Source: Bacillota bacterium (GTDB lineage Bacteria > Bacillota > Clostridia > Christensenellales > SZUA-584). From it: a DNA stretch of 64,000 bases. The notes beneath the pieces were generated by a model. It saw only the letters and a list, made by a program, of their open reading frames with translations. It was not told where the DNA came from and did not search any database. Below are positions 1-64,000 of this stretch, piece after piece. Where the stretch lies: positions 69,412-133,411 of the forward strand of contig JAEWRI010000023.1 in assembly GCA_023460085.1 (NCBI GenBank), given 5' to 3'. Made by a program: the position numbers and the translations under genes. The first letter of the stretch is position 1. Each line of letters begins with the position of its first letter.

Positions 1-1
1 C

Positions 2-841
2 GTGATTCGCGTTCGTCCGGTGAAGGGCGGAAAAGACGACTGGGGCGTCAATTGGTTGTATACCAATGAAGAAGAAGGCAGTTATCCCGATAACAAGGCG
101 GTGATCGATATCGAAGACATCGACGCGTTTGAGGTGCCCCAAACCGACTGGGCTGAAGTTTCCGGCGATATCTGCCGGCAGCTGTGCGAATTCGAGGGGA
201 AAGACATACTTCCAATCGCATATGACGAACTGCTGCTGTTTGAACGCGTGCAGCTTCTGCTGGGATTCGAAGGCTTTATGATTGCGCTGGTAGAATACCG
301 TGACGCGCTGGACGGACTGATTGAAAAAATCTATCAGTACAACAGACGGTTTGTGCAGGTGTTGCTGGAGACGAATATCGCCGGTATACGGTTTACAGAT
401 GACTGGGGTATGCAGGACAGGCTGTTTATTTCACCTGCAGACTGGAGGGCTCTATTCAAGGAACGGTATCGCGCGCTGTACGGGCTAGTGAAGGCGCAGG
501 GGAAGCTTGTGTTTCAGCATTCATGTGGCCGAATCGAAGAGATTATGGACGATATTGTTGAGCTGGGCGTGGATGTTCTGGATCCTTGTCAGCCAGCCGC
601 TAACGATATCTTTGCGATGAAGCGTCACTACGGAAACGCTATTACATTTATGGGCGGCTTGGATACACAGACGTGGCTTACTTTTGGTACGCCTCAGGAA
701 GTATATGATAATACGCTGAGGACGCTGGCGGTGATGGCGGATGGCGGCGGTTATATTGCGGCGCCCAGCCATACGATTACCATCCCTGCGGAAAACCGGG
801 CTGCGATGGAACGCGCGATCGCAGATTATAATCGAATATGA
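2..841 (+). CDS. uroporphyrinogen decarboxylase (URO-D/MtaA-like) family protein, 5' end outside window
   Basis: ORF is open to the window edge. Motifs FQHSCG, DVLDPCQP and GGYIAAPSH are typical of the URO-D family. Its stop overlaps the next start (ATGA). Confidence 0.6.
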   Translation: MIRVRPVKGGKDDWGVNWLYTNEEEGSYPDNKAVIDIEDIDAFEVPQTDWAEVSGDICRQLCEFEGKDILPIAYDELLLFERVQLLLGFEGFMIALVEYRDALDGLIEKIYQYNRRFVQVLLETNIAGIRFTDDWGMQDRLFISPADWRALFKERYRALYGLVKAQGKLVFQHSCGRIEEIMDDIVELGVDVLDPCQPAANDIFAMKRHYGNAITFMGGLDTQTWLTFGTPQEVYDNTLRTLAVMADGGGYIAAPSHTITIPAENRAAMERAIADYNRI

Positions 842-1416
842 CGGGCGGAGGGCCTATGAGTGAAATTCGTAAGGACATGGAAAACGTTTTAAGTGAGCTG
901 TCTCAGGTGTTTATTGCCATGAATGATTCCGAAGTCGAAAAACTGGCGGATGCCATTACCCATGCGGCAAAGGTTTTCGTAGTAGGAGTGGGCCGCGTTC
1001 TGCTGTCGGCGCAGGCCTTTGTCAAGCGGCTTTGGCATATTGGAATACCGGCTTACTATGTGGGGCAGATTGACGAACCGGCTGCGACGTCGGATGATTT
1101 ATTGATCGTGGTATCAAACAGCGGTGAATCGATTTTCCCGCTCGCGGTGGCAACAAAGGCGAGCGCACTGGGGGTCCCCATCGCTTACATTGGCAGCAGC
1201 CCGGGCAGTTCTATCGGGCAGCTTTCCAGACTGAAGGTGGTTGTGCCGGTTGCAAGCAAGTTTGGAAACGAAGCCAGCGTAAAATCGGTGCAGCCCATGA
1301 CGAGTCTTTTTGAACAGACAATTCTGATGCTGGGCGATATCATTGTATTGCGGCTCATCCACGAGAGAAATCTGAATGCGGGAAACATGTGGGGTTCACA
1401 CGCGAATCTGGAATAG
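838..1416 (+). CDS. SIS-domain sugar-phosphate isomerase (6-phospho-3-hexuloisomerase-like)
   Basis: VFVVGVGRV...LLIVVSNSGES is an SIS fold signature. The start is coupled to the upstream gene; an alternative start lies at 856 after GGAGGG. Confidence 0.6.
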   Translation: MTGGGPMSEIRKDMENVLSELSQVFIAMNDSEVEKLADAITHAAKVFVVGVGRVLLSAQAFVKRLWHIGIPAYYVGQIDEPAATSDDLLIVVSNSGESIFPLAVATKASALGVPIAYIGSSPGSSIGQLSRLKVVVPVASKFGNEASVKSVQPMTSLFEQTILMLGDIIVLRLIHERNLNAGNMWGSHANLE

Positions 1417-1568
1417 CGAGACAAAATGTAACATTCCGTCACTCTACCCGAGGCCGCACTCAAGACAGGTTTGGACTTGGCATGGACTGCATTGCCGAGT
1501 TAATAAATGATAACCTGATTAATATAAAAACCCCTTTGTGTTATTGCGGTCACCGGGCAACTCCCGTT

Positions 1569-1591
1569 TTACAAGAACTTGTGAGTTTTTT
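1569..1591 (+). terminator. putative intrinsic terminator
   Basis: Hairpin TTACAAG/CTTGTGA is followed by a T6 run. It lies about 150 nt after the SIS gene stop. Confidence 0.4.
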
Positions 1592-1792
1592 GTTCGGCAC
1601 TGTTCTCTGAATGTCACATGATTTTCGCGCAATTTTAGCCGCCATTAAACCGGATCATCTTTTAGAGTTCGATTTTTACCGCTTTTACTGCATTGGCATA
1701 TCCCCCCCTCCCCGGCAAGAAATCCATAGTATTGAGAAGCGATTATTAGTATGCCGACAGACATGGTATAATGAAACAAGCAAGGTGACAGT

Positions 1793-2094
1793 ATGATTCG
1801 TATCCTTTTGGCTGATGATGACCCGCGAATACGTTCAATTTAAAGGAGTACTCACAGGCGGAGGACTCGGAGTTATTAGAAGCCGGTGACGGCGAAGAAG
1901 CTCTAAATCTCTTTAGGGCAGAAGAACTTTCCCTTGTCGTCCTCGATGTCATGATGCCGAAGATGGACGGCTGGGCGGTGCTCAAGGAAATCCGGAAAAC
2001 CAGCCAGATCCCTGTTATACTGCTCACCGCCCGGAATGAGGAATATCGCTCTGAATGGTTGCCAAAATTCAAGCCGGGAATGGGAATATGTTGA
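1793..2094 (+). pseudogene. decayed OmpR-type response regulator (receiver domain only, frameshifted and truncated)
   Basis: MIRILLADDDPRIRSI runs into TAA at 1841. The +1 frame continues as LKEYSQ...SLVVLDVMMPKMDGWAVLKEIRKTSQIPVILLTARNEEY, then similarity is lost. No DNA-binding domain is present. Confidence 0.6.
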
Positions 2095-2128
2095 TTCTTT
2101 TATATAAAGGCGTGCTATAATACATAAT

Positions 2129-3697
2129 ATGCTTAAGGCTGATTATATGAAAAGTATGAAGTATGACGATTTTTCTTTTCAACAGGTAAAGAAAAATAAT
2201 ACAAAAACTTCTCGGCGAGTACTTAGGAATGCAGCGATTACAGTAGGCATTGTTGCTCTGGCAACCCTTGTTTCGTTTGTCCTCAGGGCAGTTTTGCATC
2301 TTAACGAATCCAGTTACATTATTACATACATGCTGAGCGTTCTTCTTGTTTCTTACCTTACACAAGGATACACCTACGGGATAATCGCTTCGGTTATATC
2401 TGTTCTCGTGTTCAATTTCTTTTTCACAGAGCCGTATTACACGCTTATGACATACAGCCCGGAATATCCTATCACCTTTGTTGTGATGATGATCGTTTCA
2501 TTAATTACCAGCACATTGACGACACGCGTCAAGTTTGAGACGCAGCGCGCCGAACTCAGAGAAAAGAGGATGCGCATGCTTTACCAGCTTGAACGTGATC
2601 TTTTGGCGATAAGGGATATCAAGGAACTGGCGCAGGTTGCCGCAATAGACATTTCAAAGCTGTTCGGGAAATCGGTATTGGTGACAGTATCAAACACCAG
2701 CGGTCAATGGGGCGGAGGTTATATTGAGGGCCAGAATGTATTTGATTCCGGCACGGAGATGAGCGCATGTATGGAAGCGTTTCGATCGGGCAATGCATGC
2801 GGAACAGGAACGCCGCTGTTCGGGGATAGCCGCGCATATTTTCAGCCCATAAAGGGCCAGCGCGGAGTGTTGGGAATCATCGGAATTGCATTGCCGGACG
2901 GTTCACAGATACCCGAAAGTCAAAGAGTTTTCCCCGAGACTATCGGCGCACAAATCGCGCTGGTTATAGAACGCGAGATGATGTACGAAAGGCAGCAGCG
3001 CGCGCAGTTGGAAATCGAGCGCGAAAGGCTAAAGGGCGACTTGCTTCGCTCTGTTTCCCATGACTTGAGAACGCCCTTGGCCGGCATACTGGGTGCCGCA
3101 AGTACGGTTATCGAGAATTATGAACAGCTGACGGATGAGGTGCGGAAAGACTTTTTGCAGGGGATTTGCACCGATGCGGAATGGCTCAATCATCTGGTGG
3201 ATAATATCTTGAGCATGACGCGTTTCAGCGAGGGAACGGTGATGCTGAAAAAAGAGATGGAAGCCGTCGAAGAACTGGTTGCCGGAGCTGTGCAGCGCAT
3301 TAGGAAAAGAACGCAGAAAAAGGATATCACCATTTCGATACCGCACGAGTTGATCATGATTCCCGTCGAAGGTATACTCATTGAGCAGGTGCTGGTTAAT
3401 TTATTGGAGAATGCGATAAAGCATACTCCGGAAAACGCAAAGGTTCATGTCACCGTCGAAAGTGAAGGCGGGAATATTATGTTCTCGGTTCATGATAACG
3501 GCCCTGGAATTCCCGAAGAAGAGCTCCCCCTGGTTTTCGAAAGATTCTTTACGTCGGCAAAGCAGGGACGTCGCGGGTTGGGCCTCGGACTCGCGATCTG
3601 CAAATCCATCGTGGAGGCGCATGGCGGTACAATCATCGCGTTCAACGCTCCTGAAGGCGGGGCGGTATTTCGCTTTTGTTTGCCGGAAAAGGAGTAG
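2129..3697 (+). CDS. kdpD: KdpD-like sensor histidine kinase lacking the N-terminal KdpD/Usp sensor region (DUF4118 TM + HisKA + HATPase)
   Basis: TM block has FNFFFTEPYYTL. H-box is SHDLRTPL, and N/G boxes (NAIKHTP, GLGLAICK) are present. Only 522 aa. Alternative starts at 2147 and 2156. Confidence 0.8.
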   Translation: MLKADYMKSMKYDDFSFQQVKKNNTKTSRRVLRNAAITVGIVALATLVSFVLRAVLHLNESSYIITYMLSVLLVSYLTQGYTYGIIASVISVLVFNFFFTEPYYTLMTYSPEYPITFVVMMIVSLITSTLTTRVKFETQRAELREKRMRMLYQLERDLLAIRDIKELAQVAAIDISKLFGKSVLVTVSNTSGQWGGGYIEGQNVFDSGTEMSACMEAFRSGNACGTGTPLFGDSRAYFQPIKGQRGVLGIIGIALPDGSQIPESQRVFPETIGAQIALVIEREMMYERQQRAQLEIERERLKGDLLRSVSHDLRTPLAGILGAASTVIENYEQLTDEVRKDFLQGICTDAEWLNHLVDNILSMTRFSEGTVMLKKEMEAVEELVAGAVQRIRKRTQKKDITISIPHELIMIPVEGILIEQVLVNLLENAIKHTPENAKVHVTVESEGGNIMFSVHDNGPGIPEEELPLVFERFFTSAKQGRRGLGLGLAICKSIVEAHGGTIIAFNAPEGGAVFRFCLPEKE

Positions 3698-3700
3698 GCA

Positions 3701-4390
3701 ATGGAATCGCTGATACTGATTGCGGAAGATGAAAAACCGATACGGCATTTTATCAAGGTCTCGCTGGAGACGCAGAAATACCGCTGTCTAGAGGCGCAGG
3801 ACGGCGCAAACGCACTGATGCTCATCACATCACACCATCCCGATATCGTCATACTCGACCTTGGCCTGCCGGATATGGATGGTCTGGATGTGATTCGCAA
3901 GGTCAGGGAATGGTCGCAAGTGCCCATCATTGTCGTTTCGGCAAGGGGGCATGAACGAGAAAAGGTGGAAGCGCTGGACGCGGGAGCGGATGACTATCTC
4001 ACAAAGCCCTTTTCGGTACCGGAGCTGCTTGCGCGCATCCGCGTTGCACTGCGTCGATACACATCTGCCGCACAGCCCGAAGTCCCTGATTTGTTTAAGC
4101 TGGATCGTTTGACGATAGATTTTGAGAAGCGTCGTGTCACATTGGATGACAAGCTTGTCCATCTGACGCCGACGGAGTATAATCTTCTCACTCTTTTGGC
4201 TAGACACAGCGGAAAAGTAATGACTCATCGTTTCCTGATCGGCCAGGTCTGGGGCGCTTCGGTCTCCGATGATGCGCAAACCCTTCGGGTTTGCATGGGG
4301 AATCTGCGCCGTAAGATAGAAAAGGACACGGCGCAGCCCCGATACATTATCACTGAGGTGGGAGTGGGCTACCGCATGGTGGATGAATGA
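3701..4390 (+). CDS. kdpE: KdpE-like OmpR-family response regulator
   Basis: Receiver (ILDLGLPDMDG, DAGADDYLTKPF) plus winged helix (LTPTEYNLL...GVGYR). An AAGGAG RBS lies 4 nt after the kdpD stop. Confidence 0.85.
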   Translation: MESLILIAEDEKPIRHFIKVSLETQKYRCLEAQDGANALMLITSHHPDIVILDLGLPDMDGLDVIRKVREWSQVPIIVVSARGHEREKVEALDAGADDYLTKPFSVPELLARIRVALRRYTSAAQPEVPDLFKLDRLTIDFEKRRVTLDDKLVHLTPTEYNLLTLLARHSGKVMTHRFLIGQVWGASVSDDAQTLRVCMGNLRRKIEKDTAQPRYIITEVGVGYRMVDE

Positions 4391-4413
4391 TGTTTTTGCA
4401 CGTATACAGGGAT

Positions 4414-4435
4414 AACCGCTGCGGCGGTTTTTTTA
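4414..4435 (+). terminator. intrinsic terminator after kdpE
   Basis: AACCGC-UGCG-GCGGUU hairpin followed by a T7 run. Confidence 0.6.
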
Positions 4436-4532
4436 TACAATCTTTATGCCTCCCTTAGGGTTCATCACACCGTTTTTATACATTTCGTTCTATCATGTAA
4501 TCAGCGAAGTAAGAAGGAAGGCTGAAAAGAAC

Positions 4533-4925
4533 ATGAAAAGAAAAGCGGTCTTGCCTGACGCGTTTTCCGAGGCGGTCAAAGAAGCGGCAACTATTTTGAA
4601 TGCGGGCAGGCTATATGAAGCGTTACAGGTCATTAAGGAAGCGCTCATTCTGAATACGGAGGCCGCGGAGCCACACAATCTTCTCGGCATATTTTTCGAG
4701 ATGAAAGGCGACGATGATAATGCCCGCAAACATTATCGGGCGGCTTACGCGCTTGATCCGACTTATAAACCCGCATGCCGCAACTTAGAAAGACTGGTTG
4801 AATTCGTATGGGGCCCTGTCAGCCGGAAATATGATTTTGGTGTTGAGCTTCAGGGAGAAGGCGAAACAACCCGGTCCAATGATGCGGTTTCGGACTTGGG
4901 CCGCCAAGGGCTTGGAATCGTATAA
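4533..4925 (+). CDS. small TPR-repeat protein
   Basis: MKRKAV start follows AGGAAGG. The TPR-like stretch is HNLLGIFFEMKGDDDNARKHYRAAYALDPTYKPA. The longer ORF from 4446 has no RBS. Confidence 0.5.
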   Translation: MKRKAVLPDAFSEAVKEAATILNAGRLYEALQVIKEALILNTEAAEPHNLLGIFFEMKGDDDNARKHYRAAYALDPTYKPACRNLERLVEFVWGPVSRKYDFGVELQGEGETTRSNDAVSDLGRQGLGIV

Positions 4926-4944
4926 TTTAAGGGAGTTTATATAT

Positions 4945-5574
4945 ATGTATATCATCATAGCGGGCTGCAGAAAAATCGGCTCTAATCTTGCGCTGATGCT
5001 GTCTGAGGAAAATCACGACGTCGTGGTCATTGACAGCGATCCAAATAATTTCGACTTTCTCGGTTCCGGTTTTAATGGGGTGACTATTGCGGGTATGCCG
5101 ATCGACGAGGATGTGCTCCGCAATGCCGGTATAGAGAACGCGGATGCGCTGGCGGCTGTTACCAACGATGACAATATGAACGTGATGGTATCTGAAATCG
5201 CGCGGGATCTGTTTCATGTTCCTGCTGTAATTACACGGCTGTATGATCCCGAACGTGAAATGGTCTTTAAAAAGATGGGGCTAACCACGATCTGCCCGAC
5301 GACACTGGCGGTTGACAGACTCAAAAACATGCTGATTCCACAGGGCGAGCTAGTAACACTGGATATCGCTGGTACGTCTGTCCGCTTTCTTATCACAAAA
5401 CCCGCAAGGCGTCTTTGGGGCAAAAGCCTGTCTGAAGCGAAAGGGCCATTTGTATTCGGGATTATCAGAAAGGGCCGTTTCCAATTTGGCTGTGCCAAAA
5501 CCGTCATCCTTGAGGACGACGCGCTGGTTATCCCTGAATATGCCGGGCAGGAAGGTGAGGCAGCATGTATATAA
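4945..5574 (+). CDS. trkA: Trk/Ktr potassium uptake regulatory subunit (TrkA-N/TrkA-C)
   Basis: MYIIIAGCRKIGSNLA is a Rossmann GxGxxG-type motif. GGGAG RBS is present. The track ORF from 4798 is an upstream extension. Confidence 0.8.
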   Translation: MYIIIAGCRKIGSNLALMLSEENHDVVVIDSDPNNFDFLGSGFNGVTIAGMPIDEDVLRNAGIENADALAAVTNDDNMNVMVSEIARDLFHVPAVITRLYDPEREMVFKKMGLTTICPTTLAVDRLKNMLIPQGELVTLDIAGTSVRFLITKPARRLWGKSLSEAKGPFVFGIIRKGRFQFGCAKTVILEDDALVIPEYAGQEGEAACI

Positions 5575-6230
5575 TCATCGTGGGCGGCGGCAAGGTGGGC
5601 TACTATCTCGCCAAAACGCTGGCGCCGGAGAAGCATCGGATTATGCTGATTGAGGAAGACTGTCAATTGTGTGAGAAGATCGCCTGCGAGCTTATTGACC
5701 TTGGCGTCGGACTGATTCATGGTGACGGTACGGACATCAAGTATCTTAAGGACGCGGAAATCGAAAAAGCGGATTTGCTGATTGCGGTGACCGGGCACGA
5801 TCAGAACAACCTTGTTGCATGCCAGCTGGCTAAGAACTATTTTGGTGTGGCGCGGACCATCGCCCGCGTGAACAATCCGAAAAATATTAACGTGTTTAAG
5901 CGATTGGGCGTGGACTCGACCGTCAGCAGCACCGCGCATATTGCGGACATCATTGAGCAGGAAGTCGACTGGGCAGGCATCAACCGCATGCTTGCGGAAA
6001 GAGTCGGGGATGTGCGGATCAGAGAATTTGCGGTGGCGGAAGCGTCATTATCCGTGGGGAAAAGGGTTGAGGCTTTGAGTATGCCAAAAGGTACGATATT
6101 AATCTCCGTGGTACGTGATAAGGAAGCAATTATACCGAACGGCCAGACAAAGATATTCGCTGGAGATATCGTGGTGGCCTTGACGAACGAAGGCAATATG
6201 CCCAAGGTGGCGTCCTATTTCCTGGGTTAA
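5565..6230 (+). CDS. trkA: Trk/Ktr potassium uptake regulatory subunit (second copy)
   Basis: MYIIIVGGGKVGYYLA. A paralog of the preceding gene, overlapping its end by 10 nt. Confidence 0.85.
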   Translation: MYIIIVGGGKVGYYLAKTLAPEKHRIMLIEEDCQLCEKIACELIDLGVGLIHGDGTDIKYLKDAEIEKADLLIAVTGHDQNNLVACQLAKNYFGVARTIARVNNPKNINVFKRLGVDSTVSSTAHIADIIEQEVDWAGINRMLAERVGDVRIREFAVAEASLSVGKRVEALSMPKGTILISVVRDKEAIIPNGQTKIFAGDIVVALTNEGNMPKVASYFLG

Positions 6231-6241
6231 CGGGGGCTGAA

Positions 6242-6343
6242 ATGAAGAAGGTTTTTGGCTATGTTTCAGGCGTAATTGCGGAAATCATATTCGCCGGGGT
6301 GCTGATACTCATTGGGTTTCTGATTTCTCTGCTGGCTTTGTGA
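6242..6343 (+). CDS. 33-aa hydrophobic micro-protein (hypothetical)
   Basis: MKKVFGYVSGVIAEIIFAGVLILIGFLISLLAL has one predicted TM helix. It fills the trkA-trkH gap exactly. Not in the ORF track because it is under 60 aa. Confidence 0.3.
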   Translation: MKKVFGYVSGVIAEIIFAGVLILIGFLISLLAL

Positions 6344-6349
6344 GGGGTT

Positions 6350-7873
6350 ATGATAGAAAAGCATGTGAGCCGATTGTACCCGATCTGCTATTATATTGGT
6401 ATTGTCATTATCGGGCTGGGCGCAATACAATACATCCCGATTCTGGTCTCGGCAGTATATGCTGAATGGGAAATACTGTATGATTTTGTTATCAGCAGTT
6501 CCATCGCTTTAATTATCGGCGGTACCATGATGCTGGGTTTTAATAAATACAAGCATCAGCATCTGAGCTGGGGCGAAGGCATGATTGTGGCGGCTGGCGC
6601 ATGGTTTGCAGGCATGCTGCTTTGTGCCCTGCCGTACTATTTAAGCGGCAATTATCTGTCTTACTTGGACTGCTGCTTTGATGTGATGAGCGGTTTTACC
6701 ACCACGGGGCTGGCGCTGATACAAGACATGGATCACATATCAAACGGCATCAACATGTGGCGGCTGCTTCTCACCTTCGTGGGCGGCCAAGGTATGGTCG
6801 TTCTCGCATTGACGTTTTTGATTAAGGGTACCAACGGCGCTTATAAAATGTATGTGGGCGAAGCGAAAGACGAGCGGCTGATGCCGAACGCCATCAGCAC
6901 CGCAAGGCACATTTGGCTGATTAGCCTTATCTATCTGGGCGTCGGCACACTGGTGCAATGGATCGCCGGTATTGTGGCGGGCATGTCTGTTGGCCGGGCG
7001 TTTATTCACGGCCTGTGGATATTCATGTCCGCCTGGAGCACGGGAGGTTTTGCGCCGATGTCGCAAAGCATTCTCTATTACCACAGCGCGTTTTATGAGA
7101 TTGTGACAATGGTGTTCTTTATCATCGGCTCGTTTAACTTCGCGTTGCACTACGCCGTTATGACGGGCAGAAGGGGCGAGCTGCGGCGCAATATTGAGAC
7201 GGTGACTTTTACCATTACGGTCACTGTGCTGACCCTCATCGCCACACTGGGGCTACTGCAGAATGGTATCTATACCGACGTGGTCTCCATGTTCCGCAAA
7301 GGGTTCTATCAGCTCATATCCGGCCATACGACGACTGGCTTTATGACCATCTATGCCAGGCAGTTCTACTTTGAGTGGGGCGATATCGCGCTGTTTGCAA
7401 TCATGATAGCCATGCTTTTCGGCGCAAGCGCCTGTTCCACAGCGGGCGGCTTTAAGGGGTTGCGTATCGGCATCATCGTTAATGCTTTTAAGAAGGATAT
7501 TCACCAGATGGTGCTGCCCGAGTCTGCGATATCCGTTAAAAAGTATCACCATATCAAAGATGTTGTGCTGGAGGATAAGGTGGTGCGCAGCGCATTTCTG
7601 ATTGTGTTTGCATACATCGTGACTTTTACGCTGGGAACGCTGGTGGGAATGCTCTGCGGCTATCCGTTTGCGGAGTCAGCGTTTGAATCCGCTTCTGTCA
7701 CAGGAAATGTGGGACTCAGTATCGGTCTCACTAGTGCCGCCATGCCCGCGGTATTGAAGCTGACCTATATACTGATTATGTGGCTGGCGCGGCTCGAGTT
7801 TATGTCGATATTGGCGCTGGGCGTCTATGTTGCAACGAAGGTGAAGAAAAGATGCGAAAGAAAATTTCTATAA
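6350..7873 (+). CDS. trkH: TrkH/KtrB-family potassium transporter membrane subunit
   Basis: Polytopic protein with repeated pore-loop motifs (SGFTTTGL, SAWSTGGF, SGHTTTGF, SVTGNVGLS). Confidence 0.85.
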   Translation: MIEKHVSRLYPICYYIGIVIIGLGAIQYIPILVSAVYAEWEILYDFVISSSIALIIGGTMMLGFNKYKHQHLSWGEGMIVAAGAWFAGMLLCALPYYLSGNYLSYLDCCFDVMSGFTTTGLALIQDMDHISNGINMWRLLLTFVGGQGMVVLALTFLIKGTNGAYKMYVGEAKDERLMPNAISTARHIWLISLIYLGVGTLVQWIAGIVAGMSVGRAFIHGLWIFMSAWSTGGFAPMSQSILYYHSAFYEIVTMVFFIIGSFNFALHYAVMTGRRGELRRNIETVTFTITVTVLTLIATLGLLQNGIYTDVVSMFRKGFYQLISGHTTTGFMTIYARQFYFEWGDIALFAIMIAMLFGASACSTAGGFKGLRIGIIVNAFKKDIHQMVLPESAISVKKYHHIKDVVLEDKVVRSAFLIVFAYIVTFTLGTLVGMLCGYPFAESAFESASVTGNVGLSIGLTSAAMPAVLKLTYILIMWLARLEFMSILALGVYVATKVKKRCERKFL

Positions 7874-8340
7874 TAATCGCTGTTGTTATCTGCTTCTGCC
7901 CTGCGATGTCTCTGGCAAGCGGTGTGGAAGTGACAAGCAGTGACCTGATCAACAACGCCGGAGACTTTGACGGAAAAGAAATCGTTTATACCGGCGAAGT
8001 CATCGGAGACATTTTATCACGCGGAGAGTATTCATGGATCAATGTCAGTGACGGCAGCAATGCTATCGGCGTATGGGTGCAAACCGATGATATCAGCGCT
8101 ATTGATAGCCTAGGCGGCTATACGACGCACGGAGATACGGTCAGGATCACCGGCGTGTTCAACCGCGCCTGCCCGGTGCATGGCGGCGATATGGATATTC
8201 ATGCTGACAGCATTGAGCTCGTTGAGGAGGGGTACAAAGTAGCGCATTTTACGCCGGCTTGGGAAGTCATAACAGCTCCGATTCTGCTTGCAGGCGCTGC
8301 GGTATGTTTAATGCTTGTTATAAAGAATAAGAAAAGATGA
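7852..8340 (+). CDS. exported protein with C-terminal TM anchor (OB-fold-like, hypothetical)
   Basis: Signal peptide MRKKISIIIAVVICFCPAMSLASG and C-terminal TM ending in KNKKR. Overlaps the trkH end by 22 nt. The OB-fold idea is inference only. Confidence 0.5.
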   Translation: MRKKISIIIAVVICFCPAMSLASGVEVTSSDLINNAGDFDGKEIVYTGEVIGDILSRGEYSWINVSDGSNAIGVWVQTDDISAIDSLGGYTTHGDTVRITGVFNRACPVHGGDMDIHADSIELVEEGYKVAHFTPAWEVITAPILLAGAAVCLMLVIKNKKR

Positions 8341-8455
8341 TGAGATATCAGATGTTGTTTAATTGTTTTTATCTATCCGTATCTGAAGGCAGGACACTTG
8401 AGCTGCGGAATACTGCGTGTGCTGCTTAATAAAGCAGTCCATCGGGTATAGTTCC

Positions 8456-9193
8456 CTATTCAAAATGGCGGCCATATTCCTTATTAAATGCGGCCTGGGC
8501 CTCTGCGGTATCAAAGGTGATATCGACCGCCGGAATATATTCCATCATGTATCCTAAGTCGTATAAATCTGCTTTTATAGATGTACCATCCGAGAAAAAA
8601 ATCGTAAAGGAATAATAATCTTCGCCACGGCTGTAATTCGTTGTAACTGCCAATTTATAAATATCGGATGTATTGTATATCGCCGGGTTGAAAGAAAGAC
8701 TCGTAGATACCGTTATACGGTTATTTATGACATATGCGTAATTGTGTATACCCAGCGCGGTTATCACTAAGCAAATGAACAGGCAAATAGCCGCAATCTG
8801 TTTTACGATATGAGTGCTTTTCTTTGCTCGCTTTATACTTTTTATCCTGATTTCTGGCAACGTCGATACCGCAGTAACCATCACCAAAATTGCCACTACA
8901 GCCATGGGTATTATTATCATCATTTCACTGCTGTCTAATCGAAGGGGATAACCGCCGCCGGGCTTTATAAATAATATATTTTGAATAAAAAAACAGAGAG
9001 CAGTACCGCCGAAAAGAGTAATGAATAACGAACCAAGCATAACCGAAAAGAGTTTGATGTATGACCAGCGTCTGCCATTTGCATTTGGCCTGATTGGGTC
9101 TCGTTTGATTAATCTTGTTGACGATACTAAATAAACCGAAATGCTGATTCCGGCACTCAATAAGAATGAAATGATATAGTAAAACATCGGCAT
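8456..9193 (-). CDS. hypothetical polytopic membrane protein (low-GC orphan)
   Basis: 245-aa ORF with about 4 TM helices plus a C-terminal soluble domain. It sits in a visibly AT-rich block. No family recognised. Confidence 0.5.
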   Translation of the reverse strand: MPMFYYIISFLLSAGISISVYLVSSTRLIKRDPIRPNANGRRWSYIKLFSVMLGSLFITLFGGTALCFFIQNILFIKPGGGYPLRLDSSEMMIIIPMAVVAILVMVTAVSTLPEIRIKSIKRAKKSTHIVKQIAAICLFICLVITALGIHNYAYVINNRITVSTSLSFNPAIYNTSDIYKLAVTTNYSRGEDYYSFTIFFSDGTSIKADLYDLGYMMEYIPAVDITFDTAEAQAAFNKEYGRHFE

Positions 9194-9440
9194 TCCCTTC
9201 TCTTAAGGCAACGCTCAAAAACAGTAACTTATCGCGATCAATGACGCCAATGATACAGTGTTGATTATACACCATGTAAGCGCTGTTCACAAATGAACTG
9301 CCGATGAGAAAGCTTTGTTATCAAACCATAGCGGCAGTAAGGCGGAAAACGGTTGACTATTCGCGCAGAGCAAGCGGATGCTGATGAACGGTATTTATTA
9401 AAGAGTATGAATAGCATTCTGTCCCAATAATTAACAGTAA

Positions 9441-9468
9441 ATAAAAAACCGCCTTGTAAAGCGGTTTT
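9441..9468 (-). terminator. intrinsic terminator ending the tRNA transcription unit
   Basis: AAAACCGC/GCGGTTTT stem with a T-run on the minus strand, directly after tRNA-Pro. Confidence 0.7.
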
Positions 9469-9473
9469 ATTTA

Positions 9474-9551
<78 letters not shown>

Positions 9552-9587
9552 AAAACTTACCCCGAAGAGAGACTTCGGGGTAAAAAA

Positions 9588-9663
9588 TGGAGCCAATGAA
9601 CGGAATCGAACCGTTGACCTGCTCATTACGAATGAGCCGCTCTGCCGGCTGAGCTACATTGGC
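9588..9663 (-). tRNA. tRNA-Thr (anticodon CGT)
   Basis: Hand-folded cloverleaf: acceptor GCCAATG/CATTGGC, anticodon loop TTCGTAA, T-loop TTCGATT, encoded CCA. Confidence 0.9.
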
Positions 9664-9692
9664 CCGTGGCGGAGTTCCGCCGACAGTATCGA

Positions 9693-9722
9693 ATTATACC
9701 ATAAACCCATTGCGGTTGCCAA
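9693..9722 (-). promoter_or_regulatory. sigma-A-type promoter for the tRNA-Thr/Pro unit
   Basis: Minus strand reads TTGGCA-N18-TATAAT with an extended TGg, about 30 nt upstream of the tRNA-Thr 5' end. Confidence 0.5.
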
Positions 9723-9751
9723 TAGTTTTTTTAAGCTGGAACAGGGATTTT

Positions 9752-10813
9752 TGTAGGACTACAATACATATTGGACACTGAACCTTGAAAATAGAAGATG
9801 CAGGAACGGACTCGTGGGGTATTGTTGAGTTGCAAGACAAAACATTACCGAAAGGAGCCATTGCTGCACCATGAATAACGTAACACAAGACATGAAGTAT
9901 CGGCAATCCCTTGTTTTATTCGCTCACAAATATGGCGTTTCACGCGCCAGCCGTAAGTATAACAAAGCCCGTTCCACAATCTATTTCTGGTTATCAAGGT
10001 ACAATGGCACAATCGAATCATTAGCCTGCCAGTCGCGAAGGCCGCACTCCCACCCTGCGCAGCACACCGAGAACGAGCTTGACCTTCTGCGCCGCATGCG
10101 GCGCAGAAACCCTGACTTAGGCTTATGTGAGCTGTGGTGTCGGTTGCGCGAAAGAGGTTACAGCCGCACCATTGTTAGCATGTATCGTGCCCTAAGGCGT
10201 CTAGGGCTGCAGCCTGAGCCTACTCATAAGCCTAAGTATATCCCGAAACCTTATGAGCACATGCTATACCCTGGTCAACGCGTTCAAATCGATGTCAAAT
10301 ATGTTCCTTCGGCCTGTCTGGTTGGTGCCGCAAAAGGGCAGCGTTTTTATCAGTATACCGCTATTGATGAGTTCTCACGGTTGCGCTATGTGGAAGCCTT
10401 TAATGAACAAAGCACCTACTCGTCAACCACTTTTCTCAAGAATGCTGTCAGGTTCTTCAGGTTCCCGATACTGTGTGTACAGACCGATAACGGCTTTGAA
10501 TTCACTAACCGGTTCGCTGCAACCAAACGCGACCTCCCTACACTGTTTGAATCCACTGCTGCCTGTCTGGGCATCCGTCACAAGCTCATCCGGCCGTACA
10601 CGCCACGGCATAACGGCAAGGTGGAGCGCAGCCATCGAGAGGATCAGAAGCGCTTCTATTCCAAACGCACCTTCTACTCTTTTGCAGACTTCAAGCTGCA
10701 GCTTGAAGTCTATCGATACCGTTCCAACAAGATTCCCATGCGTCCACTCGGTTGGCGTTCACCAGTCGATTATCTGCGCTCCTATACTGTCCAACATGTT
10801 TGACAAACCTACA
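9752..10813 (+). mobile_element. IS481-family insertion sequence (about 1.06 kb, single transposase)
   Basis: Imperfect terminal inverted repeats of about 30 bp: TGTAGGACTACAATACATATTGGACAC versus the reverse complement TGTAGGTTTGTCAAACATGTTGGACAG. A single DDE ORF lies inside. Confidence 0.8.
9871..10803 (+). CDS. IS481-family DDE transposase (rve integrase core)
   Basis: N-terminal HTH. Catalytic core motifs are QIDVKYV, YQYTAIDEFSRL, VQTDNGFEF and RPYTPRHNGKVERSHR. Confidence 0.85.
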   Translation: MNNVTQDMKYRQSLVLFAHKYGVSRASRKYNKARSTIYFWLSRYNGTIESLACQSRRPHSHPAQHTENELDLLRRMRRRNPDLGLCELWCRLRERGYSRTIVSMYRALRRLGLQPEPTHKPKYIPKPYEHMLYPGQRVQIDVKYVPSACLVGAAKGQRFYQYTAIDEFSRLRYVEAFNEQSTYSSTTFLKNAVRFFRFPILCVQTDNGFEFTNRFAATKRDLPTLFESTAACLGIRHKLIRPYTPRHNGKVERSHREDQKRFYSKRTFYSFADFKLQLEVYRYRSNKIPMRPLGWRSPVDYLRSYTVQHV

Positions 10814-10939
10814 AAGCAGATTTGATAGAAATGGCCGCACTGTGAACTTTCATCAGTTCGGGTGGCGATGGTTCCCCGCGGAATATGAGAACGGCGCGCC
10901 ATTTTACATGACACGCCGTTTCTTGCATTCCGAACTCTC

Positions 10940-12994
10940 TCAGACTGCCTCGCTGCCGAGGAACTGGCTGTTGTACAGGTCGGCGTAGAAGCCGTTCTGT
11001 GCCATCAGCGCCGCGTGACTGCCCTGCTCAATGATGCGTCCGTCCACCATCACGAGTATCGTGGAGGCGTTCTTGATAGTGGACAGCCGGTGCGCGATGA
11101 CGAAGTTTGTGCGCCCCTTCATCAGCTCTATCATGGCATTTTGGATATATGCCTCGGTGCGCGTATCCACGCTGCTTGTCGCCTCGTCAAGTATGAGTAT
11201 CGGCGGATCCGCCAGCAGCGCGCGCGCAATGGTAATCAGCTGCCGCTGTCCCTGCGAAATATTCGAGGCCTCCTCATTGAGCACCGTCTCGTAGCCCAGC
11301 GGCTGGGTGCGGATGAAGTGGTCGGCGTGCGCCATCTTCGCCGCGCGCACCACGTCCTCATCCGACGCGCCTTCGCGCCCGTAACGGATGTTTTCGCGGA
11401 TCGTGCCGCCGAACAGCCATGTATCCTGCAGCACCATACCGAATTGATGGCGCAGCTCGTCTCTCGGCAGCGTGCGGATATCCACGCCGTCCACGAATAT
11501 ATTGCCGCTGTCCACGTCGTAGAAGCGCATGAGCAGGTTCACCAGCGTGGTTTTGCCCGCGCCGGTCGGCCCTACGATGGCCACCACATCGCCCGGTTTT
11601 ACGTCCAGATTCATATCCTTGATGATCGTCACATCCGGGTTGTAACCGAAGTTCACATGCTCGAAGCGCACCGCGCCCTTCGGGTACGCAATGGTGTTTT
11701 CGTGACTGTCCTCCGGCATCTCCTGCTCATCCAGCACCTCAAACACGCGCTCCGCCGCCGCCACGGTAGACTGCAGCACGTTGGCTATCTGCGCCACCTG
11801 CGTAATCGGCTGCGTGAAACGGCGTGAGTATTGTATGAACGCCTGCACGTCGCCCACGGTGATACCTTTGTTGATGACCATCACGCCGCCCACGACGCAC
11901 ACCAGCACATACGAGATATTGCTGATAAAATTGACCGCAGGCATCATCACGCCCGATAGAAACTGCGCCTTCCAGCCCACGGCATACAGCCGCTCGTTGA
12001 CCTCGTCGAACTCCTTCACGCTGTCCGCTTCCTTGCCGAAAGCCTTCACGACGAGATGTCCGCCGTACATTTCCTCCACCTGGCCGTTGATATGCCCCAG
12101 CTCCTTCTGCTGGCCGCGGAAGTACTTCTGCGACCGCTTTACGATGATCTGCACGAGTATGAAGCTCATCGGCAGCACCAGCAGGCACACCAGCGTCATG
12201 AGCCACGAAATGGTGAACATCATGACGATGATGCCCACCACCATGGTAACAGAGGTGATCACCTGCGTGAGGCCCTGAGACAGCGTCGTGGATACGGTGT
12301 CGATATCGTTGGTCACGCGCGAGAGGATTTCACCGTGTGTGCGCCCGTCGAAGTATTTCAGCGGAAGCCGTGACAGCTTCGCGTCCACCTGCCGCCGCAT
12401 GTCGTATACGATCTGCTGCGAGGTCTTGGCCATCACGAAGTTCATCACGAAGGACAGCAGCCCGCTCACCGCATAGAGTATGAGCACCCAGATCAGTATT
12501 TCCCCGACGCGGCCGAAATCAATCTCCAGCGTGCTCGCCGTCTGGTACTCCGTATATGCCTGCTGCAATACCGCCACCTGCTGAGGATCGCTCATGTCCA
12601 CATTGTTTTTAATGACATCCATGATCTGATCCTCGCCGATCTCGCCATTTTCGATCTGCGTCACCACCTCTTCGGGCAGTATCTCCTTAAGGCCCGAAAA
12701 TGCCTCCATCTTGGCCATGGTGGGCTTGAACAGCTCGGTCGTCACCTCGCCCATAATCTTGGGGCCGAATATGGAGAACACCGCGCTGCCAATCGCCATT
12801 ACAGTCACGATGATCAGCGCCGCCTTATGGGTGCCGAGGTACGCAATCAGCCTTTTGATGCCTCCCCTGAAGTCCTTCGCTTTTTCCATGGGCATGCCGT
12901 GGCCCGGGCCTCCCGGGCCTCCCGGACCGCCGGGACCCCTGCGCGACCTGCCCTGCGCTGCGTCCTGTTTTGATGTATTCTGCTGCTCACTCAT
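10940..12994 (-). CDS. ABC exporter, fused permease/ATPase (heterodimer partner B)
   Basis: Six-TM domain plus Walker A GPTGAGKTT, signature LSQGQRQ and Walker B ILILDEATS. N-terminal GPGGPGGPGGPG extension. Confidence 0.85.
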   Translation of the reverse strand: MSEQQNTSKQDAAQGRSRRGPGGPGGPGGPGHGMPMEKAKDFRGGIKRLIAYLGTHKAALIIVTVMAIGSAVFSIFGPKIMGEVTTELFKPTMAKMEAFSGLKEILPEEVVTQIENGEIGEDQIMDVIKNNVDMSDPQQVAVLQQAYTEYQTASTLEIDFGRVGEILIWVLILYAVSGLLSFVMNFVMAKTSQQIVYDMRRQVDAKLSRLPLKYFDGRTHGEILSRVTNDIDTVSTTLSQGLTQVITSVTMVVGIIVMMFTISWLMTLVCLLVLPMSFILVQIIVKRSQKYFRGQQKELGHINGQVEEMYGGHLVVKAFGKEADSVKEFDEVNERLYAVGWKAQFLSGVMMPAVNFISNISYVLVCVVGGVMVINKGITVGDVQAFIQYSRRFTQPITQVAQIANVLQSTVAAAERVFEVLDEQEMPEDSHENTIAYPKGAVRFEHVNFGYNPDVTIIKDMNLDVKPGDVVAIVGPTGAGKTTLVNLLMRFYDVDSGNIFVDGVDIRTLPRDELRHQFGMVLQDTWLFGGTIRENIRYGREGASDEDVVRAAKMAHADHFIRTQPLGYETVLNEEASNISQGQRQLITIARALLADPPILILDEATSSVDTRTEAYIQNAMIELMKGRTNFVIAHRLSTIKNASTILVMVDGRIIEQGSHAALMAQNGFYADLYNSQFLGSEAV

Positions 12995-14718
12995 GCCAGT
13001 TCCTCCAACGAAAGCTGCGACGACACGATCTCGCGGTACGTGCCGCAGCTCTCCAATAACTCGTTATGTTTGCCCTGACCGACAACCCTGCCTTCGTCCA
13101 GCACGATAATGTTGTCGGCGTTCATCACGGTGTTGACGCGCTGCGCCACGATAAACACCGTCGCGTTCTCGATTTCGTTCGCCAGCGCGTGGCGCAGCTT
13201 CGCGTCGGTTTTGAAGTCCAGTGCCGAGAAGCTGTCGTCGAATATGTATACCTCCGGCCTGCGCACCAGTGCCCGCGCGATGGAAAGCCGCTGCTTCTGT
13301 CCGCCGGAGAAGTTGGTGCCGTCCTGCGCCACCGCCGCGCCCAGCCCCTCCTCGGTTTCAGAGACGAAGTCGCGCCCCTGCGCTGTCTCCACCGCATGCC
13401 ATACCTCTTCTTCCGTCGCGTTTTCGCTGCCATAGCGGATATTGCTTTCTATGGTGCCGCTCATCAGGCTGGCCTTCTGCGGCACAAAACCGATCCGCTT
13501 GCGCAGATCCGCCTGTGGGTAGTCCTTCACGTCCACGCCGTCCAGCAGTACCTGACCCTGCGTCACGTCGTAAAAGCGCGGTATCAGTTTTACCAGCGTA
13601 GACTTGCCGGAGCCCGTGCTGCCGATAATCGCCGTCACCTGCCCCGGCTTCGCGATAAGCGATATGCCCTGTACCGCGGGCTCCTCCGCGCCGCGATAGG
13701 CAAAGCTCACGTCGCGGAATTCCACATATCCGCGCTGCGTCGTCTGCGGCGCTTCCGCAGCCGTATCCACTACGGAAGGCTTCAGCGCGAACACCTCGTT
13801 GATGCGCTCCGCCGCAGCCTGCGCGCGCGGAACCATCACGAACATCATCGTCCCCATGATGAGCGCAAACATGATCTGGATGACGTACTGCTGGAACGCC
13901 ATCAGGTCGCCCACCGTGGTCAGGTTCTCGTTTACGCGCAGCCCGCCGAACCACAGCACCGCCGCGGTGGCGATGTTCATCGCCAGCATAATGGCCGGAA
14001 ACATCACGCCCATCCAGCGATACGCGGAGACGGAGGTTCCGGTAAGGTCCTTATTGGCTTCGTCGAAGCGCTGCTCCTCGAAGGGCGCTTTGTTGAAGGC
14101 GCGGATCACGCGAATGCCGGTGAGCCCCTCGCGCAGCACCAGATTTACGCGGTCTATCTTCTTTTGCAGCGATTTGAAGAGCGGCATCGCCTTGAGCGCG
14201 ATGGTGAGTACGATGGCCGCCATGAACACGACGATGACGATGATCAGCCATGACAGCCCCGCGTCCTTCTGCAGCGCCATGATGATGCCGCCTGCCGCGG
14301 TAATGGGCGCGGACAGCAGCATCGTCATGATCATCACCATCACGTTTTGTATCTGCGTCACGTCGTTGGTGGAGCGCGTAATCAGCGAGGCCGTTCCAAT
14401 CGTATCGTACTCGGCCAGGGAGTACGCCTGCACGCTGGAGAAAATGTCGTGCCGCAAATCCCGTGCAAAGCCCACCGCCGTGCGCGAAGCAAACAGCTGC
14501 GACACGATGGTGGCGACGATGGCGATCAGCGATACGCCCAGCATCTCCAGGCCAATCGTGATGATCAGTGAAATGTCCTGCCCCACGATTCCCTCGTTGA
14601 CAATGTCCGACATCAGGTTCGGCAGGTAGAGCTGCCCCAGCGACTGCAACGTGGTTAACAGTACCACGAGCGTCACCTGCCATTTGTACGGTTTGAAATA
14701 CCGGAATAGCTTGAGCAT
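12991..14718 (-). CDS. ABC exporter, fused permease/ATPase (heterodimer partner A)
   Basis: Walker A GSTGSGKST, signature FSGGQKQR and Walker B VYIFDDSFS (degenerate catalytic site). 4-nt overlap with the partner. Confidence 0.85.
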   Translation of the reverse strand: MLKLFRYFKPYKWQVTLVVLLTTLQSLGQLYLPNLMSDIVNEGIVGQDISLIITIGLEMLGVSLIAIVATIVSQLFASRTAVGFARDLRHDIFSSVQAYSLAEYDTIGTASLITRSTNDVTQIQNVMVMIMTMLLSAPITAAGGIIMALQKDAGLSWLIIVIVVFMAAIVLTIALKAMPLFKSLQKKIDRVNLVLREGLTGIRVIRAFNKAPFEEQRFDEANKDLTGTSVSAYRWMGVMFPAIMLAMNIATAAVLWFGGLRVNENLTTVGDLMAFQQYVIQIMFALIMGTMMFVMVPRAQAAAERINEVFALKPSVVDTAAEAPQTTQRGYVEFRDVSFAYRGAEEPAVQGISLIAKPGQVTAIIGSTGSGKSTLVKLIPRFYDVTQGQVLLDGVDVKDYPQADLRKRIGFVPQKASLMSGTIESNIRYGSENATEEEVWHAVETAQGRDFVSETEEGLGAAVAQDGTNFSGGQKQRLSIARALVRRPEVYIFDDSFSALDFKTDAKLRHALANEIENATVFIVAQRVNTVMNADNIIVLDEGRVVGQGKHNELLESCGTYREIVSSQLSLEELA

Positions 14719-14771
14719 GTTACTTCCTTTCTACAGATAAAATCTTTTATATTGACGCATTGCGTTTCGTT

Positions 14772-15350
14772 TTACTGCGCGGGCTTCAGTACAGAGATTA
14801 CCGCGCCCAGCATCCAGTCCAGATACGCTTCGTCGTCCAGGCATATGCCTTTCGACTGCGCAAACAGGTTGCGCATAAAGTAGCCTGTCAGGTTGGTCAT
14901 GTAAAACTTGATGGCCATCTTGGGATCCGGCCCCAGCCGCCCCATTTTGTGCATCGTCATAAAGTATTCCAGCAGTCGGTTTTCCGCGCCGTGCTCGTTT
15001 TTTCTAAACAGCACTTCGGGCGGAGACTCGCGCATCTTGTCTCGCATCAGCATACGAATCAGTGGTGCGTTGTTGCCGAAGGTTTCCATCATGCCCCGCG
15101 CAATGTTTCGGAGATCGGCCTCCAGCTCGTAGATGGCTTCTTTCTGGATATATTCGTTTACGCGGTACGGATGAAAGCAGCTGTGCAGCGTCTCCTCAAA
15201 CAGCGCGCGCTTTGTGGAGAAATGGCGGAACAGCGTCACCTCACTGACACCCGCAAGATCTGCAATTTCCTTGGTGGTGGTTGCAGCAAAGCCACCTTTT
15301 TCAAACAGTTCCCGCGCGGCTTTCAATATTTTTTCATGCGTGGTTTCCAT
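14772..15350 (-). CDS. TetR/AcrR-family transcriptional regulator
   Basis: N-terminal HTH is TTTKEIADLAGVSEVTLFRHFSTK. It is the first gene of the TetR-ABC-ABC unit. Confidence 0.85.
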   Translation of the reverse strand: METTHEKILKAARELFEKGGFAATTTKEIADLAGVSEVTLFRHFSTKRALFEETLHSCFHPYRVNEYIQKEAIYELEADLRNIARGMMETFGNNAPLIRMLMRDKMRESPPEVLFRKNEHGAENRLLEYFMTMHKMGRLGPDPKMAIKFYMTNLTGYFMRNLFAQSKGICLDDEAYLDWMLGAVISVLKPAQ

Positions 15351-15371
15351 CCCGACCTCCCCTCAGTGTAT

Positions 15372-15383
15372 GCAAGTACTTGC
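15372..15383. promoter_or_regulatory. perfect 12-bp palindrome, candidate TetR operator
   Basis: GCAAGTACTTGC lies 22-33 nt upstream of the TetR start codon. Confidence 0.35.
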
Positions 15384-15533
15384 TAACATTACACTGCCGC
15401 ATGCTTGCCGTCAACAGGCGGCGGCACTTTTCACATATTGTTCACGAAGTGTTTTCGCGTTAGTCTCTGATAAGGCGTCCGCTGGAAAAACGTTGCCTTG
15501 CCCGCATGGCGCGCTTGCCCTATAATAATAAGC

Positions 15534-16535
15534 ATGAAACGGTTTTTTCTTTGCATCGCCGCGGCGGCGCTGTTTTTTGCCGCAGGGTGCACGGCAGCTC
15601 AGGAGGAAAGCGGCGAATACTACGCGCTCGATACCATTTGCACGCAGAAGGTGACCGGCGGAGACGCAAAAGCCGCCGCGCAGGAGGTGGCTTCCATGCT
15701 TGTGCGCATCACCAGCGAGATGTCCATGAACGAGGGGTCGGATTTATACGCGGTGAACGCCGCTGCGCCGCAGGGCGTGGAGGTTTCCGATGAAACGGCC
15801 TCGCTGCTCTCCCGCGCGCTGGAGCTGGCCGCGATGACGGACGGTGCCTTCGACCCAACCATCGGCCCGGTTTCGTCGCTGTGGGACATCTCCGGCACGC
15901 CGCGCGTACCCTCCGCTCAGGAATTGGCTGAGGCTGTGAAGCTCGTAGGTTATACGGGCGTCACGCTGGACGGCAACACCGTCACGCTGGACAGGGCGGG
16001 CATGATGCTCGATTTCGGCGGCATCGGCAAGGGCTACGCGGCGGACCTCGCGGCGGAGATATACGAAAAGCACGGCGTACAATCGGCGTTGCTGAATCTC
16101 GGCGGCAACATCTTCGCGTATGGCCAAAAAGCGGACGGCAGCGATTTCACCATCGGGCTGCGTGATCCTTACGGCGAGGACACCGATTACTTCGCTCTCC
16201 TGCCGGTAAGCGACACCTCGCTTGTCACCTCGGGCGTGTACGAGCGCTTCTTCGTCAGCGACGGCGTGACATACCACCACCTGTTCGATCCGAAGACGGG
16301 CTATCCCGCGGACAACGGCCTCGTTTCCGTCACGGTGGTATGCGACAGCAGCACAGAGGCGGACGCGCTGTCCACGGCGCTATTCGTGATGGGGCTGGAG
16401 AAAGGGCTGGAATTCGCGCAGGGGCTGACAGAAGTGGAGGCGGCCTTCGTCACCGCCGACCGAAAGGTATATATCACGGACGGATTGAAGGGAAAGATAG
16501 AGATTACGGATGAAAGCTATATTCTCGAAAGCTGA
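15534..16535 (+). CDS. apbE: FAD:protein FMN transferase (ApbE) lipoprotein
   Basis: Lipobox FFAAGC. ApbE motifs include DPTIGP, GGIGKGYA and TSGVYERF. Confidence 0.85.
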   Translation: MKRFFLCIAAAALFFAAGCTAAQEESGEYYALDTICTQKVTGGDAKAAAQEVASMLVRITSEMSMNEGSDLYAVNAAAPQGVEVSDETASLLSRALELAAMTDGAFDPTIGPVSSLWDISGTPRVPSAQELAEAVKLVGYTGVTLDGNTVTLDRAGMMLDFGGIGKGYAADLAAEIYEKHGVQSALLNLGGNIFAYGQKADGSDFTIGLRDPYGEDTDYFALLPVSDTSLVTSGVYERFFVSDGVTYHHLFDPKTGYPADNGLVSVTVVCDSSTEADALSTALFVMGLEKGLEFAQGLTEVEAAFVTADRKVYITDGLKGKIEITDESYILES

Positions 16536-16863
16536 TATCATACTGTTCGTGCTGCTGATCGTCATCGCGGCGGGCGGCATTGTGCTGCTCTCGGGCAGCG
16601 GACAGGGGGAAACGGCGGTGATCCGGCAGAACGGAGAAGTTGTGCTGGAAGTACCGCTGGCGATTGACAAAACCTATACGGTAGGCAGCGTCATGCTGGA
16701 GGTAAAGGACGGCGCGATTCGCTTTGCGGAGTCGGACTGCCCCGGGCAGGAATGCGTGCACGCGGGCTGGCTTTCGTCTCCGGGCGATACCATGGCGTGC
16801 CTGCCCAATCATGTATCCGTTACGGTATCGGGCGAAAGCGAGGTGGACGCGATTGCGAAATAA
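16510..16863 (+). CDS. NusG domain II-containing membrane-anchored protein (DUF1312-like)
   Basis: N-terminal TM plus a CPGQECV...ACLPN motif characteristic of this family. Overlaps the apbE end. Confidence 0.7.
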   Translation: MKAIFSKADIILFVLLIVIAAGGIVLLSGSGQGETAVIRQNGEVVLEVPLAIDKTYTVGSVMLEVKDGAIRFAESDCPGQECVHAGWLSSPGDTMACLPNHVSVTVSGESEVDAIAK

Positions 16864-17410
16864 CCGTTCCGCCGCGCAGAAAACCGCGCTTCTGGGCGCG
16901 CTGCTCGCGTTGTCCATCGGGCTGTCCATCGTCGAGAGTATGCTGGGCGCGCTGGTGCCCGTGCCCATACCGGGCGTGAAGCTGGGCCTTGCCAACATCG
17001 TGTCCATGTTTCTGTTGTGTTACTTCTCGCTGCCCGCGGCGCTGACGCTCGCGCTGCTGCGCACGCTCGTCACCTCGCTGTTTACGGGCGGCCTTAGCAT
17101 GTTTCTGTACTCCGCGCCGGGCGCGCTGCTGTCCACCCTGGTGATGGCCGCGGCGCTGCACACGCTGCGTCCGCTCACCATCGCGGGCGTATCCATGCTG
17201 GGCGCGGTGACGCATAACGTGGCACAGGTATGCGTGGCGGTGCTGACCACAGGCGAGGCACGCCTGTTCTACTACGCGTTTATACTGGTGGCGGTGGGCG
17301 CGGTTTCGGGCGCGATTACGGGCGTCGTGGCGCGCATCAGCTTCGACCGCGCGTCCCGCGCGCTGCATATCGGCGGCGGCAGGCGCGCAGAATATTCTCA
17401 GGGAGGGTAA
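16853..17410 (+). CDS. Gx transporter family protein (heptaprenyl diphosphate synthase component I-like)
   Basis: TTG start 5 nt after GAGGTGG. Multi-TM protein with ESMLG...PGVKLGLANI. The start is uncertain (the track ORF begins at 16724). Confidence 0.65.
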   Translation: MRNNRSAAQKTALLGALLALSIGLSIVESMLGALVPVPIPGVKLGLANIVSMFLLCYFSLPAALTLALLRTLVTSLFTGGLSMFLYSAPGALLSTLVMAAALHTLRPLTIAGVSMLGAVTHNVAQVCVAVLTTGEARLFYYAFILVAVGAVSGAITGVVARISFDRASRALHIGGGRRAEYSQGG

Positions 17411-17412
17411 TT

Positions 17413-18111
17413 ATGTACGGAATGTGGGGCGGCTTCTACTGGGACTGGACCATGTTTTTGATCATCCCGGGCATCATCGCGGCCATGTGGGCGCAGTCGC
17501 GTGTAAATCGCGCGTACCGCATGTACTCCAAAATCCCCGTGCTGTGCGGCATGTCGGGCAGCGAGGCGGCTTTTCGCATACTCTCCGACAACAACATTCA
17601 CGACGTGCAGCTCGACGTATCGGGCGGCGCGCTGTCGGATAACTACAACCCGCGCAAACGCACGCTCAACCTCTCGGAAAACAGCTATTCCGGACGCACC
17701 ATCGCCGCGGTCGCCGTGGCCGCGCACGAAACGGGCCACGCGCTGCAGCATCATCAGGGCTACATCCCGCTGCGCATCCGCAGCGTCATGGCCCCGGTCG
17801 TCAGCGCGGTATCCTACATGCTCTGGCCGGTACTGATACTCGGCCTGTGGCTGGGCTTTACGGGCGCAATACAGGTGGCGGTGTACATCTTCCTCGGCAT
17901 ATTCGCGTTTCAGGTGGTCACGCTGCCGGTGGAGTTCAACGCCTCGCGCCGCGCCATGGCGGCGCTGACTGAAACGGGAGCCTTCTCTGAAGAGGAGCTT
18001 TACGGCGCGAAGCAGATGCTGAACGCCGCCGCCTTAACCTACGTCGCGGCGACGCTCGTGGCGCTGCTCAACGTGGTGCGTTTTCTCGCGCTCTCGCAGC
18101 GCAGGCGGTAA
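17413..18111 (+). CDS. zinc metallopeptidase (Zn_peptidase_2 family, membrane)
   Basis: HETGHALQH zinc motif with N- and C-terminal TM segments. Start follows GGGAGGG. Confidence 0.8.
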
Positions 18112-18145
18112 GCGGGCGCACGCCCGTGCAAATTTGCTTTTTAGG

Positions 18146-18174
18146 TTGTCACCGAACGGCAAAGACCTTATAAT
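18146..18174 (+). promoter_or_regulatory. sigma-A-type promoter for tkt
   Basis: TTGTCA-N17-TATAAT, about 70 nt upstream of the tkt ATG. Confidence 0.45.
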
Positions 18175-18241
18175 AGGGAACGGATTTCCGGAACTCTTGC
18201 GGCGCTGCTGCCGTGAAATATTTTGTTTTGGAGGATATGTA

Positions 18242-20224
18242 ATGACTCATATCGACAAGCTGTCCATCGACACGGTGCGTCTGCTGGCGGTGGAGGGCGT
18301 ACAGAAGGCCAACAGCGGCCATCCCGGCCTGCCGCTCGGCGCGGCGCCCATGGCCTACACGCTCTGGTCCAGGCACCTGAAGCACAACCCGAAGAACCCG
18401 GCATGGGCCAACCGCGACCGTTTCGTGCTGTCCGCGGGCCACGGCTCCATGCTGCTCTACTCGCTGCTGCACGTGTTCGGCTACCCCGTATCGCTGGAAG
18501 ACCTTAAGAATTTCCGGCAGTTTGGCTCTCCCACCGCCGGTCATCCGGAGCACGGCCACATTCCGGGCATCGAGACGACCACCGGCCCGCTCGGTCAGGG
18601 CATTGCCAACGCTGTGGGCATGGCGATGGCGGAGTCCCATCTCGCCGCGATATTCAACAAGGACGGCTACCCGGTTGTCGATCATTACACCTATGCGCTC
18701 ACGGGCGACGGCTGCCTGATGGAAGGCGTCGCTTCGGAAGCCTGTTCTCTGGCCGGCACACTGAAGCTGGGCAAGCTCATACTGCTTTATGACCGCAATA
18801 AAATCACCATCGAAGGCGAGACGGATTTCGCGTTTGATGAGGACGTGGCGAAGCGCTTCGAAGCCTACGGCTGGCAGGTGCTCTCCGTGGCGGACGGCAA
18901 CGAGGATGTGGGCGGCATCGACAAGGCCATCTCCATGGCCAAGGCGGAAAAGGGCAAGCCCTCCCTCATCATCATCAACACGGCCATCGGCTACGGCTGC
19001 CCCGCGGTGCAGGGCAAGGCCTCGTGCCACGGCTCCCCGCTGGGCGACGACAACATCGCGGCGCTCAAGAAGACGCTGGAATGGCCCTATGAAGGCAGCT
19101 TCTTCGTACCCGACGAAGTAAAGGCCGAAACCGACGCGCGCCAGAAAGGCTACGACGCCGCGGAGAAGCAGTGGAACGACCTGTTTGCGCAATACCGCAA
19201 AGAATTTCCTGACATGGCTTCTCAGTGGGAGAAGTTCTTCTCCAAGCCTGATACGAAGGCGATATTCGACGACGCCATGTATACGTTCGATAAGCCGCTG
19301 GCAACGCGCCAATCCTCCGGCGAGGTGCTGAACCGTCTCGCGGCGAAGCTGCCCTCGCTGTTCGGCGGCAGCGCAGACCTCGGCCCCTCCAACAACACGG
19401 TCATCAAGGGCAAGCCGTACTACGCGCCGGACTGCCGCGAGGGCACCAACATCCACTATGGCATCCGCGAATTCGCGATGGCGGCAATCGCCAACGGCAT
19501 GTATCTGCACGGCGGCGTGATTCCTTACGTGGCGACGTTCTTCGTATTTACCGATTACCTGAAGAACGCGGTGCGCCTCTCCGCGCTGATGGGCCTGCCG
19601 GTCATCTACGTCATGACGCACGACAGCATCGGTGTCGGCGAGGACGGCCCGACGCACCAGCCCATCGAGCAGCTGGCCTGCATGCGCGCCACCCCCAACA
19701 CCTACATGTGGCGTCCGGCGGACTCCAAAGAGACCGCCGCGGCATACGAATTCGCGCTTACCGCTTCCGGACCGTCCGTGATCGCGCTGACGCGCCAGAC
19801 ACTGCCGCTGTACACCGAAACCGGGCGCGACGCGCTGAAGGGCGCGTATGTGCTGAAGGACTTCGGCACCGCGCCGCAGGTTGCGCTCATCGGCACGGGC
19901 AGCGAGGTGGAGGTCTGCATGGCCGCCGCGCAGAAACTGTCGGAAGAGGGTATCGCGGCACGCGTGATCTCTATGCCCTGCGTCGATCTCTTCGAGGAGC
20001 AGGACGAAGCGTACAAGCAGAGCGTACTGCCGGACAGCCTTGACAGGCGCGTCGTCGTGGAAGCGGGCGCGTCCTTCGGCTGGCACAAGTACGCGCTGCC
20101 CCAGGGCGAGATCGTGGCGCTCGACCAGTTCGGCGCGTCCGCCCCGGCCAAGAAGCTGTTCGAGCTGTACGGCTTCACGGCGGACAACGTCGCCGCCAAA
20201 GCCAAAGCGGTGCTCGCGAAATAG
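18242..20224 (+). CDS. tkt: transketolase
   Basis: [15 protein letters not shown]...SGHPG. ThDP motif GDGCLMEG. Full length of about 660 aa. GGAGG RBS. Confidence 0.95.
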
Positions 20225-20237
20225 CACTCTGCATCAA

Positions 20238-20274
20238 AGGCTGCCCTGTGCGCGCATGGGGCAGCCTCTTTTAT
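20238..20274 (+). terminator. intrinsic terminator after tkt
   Basis: 9-bp stem AGGCTGCCC/GGGCAGCCT followed by CTTTTAT. Confidence 0.7.
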
Positions 20275-20297
20275 ACCCATGAAGAAAGGCGGCGCAC

Positions 20298-21335
20298 ATG
20301 ACAGAAACAGCAGTACCGGTGCGAATTGGCATCGTGGGGACGGGGTCTATCAGCGGCTCGCTGGCGGAAGCCGCCCGAAGGTCGGCGGATTGCGAGGTTG
20401 CGGCGGTGTACTCCCGGGACGAAGCGCGCGCCGCAGCATTCGCGCAGGAGTACGATATCCCGCTGCACTTTTGCGGCTGGGAAGCGTTCCTCTCCAGCGC
20501 CGATATCGACGCTGTCTATATCGCAAGCCCCAACTGCATGCACTATCCGCAGACCATGGCGGCACTGGAAAGCGGGAAGCACGTGCTGTGCGAGAAGCCG
20601 TTTGCGCTCTGCGCCGCGCAGGGCAGGGCCATGCTGGACAGCGCCCGCAACGCAGGGCTGACGCTGCTGGAGGCCATTCGCCCGATACACGATCCCTTTC
20701 TCAGAATAATCACCGATAACCTGCCGCGCATCGGCACCCTGCGCCGCGCGTCGTTCGACTTCTGTCAGTATTCCTCACGGTACGACCGTTTCAAGGCCGG
20801 CGAGTATGTGCGCACCTTCGACGCCGCGCTGGGCAACGCGGCGCTGCTGGATCTCGGCGTATACTGCCTGCATTGCTGCGTCGCGCTGTTCGGTGTCCCC
20901 AGGGACATCCACACGCGCGCGTCCTTCCTGCCCAACGGGACGGAAGCGGCGGGCACGATGCTGCTCGACTACGGTGATATGCAGGCGACAATCGCCTACT
21001 CCAAAGTGTCACAGGCGGTTGTACCCAGCTTCATTCAGGGGGAAGCGGGTACGCTCACCATGGGTACGCTCAATCAGCCATCGTTTGTGGAGCTTTGCCT
21101 GCGCGGCCAAGAGCCGGAGCGGCTGCCGCTGGCTCCGCTTGGCCCCAACATGAACATCGTATACGAAATTGAGACCTTCTGCCGATGTGTGCGCGGAGAG
21201 GCAACAACGGAGCGTTGGGACGCGCAGACGCTGGCTGTACTGAGCCTCATGGACGAGGCGCGCGCCCAGACCGGTATTGACTTTGGTACATCAGAGTCGC
21301 TGACCTTTGGGTGGGCTCCAGGCAGTCCGAAATAA
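20298..21335 (+). CDS. Gfo/Idh/MocA-family oxidoreductase
   Basis: N-terminal Rossmann motif RIGIVGTGSISG. Also has the EKP motif (VLCEKPF). Confidence 0.8.
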   Translation: MTETAVPVRIGIVGTGSISGSLAEAARRSADCEVAAVYSRDEARAAAFAQEYDIPLHFCGWEAFLSSADIDAVYIASPNCMHYPQTMAALESGKHVLCEKPFALCAAQGRAMLDSARNAGLTLLEAIRPIHDPFLRIITDNLPRIGTLRRASFDFCQYSSRYDRFKAGEYVRTFDAALGNAALLDLGVYCLHCCVALFGVPRDIHTRASFLPNGTEAAGTMLLDYGDMQATIAYSKVSQAVVPSFIQGEAGTLTMGTLNQPSFVELCLRGQEPERLPLAPLGPNMNIVYEIETFCRCVRGEATTERWDAQTLAVLSLMDEARAQTGIDFGTSESLTFGWAPGSPK

Positions 21336-21363
21336 AAAACAGGTGCGCGGGGCATCTGTTTTC
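21334..21363. terminator. bidirectional hairpin terminator between convergent genes
   Basis: AACAGGTG/CATCTGTT stem flanked by an A-run and a T-run. Confidence 0.5.
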
Positions 21364-21398
21364 GATGTTGCTGCTCTATGCTTTTCCTGAATTTCCTG

Positions 21399-21971
21399 TC
21401 AGTCCTTTTTTTCTGTTTGCTTTTTCCCCTTCAGCTGCAGGTATGCATTGAAATACGCATACTGGAACAGCGCCAAAACCATCAGTGCGAGCCCAAAATA
21501 GACAAAATAGATATGCCATGGTATCATATCCGGCCTTGGCTGCACCACATGATGCAGGAAGGTGAACGCAATGGACGTATTGAGCGTGAATGCCGCTATC
21601 TTGCCAAAAGTGTTGGCGGGGGCCACCACGCCGTGGGAGTACAGCAATATCCCGCCCCCTATCATCAGCCCTTCCTTGACGAGCATCACCACCAGTATGG
21701 GCCAGGGCAGCACACCCGTCACCATAAAAGCCATCACCGTGAATATGGCCATGAGCTTGTCGGCCAGAGGATCCAGCAGTATACCCGCGTCGGTGATGAG
21801 CTTGTACTTGCGCGCAAGGTAGCCGTCCAGCAGGTCTGTTCCGCACGCGAGGAGGTACACCGCCAGCGCCGGTATCATATAATCAAAATAGCCGAGCACC
21901 GCTACGACGGGCACAAGCGCCAGACGCAGCAGCGTCAGTACATTGGGTGCGTTCAAAGGTATCCTGTTCAA
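21399..21971 (-). CDS. pgsA: CDP-diacylglycerol--glycerol-3-phosphate 3-phosphatidyltransferase (CDP-alcohol phosphatidyltransferase)
   Basis: DLLDGYLARKYKLITDAGILLDPLADK matches the DG(x)2AR...G(x)3D(x)3D motif. Confidence 0.8.
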   Translation of the reverse strand: MNRIPLNAPNVLTLLRLALVPVVAVLGYFDYMIPALAVYLLACGTDLLDGYLARKYKLITDAGILLDPLADKLMAIFTVMAFMVTGVLPWPILVVMLVKEGLMIGGGILLYSHGVVAPANTFGKIAAFTLNTSIAFTFLHHVVQPRPDMIPWHIYFVYFGLALMVLALFQYAYFNAYLQLKGKKQTEKKD

Positions 21972-22027
21972 ATGTCCCTCCCCGGGGCCTGCCCGAAACG
22001 CTTTTCGGTAATGCCGTATATAAATAT

Positions 22028-22072
22028 AAAGACCGTTTTGCCGATAATGATTATACCAGCAAAACGGTCTTT
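22028..22072 (-). terminator. 13-bp-stem hairpin after the dehydrogenase gene
   Basis: AAAGACCGTTTTG/CAAAACGGTCTTT with a 19-nt loop. T-rich sequence follows on the minus strand. Confidence 0.55.
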
Positions 22073-22085
22073 TGCCTATCCCTGT

Positions 22086-23342
22086 TTACGCGATGGGTGC
22101 CGCGTTCGCGAGGAGATATTTTTCCGCCTCGGCGCTCCAGAATCCGCCGGATCTCTTCGTAATCTCGGCAAGGCCGCGGAACAGCGGCGAGTCCTGCTTA
22201 TCAAAATCGTCGATGGCCGTGAGCGGCATGGAGATATGTGTGTAGATCAATTTTTTGCCGCCCGGTATCTGGTCAAGGCGCAGCGTGGCATCGATCACAG
22301 CGTCCAGACCGCCCACGTGCGTAATCATCGCGGTAGGGGTTATCTGCCCTTTGGCCATCATCTCGAGCGATTCGCGCATGTCATCGTTGTTGCCGCCCGA
22401 AGTACCCACGATATGCGTGAAGTTGTAGTGTACGTTGTAGAAGTTGAACAAGGCTGAAAACTTCGTATCCGTGGGGCCGGCAAAGAAATTCATGCAGCCG
22501 TCTTTGGCCAGCAGCGAGTCTCCCTGTTCCACCACGGGGCGCACCGGCGCCATCACCAGCACGTCGTCGAAGCCCTTGCCGCCCGTCAGCGCCATCATCT
22601 CCTCCAGCTTCGCGGGGTCCTTGGTGTTCATGTAGTGCAGCTCTACGCCCTGCTTTTTCGCTTCTTCCACCGTATAGATGCGGGCCGCGCGCGCAAGGCG
22701 CGCTTCGTCGATATCCGTCACCACCAGCCGCCCCGGCCGCCTGTCGCAGTGCAGCGCGTAGTCGATGGATCCAAGGCCCATCGGCCCCACTCCCGCGAGA
22801 ATGGCCATGTTGCCGCCTTCCTTGATGCCCATGTCGTGAACGTACTTACCCTGTCTCGTGTGGTAAAACGCGTGGAAGGTGCCCACGATGCAGCTCATGG
22901 GTTCCGCGAGCGAGCCGTAGAAGTATACATCGGAGTCATACTTCAGCAGGCAGTCCATCTCCATGGCTTCCTGCGGAATCACCACATACGTCGCGTCTCC
23001 GCCGATAAACCGGTACGAGTAGCCGGGCGCGTCCTGAGAGCCCTTGTAATTGAACGCGGGCTGTATCGAGAAGTTATCGCCGGATTTGAACTTATCCTGC
23101 CACTTGCTGCCCACTTCGATGATCTGCCCGCAGAACTCGTGGCCCACGATGGTGGGGTTTGTGGCGACGTCGTTCGGCACGCGCTTATGATCCGAGCCCT
23201 GCAGCGCCGCCTTGTGCGTCGACATGCACAGGCTATCGGACACAACTTTGGCCAGTATCTCGTCGTCCTTAATTGCCGGAAGCTCGAACTCCTCCAGCCG
23301 CAAATCGTTCTTGCCGTAAATCCTGACCGCCTTGGTTTTCAT
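22086..23342 (-). CDS. zinc-dependent sugar-alcohol/sugar-phosphate dehydrogenase (MDR family, sorbose-1-phosphate-reductase-like)
   Basis: GHEFCG zinc site and GVGPMG Rossmann motif. 418 aa. Confidence 0.75.
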   Translation of the reverse strand: MKTKAVRIYGKNDLRLEEFELPAIKDDEILAKVVSDSLCMSTHKAALQGSDHKRVPNDVATNPTIVGHEFCGQIIEVGSKWQDKFKSGDNFSIQPAFNYKGSQDAPGYSYRFIGGDATYVVIPQEAMEMDCLLKYDSDVYFYGSLAEPMSCIVGTFHAFYHTRQGKYVHDMGIKEGGNMAILAGVGPMGLGSIDYALHCDRRPGRLVVTDIDEARLARAARIYTVEEAKKQGVELHYMNTKDPAKLEEMMALTGGKGFDDVLVMAPVRPVVEQGDSLLAKDGCMNFFAGPTDTKFSALFNFYNVHYNFTHIVGTSGGNNDDMRESLEMMAKGQITPTAMITHVGGLDAVIDATLRLDQIPGGKKLIYTHISMPLTAIDDFDKQDSPLFRGLAEITKRSGGFWSAEAEKYLLANAAPIA

Positions 23343-23354
23343 GTTTCTGTCCTC

Positions 23355-24116
23355 CTATACTACTGTAACAATCGTTTTTTGACGGATATGCTCCAGCGCG
23401 TCCGCGCCGATGCCTTCATCCGTTACCAACTCATCCACTTCATCCCAATGCGCAAACTCCACCACGGCCTGCGTTCCGGCCTTAGAGGAGTCCCCCAGCA
23501 CAAGGATGCGGTTGCCTGCCGCTATCATCGCGGCCTTCAGCTCCGCTTCAATGAAGTTCTCCACACACGGTCCGCCGCGGTCGCGAAAGCCGCTTGTCCC
23601 CAGCACCGCCAGATCCACGCGGATTTCCTTGAGGCTTCGCATGGCCCAGCTGCCCACGATGGCGTTGCTGTTGTGGCGCACCTGCCCGCCCAGCACATAG
23701 GTGGTGATGCCGTACTCATCCAGCAGCTGCGCAGCCTTCAGGCCGTTGGTGAAAACCGTGATATCCTTTTTCATCGTCAGGGCCTGCGCGAAGGTATACA
23801 CCGTGGAGCCGCCGTCCAGCAGCAAAGACATGCCGCTTTCCACGCGCTTCACCGCTTCTTCGGCGATGCGCTGCTTCTCGTCAAGCCTCCGTACGGCTTT
23901 TTCCGTAAAGCTGGGTTCACTCGCGCCGCCCACCGCCATTGCGCCGCCATACGCCTTTACCGCCAGTCCCTTCTCCTCGAGAAATATCAAATCCTTTCGG
24001 ATGGTTTCGGAAGAAACATTGAAGAGCCGCGCAAGCTCCGCCACCCGGATGCTGCCTTCGGCAGCCAGCCGCTTCTCGATATAGCCGCGCCTCTCCTGCA
24101 TCAGATGCAGGCTCAT
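23355..24116 (-). CDS. DeoR/GlpR-family transcriptional regulator
   Basis: N-terminal HTH RVAELARLFNVSSETIRKDL plus a DeoR C-terminal sugar-phosphate sensor domain. AAGGAGG RBS. Confidence 0.85.
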   Translation of the reverse strand: MSLHLMQERRGYIEKRLAAEGSIRVAELARLFNVSSETIRKDLIFLEEKGLAVKAYGGAMAVGGASEPSFTEKAVRRLDEKQRIAEEAVKRVESGMSLLLDGGSTVYTFAQALTMKKDITVFTNGLKAAQLLDEYGITTYVLGGQVRHNSNAIVGSWAMRSLKEIRVDLAVLGTSGFRDRGGPCVENFIEAELKAAMIAAGNRILVLGDSSKAGTQAVVEFAHWDEVDELVTDEGIGADALEHIRQKTIVTVV

Positions 24117-24134
24117 CCCATTTTCCTCCTTACA

Positions 24135-24249
24135 AATCGCAATTCATTCCAACCAATTGCAATTATACACTTGCGTCAGAATGGCGTCAAGCCCGGTTCC
24201 AGCCATATATGCAGGCAAAGCGTTCGTTTTTTATCTCACAATTGCAATA
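24135..24249. promoter_or_regulatory. three copies of an AATTGCAATT palindromic box (candidate operators)
   Basis: 24135 AATCGCAATT, 24155 AATTGCAATT (perfect) and 24240 AATTGCAATA. The first two are 20 bp apart. Confidence 0.4.
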
Positions 24250-24270
24250 TCTCCTTAATCTGTGTATAAT
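24242..24270 (+). promoter_or_regulatory. sigma-A-type promoter for the diguanylate cyclase gene
   Basis: TTGCAA-N17-TATAAT. The -35 lies inside the third palindromic box. Confidence 0.45.
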
Positions 24271-24308
24271 GTAGTTATATTTTCCAGCCCAAGCAATGGA
24301 GCAAGGGT

Positions 24309-25457
24309 ATGTTTGAGAAAATTGACATCGATATATTTTCGATACTGCTGTTGGCAATCGTGTTGTTCAACCATCTGCGCAACAGCAGCGAAGGCATGTT
24401 CCGTCAGAGATTTTTTCGCGCGCTTATCATCTGCAATATGGGCATCATGCTCTCCGACATGCTCATCTACCTGCTTCTGGAGAAGCCTGGCACCTTCGCG
24501 CATACTTCCCTGTATGCGCTGCAATCGGTATTCTTCATGCTCTGCGCCCTCTTCTGCCTGATATGGGCGCTGTACTGCTCGCTCTGGCCCGGTTCCAAAC
24601 TGCGCCCGGCCACACTGATACTGCTGAGCACACCGATTGTTCTGCTGGCGGTTTTTATCAGCCTGAACGCTACGCAGGGCTTCCTGTTCCGCATCAATGC
24701 GGATAACTCCTATCAGCGCGGTCCTTACTTCCATCTCATATCGGTGTGCACGTATGCATACGTGATTTACGCGCTGATACAAATCTTCCGCGACAAAAGC
24801 CGCCTGACAAACCGTGAGTTCTATACGTATCTGCTGATTCCATTATTCCCTACGGCGCTTGGCATAGTACAGCTTGTACTGCATGCCTCCACGCTGATGG
24901 TCTGGCCGGCCACGGCATTGGCTATGGTGATGATGCAGATAGTACGGCTGACGGAGAAAATCAATTTGGATCATCTGTCCGGGCTGTACAACCGGAAATA
25001 CCTCGACGAATATATCGACGATGTGCTGCAGATGAACCGCTCCGGCGGCGTGGGCAAAGGCGGCAAAAAGTTTGCGGCCATCATGCTCGATATCGACGAT
25101 TTCAAAACCATCAACGACACCTTCGGTCATGTCGAGGGGGATCACGCCATCATTCTGGCTGCGGACATACTGCGCAAAAGCATCCGAAAGGGCGACGTCG
25201 CGGCGCGCTACGGCGGTGATGAATTCCTGATCGTGCTCGACCAGTGCAGCGACAGCACGCCCACCCGTGTCATCCGGCGCATTCGCGAGAACGTACAGAA
25301 GTTCAACCGGGAAAACAAGCTGCCTTACGCCATCGAATTCTCTATGGGATATAAGGTATATTCCAATCTGCACGGCCTGACGAGCAAACAGATCTTTACC
25401 AGCATCGACGCGCTGATGTACCAGAACAAACACAGCAAACTGGGCATCCATGCATAA
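24309..25457 (+). CDS. membrane-bound diguanylate cyclase (GGDEF) with I-site
   Basis: About 6 N-terminal TM helices. GGDEF is intact, with RKGD (RxxD) five residues upstream. Confidence 0.85.
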   Translation: MFEKIDIDIFSILLLAIVLFNHLRNSSEGMFRQRFFRALIICNMGIMLSDMLIYLLLEKPGTFAHTSLYALQSVFFMLCALFCLIWALYCSLWPGSKLRPATLILLSTPIVLLAVFISLNATQGFLFRINADNSYQRGPYFHLISVCTYAYVIYALIQIFRDKSRLTNREFYTYLLIPLFPTALGIVQLVLHASTLMVWPATALAMVMMQIVRLTEKINLDHLSGLYNRKYLDEYIDDVLQMNRSGGVGKGGKKFAAIMLDIDDFKTINDTFGHVEGDHAIILAADILRKSIRKGDVAARYGGDEFLIVLDQCSDSTPTRVIRRIRENVQKFNRENKLPYAIEFSMGYKVYSNLHGLTSKQIFTSIDALMYQNKHSKLGIHA

Positions 25458-25589
25458 AAATGCACTTTTCAAACTTGAATTTTCATATATAATAGGACAC
25501 GGGATCTGCGCCTATAAAGCTTCGACTTGGCGCAGATCGACTACTTGAAAGCGCGCGGCCTGGGCTCTGCCGCGCAAGCAGGAGATTCT

Positions 25590-27260
25590 ATGCATAAAAC
25601 CGATCTCGAAATTGCGCGCGAGGCCAATCCGCTGCCCATCGGCAGCGTCGCGGAGCGCGCAGGCATTCTGGACAGCGAAATCATTCCCTTTGGCAGCAGC
25701 AAGGCCAAGGTCTCCCTTTCCATATTGGATCGCATCCGCAGCAACCCTCCCGGAAAGCTGGTGCTCGTCTCCGCCATCAACCCCACGCCCGCGGGCGAAG
25801 GGAAAACCACCATTTCTATCGGGCTGGCGGACGCGCTGAGCCGCTGCGGCCAGAAGGTCTGCCTTACGCTGCGCGAACCCTCCCTCGGGCCGGTGTTCGG
25901 CATCAAGGGCGGCGCGGCGGGCGGCGGATATTCGCAGGTGATCCCAATGGAAGACATCAACCTGCACTTTACGGGCGATTTGCATGCCGTCACCGCAGCC
26001 AACAACCTGCTTTGCGCGCTGGTAGACAACCACATCCAACAGGGCAACGCACTCGGTATTGACCCGCGGCGCATCACCGTGCGGCGCTGCATGGACATGA
26101 ACGACAGGCAGCTGCGCTTCATCACGTGCGGCCTTGGCGGGCGAGCCAACGGCATGCCGCGCGAAGACAGCTTCGACATCACCGCCGCCTCTGAAGTCAT
26201 GGCAGTGCTGTGCCTCGCCTCCAATCTGCACGACCTGAAAGACCGGCTGGCGCGCATCAAGGTGGCCTATACGTTTGACGACAAACCCGTCACCGCGGAA
26301 GCGCTGCGCGCGCAGGGCGCTATGGCCGCGCTGCTGAAGGACGCCATTCACCCCAACCTGGTACAGACGCTGGAGGGCACACCCTGTCTGATGCACGGCG
26401 GCCCGTTCGCCAACATCGCGCACGGCTGCAACAGCTATATCGCCACGCACACCGCGCTGCATCTCGCGGACTACGTCGTCACCGAAGCGGGTTTCGGCGC
26501 GGACCTCGGCGCGGAGAAATTTCTCGATATCAAATGCCGTCAGACGGGGCTTTGGCCGCATGCCGTCGTCGTCGTCGCTACGGTACGCGCGCTTAAGGTT
26601 CACGGGGGCGTCGCGAAGGAGGCGCTTGCCACACCGGATGCCACGGCGGTGGAACGCGGCTTTGCCAACCTCGGCAAGCACATCGAAAACCTTCAGGGAT
26701 TCTTCGGCCTGCCGGTGGCGGTGGCAGTCAACCGCTTTGATACCGACTCGGCGGAGGAAATGGACACCATCATCCGCCTGTGCGCAGAAAAGGGCGTCAC
26801 CGCAGTGCCCGCCGAAGTATGGGCCAAGGGCGGGGAAGGCGGCGTCGCGCTCGCGCAGGAAGTAATGCGCATCGCACGCAAAGGCGATCCGCGCCATCCT
26901 TACGCGCTGGAGGACAGCATCGAAACCAAAATCGAAAAGCTTGCGCGCACCATCTACGGCGCGGGCGAAATTCATTACTCCGCAGGCGTCGCCAAGGACA
27001 TCCGCATGCTCAGCATCAACGGCTATGCGCACCTGCCCGTCTGCATCGCCAAGACGCAGTACTCGCTCTCGCACGATGCCAAGCTGCTGGGGCGTCCGGA
27101 AGACTTCCGTTTCACCGTGCGCGGCGTCAAGCTCTCCGCGGGCGCGGGGTTCATCGTCGTCATGGCGGGCGACATTACCACCATGCCCGGACTGCCCAAA
27201 AACCCCGCTGCGGAGCAGATCACGATCGACGACGAAGGCCGTATCGACGGGTTATTCTAA
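25590..27260 (+). CDS. fhs: formate--tetrahydrofolate ligase
   Basis: MHKTDLEIAREA... and PTPAGEGKTT P-loop. 556 aa. AGGAG RBS. The track ORF from 25527 is an upstream extension. Confidence 0.95.
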   Translation: MHKTDLEIAREANPLPIGSVAERAGILDSEIIPFGSSKAKVSLSILDRIRSNPPGKLVLVSAINPTPAGEGKTTISIGLADALSRCGQKVCLTLREPSLGPVFGIKGGAAGGGYSQVIPMEDINLHFTGDLHAVTAANNLLCALVDNHIQQGNALGIDPRRITVRRCMDMNDRQLRFITCGLGGRANGMPREDSFDITAASEVMAVLCLASNLHDLKDRLARIKVAYTFDDKPVTAEALRAQGAMAALLKDAIHPNLVQTLEGTPCLMHGGPFANIAHGCNSYIATHTALHLADYVVTEAGFGADLGAEKFLDIKCRQTGLWPHAVVVVATVRALKVHGGVAKEALATPDATAVERGFANLGKHIENLQGFFGLPVAVAVNRFDTDSAEEMDTIIRLCAEKGVTAVPAEVWAKGGEGGVALAQEVMRIARKGDPRHPYALEDSIETKIEKLARTIYGAGEIHYSAGVAKDIRMLSINGYAHLPVCIAKTQYSLSHDAKLLGRPEDFRFTVRGVKLSAGAGFIVVMAGDITTMPGLPKNPAAEQITIDDEGRIDGLF

Positions 27261-27368
27261 CAGCATCCCGAATATTTTGTGAACTTTGGCTGCGGACATA
27301 TTAAAAAGGATGCCATGATGGTACAATAGGGACTACACCCAGAAACCGCACAACGATTTGGAGAGACT

Positions 27369-27581
27369 ATGACAAAAAAAAGCTTAATCGTACTGCTGAT
27401 ATTTGTGATTATCGCAGGCGCCGTGGCAGGCGCATTCGTATTCTTAAACCAGCAGGGAGCGGGTGAGTCCTCCGCAACGCCCGGAATGTATAACAGCTCA
27501 GTCGGCGTGGGCTTTGCTCCCGCCGCAGTACAGCCGTGTCTGGTTCGTCCCGCGCCGGAACCGGAAACCTGCTTCCTGTAA
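27369..27581 (+). CDS. small membrane-anchored hypothetical protein
   Basis: GGAGAG RBS and an N-terminal TM helix. A terminator follows. Confidence 0.35.
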   Translation: MTKKSLIVLLIFVIIAGAVAGAFVFLNQQGAGESSATPGMYNSSVGVGFAPAAVQPCLVRPAPEPETCFL

Positions 27582-27588
27582 CCGCATG

Positions 27589-27616
27589 AAAAAAGGCAGC
27601 GTGCGCTGCCTTTTAT
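27589..27616. terminator. bidirectional intrinsic terminator (convergent with gltX)
   Basis: AAGGCAGC-GTGC-GCTGCCTT stem flanked by an A-run and a T-run. Confidence 0.7.
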
Positions 27617-29070
27617 TATACCTTCGTTTCCAGCTTCCCGATGCTGCCGTCCAGCCGCCGCAGCGTTTCCGCCTTGCCCAGCAGCGATGCTATCTCCACC
27701 GGGCCGCCCGGCGTCACCTCCAGCCCGGATATGGCGATGCGCAGGGGCCAGTAGACCTGCCCGTTCTTCACGCCCAGCCTTTCCACCAGCGCCGTCAACG
27801 AACCCTTCAGCGCGTCCGCGGAATAGCTGTCCAGCGCGGACAGCGCGTCCCGCGCCTCCTTCAGCACCGGCAGCGCGGACTCCGCGTCGCAGCCGGACCG
27901 TTTGTGGAAATACAGCTCCGGCCCGAACTCCGGCATCGCGGTCAGAAAGCCCAGCTTACCGGTTATCTCGCCCAGCGTCTCCAGCCGCGGCTGTATCATC
28001 TCCGCGATGAGATCCAGGTTCATCTCCGCCACGCCCGCTTCCCGGAACCACGGCATTGCGCGGGCAATAAACTCTTCTCGGGGCAGCGCGCGGATGTATT
28101 GCGCGTTCATCCACGTCAGCTTTTCGGTGTCGAATATGGCAGGCGAACGGGACAGCCCCTCCAGCGAAAACGCCTCCGCCAGCTCCTCCAGAGAGAAGAT
28201 CTCGCGCTCTCCGCCCGGGCTCCAGCCCAGCAGCGCGATGTAATTGATCAGCGCTTCGCGGAGGTATCCCTTCTTCATGAAATCGTCGAAGGACGCGTCT
28301 CCGTAGCGCTTGGACAGCTTGCGCTGCTTGTCCTTCATCACCACCGGCAGGTGGATGTACTGCGGAATTTCCCAGCCCATCGCGCGATACAGGTGGTTGT
28401 ACTTGGGCGTGGACGACAGGTATTCCACCCCGCGGATGACGTGTGTGACGCCCATCAGGTGGTCGTCTATCACGTTCGCAAGGTTGTACGTGGGCATGCC
28501 GTCGGCCTTTAAAAGCACGTTGTCGTCGAGGTCGGCGTTGGGCACGGTGACTTCGCCGAACACCGCGTCGCTGTAGGTGGTATCCCCTTCCGCCGGGATA
28601 TTCTGACGGACGACATACGGCTCGCCCGCGTCCAGCTTCGCCTGTATCTCCTCTTCCGAAAGGCGAAGGCAGTGCTTGTCGTAGGTGAAGGCTTTGCCCT
28701 GCGCCTCGGCGCTGGCGCGCTCCTCCGCAAGCCGTTCCTTCGTGCAGAAGCAGCGGTACGCCGCGCCGCGCTTGATCAGCTGTTCGGCGTAGTATTGATA
28801 CGTCGCACGCCGTTCGCTCTGTATATACGGGCCGTAAGGGCCGCCCACATCGGGTCCTTCGTCATAATCGAGGCCGGTCTGGCGCAGCGTGTCGTAGATG
28901 ACCTGCTTGGCGCCCGGCACCTCTCGGTTGAGATCGGTATCCTCGATGCGCAATATGAACACGCCGCCGTTCTGCCTCGCAAACAGCCACGCGTACAGCG
29001 CGGTGCGCAGCCCCCCGATATGCAGATAGCCCGTCGGGCTGGGCGCAAACCTTGTCCTGACCTGGGTCAT
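27616..29070 (-). CDS. gltX: glutamate--tRNA ligase
   Basis: RTRFAPSPTGYLHIGG (HIGH) and KLSKR (KMSKS). Start chosen at MTQV after GGAGAAAGG. Confidence 0.9.
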   Translation of the reverse strand: MTQVRTRFAPSPTGYLHIGGLRTALYAWLFARQNGGVFILRIEDTDLNREVPGAKQVIYDTLRQTGLDYDEGPDVGGPYGPYIQSERRATYQYYAEQLIKRGAAYRCFCTKERLAEERASAEAQGKAFTYDKHCLRLSEEEIQAKLDAGEPYVVRQNIPAEGDTTYSDAVFGEVTVPNADLDDNVLLKADGMPTYNLANVIDDHLMGVTHVIRGVEYLSSTPKYNHLYRAMGWEIPQYIHLPVVMKDKQRKLSKRYGDASFDDFMKKGYLREALINYIALLGWSPGGEREIFSLEELAEAFSLEGLSRSPAIFDTEKLTWMNAQYIRALPREEFIARAMPWFREAGVAEMNLDLIAEMIQPRLETLGEITGKLGFLTAMPEFGPELYFHKRSGCDAESALPVLKEARDALSALDSYSADALKGSLTALVERLGVKNGQVYWPLRIAISGLEVTPGGPVEIASLLGKAETLRRLDGSIGKLETKV

Positions 29071-29250
29071 GTGGTGATCGTTCCTTTCTCCTTTTCGGGG
29101 CTTTGCCCCTGTACCCCCGCCAAAGGGATACATCCCTTTGGAATCCCTTCAATGGCAGGCCTTATATGCTCACAAAATAACACGCGGGCGGCTTATACCC
29201 ACGCCGGGTAATGCAGCCGCCCTGAATGATACTCTCTTTTCGCGGTCAGC

Positions 29251-30891
29251 CTACTCTCCCGGTTTGTAGCTGTCCTTGAGGCCCACTATCTGGTTGAACA
29301 CCAGTGCGCCCTCCCGGCTGTCGTCGTCCGCGACGAAATAGCCCTGCCGCATGAACTGGAACCGCTCGCCGGGCCGGATACCCGCGCCCGCCTGCTCGAT
29401 GCGCGCGCTGCCCAGCACCTTGATGGAGTCGTGGTTGAGCCGGTTCATGAAGTCGCCCTCGGTATCCGGCAGCAGCAGTGCGTCGTACAGGCGCACCGTA
29501 CACGGCACGGAGGTTGCGGCATCCACCCAGTGCAGCGTTCCCTTCACCTTGCGGCCCGCCGTGGGTCCGCCGCTTTTGGAGCCGGGATCGTACGTGCATA
29601 CAACCTCGGTCACATTGCCTTCGCTGTCCTTGACGACGCGTTCACACTGGATGATATAGGCGTCCTTGAGGCGCACCTCTCTGCCGGGAGCGAGCCGGAA
29701 GAACTTGCCCGGCGGATCCTCCATGAAGTCTTCGCGCTCGATGTAGATCTCGCGGGAGAACGGCACGCCGCGCAGGCCCGCGTTTTCATCCTTCGGCAGG
29801 TTTTCGGACTGCACGGTTTCCGTACCGTCGTAGTTTTCAATCGTTATTTTCAGCGGGTCCAGCACCGCCATGCGGCGCTGCGCGGTGGCGTTGAGATGCT
29901 CCCTCACGCAATGCTCCAGCAGCCCTAATTCCACCTCGCTGTTGGCCTTGGCAACGCCGATGCGTTCGCAAAAGTCGCGAATGGCCTCCGGCGTGTAGCC
30001 GCGGCGGCGCAAGCCGGAGATCGTGGGCATGCGCGGATCATCCCAGCCGGAGACGAAACCCTCGTCCACGAGCTTTTTCAGATAGCGCTTGCTCATGATG
30101 GTGCGCGTCAGGTTCAGCCGCGCAAACTCGTACTGGTGCGGCGCGGGATCGCAGCCGCAGTGCTGCACCACCCAGTCGTACAGCGGGCGGTGATCCTCAA
30201 ACTCCAGCGTGCAGATGCTGTGCGTGACGCGCTCGTACGCGTCCTCCAGCGGGTGCGCGTAATCGTACATCGGGTAAATGCACCACGTATCGCCCGTGCG
30301 CGGATGCGTGGCGCGCAGTATGCGGTAGATGATGGGGTCGCGCATATTGACGTTGGGACTGGCCATGTCGATTTTCGCGCGCAGCACCTTCTCGCCGTCG
30401 GCGTACTTTCCGTCGCGCATTTCAAAAAACAGCCTGCGGTTTTCCTCAATGGAACGGCTGCGGTACGGGCTTTCCCGGCCCGGCTCGGTGAGCGTTCCGC
30501 GGTACTCGCGCATCTGCTCGGCCGTGAGGTCGCATACAAACGCGAGGCCCTTGTCGATAAGCCGTACGGCGCAGTCGAACATGTACTCGAAATAGTCCGA
30601 AGCGAACAGTACCTCGGCGGGCTCGAAACCCAGCCAGCGCACGTCGCGCTCGATGCTCTCGATGTACTCGTTCTCCTCCTTGGCGGGGTTGGTATCGTCA
30701 TACCGCAGGTTGCACTTGCCGCCGTACTTTTGGGCCGTGCCGAAGTTGAGGCATATGGATTTGGCATGCCCCACATGCAGATAACCGTTGGGCTCGGGCG
30801 GAAAGCGCGTTAATACATAATCCGTGCGTCCCGCTTCCAGGTCCGCGTCGATGATTTCTTCAATAAAGTTGCGGTTTTTCGTTTCCGTCAT
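29251..30891 (-). CDS. glnS: glutamine--tRNA ligase
   Basis: [15 protein letters not shown] (HIGH) and IMSKR (KMSKS-like). Has a C-terminal anticodon-binding beta-barrel region. 546 aa. Confidence 0.9.
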
Positions 30892-30908
30892 ATCGTCCTC
30901 CCGCGAAG

Positions 30909-32528
30909 CTATTTCTTCTTCGCGTCGCGGTTTTTCTTTGCCGCCGCCACCAGCTCGCGGAACAGCGGATGCGAGCGGATGGGCCGCGACTTGAACTCGG
31001 GATGGAACTGCACGCCCACGAACCACGGGTGATCGGCAAGCTCCATGATCTCCACAAGCCCATGCTCCGGGTTAACACCCGCCACGCGCATACCCGTTTT
31101 CGTCACTTCCTCCAGGAAGATGTTGTTAAACTCGTAGCGGTGACGGTGGCGTTCGCTGATTTCATCCGCCTGATAGGCCGCGTACGCGTGCGTGCCCTTC
31201 TGCAGCGCACACTTATACGCGCCGAGGCGCATGGTGCCGCCCATGTTCGTGATGTTCTTCTGTTCCGGCATCAGATCGATGTACGGGCAGGGCGTATCGG
31301 AACAGAACTCCGTGGAGTTGGCTTCGCGATGGCCCAGTACGTTGCGCGCGAACTCGATGACCGCCAGCTGCATGCCGAGGCAGATGCCGAAGAACGGCAG
31401 CTTCTTCTCTCTGCAGTATTGTATTGCCTTGATTTTGCCTTCTATACCGCGCTCGCCGAAGCCGCCCGGCACGATGACGCCGTCCGCTTCGCCGAGTATG
31501 GACTCCATATCCCGGGTTTCCTCCAGCTCCACCGCGTTCACCCAGAGTATTTGCACATCCAGCTTGTTGGCGATGCCCGCGTGCGTCAGCGATTCCGCGA
31601 TGGACAGGTACGCGTCGTGCAGCTCGATATACTTGCCCACGATCGCGATCTTCACCTTATCCTTCTTCTGCTTCTGAATCTTAACGATGTTCTCCCACTC
31701 CGGAAGGGCGGAAGAAACATCCGGCAGGCCCAGCCGTTCGCATACCAGCGTATCCAGCTTTTCCTCCCGAAGCATCAGCGGCACTTCGTAGAGCGAATCG
31801 GCGTCGGTATTCTGCACCACGTTCTTGGGGCTCACGTTGCAGAACAGCGATATCTTGCGCTTCAGGTCGGCGGTGATCGCCTTTTCCGTACGGCATACGA
31901 TGATGTCCGGATCGATGCCGATGGCCCGCAGCTCCTTGACACTGTGCTGCGTGGGCTTGGTTTTCAGTTCGCCCACCTTGGAGAGGTACGGCAGCAGCGT
32001 GACGTGGATGTACATGCAGTTTTCCTCGCCCACCTCCCACTTGATCTGGCGGATGGTCTCGAGGAACGGCTGCGATTCGATGTCGCCCACGGTGCCGCCG
32101 ATTTCGGTAATGACCACATCGGGCTTCTCTCTGCTCGCGACGCTGTAGATGCGCGCCTTGATTTCGTCCGTAATATGCGGAATAACCTGCACCGTGCCGC
32201 CCAGGTAGTCGCCGCGGCGCTCCTTGGTAATCACCTTCCAGTACACCTTGCCGGTGGTGACGTTGGAATCCGCGAAGGAATTCTCGTCGGTAAAGCGCTC
32301 GTAGTGGCCGATGTCAAGATCGGTCTCCGCGCCGTCATCCGTCACAAATACCTCGCCGTGCTGGAAAGGGCTCATTGTGCCGGGGTCCACGTTGATATAG
32401 GGATCGCACTTCTGCAGCGAAACCTTCAGGCCCCGCCCTTTCAAAAGTAAACCCAGCGACGCTGCAGTGATGCCCTTGCCGAGCGATGATACCACGCCGC
32501 CTGTGACGAATATGAATTTGGTTGCCAT
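30909..32528 (-). CDS. pyrG: CTP synthase
   Basis: [19 protein letters not shown] and GATase motif GICLGMQ. 539 aa. Confidence 0.95.
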
Positions 32529-32554
32529 CAACACCCTCCAAAAAAAATCAAATA

Positions 32555-33211
32555 TTATAGATATTCCATTACGACGATTCGGGTCCGTTTTTTCAGCGTC
32601 GCAAGATCGATGTTCAGGTAGCATTGCCCCGGATGGGAAACATCGTACTCGCGGCTCACCGCGTCCAAAAATTCATGCAGCGGAGCAATGTCCATATCGG
32701 TCGCGGGCGTCTTGAAGTGCATCGGAATGATAATGTTGGGTTCTATCCGCTCGCACAGCTCCAGCGCCTCCTGCGCGTCGATGGTATAGTGCCCGCCCAC
32801 CGGAATCAGCAGCACCTCCACGCCCTTCAGCTTCGCAACGACGTCCTCTCCCGGAACACACCCGATGTCTCCCATGTGGCACAGGCGAATGCCGCGCACG
32901 CTGAGCACCGAAACCAGGTTTTCCCCGCGGTGCGCGCCGCCCGAATGATCGTGAAATGTAGAAATGCACTCGATAGTCGCTTCACCCAGCGTATGCAGTC
33001 CCGGCTTGTCAATTACCGTGTAGTTTCCCGTGATTCTGCTCAGGTTGTTATGATCGAAGTGCTGGTGGCTGACCACCACGGCATCCACTTCTTTTTCAAC
33101 GCGCGTATATCCCACCGTATCGTCGTACGGATCAAACAAAATACGCGTTCCGTTCTTCAGCGTAACCAGAAAGCACGAGTGTCCGAGCCACTCTATGACC
33201 ATTTTCCTCAC
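32555..33211 (-). CDS. MBL-fold metallo-hydrolase
   Basis: HQHFDH metal-binding motif. 218 aa. Confidence 0.75.
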
Positions 33212-33224
33212 CTCCGTGGTTTAT

Positions 33225-33653
33225 CTAGTTTGCGCGCTCCTCCATGCTCCTAAACGACAGATCAAGCTTATTGGCCGTAAAAAACTCGCCCATACTCATC
33301 TCGTACTCCAGGCTCAGGCTGCCGCTCTTCTCCTGAAGCCGGCTTTCCACGCGCGTCGCAAATATGCTCATGCCGGTGCCGCCCGAAGACGTCCCCAGAT
33401 TGCTCTGAAACACGCTCCCCGGCGCAAACACCATATGCGTGTCCATTGCGCCGCTGCGCTCCAGCGTCACCGTTTCACCCTCCAGCATGAGGCGCGTCGT
33501 CACGCCTTCCACGCCGGTCAGAGCGCTCTCATCATATTCCAGGAGGTAACCGTCCGCGCTGCGCTGCAGCGTGCCCTCGGTCATAAACTCGATGGCATCG
33601 TTCGTATTCCCCTCCAGAAGCGATCCCCTTATCGTCAGCAGAACTTTCTGCAT
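33225..33653 (-). CDS. DUF1934 (YwiB-like beta-barrel) protein
   Basis: Size and pattern (LLEYDE...TTRLMLE...TLERSG) match the family commonly found upstream of pyrG-region genes in Firmicutes. Confidence 0.65.
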   Translation of the reverse strand: MQKVLLTIRGSLLEGNTNDAIEFMTEGTLQRSADGYLLEYDESALTGVEGVTTRLMLEGETVTLERSGAMDTHMVFAPGSVFQSNLGTSSGGTGMSIFATRVESRLQEKSGSLSLEYEMSMGEFFTANKLDLSFRSMEERAN

Positions 33654-33882
33654 AACTGCCCCCTCAAAATATTCTTAAGTATTATAGCACATGTGTCAGG
33701 AATAACAAAATAGCTTTATAAATGCAATTATGAAATAATTGATAAACTCGTATTCCATTTTCCGGTGGTTGACCCTCCGATCTTTCAACGAATATAATCG
33801 CTACAATGCGCTGACCGGCAATGCAGCGAGGGGTATCATGCATCCGGCTGACGCTATTTTTCGAATAACACTGGAGGGCAAC

Positions 33883-34437
33883 ATGAAAAAGCGTTGGCTG
33901 GGAACAGCCATACTGGTGCTGCTCGCGTCAATGCTGGGCGGATGCGGCAGCGGTGCTGAGGAAACAAAAACCCTGGAAGCGCCGGACGGCAGCGTGCAGA
34001 TTGACACGCCGGATGGCTGGGAAGAGGACACTTCGCAGGAGATGCCCGATTATATGGTGCTCTCCATCGGCGACGGTACGGGGGCCTTTGCGCAGATCTC
34101 TTACTATCCGGACGACGGAAGCGGAGACACCGCGGAAGAGCTGGCGCAGACGCTGATCGACACCTACTACATGGAAAATGTTATCGGCGAAATCGAGGAA
34201 GCCGATATTGAGGGCGCTGAGGCGTGTTACTTCGAATACTCCATGGTAGAAGAAGGCGTGGACGGCAACAACCATAATTACCACGGCTATGAATACCTCA
34301 TCGGCTTCGGTCTCAATATCATCGAGGTGGACATCTTCTATTCTCAGAGCACGCTGGAGGGCAAGCTGTTTTCGCCTTCGGACGATCAGCTGGCACAGCT
34401 GCGCAGCATCGCCGAAACCGCGCGCATCCGCGAGTAA
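33883..34437 (+). CDS. lipoprotein, hypothetical (paralog 1)
   Basis: Lipobox MLGGC after the GGAGGG RBS. Shares YYPDDG, GYEY and EVDIF blocks with the next gene. Confidence 0.6.
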   Translation: MKKRWLGTAILVLLASMLGGCGSGAEETKTLEAPDGSVQIDTPDGWEEDTSQEMPDYMVLSIGDGTGAFAQISYYPDDGSGDTAEELAQTLIDTYYMENVIGEIEEADIEGAEACYFEYSMVEEGVDGNNHNYHGYEYLIGFGLNIIEVDIFYSQSTLEGKLFSPSDDQLAQLRSIAETARIRE

Positions 34438-34527
34438 CCCGAAGCCGCGTTTGACCCGCCGCCCCACGGCGTTTATAATGAGGTTGCGGCAAACCAAAGC
34501 AGACCCGCCGCGTCAGGAGGAAGCACG

Positions 34528-35070
34528 ATGAGAAAAAGATGGCTGGCACTTGTGCTGGTGACACTGACCGCATTGGCAGGATGCGGCGCGAAGGATGACG
34601 GCGATGCGCTGGCGAATACCGTCGCGGCACAGAACGGCAGTGTGCACATCAGTGTACCCGAAGGATGGGCGGAGGATACCAGCTACGAGCTGCACGATAC
34701 CCTGGTGCTGGTCGTCGGAAACGGCGCGGACACGTGGGCGCAGGTAAACTACTATCCGGACGACGGCAACGGCTACAGCGCAAAGGATTTTCTGGACATG
34801 GCTTCCGAGAATCACTTTGGAAATTATATTGTGGACAAGGCGGCAGAGCTGAAGCTGGGCGACAACGCCGCGGCGTACTTTGGGTATTCCATGGCCGGCA
34901 AGGACGCGGACGGCAACGACTGCACCTACCGGGGCTACGAATATTTCGTCAGCTTTGGCGCGAATGTCGCGGAGGTGGATATCTTCTGCCGCTACACCGA
35001 TACAGCGCCAACGAGCGAACAGCAGGAGCTGATGCGCAGCATCGCCGAAAGCATACAGCCCGGCGCATAA
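34528..35070 (+). CDS. lipoprotein, hypothetical (paralog 2)
   Basis: Lipobox ALAGC. Collinear similarity to 33883..34437. Confidence 0.6.
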   Translation: MRKRWLALVLVTLTALAGCGAKDDGDALANTVAAQNGSVHISVPEGWAEDTSYELHDTLVLVVGNGADTWAQVNYYPDDGNGYSAKDFLDMASENHFGNYIVDKAAELKLGDNAAAYFGYSMAGKDADGNDCTYRGYEYFVSFGANVAEVDIFCRYTDTAPTSEQQELMRSIAESIQPGA

Positions 35071-35083
35071 ACCTAACCCCATG

Positions 35084-35111
35084 GCCCTTCGCTTTTACGA
35101 AGGGCTTTTTT
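35084..35111 (+). terminator. intrinsic terminator
   Basis: GCCCTTCG/CGAAGGGC stem followed by a T6 run. Confidence 0.75.
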
Positions 35112-35137
35112 ATTCCCCGGGGGATTGATCCGCAAAG

Positions 35138-35166
35138 GTATAGTTTTTCCCTGTGTGGCCATAATA
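35138..35166 (+). promoter_or_regulatory. forespore sigma-F-like promoter upstream of spoIIR
   Basis: GTATA-N14-GGCCATAATA fits the B. subtilis sigma-F pattern GyATA...GGnnAnAnTA. Lies 45 nt before the ATG. Confidence 0.45.
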
Positions 35167-35210
35167 AAAGCACATATGCATATGAATATGACAGACAGGA
35201 ATGTTGTACC

Positions 35211-35768
35211 ATGTTTAACTCTCACCCCGGTATGCTTTCGGGGAGTGCGGCGCGAAAAGCGTTGCTGCTGTTCTTCGCGGCACCGGTAATCATCGCGCTG
35301 CTGGCAGGATGCGGCGCACAGGAGGCGCCGCTGCGGCTGCACATACTCGCCAACTCGGACGACGATGCCGATCAGCAGATCAAGATGGAAGTACGCGACG
35401 CGGTGCTGCTGGCCACCCAGGAAGGCATCGAAGCATGCGATAATGAAGCGGATGCCGAAGAATATGTCTGCGACAACCTTGAAATAATAGAAGAAACGGC
35501 AAACGCAGTACTTGAGGAAAACGGCGTAGCGTATCGCGCGCATGCGGAGATAGGCACGTTCCGCTTTCCGGAACGGACGTATCAGGACGTTACCTACCCC
35601 GAGGGCGACTATCGCGCACTGCGCATTGTGCTCGGAGAAGGCGAAGGGCATAACTGGTGGTGTGTCATGTTCCCGCCGCTGTGCATTTCGGAGATTACCG
35701 AAGAAGACGCGGAGTACACTTCGTTCTTCGCGGAGCTCTGGGAGGAATGGTTCGGCGTTTGCCCGTAA
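35211..35768 (+). CDS. spoIIR: stage II sporulation protein R
   Basis: LRLHILANSD...NWWCVMFPPLC hallmark motifs and an LAGC lipobox. Confidence 0.85.
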   Translation: MFNSHPGMLSGSAARKALLLFFAAPVIIALLAGCGAQEAPLRLHILANSDDDADQQIKMEVRDAVLLATQEGIEACDNEADAEEYVCDNLEIIEETANAVLEENGVAYRAHAEIGTFRFPERTYQDVTYPEGDYRALRIVLGEGEGHNWWCVMFPPLCISEITEEDAEYTSFFAELWEEWFGVCP

Positions 35769-35792
35769 TTCTTTGCGGGAGATGCTTATATT

Positions 35793-36467
35793 ATGAGGAA
35801 GCGTATGCTGAAAATACCGCTGGCATTGCTGATGGCGCTGCTTACGGTATTTTTTTCTGGCTGCGAGGCGCTGCCCGCCGCGGCCTACAAGTTCGGCTCC
35901 AGCGGCGATATGGTGAAGGAGATACAGCAGCGGCTGAAGGACTGGGGATATTACGACGGCGAGGTGGACGGTCACTACGGCAAGGAAACCGAGGACGCCG
36001 TGATCGCCTTCCAGAAGAAGCACGGCATCACGATAGACGGCATCGTGGGGAGCCAGACGGCGGAGAAGCTGGGCGTATCGCTGCCCTCGGACGGCGGCGG
36101 AAGCTCCTCTTCCGGCGACAGCGACGTCTACCTGCTGGCGCAGCTCATCTACGGTGAGTCGCGAGGCGAACCGTACAAGGGGCAGGTTGCCGTAGCCGCA
36201 GTGGTGCTGAACCGCGTGGAAAGCAGCAAGTTTCCCAACAGCATCGCCAAGGTGATCTACCAGCCGGGCGCTTTCGACGTGGTGGACGACGGGCAGATCA
36301 ACCTCGCGCCCGATCAAACGGCGCTCTCCGCCGCTCGCGACGCGCTGAATGGCTGGGATCCTTCGGGCGGAGCGCTGTTTTACTACAACCCCAACACCGC
36401 AACGAGCGGCTGGATATGGTCCCGCCCGGTCATCGTGGTGATTGGCGAACACAAATTCTGCAGCTAG
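35793..36467 (+). CDS. sleB: spore cortex-lytic enzyme SleB (PG_binding_1 + Hydrolase_2)
   Basis: PG-binding repeat (VKEIQQRLKDWGYY...DGIVGSQT) plus the catalytic region LLAQLIYGESRGEPY...AVVLNRV. Confidence 0.85.
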   Translation: MRKRMLKIPLALLMALLTVFFSGCEALPAAAYKFGSSGDMVKEIQQRLKDWGYYDGEVDGHYGKETEDAVIAFQKKHGITIDGIVGSQTAEKLGVSLPSDGGGSSSSGDSDVYLLAQLIYGESRGEPYKGQVAVAAVVLNRVESSKFPNSIAKVIYQPGAFDVVDDGQINLAPDQTALSAARDALNGWDPSGGALFYYNPNTATSGWIWSRPVIVVIGEHKFCS

Positions 36468-36477
36468 GAGGCATCGC

Positions 36478-37800
36478 ATGAAACATATTACGCGCATTAT
36501 CGTGTACTGCGCCGCGGGCGCGCTCATTCTGGGGCTTTCGGTATATTCCATCATACTGAGCGACCGGAACGCCACGCTGAACAACCAGCTTTCGGCGGTA
36601 TACCAGAAATCCTTCGATGAACTCACCGCCGATGTGCAAAGCCTTCAGACGAAGCTGTTCAAGCTGGAGGCGGCAGGCGATGCCGGGCAGTACACCACGC
36701 TGCTGATGGATGTCTGGCGGCAGACCGGTGACACCGAAAGCTCCATCGCCGCGCTGCCCGTATCCTATACGGCGACGTCATCGCTGACGCAGTTCGTTAC
36801 GCGCACCGGCGATTACTGCCGCTACCTCTCGCGCAAGCTGTCCGCAGGACAGGAAATCACCGAAGAGGACATGGTGCAGCTGCGCGCTCTCGCCGACACA
36901 TGCGGACAGGTAAACACGGTGATTGAGGATATCCGAACACAGGGGTACCCCACGGAAGCCGGACTTACGGACATTGCCTTCCTCTCCGATACGCCCATGG
37001 CAGGCACGCTGGATTTCACGAATCAGGAGTTCCCGCGCCTCATCTACGACGGGCCGTACTCCGAGAGCACCGAGAGCAAGGAGGCCGTGGGCCTGGGCGA
37101 CGGTGCGTGCACCGCACAGCAGGCGTGCGACGCCGCCGCAAAATTCCTCGGTGTGCAGGCCTCCGCACTCACCAATGACTGCGATCAGGAAGGCACTCTG
37201 CCCTGCTGGGGCTTCTCCGGCGAGCAGGACGGCTTCGCATATTCCATCTGCGTCACCAAGCAGGGCTGCAAGGTGCTGTACTACATGCGCAATACCGCGG
37301 GCGGCATCTCCGCCGTACCCACCGACGCGCGCTACGAGCAGCTGACCGCCATCGCACAGCAGTACTGCCGCGGCAAGGGCTTCGGGCAGACGGAACCCAG
37401 CTACGCGCAGTTCTACAACGGCATGGCGCTGATCAACCTCGCGCCCGTACAGAACGGGGCCATACTCTACCCGGACCTGATTAAGGTGTGGGTGGACATT
37501 TCGTCCGACACTGTGGTGGGGTTTGACGCATACAACTACTGGATGTCGCATCAGGACCGCGACCTGCCGGAACCCGCCGTCACGGAGCAGCAGGCAAAGG
37601 ACGCGGTGGCCTCACGCATGGAACCGCAGTCCGTGCGGCTGGCGCTCATCCCGCTGGATTCCGGCGCGGAGGTGCTGTGCTGGGAGTTGAAAGGCACGAT
37701 AAACGACAACGACTACCTCATTTACGTGAACGTCGAAACAGGCACGGAGGAAGACATACTGATGATACAGCACACCAACGACGGCACGCTGGTGATGTGA
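36478..37800 (+). CDS. ypeB: germination protein YpeB
   Basis: Immediately follows sleB. N-terminal TM, coiled region and C-terminal PepSY-like repeats. AGGAGG RBS. Confidence 0.8.
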   Translation: MKHITRIIVYCAAGALILGLSVYSIILSDRNATLNNQLSAVYQKSFDELTADVQSLQTKLFKLEAAGDAGQYTTLLMDVWRQTGDTESSIAALPVSYTATSSLTQFVTRTGDYCRYLSRKLSAGQEITEEDMVQLRALADTCGQVNTVIEDIRTQGYPTEAGLTDIAFLSDTPMAGTLDFTNQEFPRLIYDGPYSESTESKEAVGLGDGACTAQQACDAAAKFLGVQASALTNDCDQEGTLPCWGFSGEQDGFAYSICVTKQGCKVLYYMRNTAGGISAVPTDARYEQLTAIAQQYCRGKGFGQTEPSYAQFYNGMALINLAPVQNGAILYPDLIKVWVDISSDTVVGFDAYNYWMSHQDRDLPEPAVTEQQAKDAVASRMEPQSVRLALIPLDSGAEVLCWELKGTINDNDYLIYVNVETGTEEDILMIQHTNDGTLVM

Positions 37801-37814
37801 GACGCTGAAAACGA

Positions 37815-37845
37815 AAAGGCTGACGCGAGATGCATCAGCCTTTTT
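37815..37845. terminator. bidirectional intrinsic terminator
   Basis: AAAGGCTGA...TCAGCCTTT stem followed by TTTTT. Confidence 0.7.
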
Positions 37846-37861
37846 CTGTGTCTATGTACGC

Positions 37862-38446
37862 TCAGACGCGCGTGCCGCACCTCATGCAGAAGGCAGTCCC
37901 CGGCTCGATTTCACCGCCGCAGCTCGGGCAGGTTTTCGGCGCGGGCGCACCATAAGCCCCCGGCGCGGGCACATTGTAGCCTCCGGGCAGAGGAGCGCTG
38001 TAGCCGGCGCCATTGACAGGGGCCTGCGGCGCGCTGCCATCCATATGCGAAAGACGTTCGCCAATTTCCGAGACGTTATCGCGAATGTTGAGCACCACCA
38101 TGATAAGCTCCAGCAGCATACGATACAGCACGTAGGCGATCATCAGCCCAAAACCGAAAGCCGGATAGATAAACAGGCAGATGAAGCCCCCCAGCAGGCA
38201 GATCACCGCGAGCATGATATTGAGGATCTTCAGCAGCGAGGTGATCCAATACTTGTGGAAGTTCAGAAAGTCGTAGAACCATTTCGCCGCGCCCTGATAC
38301 TTTCCGCGATTGCGCGCGGGCAGAAACACGAAGAGCAGGATGATGCCCAGCAGCAAGCCCAGTATCCCGCATACGATCAATATCGTAGTGATATCCCCCA
38401 AGCCGCTAAAGCTCCCAAACAGACTGTCCCCAAAGTTAAATGGCAT
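37862..38446 (-). CDS. membrane protein with Pro/Gly/Ala-rich linker and C-terminal zinc ribbon (DUF4282-like)
   Basis: Start follows GGAGG. Has 3 TM helices. C-terminal CPSCGGEIEPGTAFCMRCG. Confidence 0.65.
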   Translation of the reverse strand: MPFNFGDSLFGSFSGLGDITTILIVCGILGLLLGIILLFVFLPARNRGKYQGAAKWFYDFLNFHKYWITSLLKILNIMLAVICLLGGFICLFIYPAFGFGLMIAYVLYRMLLELIMVVLNIRDNVSEIGERLSHMDGSAPQAPVNGAGYSAPLPGGYNVPAPGAYGAPAPKTCPSCGGEIEPGTAFCMRCGTRV

Positions 38447-38515
38447 TTGATAATACCTCCCGAATTGATAATAGATACCAGTACCTATTATATTGTGTAG
38501 GGCAGTGATTATCAA
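38447..38515. repeat. three copies of TTGATAAT (two direct, one inverted), candidate LytTR operator set
   Basis: TTGATAATA at 38447 and 38465, and ATTATCAA at 38508, all in the divergent promoter region. Confidence 0.3.
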
Positions 38516-38715
38516 TCCCGTATACTATCATAGCTTCCGTGTTTTTCCGCAAGCTTCATACCCTGCGCGGGATTGCGGACGAACCGGGCTGCTCTCCAGC
38601 GAAGATGTCCGCAATCCTGCATCTTATCGGGTTGTAATGCATTTCGTTCAGACCGGGTTGAATGCGGAGGGGCTTCACTGTACTATAGAGCCACGAGCAA
38701 TACAGGAGGATGCCC

Positions 38716-39153
38716 ATGAAACTGACCATCAATCAGTCCCCCGAGGTTTCGGAAACGGAGGTGATCATCACCTGCAGCATCGTGTCGCCTGGGCTGCAGA
38801 AGATTATCGACAGTCTCCGCGCTCTGGACTTTACGCTGAGCGGCAGAAAGGAAGACGCGTGGTTCCGGATTCCGGTAGAAAAGATACTCTACATCGATTC
38901 GGTGGACGGACGCAGCTTCATTTACAGCGCCGGCAGCTGCTACGAGAGCAAGGCCAAATTGTTTGAGCTGGAGGAGCAGCTGAAGAACATGTCTTTCCTG
39001 CGCATCAGCAAGAACACCATTGTCAACCTGCGTGCGCTGAAACAGGCCCGCCCGCTGGAGCTGGCAAAGATGGAGGTGCAGCTTAAGAACGGAGAGAAGC
39101 TCATCGTCACCCGCCATTACGTCAACGATTTCAAGAATGCCTTTGGCATATGA
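38716..39153 (+). CDS. stand-alone LytTR-family DNA-binding regulator (no receiver domain)
   Basis: LytTR core motifs ILYIDSVDGRSFIY...FLRISKNTIVNL...THY. ATG lies 6 nt after AGGAGG; an alternative ATG is at 38710. Confidence 0.8.
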   Translation: MKLTINQSPEVSETEVIITCSIVSPGLQKIIDSLRALDFTLSGRKEDAWFRIPVEKILYIDSVDGRSFIYSAGSCYESKAKLFELEEQLKNMSFLRISKNTIVNLRALKQARPLELAKMEVQLKNGEKLIVTRHYVNDFKNAFGI

Positions 39154-39165
39154 AAGGAGTGCGCC

Positions 39166-39597
39166 ATGAAAACCAGATCCGCTTTTTTTAGCAGGATCAC
39201 CGGCACCACTATGGTTTACACGCTCGTGGTCGTCATCACCAGCCTGAACCGTATGCTGGAGATGGGCATGGACTGGAAGGTGTCCAACCTGTATTTCCTT
39301 CAGCTGTTTGCGATGATCGTCGCGCTGGAGGCGGTCGACGCCCTCATTTTCCGTCTGATAGACAAGCTTGCCGTGTTTCTCCCCGTCAACTTTATCGCCA
39401 TGCTGGGGCTGACCTTCGGGGCGGGGCTGCTGTTTGGCTGGTTTGCGTTCACGCTGGATAGTCTGGCATCGGTGGGGGTCATCGTGCTGCTGGTCTATGG
39501 GCTTACCTACTGGTTTCTTATCAGCAAGAACAAAGCCGACGCAGCAAAAATCAACGCAAAGCTCAGCGAGCAGGACCGGGATAAGCCTTCCGCATAG
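39166..39597 (+). CDS. DUF3021-type 4-TM membrane protein (partner of the LytTR regulator)
   Basis: Starts 12 nt after the LytTR stop. Four hydrophobic segments. Typical LytTR-adjacent family. Confidence 0.7.
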   Translation: MKTRSAFFSRITGTTMVYTLVVVITSLNRMLEMGMDWKVSNLYFLQLFAMIVALEAVDALIFRLIDKLAVFLPVNFIAMLGLTFGAGLLFGWFAFTLDSLASVGVIVLLVYGLTYWFLISKNKADAAKINAKLSEQDRDKPSA

Positions 39598-39652
39598 CCC
39601 GCTGCGCGTTATGCGGCGATTCAATGCCCATAAAACTATCTCCCTGCAAATC

Positions 39653-39685
39653 AAAAAGCGCCGGATGCGAAAAGCATTCCGGCGC
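39653..39685 (-). terminator. intrinsic terminator (minus strand)
   Basis: GCGCCGGATGC/GCATTCCGGCGC stem with a U-run on the minus strand. Confidence 0.6.
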
Positions 39686-39705
39686 AATAGCGTCCAGTCA
39701 TTCCC

Positions 39706-40296
39706 TTACGGCACGGTAATCTCCGCCACGCAGATGAGCTCGTTGCCCAGCATGTAGAACGTGAACTGCGCGCCGCCCTCCGCCGAAGCGACGTAGCTCG
39801 AGAAGTCTTCGCCGATGTCCCCCGTCACGCGCCCGTCAAACTGCGCGCACGCGTAGCTGGCGTCCATCTGTTCCGAAAGCTCCTCCTCGTTCAGCAGATA
39901 CGGGTCTCCGCTACCCTCCGTAAAATCAGGGTTGTAGTCCAGGCGGTCATACGTCAGCATGCAGCCCGCTTCCGAAACATACGCCTCGGTGACGAGCGCC
40001 GGAAATGCGGTGAGCGGCGCGTCCGAGGCGCTGACGGAATCCAGCAGGCTGCCGATATCCACAGAGCCCGAGTCATACTCGCCCTCAAAGTCCGAGCCCT
40101 CCTGCGCCTGCGCAAGCTCCTCCTCCAGCACCACAATCTGCGCCTGCAGCGAAGCGATCTGCTGATTGAGATCCTCCAGCACGCCCGCCTGCGGGGTGCT
40201 GTCCTGCGGCTGCTGCGTCTGCGCGCCGCACGCGCACAGCGCGGCCAGCAGCACGATGCAGATGCCCACGCGGATTGCCTTCAGTGCGTTGTCCAT
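39706..40296 (-). CDS. lipoprotein with coiled-coil segment, hypothetical
   Basis: Signal/lipobox LLAALCACG. Coiled segment is LNQQIASLQAQIVVLEEELAQAQE. Confidence 0.6.
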   Translation of the reverse strand: MDNALKAIRVGICIVLLAALCACGAQTQQPQDSTPQAGVLEDLNQQIASLQAQIVVLEEELAQAQEGSDFEGEYDSGSVDIGSLLDSVSASDAPLTAFPALVTEAYVSEAGCMLTYDRLDYNPDFTEGSGDPYLLNEEELSEQMDASYACAQFDGRVTGDIGEDFSSYVASAEGGAQFTFYMLGNELICVAEITVP

Positions 40297-40306
40297 GATG
40301 TCCCCC

Positions 40307-40339
40307 TTGCCTTTCGCAAAAAATAAGGAAGGGAAGCCT
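40307..40339 (-). terminator. hairpin terminator after the V-ATPase operon
   Basis: AAGGGAAGC/GCTTCCCTT stem followed by CCTTATTTTTT on the minus strand. Confidence 0.55.
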
Positions 40340-40347
40340 CGCTTCCC

Positions 40348-40989
40348 TTATTGACTGTCTCTTCCCGCTATCATATCCTTGGTCTTCATCAGCCGCACGA
40401 GGCTGCCGCGCTCGTTCTCGTCCAGCTTCATGCGGATGTACTTGATGGTCTCCTGCAGCTGCGGTATCATCACGTACTCCAGCGCGTTCACCCGGCGGCG
40501 CGTCTTCTCTATTTCGTCGGCCAGCAGGTTGCATGTCTTCTCCAGTTCCGCCAATTCCACCATCTGCGGCAGCACCGCGGCGAGACTTGCCACCGCACTG
40601 TCCAGCTCCGCCGAGGTCGTCAGCATGCCGTACGGGAAAAACACCTGCTCGCGCTTCTTCTCCTTATAGGATATGCGCGGCACATGCACGCTCATGATAT
40701 TGGCCTTGGCTACCGTAAGCTCCACCTCGCGCACGGGGTACAGCAGCGCCTCGTCCATGGCCTCTTTGGACATCGCCACACGCGCCAGCACGAAGCCGGA
40801 GAGCGCCTTGCCGAGCGCCTCTTCCACCTGCGCGCGCAGCTCCCGGTTGCGGCGGATGAGCAGCATGAACTGGCGCACCATCTCGTCGCGCTTGTCCTTC
40901 AAAAGCTTGTGTCCCCGCGAAGCCACAACGAGCCGCTTTTTCAGCTTCGTCAGCTCCATGCGGGTGGGATTCACCCTCAATATCGCCAT
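40348..40989 (-). CDS. ntpD: V-type ATP synthase subunit D
   Basis: MAILRVNPTRMEL...; size and operon position fit subunit D. Confidence 0.9.
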   Translation of the reverse strand: MAILRVNPTRMELTKLKKRLVVASRGHKLLKDKRDEMVRQFMLLIRRNRELRAQVEEALGKALSGFVLARVAMSKEAMDEALLYPVREVELTVAKANIMSVHVPRISYKEKKREQVFFPYGMLTTSAELDSAVASLAAVLPQMVELAELEKTCNLLADEIEKTRRRVNALEYVMIPQLQETIKYIRMKLDENERGSLVRLMKTKDMIAGRDSQ

Positions 40990-40992
40990 TGG

Positions 40993-42369
40993 TTACTCCT
41001 CAGCGGGCAGATACTTTTCGATCAGCGCGTCCTTGATGCGCTTGAGCTCGGACTTCGGCAGTATCTTCAGCAGCTTCCAGCCGAGATTCAGCGTCTCCTC
41101 GATGGGGCGGTTGCGCTCGTAGCCCTGCGATACGTATTCGCGCTCGAACGCGTCCGCGAAACGGGCATACAGCTTATCCACGTCGGACAGCGCCGCTTCG
41201 CCCAGAATGACGGACAATTCCTTGGCGTCCTTGCCCCGCGCATACGCCGCAAACAGCTGGTTCATGGTGTCGGCGTGATCCTCGCGGGTCTTGCCCTTGC
41301 CGATGCCCTTGTCCTTCAGGCGCGAAAGCGACGGCAGCACGTCGATGGGCGGCGTCACGCCCTTGCGCAGCAGCTCTCTGGAGAGTATGATCTGCCCCTC
41401 GGTGATGTAGCCGGTGAGGTCCGGAATTGGGTGCGTCTTGTCGTCCTCCGGCATGGTCAGTATGGGAATCTGCGTGACGGAGCCGGTGCGGCCCTTTACG
41501 CGGCCCGCGCGCTCGTACATGGACGCAAGGTCGGTATAGAGATAGCCCGGATAGCCTCTGCGGCCCGGCACTTCCTTGCGCGCCGCGGAAACCTCGCGCA
41601 GCGCCTCGGCGTAGTTCGTGATATCCGTGATGATGACCAGCACGTGCAGGCCCTTCTCGTAAGCGAGATACTCCGCCGCCGTCAGCGCCATGCGCGGCGT
41701 AGAGATACGCTCGATGGCTGGGTCGTCCGCGAGGTTGACGAACAGCACGGTGCGCTCGATGGCGCCCGTCTTTTTAAAGTCGCTGATGAAGAAGTCCGCT
41801 TCCTCGAACGTGATGCCCACCGCGGCGAACACCACCGCGAAATTGGACTCGCCGCCCAGCACCTTCGCCTGACGCGCGATCTGCGCCGCCAGCTGCGCGT
41901 GCGGCAGGCCGGAGCCGGAGAACACGGGCAGCTTCTGTCCGCGCACCAGCGTATTCAGGCCGTCGATGGCCGATATGCCCGTCTGAATGAACTCCTCCGG
42001 GTAATCTCTGGCCGCCGGGTTGATGGGCGCGCCGTTGATGTCCATGCGCTTCTCGGGGATGATGGCCGGGCCGCCGTCAATGGGCTCGCCCATGCCGTCG
42101 AACACGCGGCCCAGCATGTCGTACGATACGCTGAGCTCGATGCTCTTGCCCAGAAACCGCGCCTTGGACGTGGCTATCTTCAGGCCCTGAGAGCTCTCGA
42201 ACAGCTGCACGAGCGCCTTGTCGCCGTTGATTTCCAGCACCTTGCCGCGGCGCACTTCGCCGCTGGCCTGCTCTATCTCCACGAGCTCGTCGTATTTGAC
42301 GCCCTCGACGCCCGTGACGAGCATCAGAGGCCCTACGACCTCCTGAATCGTGCGATATTCCTTAAGCAA
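40993..42369 (-). CDS. ntpB: V-type ATP synthase subunit B
   Basis: Typical non-catalytic B-subunit sequence. 458 aa. Confidence 0.95.
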
Positions 42370-44137
42370 TGTCGATCTCCCCTTCCTCGTAGAGCGCGCT
42401 CATCTGCTGCTCCAGCTTGGCGTCGATTTCGGCAAAGCGGTGCGCCATGTCCTTTTCCTCCACGTACTTTGCGCGGCCGATGTCCTCCCGGACGGACAGC
42501 GCCGATACCTTGGAAAACTCCGCGCCGGCGTCCAGCGCCTTCTGGCCCAGCTCGCCCCACTTCAGTATCAGCTTCAGCATCCCAAACTGCTTCTGCATCG
42601 AGGTATACGTATCCGTCTCGTGGAACGCGTTCTGGTGCAGATAGTCCTCGCGGATGGAACGCGCCGTCTCCAGCTTCAGTCTGTCCTTCAGCGACAATGC
42701 GTCCACGCCGACCAGACGCACGATTTCTTCGAGCTCGGCTTCTTCCTGCAGCAGCTGCATGGTCTTTTTGCGCAGCTCCATCCACTCGGGCGAAACGTTG
42801 CCGTCGAACCATTCCGACAGACGATCCACATACAGCGAATAGCTGGTCAGCCAGTCGATGGCCGGGAAATGCCGCTTGTACGCGAGCGAAGCCGACAGCC
42901 CCCAGAACACCTTGACGATGCGCAACGTCGCCTGCGAAACCGGCTCCGAAATATCGCCGCCCGGCGGGGAAACCGCGCCGATGGCCGTAATCGCGCCGAT
43001 GCGCCCGTCTCTGCCCAGCGCCTTCACCATGCCCGCGCGCTCGTAGAACTGCGCCAGGCGCGACGACAGATACGCGGGATAGCCTTCGTCGCCCGGCATC
43101 TCTTCCAGACGGCCCGACATCTCGCGCAGCGCTTCCGCCCAGCGCGAGGTGGAGTCCGCCATGATGGCGACTTTATAGCCCATGTCGCGGAAGTACTCCG
43201 CGATCGTAATGCCTGTGTATATGGAAGCCTCGCGCGCCGCCACCGGCATGTCGCTGGTGTTGGCGATGAGCACCGTCCGCTTCATCAGCGGTTCGCCGCT
43301 GCGCGGGTCTTTCAGCTCCGGGAACTCCATCAGCACGTCGGTCATCTCGTTGCCGCGTTCGCCGCAGCCCACGTACACGATGATGTCGGCGTCCGCCCAC
43401 TTCGCGAGCTGGTGCTGCACCACCGTCTTGCCGCTGCCGAAAGGACCCGGCACCGCGGCCACGCCGCCCTTGGCCACCGGGAACAGGGTGTCGATGACGC
43501 GCTGCCCTGTGATCATGGGCTCCGTCGGGGCCATCTTCTCGCCGTAGGGCCTGCCTCGCCGCACCGGCCAGCGCTGCAGCATCGAAAGCTCCTTCACCTC
43601 GCCCGAGGCGGTCTTCAGCTTCGCAACGATATCGTCGATGGTATATTCGCCGTCCGCGATAGACTCCACCGTACCGGAAACGCCCGGCGGCACCATGATG
43701 TAGTGCGTTACGAGCGTGGTCTCCTGCACGCTGCCGAGGTAGTCGCCCGCCGTGACGGCGTCGCCCTTCTTCGCGATGGGCTGGAATTTCCACTTCTTCT
43801 CGTGATCCAGCGGCGCGATCGCCACGCCGCGGTGAATTCTGTCCCCCGCCGTTTCACGAATCTTGTCCAGCGGGCGCTGAATGCCGTCGAATATGGACTC
43901 CACAAGGCCCGGCCCCAGCTCTACCGAAAGCGGGCTGCCCGTGGGAAATACCGGTTCCCCGGGCCCCAGGCCGCTGGTCTCCTCATATACCTGTATGGAC
44001 GCCATGTCCCCGCGCAGCTCGATGATCTCGCCTATCAGCTTCTCGTTGCTGACGCGCACGACGTCGTACATCTCGCTCTGGCCGAGGCCGTCCGCCACAA
44101 TCAGCGGGCCGGAAACCTTGACTATTCTGCCTTCCAT
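42362..44137 (-). CDS. ntpA: V-type ATP synthase catalytic subunit A
   Basis: Walker A GPFGSGKT. 591 aa. Confidence 0.95.
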
Positions 44138-44203
44138 ATGCTCTGATCCCTTCCTGGTCCGCCGCCGGGAACCGCGCCCGCGCGGACTGCATGTTTGCCA
44201 GTC

Positions 44204-44530
44204 TTACTTTATATTCTCGTCCCTGAATATCACGTCCGAGCCGATCGCTTTCTCCACGTTGGCGCGGATGCCCTTCATTCCAAAGCCCGTCGAACCGCGG
44301 TTTCCCGGTATCGGGATGATCGCGGGGAACGGCTGCGTCTTGAAGCGGTCTATGGTCTCCGCCGCAGCTTCCGCCGCCTGCTCCGTAACAAAGAGTATGG
44401 CGTACCCCTCGCCCGACAGCCGGAAGATCTCCCGCGAGACCTCCGCACCCGTGGCGGGATATACATCTATACCCAGTGAGCGAAAGCCCAGTATGCTGTC
44501 CATATCCCCGATGACGCCTATCTTGTTCAT
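44204..44530 (-). CDS. ntpG: V-type ATP synthase subunit F
   Basis: 108 aa, beginning MNKIGVIGDMDSILGFRSLG. Confidence 0.85.
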   Translation of the reverse strand: MNKIGVIGDMDSILGFRSLGIDVYPATGAEVSREIFRLSGEGYAILFVTEQAAEAAAETIDRFKTQPFPAIIPIPGNRGSTGFGMKGIRANVEKAIGSDVIFRDENIK

Positions 44531-44541
44531 TGTCTCCCTCG

Positions 44542-45537
44542 CTAATACAACTCTTTCAGCCGCGCCGTCACGGTCTCATCGCTGATGCCGCCCAGCTTGG
44601 CGGTCATCACCAGACGCACCGCCTCGGCTTCACGCTGCCGCGCGATATAATAGCCCATCAACGGTCCGACGCCAAACATGTCGTCGCGCGCCTTCTCCAG
44701 CATCGCCAGCAAATAATCGTCGCGCGCCTTCTCCAGCATGTAGAGGCTGCCCGTTTTCTGGTACTCGGCAAAGGCGTCCGCCAAGGCATAGCGGTACTCC
44801 CGCGGCAGCGCCGCAGCCATCACGCCTTCGTCCGGAACATCAAACGCCTTGGCGAAAACGCACCGCTCCACCGTGCCGCCTTTGACGAACACGCGCTCGA
44901 ACGTCTCCTTGCCGTAACCGGCGGCGCGCACGCGCATCAGCGCGATGAAGTTCGTCAGATCGAAATAAGCCTCAAAGTATTCCGTTACGAGCGGGTCCTT
45001 CAGCTCTGCCAGCAGGTTGCGGATCTCTTTGGCGTAGGCCCTGTCTAGCGCGAGCCCGACGATGGAGGCGTCCGCCGCCGCCGCAAACCTGCGGTCGATA
45101 TAGTGCAAACCCGCCGTCATGGTTTCCGGCAAATCGCGGTAGCTGTTCTCGCTGATCGCGCGCCGCAGCGTCTCCACCGGAATGCTGCCCGGCGTAAGCG
45201 GCACACTGTCCAGCGGCTTGTCCTGCATCAGCAGCTTCACCAGCACCTTCATGTTGCCGAAGTCCCGCCCGCCGCGCATGATTTTCGTAAACGTATCGCT
45301 GGGGGATACGGCAATAAGCAGCGCATCGGCATCCGCCAGCTCCTTGTCTATCAGCTGCTCCACCGATGCGCCCGCGGGCGACGGCTGTCCGTAGCCCAAC
45401 TCGCCCAGCGCGCGCAGCGCGGCGTCGTAATCCTTCGCCTCGATGATGCGCGCAATCTTTTCCTTGGTTATCAGCCTGCCCTCCAGCGCCTTGACGCGTG
45501 CCGAGGCGAAAGGGAAGCTGCTCATGGTTTGCGACAT
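44542..45537 (-). CDS. ntpC: V-type ATP synthase subunit C (d-like)
   Basis: 331 aa. Position lies between E and F. Confidence 0.85.
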   Translation of the reverse strand: MSQTMSSFPFASARVKALEGRLITKEKIARIIEAKDYDAALRALGELGYGQPSPAGASVEQLIDKELADADALLIAVSPSDTFTKIMRGGRDFGNMKVLVKLLMQDKPLDSVPLTPGSIPVETLRRAISENSYRDLPETMTAGLHYIDRRFAAAADASIVGLALDRAYAKEIRNLLAELKDPLVTEYFEAYFDLTNFIALMRVRAAGYGKETFERVFVKGGTVERCVFAKAFDVPDEGVMAAALPREYRYALADAFAEYQKTGSLYMLEKARDDYLLAMLEKARDDMFGVGPLMGYYIARQREAEAVRLVMTAKLGGISDETVTARLKELY

Positions 45538-45554
45538 ATCTCACCCGTCATCCG

Positions 45555-46160
45555 TTAATCAAACAGTAGCTTCGCGACATCCGTTTCAGAATCATGCCAC
45601 GCTTCATTCAGCTGCGCCTCCAGCGACATATTGACCTCCATGCCGCCCTCCACGTAGATGAAACCGCCCTTCATATCGCGCCGTTCGAGCATCAAGGTTA
45701 CTGCCCCCTGGCCCGCGGTCTTTTTCAGCTCCGCGTTGACATCCTTTAAGAACGCTTCGTTCAGCCGCGTCTCCGCTTTGCCCACGATGATGCCGCCCGT
45801 GCCCGACGCGGCGCACTCCAGCAGCTTTCGCTTCATCAGCACCAGATAAGCCGCATCGGTAAGGCCGCAAAGCATTTCCATCGCCAGGTCTTTGGCCTTG
45901 CCCATGGCTTCCTGCTTGGCCGCCAGCGTCTGCTTGCGATACTCCAAATCGTAAACGGCCGTCATGCGGCGCTCGTTCTCGCGGATCGCCTCTGCGGAGT
46001 CGCGTTCAATCTGCGCGGCGGCGGCTTCGATATCACGCTCCGCTGCCTCTCGCAGGGCACGCTTCTTATCCTCCGCATCCTGCCAATACCGCTCGGCGTC
46101 GTGCTGCGCGTCGCCCGCTATCTTCTCGATGAGTTTTTCCACTCCGGCCAAAGCTATCAC
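45555..46160 (-). CDS. ntpE: V-type ATP synthase subunit E
   Basis: 201 aa with a long N-terminal charged helix. Confidence 0.8.
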   Translation of the reverse strand: MIALAGVEKLIEKIAGDAQHDAERYWQDAEDKKRALREAAERDIEAAAAQIERDSAEAIRENERRMTAVYDLEYRKQTLAAKQEAMGKAKDLAMEMLCGLTDAAYLVLMKRKLLECAASGTGGIIVGKAETRLNEAFLKDVNAELKKTAGQGAVTLMLERRDMKGGFIYVEGGMEVNMSLEAQLNEAWHDSETDVAKLLFD

Positions 46161-46657
46161 CCTTTGAAGGCGTTGCCGCTCAGCAGCACCGTCAGCATGG
46201 ATACCAGCAGCGCCAGCACCGCGTAGGTTTCCACCATGATTGCCATGGTGATGGCCTTACCGGACTCTTCCGGCTTTTTGCCCAGAAGGCCGATACCAGA
46301 GACCGCCGTCTTACCCTGCGCTATCGCGGAAGAGTAGCCGACGAACGCGATGGGCAGCGAGCCCATGAAGTATACCAACCCCTGCGAAACCGAAATGGGG
46401 GTGTCCAGCGGCGAAATGACACCGTTGTTGAGCAGTATCAAAAACGCCACGAGCAGCCCGTAGATGCCCTGCGTGCCGGGAAGCGCCTGCAGCACGAGCG
46501 CACGTCCGAACAATTCCGGATTTTCCGATACGATGCCCGCGGAAGCCTGTCCCGCCATGCCTACGCCCTTTGCCGATCCGATGCCCGCCAGCGTGGCCGC
46601 CAGCGCCGCACCAATCGTTGAAATCACCAATCCCAGATAACCGTCGAAAATCTCCAT
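46157..46657 (-). CDS. ntpK: V-type ATP synthase subunit K (4-TM rotor proteolipid)
   Basis: GIGSAKGVG repeat architecture. Contains PGTQG, AQGK and MVETYA motifs. Confidence 0.9.
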   Translation of the reverse strand: MEIFDGYLGLVISTIGAALAATLAGIGSAKGVGMAGQASAGIVSENPELFGRALVLQALPGTQGIYGLLVAFLILLNNGVISPLDTPISVSQGLVYFMGSLPIAFVGYSSAIAQGKTAVSGIGLLGKKPEESGKAITMAIMVETYAVLALLVSMLTVLLSGNAFKG

Positions 46658-46713
46658 ATCAAACTCCTTTTGTATATCATCCGACCATCTTTATTTGTTC
46701 TTCAGGCAGTGGG

Positions 46714-48609
46714 CTAATCCTCCAGCCTGTAGTTCCTCGTATGTATCCCCAGCGGCGCAAACAGACGCCCGCCGGCTTCGTAAAACTTGGAGTAAAACTC
46801 GATATACTGCAGCCTCGCGGTGTGTACAAAAGCGCCGAGCGTATTGATGGCGATGTTGAACACGTGCCCGATGGTCATGACGATGGCGCCCGCGATGTAA
46901 CCCGCAACGCTGCCGAAGAACAGCCCGGCAATGGTGTTGAATACCATCGCGATGACCGACGTCGCCAGACCCATCGCGAAAATACGCGCATACGAGAGCA
47001 CATCGCTCAGGTATCCTGTCACGCCATACAGCCCGCCCAGCCAGCCGACGATGGCTTTGAGCGGATTTTTCTTCTGGCGCAGCTGTGCGACCAGCAGCAT
47101 CACCACGCCCGCCAGTATCAGCCAGGTGCCGATGGTCCCCATAATGCCGCCCAGCAGCAGCAGCACCGCGCCGATGATCACAAACATCCACGACATACTG
47201 CCGAAAATGCCGTCCCATAGCTGACCGCTCTTGATGCTGGCGTACACGCCCATACCCAGCCCGAACAGCAGATGCACCACGCCTATCCCGAGGCACAGCA
47301 TCAGCATCTCCATCGCGTCGTCCAGCGGGCTCAGCACCGCGGGTATGCCCGGTATGCTGAATATCGTGCCAAAGAAGAGGCCCCAGAGTGCCGTCGAAAT
47401 GCCGCAGATCATCAGCACGGTCGTAATCTGGCGGAACATGCCGGTGGGCTTTTTCAGCCGCAGCACCAGATACGCGCCCAGCGTCAGTATGATGCCATAC
47501 GCGAAATCGCCTATCATTGCCCCGAATATAAAGAAGTAGAATATCGACATCACGAAGTTGGGGTCCACCCCTTTGGACGACGGTGCCGAATACAGGTTGG
47601 TCACCGCCTCGAAGGGCGTGACGAGCCGTTTGTTTGCCGCCACCGTAGGCGGCAGCTCGTCCTCCGCGGGCTCGCTGAAGGTGATATAGGCCTCGGGCGC
47701 GGCATCCCTCAGCGCCTTCTCGATGGCGTCCTGATGCTCCGCGATGATCCAGCCTCTCAGCATGAAAGCCGCGTCCGTTTCCCCCAGCTTTTCGATGCTG
47801 CGCTCCCGCTCGATTTCGTTGGCGAGATAATCCTCCGCCGCCTGCAGCGTCAGCTTGTCCTCCACGAACTTCTTGGCCTTCTCCTCGTGCTCCGCCGCTT
47901 CGCTGTCGATGGCCTCGCATTCGCCGTGGAAGTCGTAGATGAGATCCTTCGGCGTACCGTACAGATCCTTGGTATAGGCTTCCGAAAAGCCGATGTACTT
48001 GAGCTCCCCCGTCAGCTTTTCCGCAATCTCCAGCGGCATCACGACGTATACCGCCATGCGGGCCTTGCTGACCATCTCGAAGTACGCCTGATCCGCATAG
48101 GTTTCCGCGATCTGCTCGTACTTCTCCGCCGCCGATCCCGGAATGGTGCCCAGCAGCGACGTGGTGTACCGGCCTGTGCCCACGCTTTCGAGCGGGGCGT
48201 CAAATGCCTCGAAGGGTTCCAGCTGCGCGATGCGCGACGCCAGCCGCTGTCTGCGGCTCTTGAGCGCGTTCATCTCCTCGGAGAATTGCTGTATGCGCCC
48301 TACCGCCGCGTCCGCCTCGGCCAGACGCTCGCTGACTTTTTTGAGCTCGCTCCGCGATATCGCGGGCTTGGCCGTCAGAAAGCCGGTTTTGGTTTCGTCG
48401 TATTTTTTGATAAGCGAAAGCGACGCCTGAACATCGGCCAGCCGATCTTCCAACGCGGACAGCCCTTCCGGCGCGCGCGCGGCACGCAGCTCCTCCTCGC
48501 CCGTGGGCGTCAGCTCTACCGCGCCCATGTCCTGCAGCGTTCTCATCACAACCGCCCTGGAGGAGGCGTGCGCGATGAGCGTCAGTTTTTTCATCTGCAA
48601 CAGCGCCAT
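46714..48609 (-). CDS. ntpI: V-type ATP synthase subunit I (a-like stator)
   Basis: 631 aa. Soluble N-terminal half plus a polytopic C-terminal half with a conserved Arg region (ARLQYIEF). Confidence 0.9.
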   Translation of the reverse strand: MALLQMKKLTLIAHASSRAVVMRTLQDMGAVELTPTGEEELRAARAPEGLSALEDRLADVQASLSLIKKYDETKTGFLTAKPAISRSELKKVSERLAEADAAVGRIQQFSEEMNALKSRRQRLASRIAQLEPFEAFDAPLESVGTGRYTTSLLGTIPGSAAEKYEQIAETYADQAYFEMVSKARMAVYVVMPLEIAEKLTGELKYIGFSEAYTKDLYGTPKDLIYDFHGECEAIDSEAAEHEEKAKKFVEDKLTLQAAEDYLANEIERERSIEKLGETDAAFMLRGWIIAEHQDAIEKALRDAAPEAYITFSEPAEDELPPTVAANKRLVTPFEAVTNLYSAPSSKGVDPNFVMSIFYFFIFGAMIGDFAYGIILTLGAYLVLRLKKPTGMFRQITTVLMICGISTALWGLFFGTIFSIPGIPAVLSPLDDAMEMLMLCLGIGVVHLLFGLGMGVYASIKSGQLWDGIFGSMSWMFVIIGAVLLLLGGIMGTIGTWLILAGVVMLLVAQLRQKKNPLKAIVGWLGGLYGVTGYLSDVLSYARIFAMGLATSVIAMVFNTIAGLFFGSVAGYIAGAIVMTIGHVFNIAINTLGAFVHTARLQYIEFYSKFYEAGGRLFAPLGIHTRNYRLED

Positions 48610-48610
48610 G

Positions 48611-48919
48611 TTACTGCAATATCCTCTCCAAAACCGCTTTCGCGGCGCGCTTGAGGCGATCTTCGCCGCCGCTCAGTGCGTCCAGCTTCGCCAGCCGCTC
48701 CGCCTGCCGCTCTTCCAGCCTGCCCTGAGACGCCTGCTGCGCCTCGGCAACCGCCTTCGCCATATCCGCCTTGGCCTTCCCGATACGCTGCTCGCGGTAT
48801 GCCGCGTTCTCCTGCTCCGCCAGTTTGACAGCCTCTCTGGCCGAAGCCAGCGCAACGCGGCGCGTTTCCAGTGCCGCTTCCTCCGCTGTTCTTACCTGTT
48901 CGAGTACTTCCAGCGCCAT
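48611..48919 (-). CDS. ntpF: V-type ATP synthase peripheral-stalk subunit (G/H-like)
   Basis: 102-aa Ala/Glu/Arg-rich helical protein, first in the operon. Confidence 0.55.
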   Translation of the reverse strand: MALEVLEQVRTAEEAALETRRVALASAREAVKLAEQENAAYREQRIGKAKADMAKAVAEAQQASQGRLEERQAERLAKLDALSGGEDRLKRAAKAVLERILQ

Positions 48920-48931
48920 ATCCGTTCCTCT

Positions 48932-49573
<642 letters not shown>

Positions 49574-49598
49574 TCATTTATAAAAATAGGAAGACAGA

Positions 49599-50042
49599 TC
49601 ACCTGTCCTCCAACTTCATGATCTTCTCCACGCGGTTTGCATGGCGCGCTTCCCCGGAGAAGGGTGTGGACAAAAACGCGTCCACAATCTCCAGCGCAAG
49701 GCCCGGACCGACCACGCGGCCTCCCAGCGCCAGTATCTGCGCGTCGTTGTGCAGCCGTGCCATCTTCGCCGAAAACACATCGCCGCACAGTGCGCAGCGG
49801 ATTCCCCGTATCTTGTTGGCCGAAATCGAGATGCCGATGCCCGTGCCGCAAATCAATATGCCCAGATCGGCGTCTCCGGCAAGCACCGCTTCGCAGACCG
49901 GAACCGCGTTATCCGGATAATCGCTCGCGCACGTGTCATAGACGCCGCAATCTTTCAGCGTATAACCGCTTTTCTGAAGGTGTGTGATGATCGCGCTCTT
50001 CAGTTCAAAACCGCCATGATCGCTTCCCAATGCTATCGTCAT
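49599..50042 (-). CDS. rpiB: ribose-5-phosphate isomerase B
   Basis: MTIALGSDHGGFELK and the CGTGIGISI motif. Start chosen at the conserved MTIA. Confidence 0.9.
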   Translation of the reverse strand: MTIALGSDHGGFELKSAIITHLQKSGYTLKDCGVYDTCASDYPDNAVPVCEAVLAGDADLGILICGTGIGISISANKIRGIRCALCGDVFSAKMARLHNDAQILALGGRVVGPGLALEIVDAFLSTPFSGEARHANRVEKIMKLEDR

Positions 50043-50247
50043 GCTGTAAATATCCTCCGTCGTTTCGGCGAGCACCGTGGCTGCCAGCACTCATTATAAC
50101 CTATAAGGGTATGTATTTGGAATACCTTATTTTCAGGAAGCGTGAACGAAATTTCGCGGCGGCGCGAAAAAGGTGCGCCGGACAATTGTCACGCCCCCCG
50201 CGCTGTGTTAGGATATCCTTTATAAAGCGGCGAAAGAGGAATAAAAA

Positions 50248-51351
50248 ATGCGCGATCAAAGACTGCAACAGCTGGCGAAAACCCTGCTGGAGCACAGCCT
50301 CCACGTGGAAAAAGGCGAAAAGCTGCTGATAGAAACCACCGTGGCCGCGAAACCCCTGGTTCAGGAGATCATCGCGCTGGCGTACGAAAAAGGCCTGCTG
50401 CCTTTTGTGAGGCTTTCCGACGAGGAAGTGCGGCACTGGCTGCTGAAGGGCTCCGACGAAGAGCGGCAGCGCATCGAAGCGTCCTGGGATATCCAGGCGA
50501 TGACCGACGCCGACGCGTACATCCAGATCACCGCGGAGCAAAACGACGCGGAGTCCATCAGCATCCGCCCCGACATCATGCAGATGCGCGCGCGCATCCG
50601 CAAGCCGTGGTCGGATCTCGTGCTCAACCACCGCAAATGGGTGCTAATAAACTGGCCGACCGTCGGGCAGGCGCAAAAGGCACGCATGCCGTATTCGGAT
50701 TTCTGCGACTTCATCATCGACACGAGCTGCGTGGATTACGCCGCGATGGGCCGCCGCATGCAGCCGCTGTGCGCGCTGATGGCGAAAACCGACGCCGTAC
50801 ACATCAAGGGACCGGGAACCGATCTGCGCTTCTCCATCAAGGGCATACCCATCGTGCCGTGCGCGGGGGAAAACAACATCCCGGACGGCGAGGTATTCAC
50901 CGCGCCCGTGAAGGACTCCGTGGAGGGCACGCTCACCTACAACACGCCCAGCCCGTACCACGGCAAGGTCTACAACAAGGTCAGCCTGGAGTTCAGCAAG
51001 GGCCGCATCGTGCGCGCCTCGGCAGAGCAGGACTCGCAGGCGCTGAACGCCATATTCGATACCGACGAGGGTGCGCGCTACGTGGGTGAATTCGCGCTGG
51101 GCGTCAACCCGCGCATCACCCGCGCATTCTGCAACACGCTCTTCGATGAGAAAATCATGGGCTCATTCCACTTCACGCCGGGCATGGCGTATGAGAACGA
51201 CGCCGACAACGGCAACCGCAGCGCCATCCACTGGGATATGGTCTGCATCCAGACCCCCGAAATGGGCGGCGGCGAAATCTGGTTCGACGACGTGCTCATC
51301 CGCAAGGATGGTTTGTTCGTGTTGGAGGAATTGAAACCGCTGAACCCGTAA
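50248..51351 (+). CDS. aminopeptidase (M29/PepS-AmpS family)
   Basis: 367 aa. Motifs include NIPDGEVFTAP and HWDMV. Confidence 0.8.
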   Translation: MRDQRLQQLAKTLLEHSLHVEKGEKLLIETTVAAKPLVQEIIALAYEKGLLPFVRLSDEEVRHWLLKGSDEERQRIEASWDIQAMTDADAYIQITAEQNDAESISIRPDIMQMRARIRKPWSDLVLNHRKWVLINWPTVGQAQKARMPYSDFCDFIIDTSCVDYAAMGRRMQPLCALMAKTDAVHIKGPGTDLRFSIKGIPIVPCAGENNIPDGEVFTAPVKDSVEGTLTYNTPSPYHGKVYNKVSLEFSKGRIVRASAEQDSQALNAIFDTDEGARYVGEFALGVNPRITRAFCNTLFDEKIMGSFHFTPGMAYENDADNGNRSAIHWDMVCIQTPEMGGGEIWFDDVLIRKDGLFVLEELKPLNP

Positions 51352-51383
51352 ATCTGGGTATCTGCAAGATTGCATTTCCGGAT

Positions 51384-51860
51384 TCAGGGTGAGCCGTAGT
51401 ACTCTCTGCGATACGTCCTGCCCGTGAAATCATAAAAGTCCTGAAAAGGTGTTCCGTCCTCGTAGTCCCACACCGCGATGCGAACGGGGCTTATTTCGTA
51501 TACGCGCTCGTTCTCCAGCAAAGAGTACTTCCGATACGAGCCCTCATAGTGCTTGCGGTACAGCGCGAGGAAGCGGCGGTTCGCTTCGTCCAGCGGATGC
51601 CCTGTCTCCCGGCAGCCGCCCTCAATCTGATAATTGGAATGGCAAAGCGCCACGTTGGGGTTGGCCGCCATCTGCTTCGCCTTGGTCATCGTGATGTCCG
51701 TCTGGAAATAGAATTTCTGATCAAATATGATGCAGCTCATGGAGCGCGCTGTGACCAGCCCGCCTTCGGCGGTAGCCAGCACCATGATGCGGTGCTCGCC
51801 CAGCCCCCGGAACAGCGCCTCCGCCTTTTGCGCAAACACGGTCTCATCCCCGCTTTGCAT
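51384..51860 (-). CDS. pyridoxamine 5'-phosphate oxidase-family (FMN-binding split barrel) protein
   Basis: The pattern VLATAEGG...ARSMSCIIFDQKFYFQTD is typical. Start chosen at MQSGDE; the track ORF extends to 51947. Confidence 0.6.
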   Translation of the reverse strand: MQSGDETVFAQKAEALFRGLGEHRIMVLATAEGGLVTARSMSCIIFDQKFYFQTDITMTKAKQMAANPNVALCHSNYQIEGGCRETGHPLDEANRRFLALYRKHYEGSYRKYSLLENERVYEISPVRIAVWDYEDGTPFQDFYDFTGRTYRREYYGSP

Positions 51861-52509
51861 CGGTAAACCCTCCGTCGGCCTCCTTCGCGCGCGCAAAGGT
51901 GAGCAGAAACACGCTGTCCGCGCCCGCCTTGATGAGCGCCTGCGCACAGGCTGCCGCCGTTGCGCCGGTGGTCAGCACATCGTCCACGAGCAGCACGCGG
52001 CCCGAAACCGGCTCCGCGGGCGCAAACGCGTCTCGCACGTTCTCCTGCCGCTGCTGCCGGTTCAGCTTTGTCTGCGTCGGCGTATTGCGCGTGCGCTGCG
52101 CGCCCCGCACAAAGGGAATGCGCAGCTCTTCCGCGATGCGCCTTGCCAGCAGCTCCGACTGGTCGAAGCCGCGCTTCCGGCGGCGCTTTGGGTGCAGCGG
52201 CACCGGGCACACCGCGTCGAAGCGGCCGATACACCGCGCGGCGCAGGCCAGCCTGCCGCCCATAAAGCGGCTGAGCCAGCGTTTGTCCTCGTATTTATAG
52301 CCGCGCACGATGCGCGCCGCGAGGCCGTCGTACCAATAGAGCGCATATGCGGAGAAACCCGGTGCCTCCGCGCTTCCGGCCTCCAGCTCGCCCAGCGCCT
52401 CCGCGCACTTCGGGCAAAGGCTGTCCACGGCGCCCTTCTCCGCGCCGCAGCCCACGCACGCCGGTATGTACGGAAACATCGCGTCCAGCAGCCTCGTCAT
52501 TATGCCCAT
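51844..52509 (-). CDS. comFC: ComF-family protein (ComFC, phosphoribosyltransferase-like with N-terminal zinc finger)
   Basis: CxxC...CxxC N-terminus and PRT motif VLLVDDVLTTGAT. Confidence 0.85.
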   Translation of the reverse strand: MGIMTRLLDAMFPYIPACVGCGAEKGAVDSLCPKCAEALGELEAGSAEAPGFSAYALYWYDGLAARIVRGYKYEDKRWLSRFMGGRLACAARCIGRFDAVCPVPLHPKRRRKRGFDQSELLARRIAEELRIPFVRGAQRTRNTPTQTKLNRQQRQENVRDAFAPAEPVSGRVLLVDDVLTTGATAAACAQALIKAGADSVFLLTFARAKEADGGFTDAKRG

Positions 52510-54734
52510 CCCGGCACCCCCATTACTTCGCCGATTTCGCGCAGCTCGTGGTCCAGCGTGGTATAGCGCCCCAAAATCCGGTTGTTGGCCACCATGGCCT
52601 CCACGCTCTCCCTGCGCCCGATGATGACCACCTTCTCCATGGCACGCGTCAGCGCGGTGTAGAGCAGGTTGCGCGACAGGAAGCGCCCGCCGCCCGAAAG
52701 CAGCGGGAGGATGATCACGGGGAATTCGCTGCCCTGTGATTTATGCACCGTCACCGCGTAGGCGTGCTCTATCTGCTCCAGCTCCGGATAGGCATACGCC
52801 GCGTCGCGGCTGCCGTCGAAGCGGATGGTCACTTCCTTCGCGTCGGTGTCGACGCGCACGATGCGCCCCAGGTCGCCGTTGAACACGCCGGTACCGCGGT
52901 TGTAAAGCTGCATGCCGTCCACATAGTGCCATTCCATGCCGTAGTTGTTGCGCGTCTGCATCACCTTGTCGCCCTCGCGGAACAGCGTGTCGCCCACCTG
53001 CACCTCCGGACGGCTGACCAGCCGCGGGTTCAGCAGCTCCCGCAGCTCCATATTGAGGTTGTATACGCCCAGCAGTCCCTTCTTGACCGGGGACAGTATT
53101 TGCACCTGTTCGAGGATATCGTACTTTTCGGGCAGCTCACCCTGCGTTAAAAGCTTTTTGATCCGGTCAATGACGCCCTCGGGATCGCTCTCCGGCACGA
53201 ATACGAATTCGCCGGTGGAATAGAGCTCCGGAGGCATGCCCTGATTCACACGGTGGGCGTTCTCCACGATGGTGCCGCCTTCGCGCTGGCGGTAGAAGCG
53301 CGTCAGCTGCGCCACGGGGAACAGGCCGCTGCCGATGACGTCGCGCAGCACGTTGCCCGGCCCGACGGAGGGCAGCTGATCCGCGTCGCCCACGATCACC
53401 AGCCGCACGCCGGAGGGCAGCGCGCGCAGCAGCGCCCGCATCAGGAAGATGTCTATCATGGAGGCCTCGTCCACGATGACCGCCTCGGTCTCCAGCGGGT
53501 TGTCCTCGTTGCGGATGAAGCGCGCCTCGTTTTCAAAGCTGTCGTCCTCGCCCACGCCGTATTCCAGCAGCCGGTGAATGGTGCTGGCGGCCCGCCCCGT
53601 GGACTGCTCGATGCGCTTGGCGGCCCGTCCCGTGGGCGCGCACAGCGACGTGGTGACGCCGCTCTGCTCGAATATGGACATGATGGCCTTGATGATGGTG
53701 GTCTTGCCCGTGCCGGGGCCGCCTGTGATCACCGATACCTGCGCGGACAGTGCCATCAGCACGGCGCGTTCCTGCTCCTCGGAAAGCTCCACGCCGCCGA
53801 CATAGCGCTCGTACGCCGCCGCCGCGTCCCGTATGGGCACGCGCGGCGCGCAGCGGGACAGCAGGTACAGCCGCTGGGCGATGTCGTTCTCGGTGATGTA
53901 AGCCATCATATGATATACGGCGGGGGTGTTCTTCACGAATTTCTGAGCGATCTGCTCGGAGAGCGTCATCGAAGCCACGCGCGCCTCCACCAGCGCTTCC
54001 GAAACGCCCAGCATCAGCGAAGCGCGGCGCAGCAGCTCGTAGCGCGGCAGGCAGGTATGCCCCTCGTTCATCGCGGTCAGTAGCTCGTGCCTTATTCCCA
54101 TATCGATGCGGTAATCGGAGGCAGGCTCCACGCCGATGGCGGAGGCAATCTTGTCGGCGCGCTCGAAGCCGATGCCCGCGATGTCGTCGATCATGCGGTA
54201 GGGGTTCTCGCGGATCAGCGCCGCCGCCGCCGCGCCGTAACGCTCGAACGCGCGAAACGCCTGCCGCACCGAAAGCCCGATGCCCTGTAAATCGATGATG
54301 ATCTGCTTAACGCCCACGTGTTCCATGAAGCTCTCGTGGATGCTCTCCGCCAGCTTTTTGCTGACGCCGCGCACATCCGCGAGCTCCTCCGGGCTGTTCT
54401 CTATGATGTCGAAGGTATCCGTATCAAACCGGTCCACAATGCGCCCGGCCAGCCCCTCGCCCACGCCCTTGATGAGGCCGCTGGAAAGAAACAGCTTGAT
54501 GGACTCCGCGGTGTTGGGCAGGCGCGTCTCGACCGCGGTCACGGAGAACTGCCGCCCGTACATCCGGTGCTCCGTCCACGCGCCGAAAAGGCGCACAAAC
54601 TCGCCCTCGTGGATGTGCGGCATGCAGCCCACGGCGGTGGTCATCTCGCCGGAAAAGTCGATGCTCAGCACCGTCCAACCGTTCTCGTCGTTACGGAACG
54701 TTAACTCCAGTACAGTGCCTTCAATGCTGGTCAT
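52500..54734 (-). CDS. recD2: SF1B RecD2-type ATP-dependent DNA helicase
   Basis: Walker A GGPGTGKTT. Also has DEASMI and the VHKSQGSEF motif. Start at MTSIEG follows GAGGG. Confidence 0.85.
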   Translation of the reverse strand: MTSIEGTVLELTFRNDENGWTVLSIDFSGEMTTAVGCMPHIHEGEFVRLFGAWTEHRMYGRQFSVTAVETRLPNTAESIKLFLSSGLIKGVGEGLAGRIVDRFDTDTFDIIENSPEELADVRGVSKKLAESIHESFMEHVGVKQIIIDLQGIGLSVRQAFRAFERYGAAAAALIRENPYRMIDDIAGIGFERADKIASAIGVEPASDYRIDMGIRHELLTAMNEGHTCLPRYELLRRASLMLGVSEALVEARVASMTLSEQIAQKFVKNTPAVYHMMAYITENDIAQRLYLLSRCAPRVPIRDAAAAYERYVGGVELSEEQERAVLMALSAQVSVITGGPGTGKTTIIKAIMSIFEQSGVTTSLCAPTGRAAKRIEQSTGRAASTIHRLLEYGVGEDDSFENEARFIRNEDNPLETEAVIVDEASMIDIFLMRALLRALPSGVRLVIVGDADQLPSVGPGNVLRDVIGSGLFPVAQLTRFYRQREGGTIVENAHRVNQGMPPELYSTGEFVFVPESDPEGVIDRIKKLLTQGELPEKYDILEQVQILSPVKKGLLGVYNLNMELRELLNPRLVSRPEVQVGDTLFREGDKVMQTRNNYGMEWHYVDGMQLYNRGTGVFNGDLGRIVRVDTDAKEVTIRFDGSRDAAYAYPELEQIEHAYAVTVHKSQGSEFPVIILPLLSGGGRFLSRNLLYTALTRAMEKVVIIGRRESVEAMVANNRILGRYTTLDHELREIGEVMGVPGWA

Positions 54735-54842
54735 AGACACCCTCAAACATATGTACGCTTTTTTATATTGTACCACAGACAACGCATATTGTGTAAAGGA
54801 AATGCCGCTGTATAAACTACCTTCCGCGCATGTGCGATTCGC

Positions 54843-56627
54843 CTACTTGCCCTCCGAGATCTTATCCGCAATGTCGTTCAAATACAGCCATCGCTCCATT
54901 TTCCCGTGCAGCTCTTCCTCCAGCGCGGTTTGTTCCTTCAACAATTCCTCCAGCAGCACATAGTTGCTGGTTTCCTTCTCAATCGCCGCTTTCACTTTAT
55001 CCAGCCGCTGCTCGAGATCCGCGATGACGCCGTCGATCGCGGCATACTCCCGCTGTTCGTTGAACGTAAACTTGGCCTTCTTCTGCGGGCTTTCCGTTTC
55101 CTTCACGGCCTTTTTGACGGGCGCTTTTTGCGGCTGCGTTTCTTCGCAATCCCGCAGATACTCCGCATAGCCCCCCGGTACCTGCTTTATCGCGCCGCCG
55201 CCTTGGAACACAAAAATCTTGTCCGCGATCTTATTCAGGAAATATCGGTCGTGCGAAACCGCCACCACCGCTCCGCTGAAGCCCTCCAGATACTCCTCCA
55301 GCACCATCAGCGTCATAATATCCAGATCGTTGGTGGGCTCGTCCAGCAGCAGCACGTTGGGCGCGTCCATGATCGTCCGCAGCAGAAAGAGCCTCCTCCG
55401 CTCTCCGCCGGAGAGCTTGCCTATGGTATTCCATTGCTCGCTGGCCGGAAAGAGAAACTTCTCCAGCATCTGCGACGCCGTAAGCACCCCGTCCGTGGTC
55501 GCCACGTTTTCGGCAACGCCCCGGATATAGTCGATAACGCGCTGCGAGGTGTCCATCTCCTCGCACTCCTGAGAGAAGTAGCCTATCTTCACGGTCTCGC
55601 CTATCTCCACGGTTCCGGTATCCGGGGTTACCTGTCCGCACATCATCTTCAGCAGCGTGGATTTCCCGCAGCCGTTTTTGCCGAGTATGCCGATGCGGTC
55701 GTCCCGCAGCAGCGCATATTCGAAGTCCTTGATGAGCGGGCTGCCGCCGTAGCTTTTGGAGATGCCGTGCAGATAAACGGTCTTCTTTCCCAGCCGTGTG
55801 CTGACGGAGCTTAAGTCCAGCTTTTGGGCAGCCGCCGGGCCTTCCCTTTCGCTCAGCTCGTTAAACCTGTCGATCCGCGCTTTGCTCTTGGTGCTGCGCG
55901 CCCTTGCCCCGCGCTGCATCCATTCCAGCTCTCGCCTCAAAAAGCTTTTGCGCTTTCGCTCCGACCCGATTTCCATCTCCTCGCGCTGCGCCTTCTGCTC
56001 TACAAACGAGGAATAATTGGCGTCATAGCTGTAAAGCGATCCGTTGTCCAGCTCGACGATTTTGTTGGCGACCCTGTCCAAAAAGTAGCGGTCATGCGTG
56101 ACCATCAATATCGCGCCGGTGTACTTGGCCAGATACTTCTCCAGCCATGCCACCATTTCGCTGTCGATATGGTTGGTGGGCTCGTCCAGTATCAGCAGGT
56201 CGCTGGGATGGATCAGCGCGCTGGCGATGGAAACGCGCTTCTTCTCCCCGCCCGACAGCAACCCAACATCCTTGTCAAAGTCGAGAAGCCCGAGCTTTGT
56301 CAATATGGTCTTGGCCTCGTGGTCTTTGCGCTCCTTCACTTCCCTGGACGCACCCTTGAACACCTGCTCCAGTATGGTGGTATCCTCTTCAAAGACCGGG
56401 TTCTGCGGCAGATAGCCCACCCGCAGCCCGCCCGCCCGGGTAACGGTACCTGAATCCGGCAGCTCTTCGCCTGCGATGATTTTCAGCAGCGTCGATTTGC
56501 CTGTGCCATTGATGCCTACGACGCCGGTTTTATCCCCTTCGCTGATATACAGCGAAATATCCTTTATCAGCGCTTTTTCACTGTAGCTTTTTGTGATGCC
56601 AACCGCCGAACACAATACCAAGTGCAT
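54843..56627 (-). CDS. ABC-F family ATPase (Uup/YdiF-like, C-terminal coiled coil)
   Basis: Two ABC cassettes (GINGTGKST, GKNGCGKST; LSGGEKKR, LSGGERRR). No TM domain. Confidence 0.9.
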   Translation of the reverse strand: MHLVLCSAVGITKSYSEKALIKDISLYISEGDKTGVVGINGTGKSTLLKIIAGEELPDSGTVTRAGGLRVGYLPQNPVFEEDTTILEQVFKGASREVKERKDHEAKTILTKLGLLDFDKDVGLLSGGEKKRVSIASALIHPSDLLILDEPTNHIDSEMVAWLEKYLAKYTGAILMVTHDRYFLDRVANKIVELDNGSLYSYDANYSSFVEQKAQREEMEIGSERKRKSFLRRELEWMQRGARARSTKSKARIDRFNELSEREGPAAAQKLDLSSVSTRLGKKTVYLHGISKSYGGSPLIKDFEYALLRDDRIGILGKNGCGKSTLLKMMCGQVTPDTGTVEIGETVKIGYFSQECEEMDTSQRVIDYIRGVAENVATTDGVLTASQMLEKFLFPASEQWNTIGKLSGGERRRLFLLRTIMDAPNVLLLDEPTNDLDIMTLMVLEEYLEGFSGAVVAVSHDRYFLNKIADKIFVFQGGGAIKQVPGGYAEYLRDCEETQPQKAPVKKAVKETESPQKKAKFTFNEQREYAAIDGVIADLEQRLDKVKAAIEKETSNYVLLEELLKEQTALEEELHGKMERWLYLNDIADKISEGK

Positions 56628-56892
56628 TACCCCTTATCGAATGATTGATCGCCAATGCCTGAACCGCCCGATGTCCGCGGAAACCGCGCGATTACGCTGC
56701 CCGTGCAGCGCCGCGTCGCAAACCCTTGGCCACCAGCTTGCGCTGATTATATCATATGGCTGCGTCGGCGTGGGCTTTTTTCGGAAAACTGCGGCTGCCG
56801 ACGGCGCAATTGATAGGCGGCAATCCATATGGTACTATCAATCACGCAATCGTATGCCTTGATGGCATCGGTGCGCGGAAGGAGTATGTGCA

Positions 56893-57084
56893 ATGGATGG
56901 TACGAAAAGAAGCGATATTCACATCGGCGATACGGTGAGGGTGGTGCAAAAGCAGGATCAGGGCAGCGGACGGCTCACGGAAGGCATCGTCAGCCGTATA
57001 CTCACCAACTCGGCGGTACATCCGCACGGCATCAAGGTGATGCTGGAGGGCGGCATCGTCGGCCGGGTAAAGGAAATATGTTAG
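56893..57084 (+). CDS. ywbE: YwbE-family small protein (DUF2196)
   Basis: 63 aa with a GIKVML..G.VGRVKEI pattern. GGAAGGAG RBS. Confidence 0.75.
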   Translation: MDGTKRSDIHIGDTVRVVQKQDQGSGRLTEGIVSRILTNSAVHPHGIKVMLEGGIVGRVKEIC

Positions 57085-57109
57085 GCTGGAACGGCCGCAT
57101 CAGTACCGC

Positions 57110-57991
57110 TTATATTCCTATAAAAGGATTGTTAAATCCAGATTCTGATAAAACGTCTTGTGTTATATCCATCATTTTTTCAACTCGTTGATATTTGATG
57201 ATCGTTTTGCTTACTATTCTTTGTATCAGAATTACGTCTTCAAATCTAATCTTCTTGGTTTTCCCTGAATGAACGTATTCAGATCTAAGAGAATAAAAAT
57301 CCCTTATTTTTTTATAATAATCTTTATAGTCCATAATGTTGCTACTTAAAAAAATTGCAGTGTTTCTTGATACTCTATAGCTGATCTCATTTTTTGAGTC
57401 ATTGCTAAAAAGCATTTCCAATACCGTAATGAGTAATACAATTCTAACTCCATACTCTAGTGAATCAAATGATTGATTATAGATAGAGACTGCTTCTTTT
57501 AATTTTTGTGATGATTTAGTTAAATCAAATATATTAATAAACTCCTGAAATTCGTCTATATCTCCTTCCTCTAAAGAAACTGAATTTTGAGTTCCATGCC
57601 TAGGTTGAGAAGTCATCACTTGACCAGTACAAGTGGTGATTTTGTTGTCACTACAAAATAGAAACATCTCATTAATATAAATATCGGCGGCAGTAAATAA
57701 TCTAATCTTTTGAATTAGATCTAAAGCATACTGATAGGTCAAATTACTAAATTCCAAATAAGTTTGCTCCGTATTACCAAATTTCAAAACTAAAAATTTC
57801 GGTTCTTCTATTTCGGCAGCAACTGAATTTAAAAAATCTTTAAAAGAGTACACATAATTTTCACTTTTATCAAATAACGCCTCTAGCATATATCGGTCCA
57901 ACAATTCAAACCTAACGTTTTCTTCTAATTTTAACTTTGTTAAACGCGAATGCCCATTATTCACGGGTATTAAAAAAAATTGCTTATACAT
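57110..57991 (-). CDS. hypothetical protein with C-terminal HEPN-like (Rx4H) domain, in AT-rich islet
   Basis: The only long ORF in the AT-rich block. RSEYVH is encoded at 57269..57286. The ATG at 57991 follows an extended -10 (TGgTAAAAT). The ORF could extend to a GTG at 58105. Confidence 0.6.
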   Translation of the reverse strand: MYKQFFLIPVNNGHSRLTKLKLEENVRFELLDRYMLEALFDKSENYVYSFKDFLNSVAAEIEEPKFLVLKFGNTEQTYLEFSNLTYQYALDLIQKIRLFTAADIYINEMFLFCSDNKITTCTGQVMTSQPRHGTQNSVSLEEGDIDEFQEFINIFDLTKSSQKLKEAVSIYNQSFDSLEYGVRIVLLITVLEMLFSNDSKNEISYRVSRNTAIFLSSNIMDYKDYYKKIRDFYSLRSEYVHSGKTKKIRFEDVILIQRIVSKTIIKYQRVEKMMDITQDVLSESGFNNPFIGI

Positions 57992-58232
57992 CCTATCTAC
58001 TCTCTTTTTTACTATTTTACCATTCCACAGTGAATGGATTAAAGATAACTTTAATGTAAACAAATTAGTTATATAAAGGAATGACGCAAAAGTCGTCCAC
58101 TTCACTTAAATTCCCAACTACACATCCCGCTGTGCCTCTTCGAGAGACCCGGCTGGATAATGCCGCTCCCATAATTCCGGGGTGCTGAACCATCGAATGG
58201 TTATGCTTCGCGCACGGTTTTTTGCGTGATGT

Positions 58233-59471
58233 TTACGATATACTTCTCCACATTCTGTTCGCCGCGGTGAATCTCAACCTCGCATTCATCCCCGCTGTAC
58301 ACCCAAAAAAAGCCGAAGGTCTGGTCGCGGTGATGCTGACCAAGCTGATATCCGGGCCAATCGATATGTCAGCATCGGTATCAAGTATATCCAATATAGT
58401 GGGCAAATCGATAAGCCCTGTATTAACGGGGGGACGTATGTTTTGATAGCTTTGAAAAATGACCGACACATAGTCGTAACTTCGGCGTGAATAAAACGAG
58501 AGCGTTGTGTTGGGTTCAGGCAGCAGGCCCGGCGCATCCTGAAATACCAAACAGAAATAGGATGGCTCACCCGACAGCAGCGTGTCTGAACCTTCAAACT
58601 TGACGTAAAAACCGACGAGCTCCGCGTTGCCGCATTGTTCCAAGGTATATGCAAGCGCGTCGTCGTATGCCTGTGCAAGTGTCTCCGGCTGTTCCATATC
58701 GGCCATCTCGGTTCTTTGTGATTGAATAATTATGATGAAAATCAGTATTATGGTAAAGATTGCCCCTGCCGCAATCCATATCCCGGTTTTCACCTTGTTT
58801 GACACGGCGGAAGGTTCTTTATCTTCTTCTGGCAAGGTGTCCTCCGGCTCGTCCGTGGTTTTAAAATTCAAACAATAAACGGACAGCAGAGATAACAGCA
58901 AATTAAGGCCGACGAAGATTAATAGCGTCAGTAAAATGAATCCGCCTCCCAATGCAAAGCCGAGACGAAACAATAAGTTGAGTACAATAAATAAAGTAAT
59001 TCTTACAGGATAGGAGTTGGATAATGGTACTGGCAAGAGATAGTACCCTCGGCCATTCCCTTCTTCGATCAAATCGATCAGCCGTTCTCTGCGAGGAATA
59101 AAAACGTATCTTAAATACACGGAAAACGATGGACGGTCGCTTTTTGATGCCCTTTCGCACATAGCATCCGATACAAAATCAGAATCCAGCTTCACAAAAC
59201 GTGCAAAAAAGTAGCGAATCGGCGCGACGACAACATACAGCGCCGGTAATACATAAAGCGGCACCAGGCTCATGCGCAATTCCTGAACAAAGTACAAACT
59301 GGCAGCAGCCAAAGCACCCAGAAGCCAGAAAAGCTTATAGGGCGTGGTTTTAAGGACGGCGTATCGTTCCCCGGTTTTTTCGATAATGGGCTTGAGCGAC
59401 AGCGACCTGCCGAATCCCTGACGGTACACATGAGCCCGGTATGTGCTGAAGCTGGGGCGGTCCTTCTTCAT
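58233..59471 (-). CDS. hypothetical polytopic membrane protein with internal N-terminal duplication
   Basis: 412-aa ORF. The (K/S)DRPSFS(T/V)Y module plus 2 TM occurs twice, followed by a fifth TM and a soluble C-terminal domain of about 150 aa. The 3' end is uncertain (see findings). Confidence 0.55.
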   Translation of the reverse strand: MKKDRPSFSTYRAHVYRQGFGRSLSLKPIIEKTGERYAVLKTTPYKLFWLLGALAAASLYFVQELRMSLVPLYVLPALYVVVAPIRYFFARFVKLDSDFVSDAMCERASKSDRPSFSVYLRYVFIPRRERLIDLIEEGNGRGYYLLPVPLSNSYPVRITLFIVLNLLFRLGFALGGGFILLTLLIFVGLNLLLSLLSVYCLNFKTTDEPEDTLPEEDKEPSAVSNKVKTGIWIAAGAIFTIILIFIIIIQSQRTEMADMEQPETLAQAYDDALAYTLEQCGNAELVGFYVKFEGSDTLLSGEPSYFCLVFQDAPGLLPEPNTTLSFYSRRSYDYVSVIFQSYQNIRPPVNTGLIDLPTILDILDTDADISIGPDISLVSITATRPSAFFGCTAGMNARLRFTAANRMWRSIS

Positions 59472-59523
59472 GCTTGCCTCCGCGCTTATATTTATGTAAT
59501 TATATTATATATTGGCATTAATG

Positions 59524-59560
59524 TATACAACAAAGCGGCAGGGGTAACCGCCCTGCCGCT
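59524..59560 (-). terminator. intrinsic terminator after the cupin gene
   Basis: 10-bp stem AGCGGCAGGG/CCCTGCCGCT followed by TTGTTGTAT on the minus strand. Confidence 0.65.
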
Positions 59561-59614
59561 CTGGTTTCAGAGATCTATCGAGTGCATATCTGTCTTTTCA
59601 GCCAAAGTTCCGCC

Positions 59615-59959
59615 TCACCCCTGCGGAAACACCACCACCAGCAGCATTTTAAACTTCTCCGGCGCGTACACCGCGTGCGGTATGCCCGCAGGCATCACCA
59701 CGGCCTGCCCTGCGGCGGCTGCGTGCGCCGTGCTGCCGATGGTCAGCTGCCCCGTGCCGTCCAGCACGTACACCAGCGCGTCGCCGCTGGAATCGTGCGC
59801 GCTGATTTCCTCCCCCGCGTCGAAGGCGAACAGCGTGATGCTCACGGCCTTGTTCTGCACCAGCGTGCGGCTCACTATCTGTCCGGGCTGATAGGAGACC
59901 ATCTCGGCCAGCGCCACCGCCTTTTCAAAATCGATATTCTTCAGAATGCCCGCTGCCAT
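59615..59959 (-). CDS. cupin-domain protein
   Basis: 114 aa. Cupin motifs are ISAHDSSGDALVYVLDG and VMPAGIPHAV. Confidence 0.75.
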   Translation of the reverse strand: MAAGILKNIDFEKAVALAEMVSYQPGQIVSRTLVQNKAVSITLFAFDAGEEISAHDSSGDALVYVLDGTGQLTIGSTAHAAAAGQAVVMPAGIPHAVYAPEKFKMLLVVVFPQG

Positions 59960-59977
59960 CTTGTTATCCTCCTTGCC

Positions 59978-61183
59978 TTATTCCTGAGCAACCAGGCGCT
60001 TTTCACCGGTGATTTCCTGTATGGGCGCGATGTCCTGCGTGACCTCCAGCACCCCCAGATATTCCCCCGCCGCGTCGCGCACCGCAAAGTAGCGAATGTA
60101 CACGGTTTTTCCGCCCATGCGGATCCAGAAATCCTCGTGCGTCTTTTTGCCGCTCTTGAAATCCTCTACGATGCCCTCCACGATGTGCACGCTGGCGGGC
60201 GGGTGGCAGTCGGATACTTTGCGGCCGATGATCGCCCGGGTGCGCGGGAACACGCGCTCCGCCGTCTGGGAGAAATACCGCACGGTATCGTCCTTGCCCA
60301 CAAACGTGATGTCCACCGGCAGCGTGTCCAGCAGCGCAGCCACCTCCCGCGTGGACAAGAACCCGGTCGGCATCGATATGTCTCCGGCCTGCGCCGCCGT
60401 AGGTGCGGGCTTTGCTTTCTCCGCTTCCGGCTTCCATACGGGCGGCCTTGGGATCAGGCACCAGCCCAGCTCCTCGCTCTGCTCCGCGATGTGCTGCCAT
60501 TCCTCTCCGGTCAGCACCTCCAGCAGCATCGGCAGCAGGATGTTCTCTTCCTTGAATATCATTTCCGCTGCCTTGTCGGCTGCCGCCTCCACTTTGTCCG
60601 CCGCGTCGGCACTGCCCGCGTCTGCCGCCTCCGCCGCCTGCCGAATCATGCCGCGGATCTCGTCGTCCACGCCCCACATCACCTTGGGCGGCGCGGTAAT
60701 GCCGTACTTCTCCATGTACGGGAAAAGCAGCATTTCCTTTTTCACATAATGCGCGTCCAGCTGCGTCAGTTGAATCAGATCCGCCTTAAGCGCCTTTGCG
60801 GCGCCAGCGTCCCCGCCCCGCAGCGCTTCGATGTGCGGACGAATCTTCCGGCTTATAAGGCGCTCCACCGCGCGATTCTCCGCCTTGAGCGTATGCGCCG
60901 GATGCCCCGGCGTATCCTCCGCGCGGTGCGGCGCGTGAATCTGATCCACGCTGCCCTTGAACACCGCCGCGTGCACGTCGCACAGCCGCTGCACCTCCGA
61001 AACCGGCAGCCCTTCCGAGATGAGCGCCTGCTCCGCTTCAGAGATTTCGGACGCCGCGACACCGCCAAACGCCTCCTCAAACTGCGCCTTCACCTCGTCC
61101 ACACTCTTGCCCGCGTGCAGCTGCTTCAACAAATCCTTGATTGCCTGTTTCCTGTATTCGCGGTTGTTGATTTCCTGACTCAT
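59978..61183 (-). CDS. DUF438-domain protein (hemerythrin-like + PAS)
   Basis: The N-terminal motif KDLLKQLHAGKSVDEVKAQF and a C-terminal PAS-like region are typical. Start follows GGAGAGGAG. Confidence 0.75.
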   Translation of the reverse strand: MSQEINNREYRKQAIKDLLKQLHAGKSVDEVKAQFEEAFGGVAASEISEAEQALISEGLPVSEVQRLCDVHAAVFKGSVDQIHAPHRAEDTPGHPAHTLKAENRAVERLISRKIRPHIEALRGGDAGAAKALKADLIQLTQLDAHYVKKEMLLFPYMEKYGITAPPKVMWGVDDEIRGMIRQAAEAADAGSADAADKVEAAADKAAEMIFKEENILLPMLLEVLTGEEWQHIAEQSEELGWCLIPRPPVWKPEAEKAKPAPTAAQAGDISMPTGFLSTREVAALLDTLPVDITFVGKDDTVRYFSQTAERVFPRTRAIIGRKVSDCHPPASVHIVEGIVEDFKSGKKTHEDFWIRMGGKTVYIRYFAVRDAAGEYLGVLEVTQDIAPIQEITGEKRLVAQE

Positions 61184-61187
61184 CGTT

Positions 61188-61418
61188 TCACTCCTCTCCG
61201 ATGATTTCAAACCCGCTGTCCGTCAGCTTTTGCCGGACAGCCTCCATGCGGATTTTACGCATTGCCGCCCCCTTGGGGAGGGTCATGAACCGCCCCGCCG
61301 TGGTCAGAATGCCGGGCTTCGTGATTTCCACAAATCCCAGCTCCCGCATGATTGCGACGAGCTCCGGATACTGCGCGCAAAGCCGCTGTACCGGAAGCCG
61401 CAAGTCGATGGATTTCAT
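61188..61418 (-). CDS. DUF1858-domain protein
   Basis: 76 aa (ELVAIMRELGF...TLPKGA). Usual neighbour of DUF438 genes. Confidence 0.7.
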   Translation of the reverse strand: MKSIDLRLPVQRLCAQYPELVAIMRELGFVEITKPGILTTAGRFMTLPKGAAMRKIRMEAVRQKLTDSGFEIIGEE

Positions 61419-61476
61419 ATCGCAGCCTCACCCCCGTCTCTTACGTTGCAGACTTAGTTTACCTCGCAAACCCACA

Positions 61477-61505
61477 GTTATATGTTGCAAATGCAACTTA
61501 TGCAA
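61477..61505 (-). promoter_or_regulatory. sigma-A-type promoter with palindromic operator in the spacer
   Basis: Minus strand reads TTGCAT-N17-TATAAC. The spacer contains GTTGCAAATGCAAC (61484..61497). Confidence 0.5.
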
Positions 61506-61540
61506 AAAAGGATACCTTTGGCTAACCCAAGGTATCCCTT
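61504..61540 (-). terminator. intrinsic terminator after the 521-aa membrane protein gene
   Basis: GGATACCTT/AAGGTATCC stem followed by a T6 run on the minus strand. Confidence 0.7.
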
Positions 61541-61564
61541 CAACAGTTCTGCAATTTTATCCGG

Positions 61565-63130
61565 CTATTGTTCCTCGGCGATGTACACGTAGTCCACACC
61601 CAGCAGTCCGGACTGCTCCACGACCGTCACTGTCTGCCCGGGCTCGCACTGATTGTAGTATTCCTTCGTCACCTCGACGTCCTTCTCGGCGCCGTTTTGC
61701 AGCGTGACGGTAAATTCGTAGGACGTGCTGCTCCGGCTCTCCGAGATATCCTTTTCGAGCAGCGTGGAAGTATACACGACCGGTTCGGAGCTGTCGTACA
61801 GACCGTTAATCTGCAGCACCGCGCAGGGAGAATAGATAAGCAGCACGAACGCAATCAGGAAAATCGCGGTTTTTCTGCGTGCGGCTTTTTTGGCAAGCGT
61901 CAGCAGCAGCACAAGCGCGGCCCCGAGGATCGCCGCGGACCAGATGACCAGGCTCACCCAGTCCAGCACGGTGAAGTCGTGTATCGTGCGAAGCAGCAGC
62001 GCCAAAGAGGGCACCATCAGCGCCAGCGTGACGCTCGCCGCCGACTTCTTGTATTCGGACTTGTCGCTGTCGTCCACCGAAAGCACCGCGCCGTAGCGCA
62101 CGTACAGCCCGAATGCCACTGCGGGAATCAATATGCACACCACCGAAAGTATGGAGTAGGTCAACCGAATACCGGGCAGAAACACGAACGCCGCGCCCGC
62201 CAGCACCCCCGCTACCGTCAGTACGAGGCAAATCTTCCTGAGTTTTGGCAGCATGCGCTTCTCTTGCTCGGTGGGCTCATAGGCCGGCGCTTCCGCTTTC
62301 TTTTTGGATTTCAGCGCAAACGGCAGCCCGGCGAAAAACTGCTTCAGCTGCTGCTCCGGCAGCTTGTCCAGTATGGCAAATACGTAGCGCTTGGAGGCCG
62401 TATGCACCGTCAGCCTGCCGCAGTTGGGAAACTGCGTTCCCGCCTCCCGGCCATAGCGGCACGAGATGGAAACGATCTCGCCGCGCTGCAGGCAGAAGTC
62501 CTTCTTGTCGCGCAGGAAGTCCGCCTCGCGGGAAAAGTCCGTGCGCAGCAGCTCCTCGTCGAGGCCCCTTATCTCTCCGCCGACGCGCGCGAAGTACAGC
62601 GTGTCCCCGCTGCGAATCAGCTGAACCATGGCGCCCGTCATGTTGGCCAGCAGCAGCAGCGATTTCTCGCCGAACGCGATGGACGCCTTGAACGCGTCGT
62701 CCTGCAGCTGCAGCTCCTCCTCGACGGCTTCCTCCTCGCGCACGGCCGCCGCGGCCTTCTCGTCGATGACGGCTTCACTTCCGCGCTCCCGGTCGCGCTT
62801 GTACTGCCGGACCAGCGGGCGCACGATAAACGCCAGCACCGCCGCCAGTATGAGTAAGCCGAACGCCCAGGATGGCAGCTCCTTTGCGCTTACGGTGAGC
62901 GCCACGAAACCAAGGCCCCATGCAGCCCCCTTCACAAAGCCCAGCGCACCGCCGAAGATAAAGAGCAGAAAACCGAGGAATAGCGCCATCAGCACCGCGA
63001 GCGCTGCATAGGTTATCCACCGGATATCCGGTATGCCCCACATCTGATAGAATGCCACCGCCACGATCACCACAAACGCAATCCCGACGATGCCGATGAT
63101 CACCTGCCACTTAAAATCCGCTTTTTTCAT
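61565..63130 (-). CDS. hypothetical membrane protein (N- and C-terminal TM bundles flanking a cytoplasmic domain)
   Basis: 521-aa ORF with no family recognised. The C-terminus is a small soluble beta-rich domain. Confidence 0.6.
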   Translation of the reverse strand: MKKADFKWQVIIGIVGIAFVVIVAVAFYQMWGIPDIRWITYAALAVLMALFLGFLLFIFGGALGFVKGAAWGLGFVALTVSAKELPSWAFGLLILAAVLAFIVRPLVRQYKRDRERGSEAVIDEKAAAAVREEEAVEEELQLQDDAFKASIAFGEKSLLLLANMTGAMVQLIRSGDTLYFARVGGEIRGLDEELLRTDFSREADFLRDKKDFCLQRGEIVSISCRYGREAGTQFPNCGRLTVHTASKRYVFAILDKLPEQQLKQFFAGLPFALKSKKKAEAPAYEPTEQEKRMLPKLRKICLVLTVAGVLAGAAFVFLPGIRLTYSILSVVCILIPAVAFGLYVRYGAVLSVDDSDKSEYKKSAASVTLALMVPSLALLLRTIHDFTVLDWVSLVIWSAAILGAALVLLLTLAKKAARRKTAIFLIAFVLLIYSPCAVLQINGLYDSSEPVVYTSTLLEKDISESRSSTSYEFTVTLQNGAEKDVEVTKEYYNQCEPGQTVTVVEQSGLLGVDYVYIAEEQ

Positions 63131-63304
63131 GGGTATCCGCCTTTATGTTGATGAAAGTATATACCCATTATACCTGAAAATTCGCGGCGCGCAACGCCCC
63201 CGGCGGCAATCAAAAAGCCCCCGGCGGGGAGCTTTTGATAACCTTGTGATGGCACAAAAACATAGCACAGCCGCACAGCCCGAAGCCCGTCCGGGCGATG
63301 ACGG

Positions 63305-64000
63305 TCAGCTGCCCGACGTCTGTTTGGAGAGGCGCGTGTCGGGCGTCTTCACCTTGGTCAGCAGCACGAAGCCCACGATGAACAGCGGAATGACGGCGAG
63401 CACCGAGAAGCGCACGTTGTCGGTGAACAGCGCCACCAGCGACATGAGCAGCGGGCCGAGGATGGAGGCAAACTTCTCGAAGATGCCGAAGAAACCGAAG
63501 AATTCGCCCGACTGCTCCTTGGGGATCATGTGCGCGAACAGCGAACGCGACATGGCCTGTATGCCGCCTTGCACCGTACCCACCAGCGCGGCCAGCACGA
63601 GGAAGTTCCAGTCCGCGAACATGAACGTACCCAGCACGGAGATGAGGGTGTACGCCACGATGCAGATGTAAATGGTGTTTTTCGCGCCCTTCTTCTGCCC
63701 TATCCAGCCGAACAGGAAGGACATGGGCCACGCCACAATCTGCGTAATCAGAAGCCCCAGCGCCATTACCATCGTCATGTCCAGCATGCCGCCCGTGAGA
63801 TCTGCGAGGTGGTTGGTCAGCGCCAGATCCGGGTCGCTCGCGAACACGGTGGCCATGCGGATAATCGTCCCCACGCCGTCGATATAGAAGAAATACGCGA
63901 TGAGGTATTTGAACAGCTCCTTGTGCTGGCGGATTTGCCGCAGCGTTTTGGCCAGCTGCTTGAGCCCCTCTTTCACGGCCTTGCCCGCGGGCAGCTTCAC
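63305..64000 (-). CDS. MFS transporter (UMF1/Atg22-like), N-terminus outside window
   Basis: ORF is open to the window edge. C-terminal six-TM half with the FGFFGIFEKFASILGP pattern. Confidence 0.7.
   Translation of the reverse strand: MKLPAGKAVKEGLKQLAKTLRQIRQHKELFKYLIAYFFYIDGVGTIIRMATVFASDPDLALTNHLADLTGGMLDMTMVMALGLLITQIVAWPMSFLFGWIGQKKGAKNTIYICIVAYTLISVLGTFMFADWNFLVLAALVGTVQGGIQAMSRSLFAHMIPKEQSGEFFGFFGIFEKFASILGPLLMSLVALFTDNVRFSVLAVIPLFIVGFVLLTKVKTPDTRLSKQTSGS

Follow-up and report, generated by a model that had tools for sequence, protein, structure and literature searches.

What is a single gene on a low-GC islet of about 1 kb doing in a GC-rich genome, and does it encode a stand-alone HEPN ribonuclease? 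The question is raised by one locus of a Bacillota bacterium (NCBI GenBank assembly GCA_023460085.1, contig JAEWRI010000023.1). The window analysed here is the 64,000-nucleotide stretch of this contig that surrounds the gene. An original prediction, made from the letters of the DNA, had described a lone, horizontally acquired gene for a HEPN-like protein at this position. We examined this proposal by compositional profiling, comparison of related loci, family-wide alignment, structure prediction and profile searches.

Results

Composition and boundaries of the islet

The AT-rich islet occupies positions 57100..58100, where it separates a native membrane-protein gene from the 3' end of ywbE/DUF2196, and has a GC content of 29% and a GC3 of 0.26 in a window of about 57% GC. 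In a profile of 300-bp windows, GC was 0.27-0.33 over positions 57100-58100 versus 0.55-0.68 in the flanks. Profiles of 50-bp windows placed the left edge near 57100, where GC fell from 0.60 to 0.32, and the right edge near 58100, where it rose from 0.28 to 0.50. The islet is the lowest-GC 986-bp stretch of the window, with z = -5.2 relative to all other 986-bp stretches (mean 0.575, standard deviation 0.054, minimum 0.392). The HEPN-like open reading frame (ORF) within it has a GC of 0.293 and a GC3 of 0.255, and GC3 in the flanking genes is 0.70-0.85. The abrupt AT-rich drop next to ywbE described in the original prediction was borne out, with edges sharp to 50 bp.

The junctions of the islet coincide with a stop codon and an intergenic region, and every flanking gene is left intact. 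At the left junction, a GC-rich spacer of 25 bp (57085..57109) separates the convergent stops of the ORF and ywbE/DUF2196, and a terminator scan of this spacer returned no terminator-like site.

The islet gene and its putative expression signals

The ORF list and translation confirmed that the islet holds exactly one long ORF, which is intact and runs from 57991 to 57110 on the minus strand (57110..57991). It encodes a probable stand-alone HEPN-superfamily protein of 293 aa, followed by a stop codon; the translation is identical to P0001, and the C-terminal peptide quoted in the original prediction was read correctly. The start is the ATG at 57991, as fixed by alignment with homologs (P0002, P0044 and others). 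A mechanical ORF of 331 aa, beginning at a GTG at 58105 (58105-57110), was dropped in favour of the ATG on the basis of the same alignment.

The sequence TGgTAAAAT, predicted as an extended -10 element just before the ATG, is present on the minus strand at 58014..58022, within the islet and 22 nt before the start codon. It is a match to the consensus only, and a sigma-70 promoter scan omitted it because it has no good -35. The sequence GAGAG at 58000..58004 (minus strand), 8 nt before the ATG, reads as a putative Shine-Dalgarno sequence.

Horizontal acquisition

The gene was missing at the same site in the closest relatives (loci L006-L008). In L007 the site is empty, with the cupin gene and the DUF2196 gene (ywbE) contiguous across a 58-bp spacer, and the loci and genomes that carry homologs of the islet gene have GC contents of 24-39%. 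Horizontal acquisition of the gene, as originally proposed, is supported because its composition is extreme, because it is absent from the site in relatives and because its homologs lie in low-GC genomes.

No recombinase, integrase, repeats or att-like scar was found at the locus. The only repeat associated with a boundary, a 17-nt pair with 82% identity (D5; 57107-57123 and 59483-59499), might have been a target-site duplication around the membrane-protein and HEPN-like genes. It was rejected as such because it lies in the promoter/leader of the membrane-protein gene and is absent from the empty site of L007, and because chance alone should produce exact matches of 10 nt within 3 kb. Searches against PHROGs gave the query a sole match, phrog_28161, of unknown function (E 1.7e-8). 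However, no match was found by tblastn against 50,697 phage records, nor any relative of the family in a scan of viral contigs, and a phage origin is therefore unsupported despite the PHROG match. A metagenome scan for the 290-aa subfamily recovered one contig of 1 kb only, which offered no context.

Protein family and residue conservation

The protein belongs to a large unnamed family with 2,508 representatives at 50% identity, the members of which are 290-370 aa long. Mean column identity was only 15% in an alignment of 126 divergent homologs, in which R236, H241 and Y233 were nevertheless invariant (126/126), S237 was kept in 119 and position 192 was acidic throughout (123 E and 3 D). R236 and H241 were also present in all 41 rows of an alignment of closer homologs. 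Variation at the R and H had been named beforehand as a possible refutation of the HEPN assignment, and none occurred among the 126 homologs. Pairwise identity across the family was 17% in the N-terminal domain versus 30% in the C-terminal domain; the N-terminal domain evolves fast, and its role is putatively that of a sensor or regulator.

The R236-S-E-Y-V-H241 sequence, a putative catalytic R-x4-H motif, is encoded on the minus strand at 57269..57286, exactly where it was first located. The 293-aa protein has 13 R and 3 H, a composition from which chance would give 0.13 occurrences of R-x4-H. Taken by itself, such a motif would be weak evidence, and it is the invariance across the family that lends it weight.

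Predicted structure

AlphaFold2 (AF2) models divided the protein into two domains. The N-terminal domain (aa 1-121; 57629..57991, minus strand) was predicted to be of mixed alpha/beta type, with elements E2-10, H12-19, E26-32, H33-40, H50-60, E65-72, H78-100 and E111-121 at a pLDDT of 60-87, and is putatively sensory or regulatory. AF2 and profile matches together define an all-helical, HEPN-like C-terminal domain (aa 141-293; 57113..57571, minus strand), with predicted helices 142-154, 162-176, 180-195, 203-215, 219-242 and 250-283 at a pLDDT of 84-97. A domain-only model of this region had a pLDDT of 85.3.

In terms of the HEPN fold, the predicted order is H1 162-176, H2 180-195, an insert at 203-215, H3 219-242 and H4 250-283. 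The conserved acidic residue E192 lies in predicted helix 2, within the sequence L-E-x-L-F (codon at 57416..57418, minus strand). In both AF2 models the R-x4-H motif closes helix 219-242 and is followed by a loop (243-249) and a long helix (250-274/283). The original prediction had placed the Rx4-6H signature at the beginning of the last helix of HEPN domains. This was inaccurate, as the published definition puts R-x4-6-H where helix 3 ends at its C-terminal side and the H3-H4 loop begins (PMC3710099, section 7). The modelled helix topology and the positions of R-x4-H and E192 match that definition.

Searches for a HEPN relationship

None of the curated HEPN or defence models of Pfam, PADLOC and NCBIfam matched the query alone, even when E values up to 1-10 were allowed, and at E <= 1 no Pfam family of any kind did. 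The N-terminal domain (aa 1-121) gave neither a family nor a fold match, and a single-protein search of PDB sequences yielded nothing useful. When the 126-sequence family profile was searched against PDB sequences, the only meaningful match was the HEPN region of Ec4ApeA (E 1.1e-5). The match is collinear over the E-x-L helix and the R-x4-H motif, covering Ec4ApeA residues 292-383 (with the ALESL helix) and 493-547 (with LYLLRNTIVH), each stretch being weak on its own (i-E 0.1 and 2.2). A narrower profile of 43 sequences returned noise only, with the ApeA match absent. Over the three PDB-sequence searches, the only match at E < 0.2 was a HEPN protein. The third search of a large database, for which the 126-sequence profile was used, yielded only 20 unnamed proteins.

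A Pfam scan of the 126 members at E < 0.01 matched HEPN_RiboL-PSP in seven of them (best E 2.1e-6) and HEPN_Apea in three, and HEPN families were the only ones to recur. In the three members inspected, the HEPN_RiboL-PSP matches scored 14.7-17.3 bits, under the gathering cutoff of 28.4, and fell in the C-terminal half of the profile, spanning the E and the R-x4-H. Scans of the same 126 members with NCBIfam and PADLOC gave scattered single chance matches and no ApeA model. Foldseek searches gave E values of at least 0.18 for the full-length model and at least 0.8 for the domain model, none of them significant. The best superpositions of the domain model were on the HEPN toxins 8xdj, 8yuf, 8xeh and 4nqf, at non-significant TM scores of 0.29-0.42.

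The HEPN-like character first proposed for the protein thus stands on sequence grounds, through R236, H241 and Y233 and the profile match to ApeA, and on the predicted topology, in which helix order and R-x4-H placement agree with a HEPN domain. It did not find significance in Foldseek, and no curated Pfam or PADLOC model recognised the query.

Neighbouring genes and homolog contexts

The neighbours of the islet gene are the convergent DUF2196 gene and a gene for a 412-aa membrane protein. The ORF list and Pfam searches bore out the earlier observation that no MNT nucleotidyltransferase gene is adjacent. An all-against-all comparison of two genes on each side at ten homolog loci detected generic ABC-ATPase similarity only, and no conserved partner.

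All ten sampled homolog loci had mobile-element or defence genes within 7 kb, in a survey without a background control. Genes found at these loci include Ser/Tyr recombinases, MobL/MobA, ArdC, ParB, AEP primase, Fic, nSTAND and PIN_12, as well as SymE, D12 methylase, type I/IIG R-M, GmrSD and DUF3800. ParB occurred in only one of them, within a mobile element.

Discussion

Alternative explanations

A low-GC fragment of another organism, chimerically joined into the contig, could be suspected in a metagenome assembly that shows an abrupt change of composition and an islet with no flanking mobility genes or repeats. We regard such an artefact as barely credible. The same protein recurs in the same context on four contigs of ENA, NCBI and Logan assemblies, of which three span 0.2-1 Mb, although these assemblies are perhaps not independent of one another. 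The junctions lie exactly at a stop codon and between genes, with the flanking genes whole, and the inserted DNA amounts to a full promoter-plus-ORF unit in which all family-invariant residues are kept. The original prediction had also left room for a partnership with the upstream membrane protein (58233-59471), which might act, for example, as a sensor or effector coupled to the RNase. The two genes share a strand and are separated by 241 bp in which no terminator-like site was found, and both are absent between cupin and ywbE in L007; the membrane-protein gene also has a below-average GC of 0.475 and no Pfam domain. Yet L007 carries a homolog of the membrane protein (48% identity) beside RecD2, without the HEPN gene. 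That homolog also has a GC of 0.47, and low GC is therefore a property of the membrane gene family. GC3 differs sharply between the two genes (0.53 in the membrane gene versus 0.26 in the HEPN-like gene), and a separate promoter-like element precedes each of them. Relatives of the membrane protein were absent from all ten sampled homolog loci. A two-gene system is accordingly highly improbable, and of the two options originally offered the single-gene one is favoured.

HEPN toxins are often neutralised by partners, such as MNT in HepT/MntA or RNA in AbiF, and homologs of the islet protein are carried on integrative or mobilisable elements. The protein could on these grounds be the toxin of a toxin-antitoxin or addiction module that stabilises a mobile element, rather than an anti-phage sensor-effector. 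Its unrecognised antitoxin might be a small or antisense RNA, a small ORF, or antisense read-through from ywbE, which is 25 bp away, convergent with the ORF and separated from it by no terminator-like site. We consider this rather unlikely: neither MNT nor any other conserved neighbour was present in the window and the ten homolog loci, no tandem repeats or Rfam family were detected, and the fold of the 241 nt upstream is no more stable than that of shuffled sequence (z = -1.5). The juxtaposition with ywbE is unique to this genome and is therefore not the control mechanism of the family. It is also quite unlikely that the HEPN label is wrong and that the family consists of helical non-RNases with a conserved R...H pair, such as RNA- or nucleotide-binding regulators or another enzyme. 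The want of a significant fold match and of any curated-model match for the query would fit such a reading, as would links to ApeA and RiboL-PSP that are remote or below threshold. Against it, the R-x4-H is invariant, its R is followed by a small or polar residue, and an invariant acidic residue precedes it by one helix-hairpin, which is the exact HEPN active-site pattern; both the lone PDB-sequence match at E < 0.2 and the recurrent Pfam matches point to HEPN proteins.

Proposed function and significance

The explanation that we favour overall, and consider moderately probable, is that the gene was acquired horizontally and encodes an RNase of the HEPN superfamily that stands alone and has an N-terminal domain evolving fast. 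From the contexts of the homologs we infer a defence or toxin role, and the protein is probably an abortive-infection or conflict effector. The islet would be a recently acquired minimal cassette from a low-GC donor, composed of about 100 bp of AT-rich promoter/leader and one gene. Its host is a Christensenellaceae-like, gut-type Bacillota genome, in which a native membrane-protein gene and ywbE flank it.

Drawing the steps by analogy with ApeA, HepS and DARNA, we suggest that the protein would be expressed constitutively from its own promoter and would dimerise via its HEPN domains, the R-x4-H motifs of both subunits together making up a composite RNase site that needs no metal. The N-terminal domain, a higher-order assembly or both may keep it inactive until a trigger derived from infection or stress switches it on. 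It would then cut cellular RNA, most likely tRNA anticodon loops, and the resulting growth arrest could serve abortive infection or competition between mobile elements. The present data demonstrate the acquisition, the family membership, the conservation of the residues, the lack of a partner gene and the mobile-element or defence surroundings of the homologs, whereas RNase activity, dimerisation, autoinhibition, the trigger, the RNA target and the phage phenotype are predictions.

More tentatively, and at somewhat less than even chances, the family, for which Pfam, NCBIfam and PADLOC have no model, may be an uncatalogued, widespread single-protein system against phages or mobile elements. In it, a compact HEPN RNase, only remotely related to ApeA, would be under the control of a rapidly diversifying N-terminal alpha/beta sensor of about 120 aa that has no detectable relatives. 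At this locus the gene would have moved from a low-GC donor into a high-GC genome as a bare 1-kb cassette of promoter and gene, lacking a recombinase or repeats. The gene is a reasonable candidate for a new single-gene anti-phage system. Solo HEPN RNases (ApeA, HepS and DARNA) are currently among the most informative models of the way in which a single protein combines the sensing of infection with killing or arrest of the cell, and the trigger has differed in each family studied: deoxydinucleotides, a phage tail-tip protein and ssDNA presented by SSB. The present family is large, is missing from the defence-finder libraries searched here and is of an easy size for laboratory work. If it is a defence system, it would provide a new sensor module and mark genes missed by pipelines that use these libraries; if not, it adds one more uncharacterised member to the very diverse HEPN superfamily. 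The locus is in addition a clean natural case in which a minimal defence-type cassette has crossed a GC difference of about 30 percentage points and the empty site is kept in a relative.

Comparison with known HEPN systems

RiboL-PSP-HEPN (PF18735) is the Pfam family most often matched by the family of the islet protein (7/126). It is described as distantly related to AbiD/AbiF (Anantharaman et al. 2013) and is typified by fusion or operon association with L-PSP endoRNase or ParB. The query itself, in contrast, has no match to it, no L-PSP endoRNase or ParB as fusion or operon member, and no L-PSP protein as neighbour. As for AbiD/AbiF (Abi_2), neither the query nor the 126 members matched Pfam Abi_2, and there were no tandem RNA repeats upstream. 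The minimal HEPN toxins of the HepT/MntA type (8xdj, 8yuf, 8xeh and 4nqf) superpose best on the model, and the same R-x4-H chemistry is predicted here. However, the islet protein is twice as long, has an extra domain and lacks an MNT neighbour; it is not part of a HepT/MNT toxin-antitoxin pair.

Among functional precedents for a HEPN gene that stands alone, the closest is HepS (HEPN Solo), a defence element carried by the Gifsy-1 prophage and likewise a single HEPN protein without an antitoxin. HepS has R100-H105, and its homologs are shorter than 250 aa; it is expressed constitutively and stays inactive as an oligomer until a phage protein activates it to cleave tRNA anticodons. HepS is a bare, prophage-encoded HEPN domain, whereas the islet protein has an additional N-terminal domain, and searches of PDB sequences up to E 10 brought up no HepS entry. 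DARNA (PD-T7-3), a dodecamer of 456-aa subunits with an N-terminal HEPN domain and a C-terminal Pds5-like ssDNA-binding domain, resembles the design proposed for the islet protein in being a single-protein HEPN abortive-infection tRNase with one additional non-catalytic sensor domain. The order of domains is reversed between the two, and no sequence similarity was detected.

ApeA (HEPN_Apea PF18739; PDB 9HXM and related) is a protein of about 600 aa in which N-terminal and Mid domains precede a split HEPN domain, and it assembles into decamers or dodecamers; cryo-EM has defined its conserved ligand pocket and the doughnut shape of the decamer. It is an autoinhibited oligomer that acts as a tRNA anticodon nuclease when activated by its ligand, and its R-x4-H is catalytic, as R502A and R521A abolish defence. 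Like ApeA, the islet protein lacks a partner gene and has its predicted HEPN core at the C-terminus, and ApeA homologs too sit amid R-M and defence genes. It differs in its length of 293 aa, in its N-terminal alpha/beta domain, which spans about 120 aa and is unrelated, in missing the roughly 110 residues that ApeA has between the two aligned stretches, and in matching neither Pfam HEPN_Apea nor PADLOC. The islet protein is not ApeA; ApeA is the likely model for how it would work.

Base composition and coding content of the islet

A windowed GC profile bore out the abrupt compositional drop previously judged by eye. In 300-bp windows, GC was 0.27-0.33 from about 57100 to 58100 and 0.55-0.68 outside; at 50-bp resolution, the left edge near 57100 is a fall from 0.60 to 0.32 and the right edge near 58100 a rise from 0.28 to 0.50. 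All other 986-bp windows of the 64 kb have a mean of 0.575 (sd 0.054, minimum 0.392); by that measure the islet, at z = -5.2, is the most extreme stretch of the window. The islet held exactly one long ORF, as originally noted (57991-57110, minus strand), with GC 0.293 and GC3 0.255, compared with GC3 of 0.70-0.85 for the flanking RecD2, ABC-F, DUF2196, cupin and DUF438/hemerythrin/PAS genes.

The mechanical ORF start, GTG 58105, was dropped since homolog alignments begin at ATG 57991 (MYKQFFLIPVN versus MDKPYFLVPIN in homolog P0002), and the product is therefore 293 aa. GAGAG lies 8 nt upstream of the start. The TGgTAAAAT reported earlier was present at 58022-58014, 22 nt upstream of the ATG; this putative promoter element is a consensus match, unlisted by the sigma-70 scanner because there is no good -35. 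The quoted C-terminal peptide and the position of the R-x4-H motif (R236-x4-H241, codons 57286-57269) were also correct. A protein of 293 residues with 13 R and 3 H would carry 0.13 such motifs by chance, and R-x4-H alone is weak evidence.

Acquisition of the islet

From its flanking ABC-F protein, the host is a Christensenellaceae-like, uncultured member of the Bacillota; ABC-F identity to the nearest genomes is 81% (L006-L008) or about 71% (L009-L011). In the tblastn synteny table, the order in L007 was cupin (9254-9583), a 58-bp spacer, DUF2196 (9838-9653) and ABC-F. The spacer sequence was read directly, and tblastn found neither the HEPN gene nor the neighbouring membrane gene between cupin and DUF2196. 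The HEPN gene was likewise not found in L006 or L008. Overall GC at ten homolog loci was 0.24-0.39, a range that includes the islet (0.29). As composition, empty site and donor-like GC all agree, the islet is best read as a recent horizontal acquisition, in line with the original prediction.

A search for an insertion mechanism at the islet turned up neither a recombinase nor a convincing repeat on its flanks. One repeat alone, D5, is associated with a boundary, and it was rejected as a scar: it sits in the leader of the membrane gene and is missing from the empty site. The left junction coincides exactly with the ORF stop codon; the stop of ywbE, which converges on it, is 25 bp away.

Local gene order differed between close relatives, being cupin-ABC-F-DUF2196 in L006 (1-2365) and cupin-DUF2196-ABC-F in L007 (9254-11800), and in L007 ABC-F and RecD2 are separated by about 4.6 kb that is missing from the window; this neighbourhood rearranges often. 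Elsewhere in the window, GC also dips, less strongly (to about 0.39), at 8300-9300, in a second patch that holds a 245-aa multi-pass membrane protein (ORF 8456-9193, minus strand). Adjoining it is a 310-aa ORF (9871-10803, plus strand) that by eye resembles a DDE/rve-type IS transposase, and patch and ORF may form another acquired or mobile segment.

An uncurated protein family with invariant residues

The query had no match in Pfam, PADLOC or NCBIfam, and its sole library match was a PHROG of unknown function. A word-indexed search of 5.8 billion proteins returned just two relatives (43% and 28% identity). The resulting three-sequence profile reached 43 unnamed proteins of about 350 aa without a Pfam domain, and an exhaustive search gave 2,508 family representatives (50% identity, E <= 1e-3), mostly of 290-370 aa, 393 of them at E <= 1e-10. 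The family lies outside every curated model in Pfam, NCBIfam and PADLOC.

The arginine and histidine of the motif proved to be conserved among homologs. Y233, R236 and H241 were invariant across 126 divergent representatives (mean column identity 15%), position 192 was E in 123 and D in three, and S237 and R261 were each present in 119/126. The query retains Y233, R236, H241, E192, S237 and R261 and so looks functional. Mean pairwise identity was 17% over the N-terminal 90 residues versus 30% for the C-terminal domain; members of a small subfamily of about 290 aa (P0002, P0044, P0056 and P0089) have the N-terminal domain in common with the query.

Predicted structure and probable assignment to the HEPN superfamily

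The AlphaFold2 model built from the 43-sequence alignment (pLDDT 77.9, pTM 0.80) comprised an N-terminal mixed alpha/beta domain (residues 1-121, pLDDT 60-87), a low-confidence linker (pLDDT below 50 at residues 123-130) and an all-helical C-terminal domain (pLDDT 84-97), whose helices were unchanged in a domain-only model (aa 138-293, pLDDT 85.3). In full-length numbering, these helices span 142-154, 162-176, 180-195 (containing E192), 203-215, 219-242 and, after a loop, 250-283. HEPN domains have a four-helix up-down core with a frequent H2-H3 insert; an acidic residue is conserved in H2, and Rx4-6H closes H3 and extends into the H3-H4 loop (PMC3710099). The predicted helix order matches this description. 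R-x4-H falls at the C-terminal end of predicted helix 219-242, and its earlier placement at the start of the last helix was slightly off.

No significant structural match to the predicted model was found. When the 126-sequence profile was compared with all PDB sequences, the one meaningful match was Ec4ApeA (9hxm, E 1.1e-5), in two collinear stretches: profile 139-230 with ApeA residues 292-383, ending ...rFllLmisLEaL versus RFTAYWSALESL, and profile 256-307 with residues 493-547 (LYdkRSkyVH versus LYLLRNTIVH). The counterpart arginine of ApeA is catalytic; R502A (Ec2ApeA) and R521A (Ec1ApeA) abolish defence. The narrower 43-sequence profile did not reach ApeA in the PDB search, so the relationship is remote.

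HMM searches for HEPN and defence models gave nothing for the query itself and some matches within its family. At E < 0.01, HEPN_RiboL-PSP matched 7/126 members (best E 2.1e-6) and HEPN_Apea 3/126; no other Pfam family recurred beyond two members. Three members inspected singly scored 14.7-17.3 bits against HEPN_RiboL-PSP (cutoff 28.4), over the C-terminal half of the Pfam profile, which takes in the family's E and R-x4-H. The invariant residues, predicted topology and remote ApeA and HEPN_RiboL-PSP matches support the HEPN-like reading, and membership of the superfamily is, in our judgement, quite probable.

Candidate partners at the locus

The suggestion that the ORF might work with the neighbouring 412-aa membrane protein (58233-59471, minus strand) was not borne out. 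The membrane gene is of intermediate composition (GC 0.475, GC3 0.53), has no Pfam family, and carries its own strong promoter-like site (TATACA-17-TATAAT) 3' of the cupin terminator hairpin. Its L007 homolog (16524-17780, apparently split into two ORFs) has equal GC (0.47) and 48% identity, compared with 80-87% for L007 housekeeping genes; it adjoins RecD2 rather than cupin, several kb away, without any HEPN gene. No relative occurred in the ten homolog loci of the HEPN family. The membrane gene is therefore native to the lineage, fast-evolving and variable in position, and not an obligate partner of the ORF.

Directly 3' of the cupin gene, a 13-bp perfect-stem hairpin followed by TTTGTTGT (59531-59563) has the appearance of a terminator for the DUF1858-DUF438-cupin operon and would separate it from the membrane gene and islet.

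As originally stated, no MNT-type antitoxin is adjacent. The ORF locus yielded no tandem repeats of ToxI or AbiF type and no Rfam family, and the 241-nt upstream region folded no better than shuffled sequence (z = -1.5). The ORF and ywbE/DUF2196 converge with stop codons 25 bp apart (57085-57109), and no terminator-like hairpin was found between them on either strand; mutual antisense read-through, each transcript entering the other gene, is therefore possible and would be specific to this genome.

Neighbourhoods of homologs

Mobile-element or defence genes lay within 7 kb at 10/10 homolog loci, a raw count without background frequency. They comprised a serine recombinase with ParB, AEP primase-helicase, Fic and nSTAND; HTH with a large AAA_21 ATPase; AAA_14/DUF4143; a D12 methylase with a SEC-C protein; ArdC, PIN_12, a Y-family polymerase and a serine recombinase; DUF3800, SymE and a tyrosine integrase; two tyrosine integrases with MobL; a type I/IIG R-M system; and GmrSD with Fic and TnpV, or an integrase with MobA. 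In an all-against-all comparison of two genes on each side, the ten loci had only generic ABC ATPases in common, and searches of 50,697 phage records and 2.9 million viral contigs yielded no relatives. Therefore the family, judged from these ten loci, appears to be carried as a lone gene on integrative or mobilisable elements and in defence islands.

Two other arrangements were observed. In two different elements, one with GmrSD/Fic/TnpV and the other with integrase/MobA, homolog P0205 is followed by the same 690-aa protein, which has no annotation (L062 8197-10269; L063 7491-9563), and the P0205 subfamily may have a partner gene; nothing similar to the 690-aa protein was found in the window. 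At locus L055, in a conjugative-element context, a PIN_12 nuclease-domain gene (5776-6888) ends 19 bp before the HEPN-family gene (6907-7974) on the same strand, and the two may form a two-nuclease operon.

Proposed mechanism and relation to known systems

By analogy with ApeA, HepS and DARNA, the product would most likely be expressed constitutively. HEPN-mediated dimerisation would create a composite R-x4-H RNase site, held inactive by the variable N-terminal domain and/or oligomerisation. A trigger from a phage or mobile element would activate the protein, which would then cleave tRNA or other RNA and arrest growth. The original prediction was largely upheld as to acquisition, HEPN character and the lone gene; the defence or toxin role is a prediction. 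Another HEPN family in defence islands would not surprise a specialist. As an experimental candidate it is worthwhile because the family is large and missing from Pfam, NCBIfam and PADLOC, the protein is compact with two domains, and the comparison with the empty site is clean.

Several known systems were considered. The product is not ApeA because it differs in length, domain architecture and model hits; nor, with no MNT gene and double the size, is it part of a HepT/MntA pair. The lack of AbiF-type tandem repeats and of an Rfam family spoke against AbiD/AbiF and its RNA antitoxin. The RiboL-PSP-HEPN threshold is not reached, the inspected members scoring 14.7-17.3 bits against 28.4. In its mode of action, the protein is probably closest to the solo HEPN defence proteins. 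In DARNA the domain order is reversed, and HepS consists of the HEPN domain alone, whereas the ORF product has an N-terminal domain besides. Within the HEPN superfamily it is best described as a variant at family level, new and uncurated, that is set apart by its N-terminal domain.
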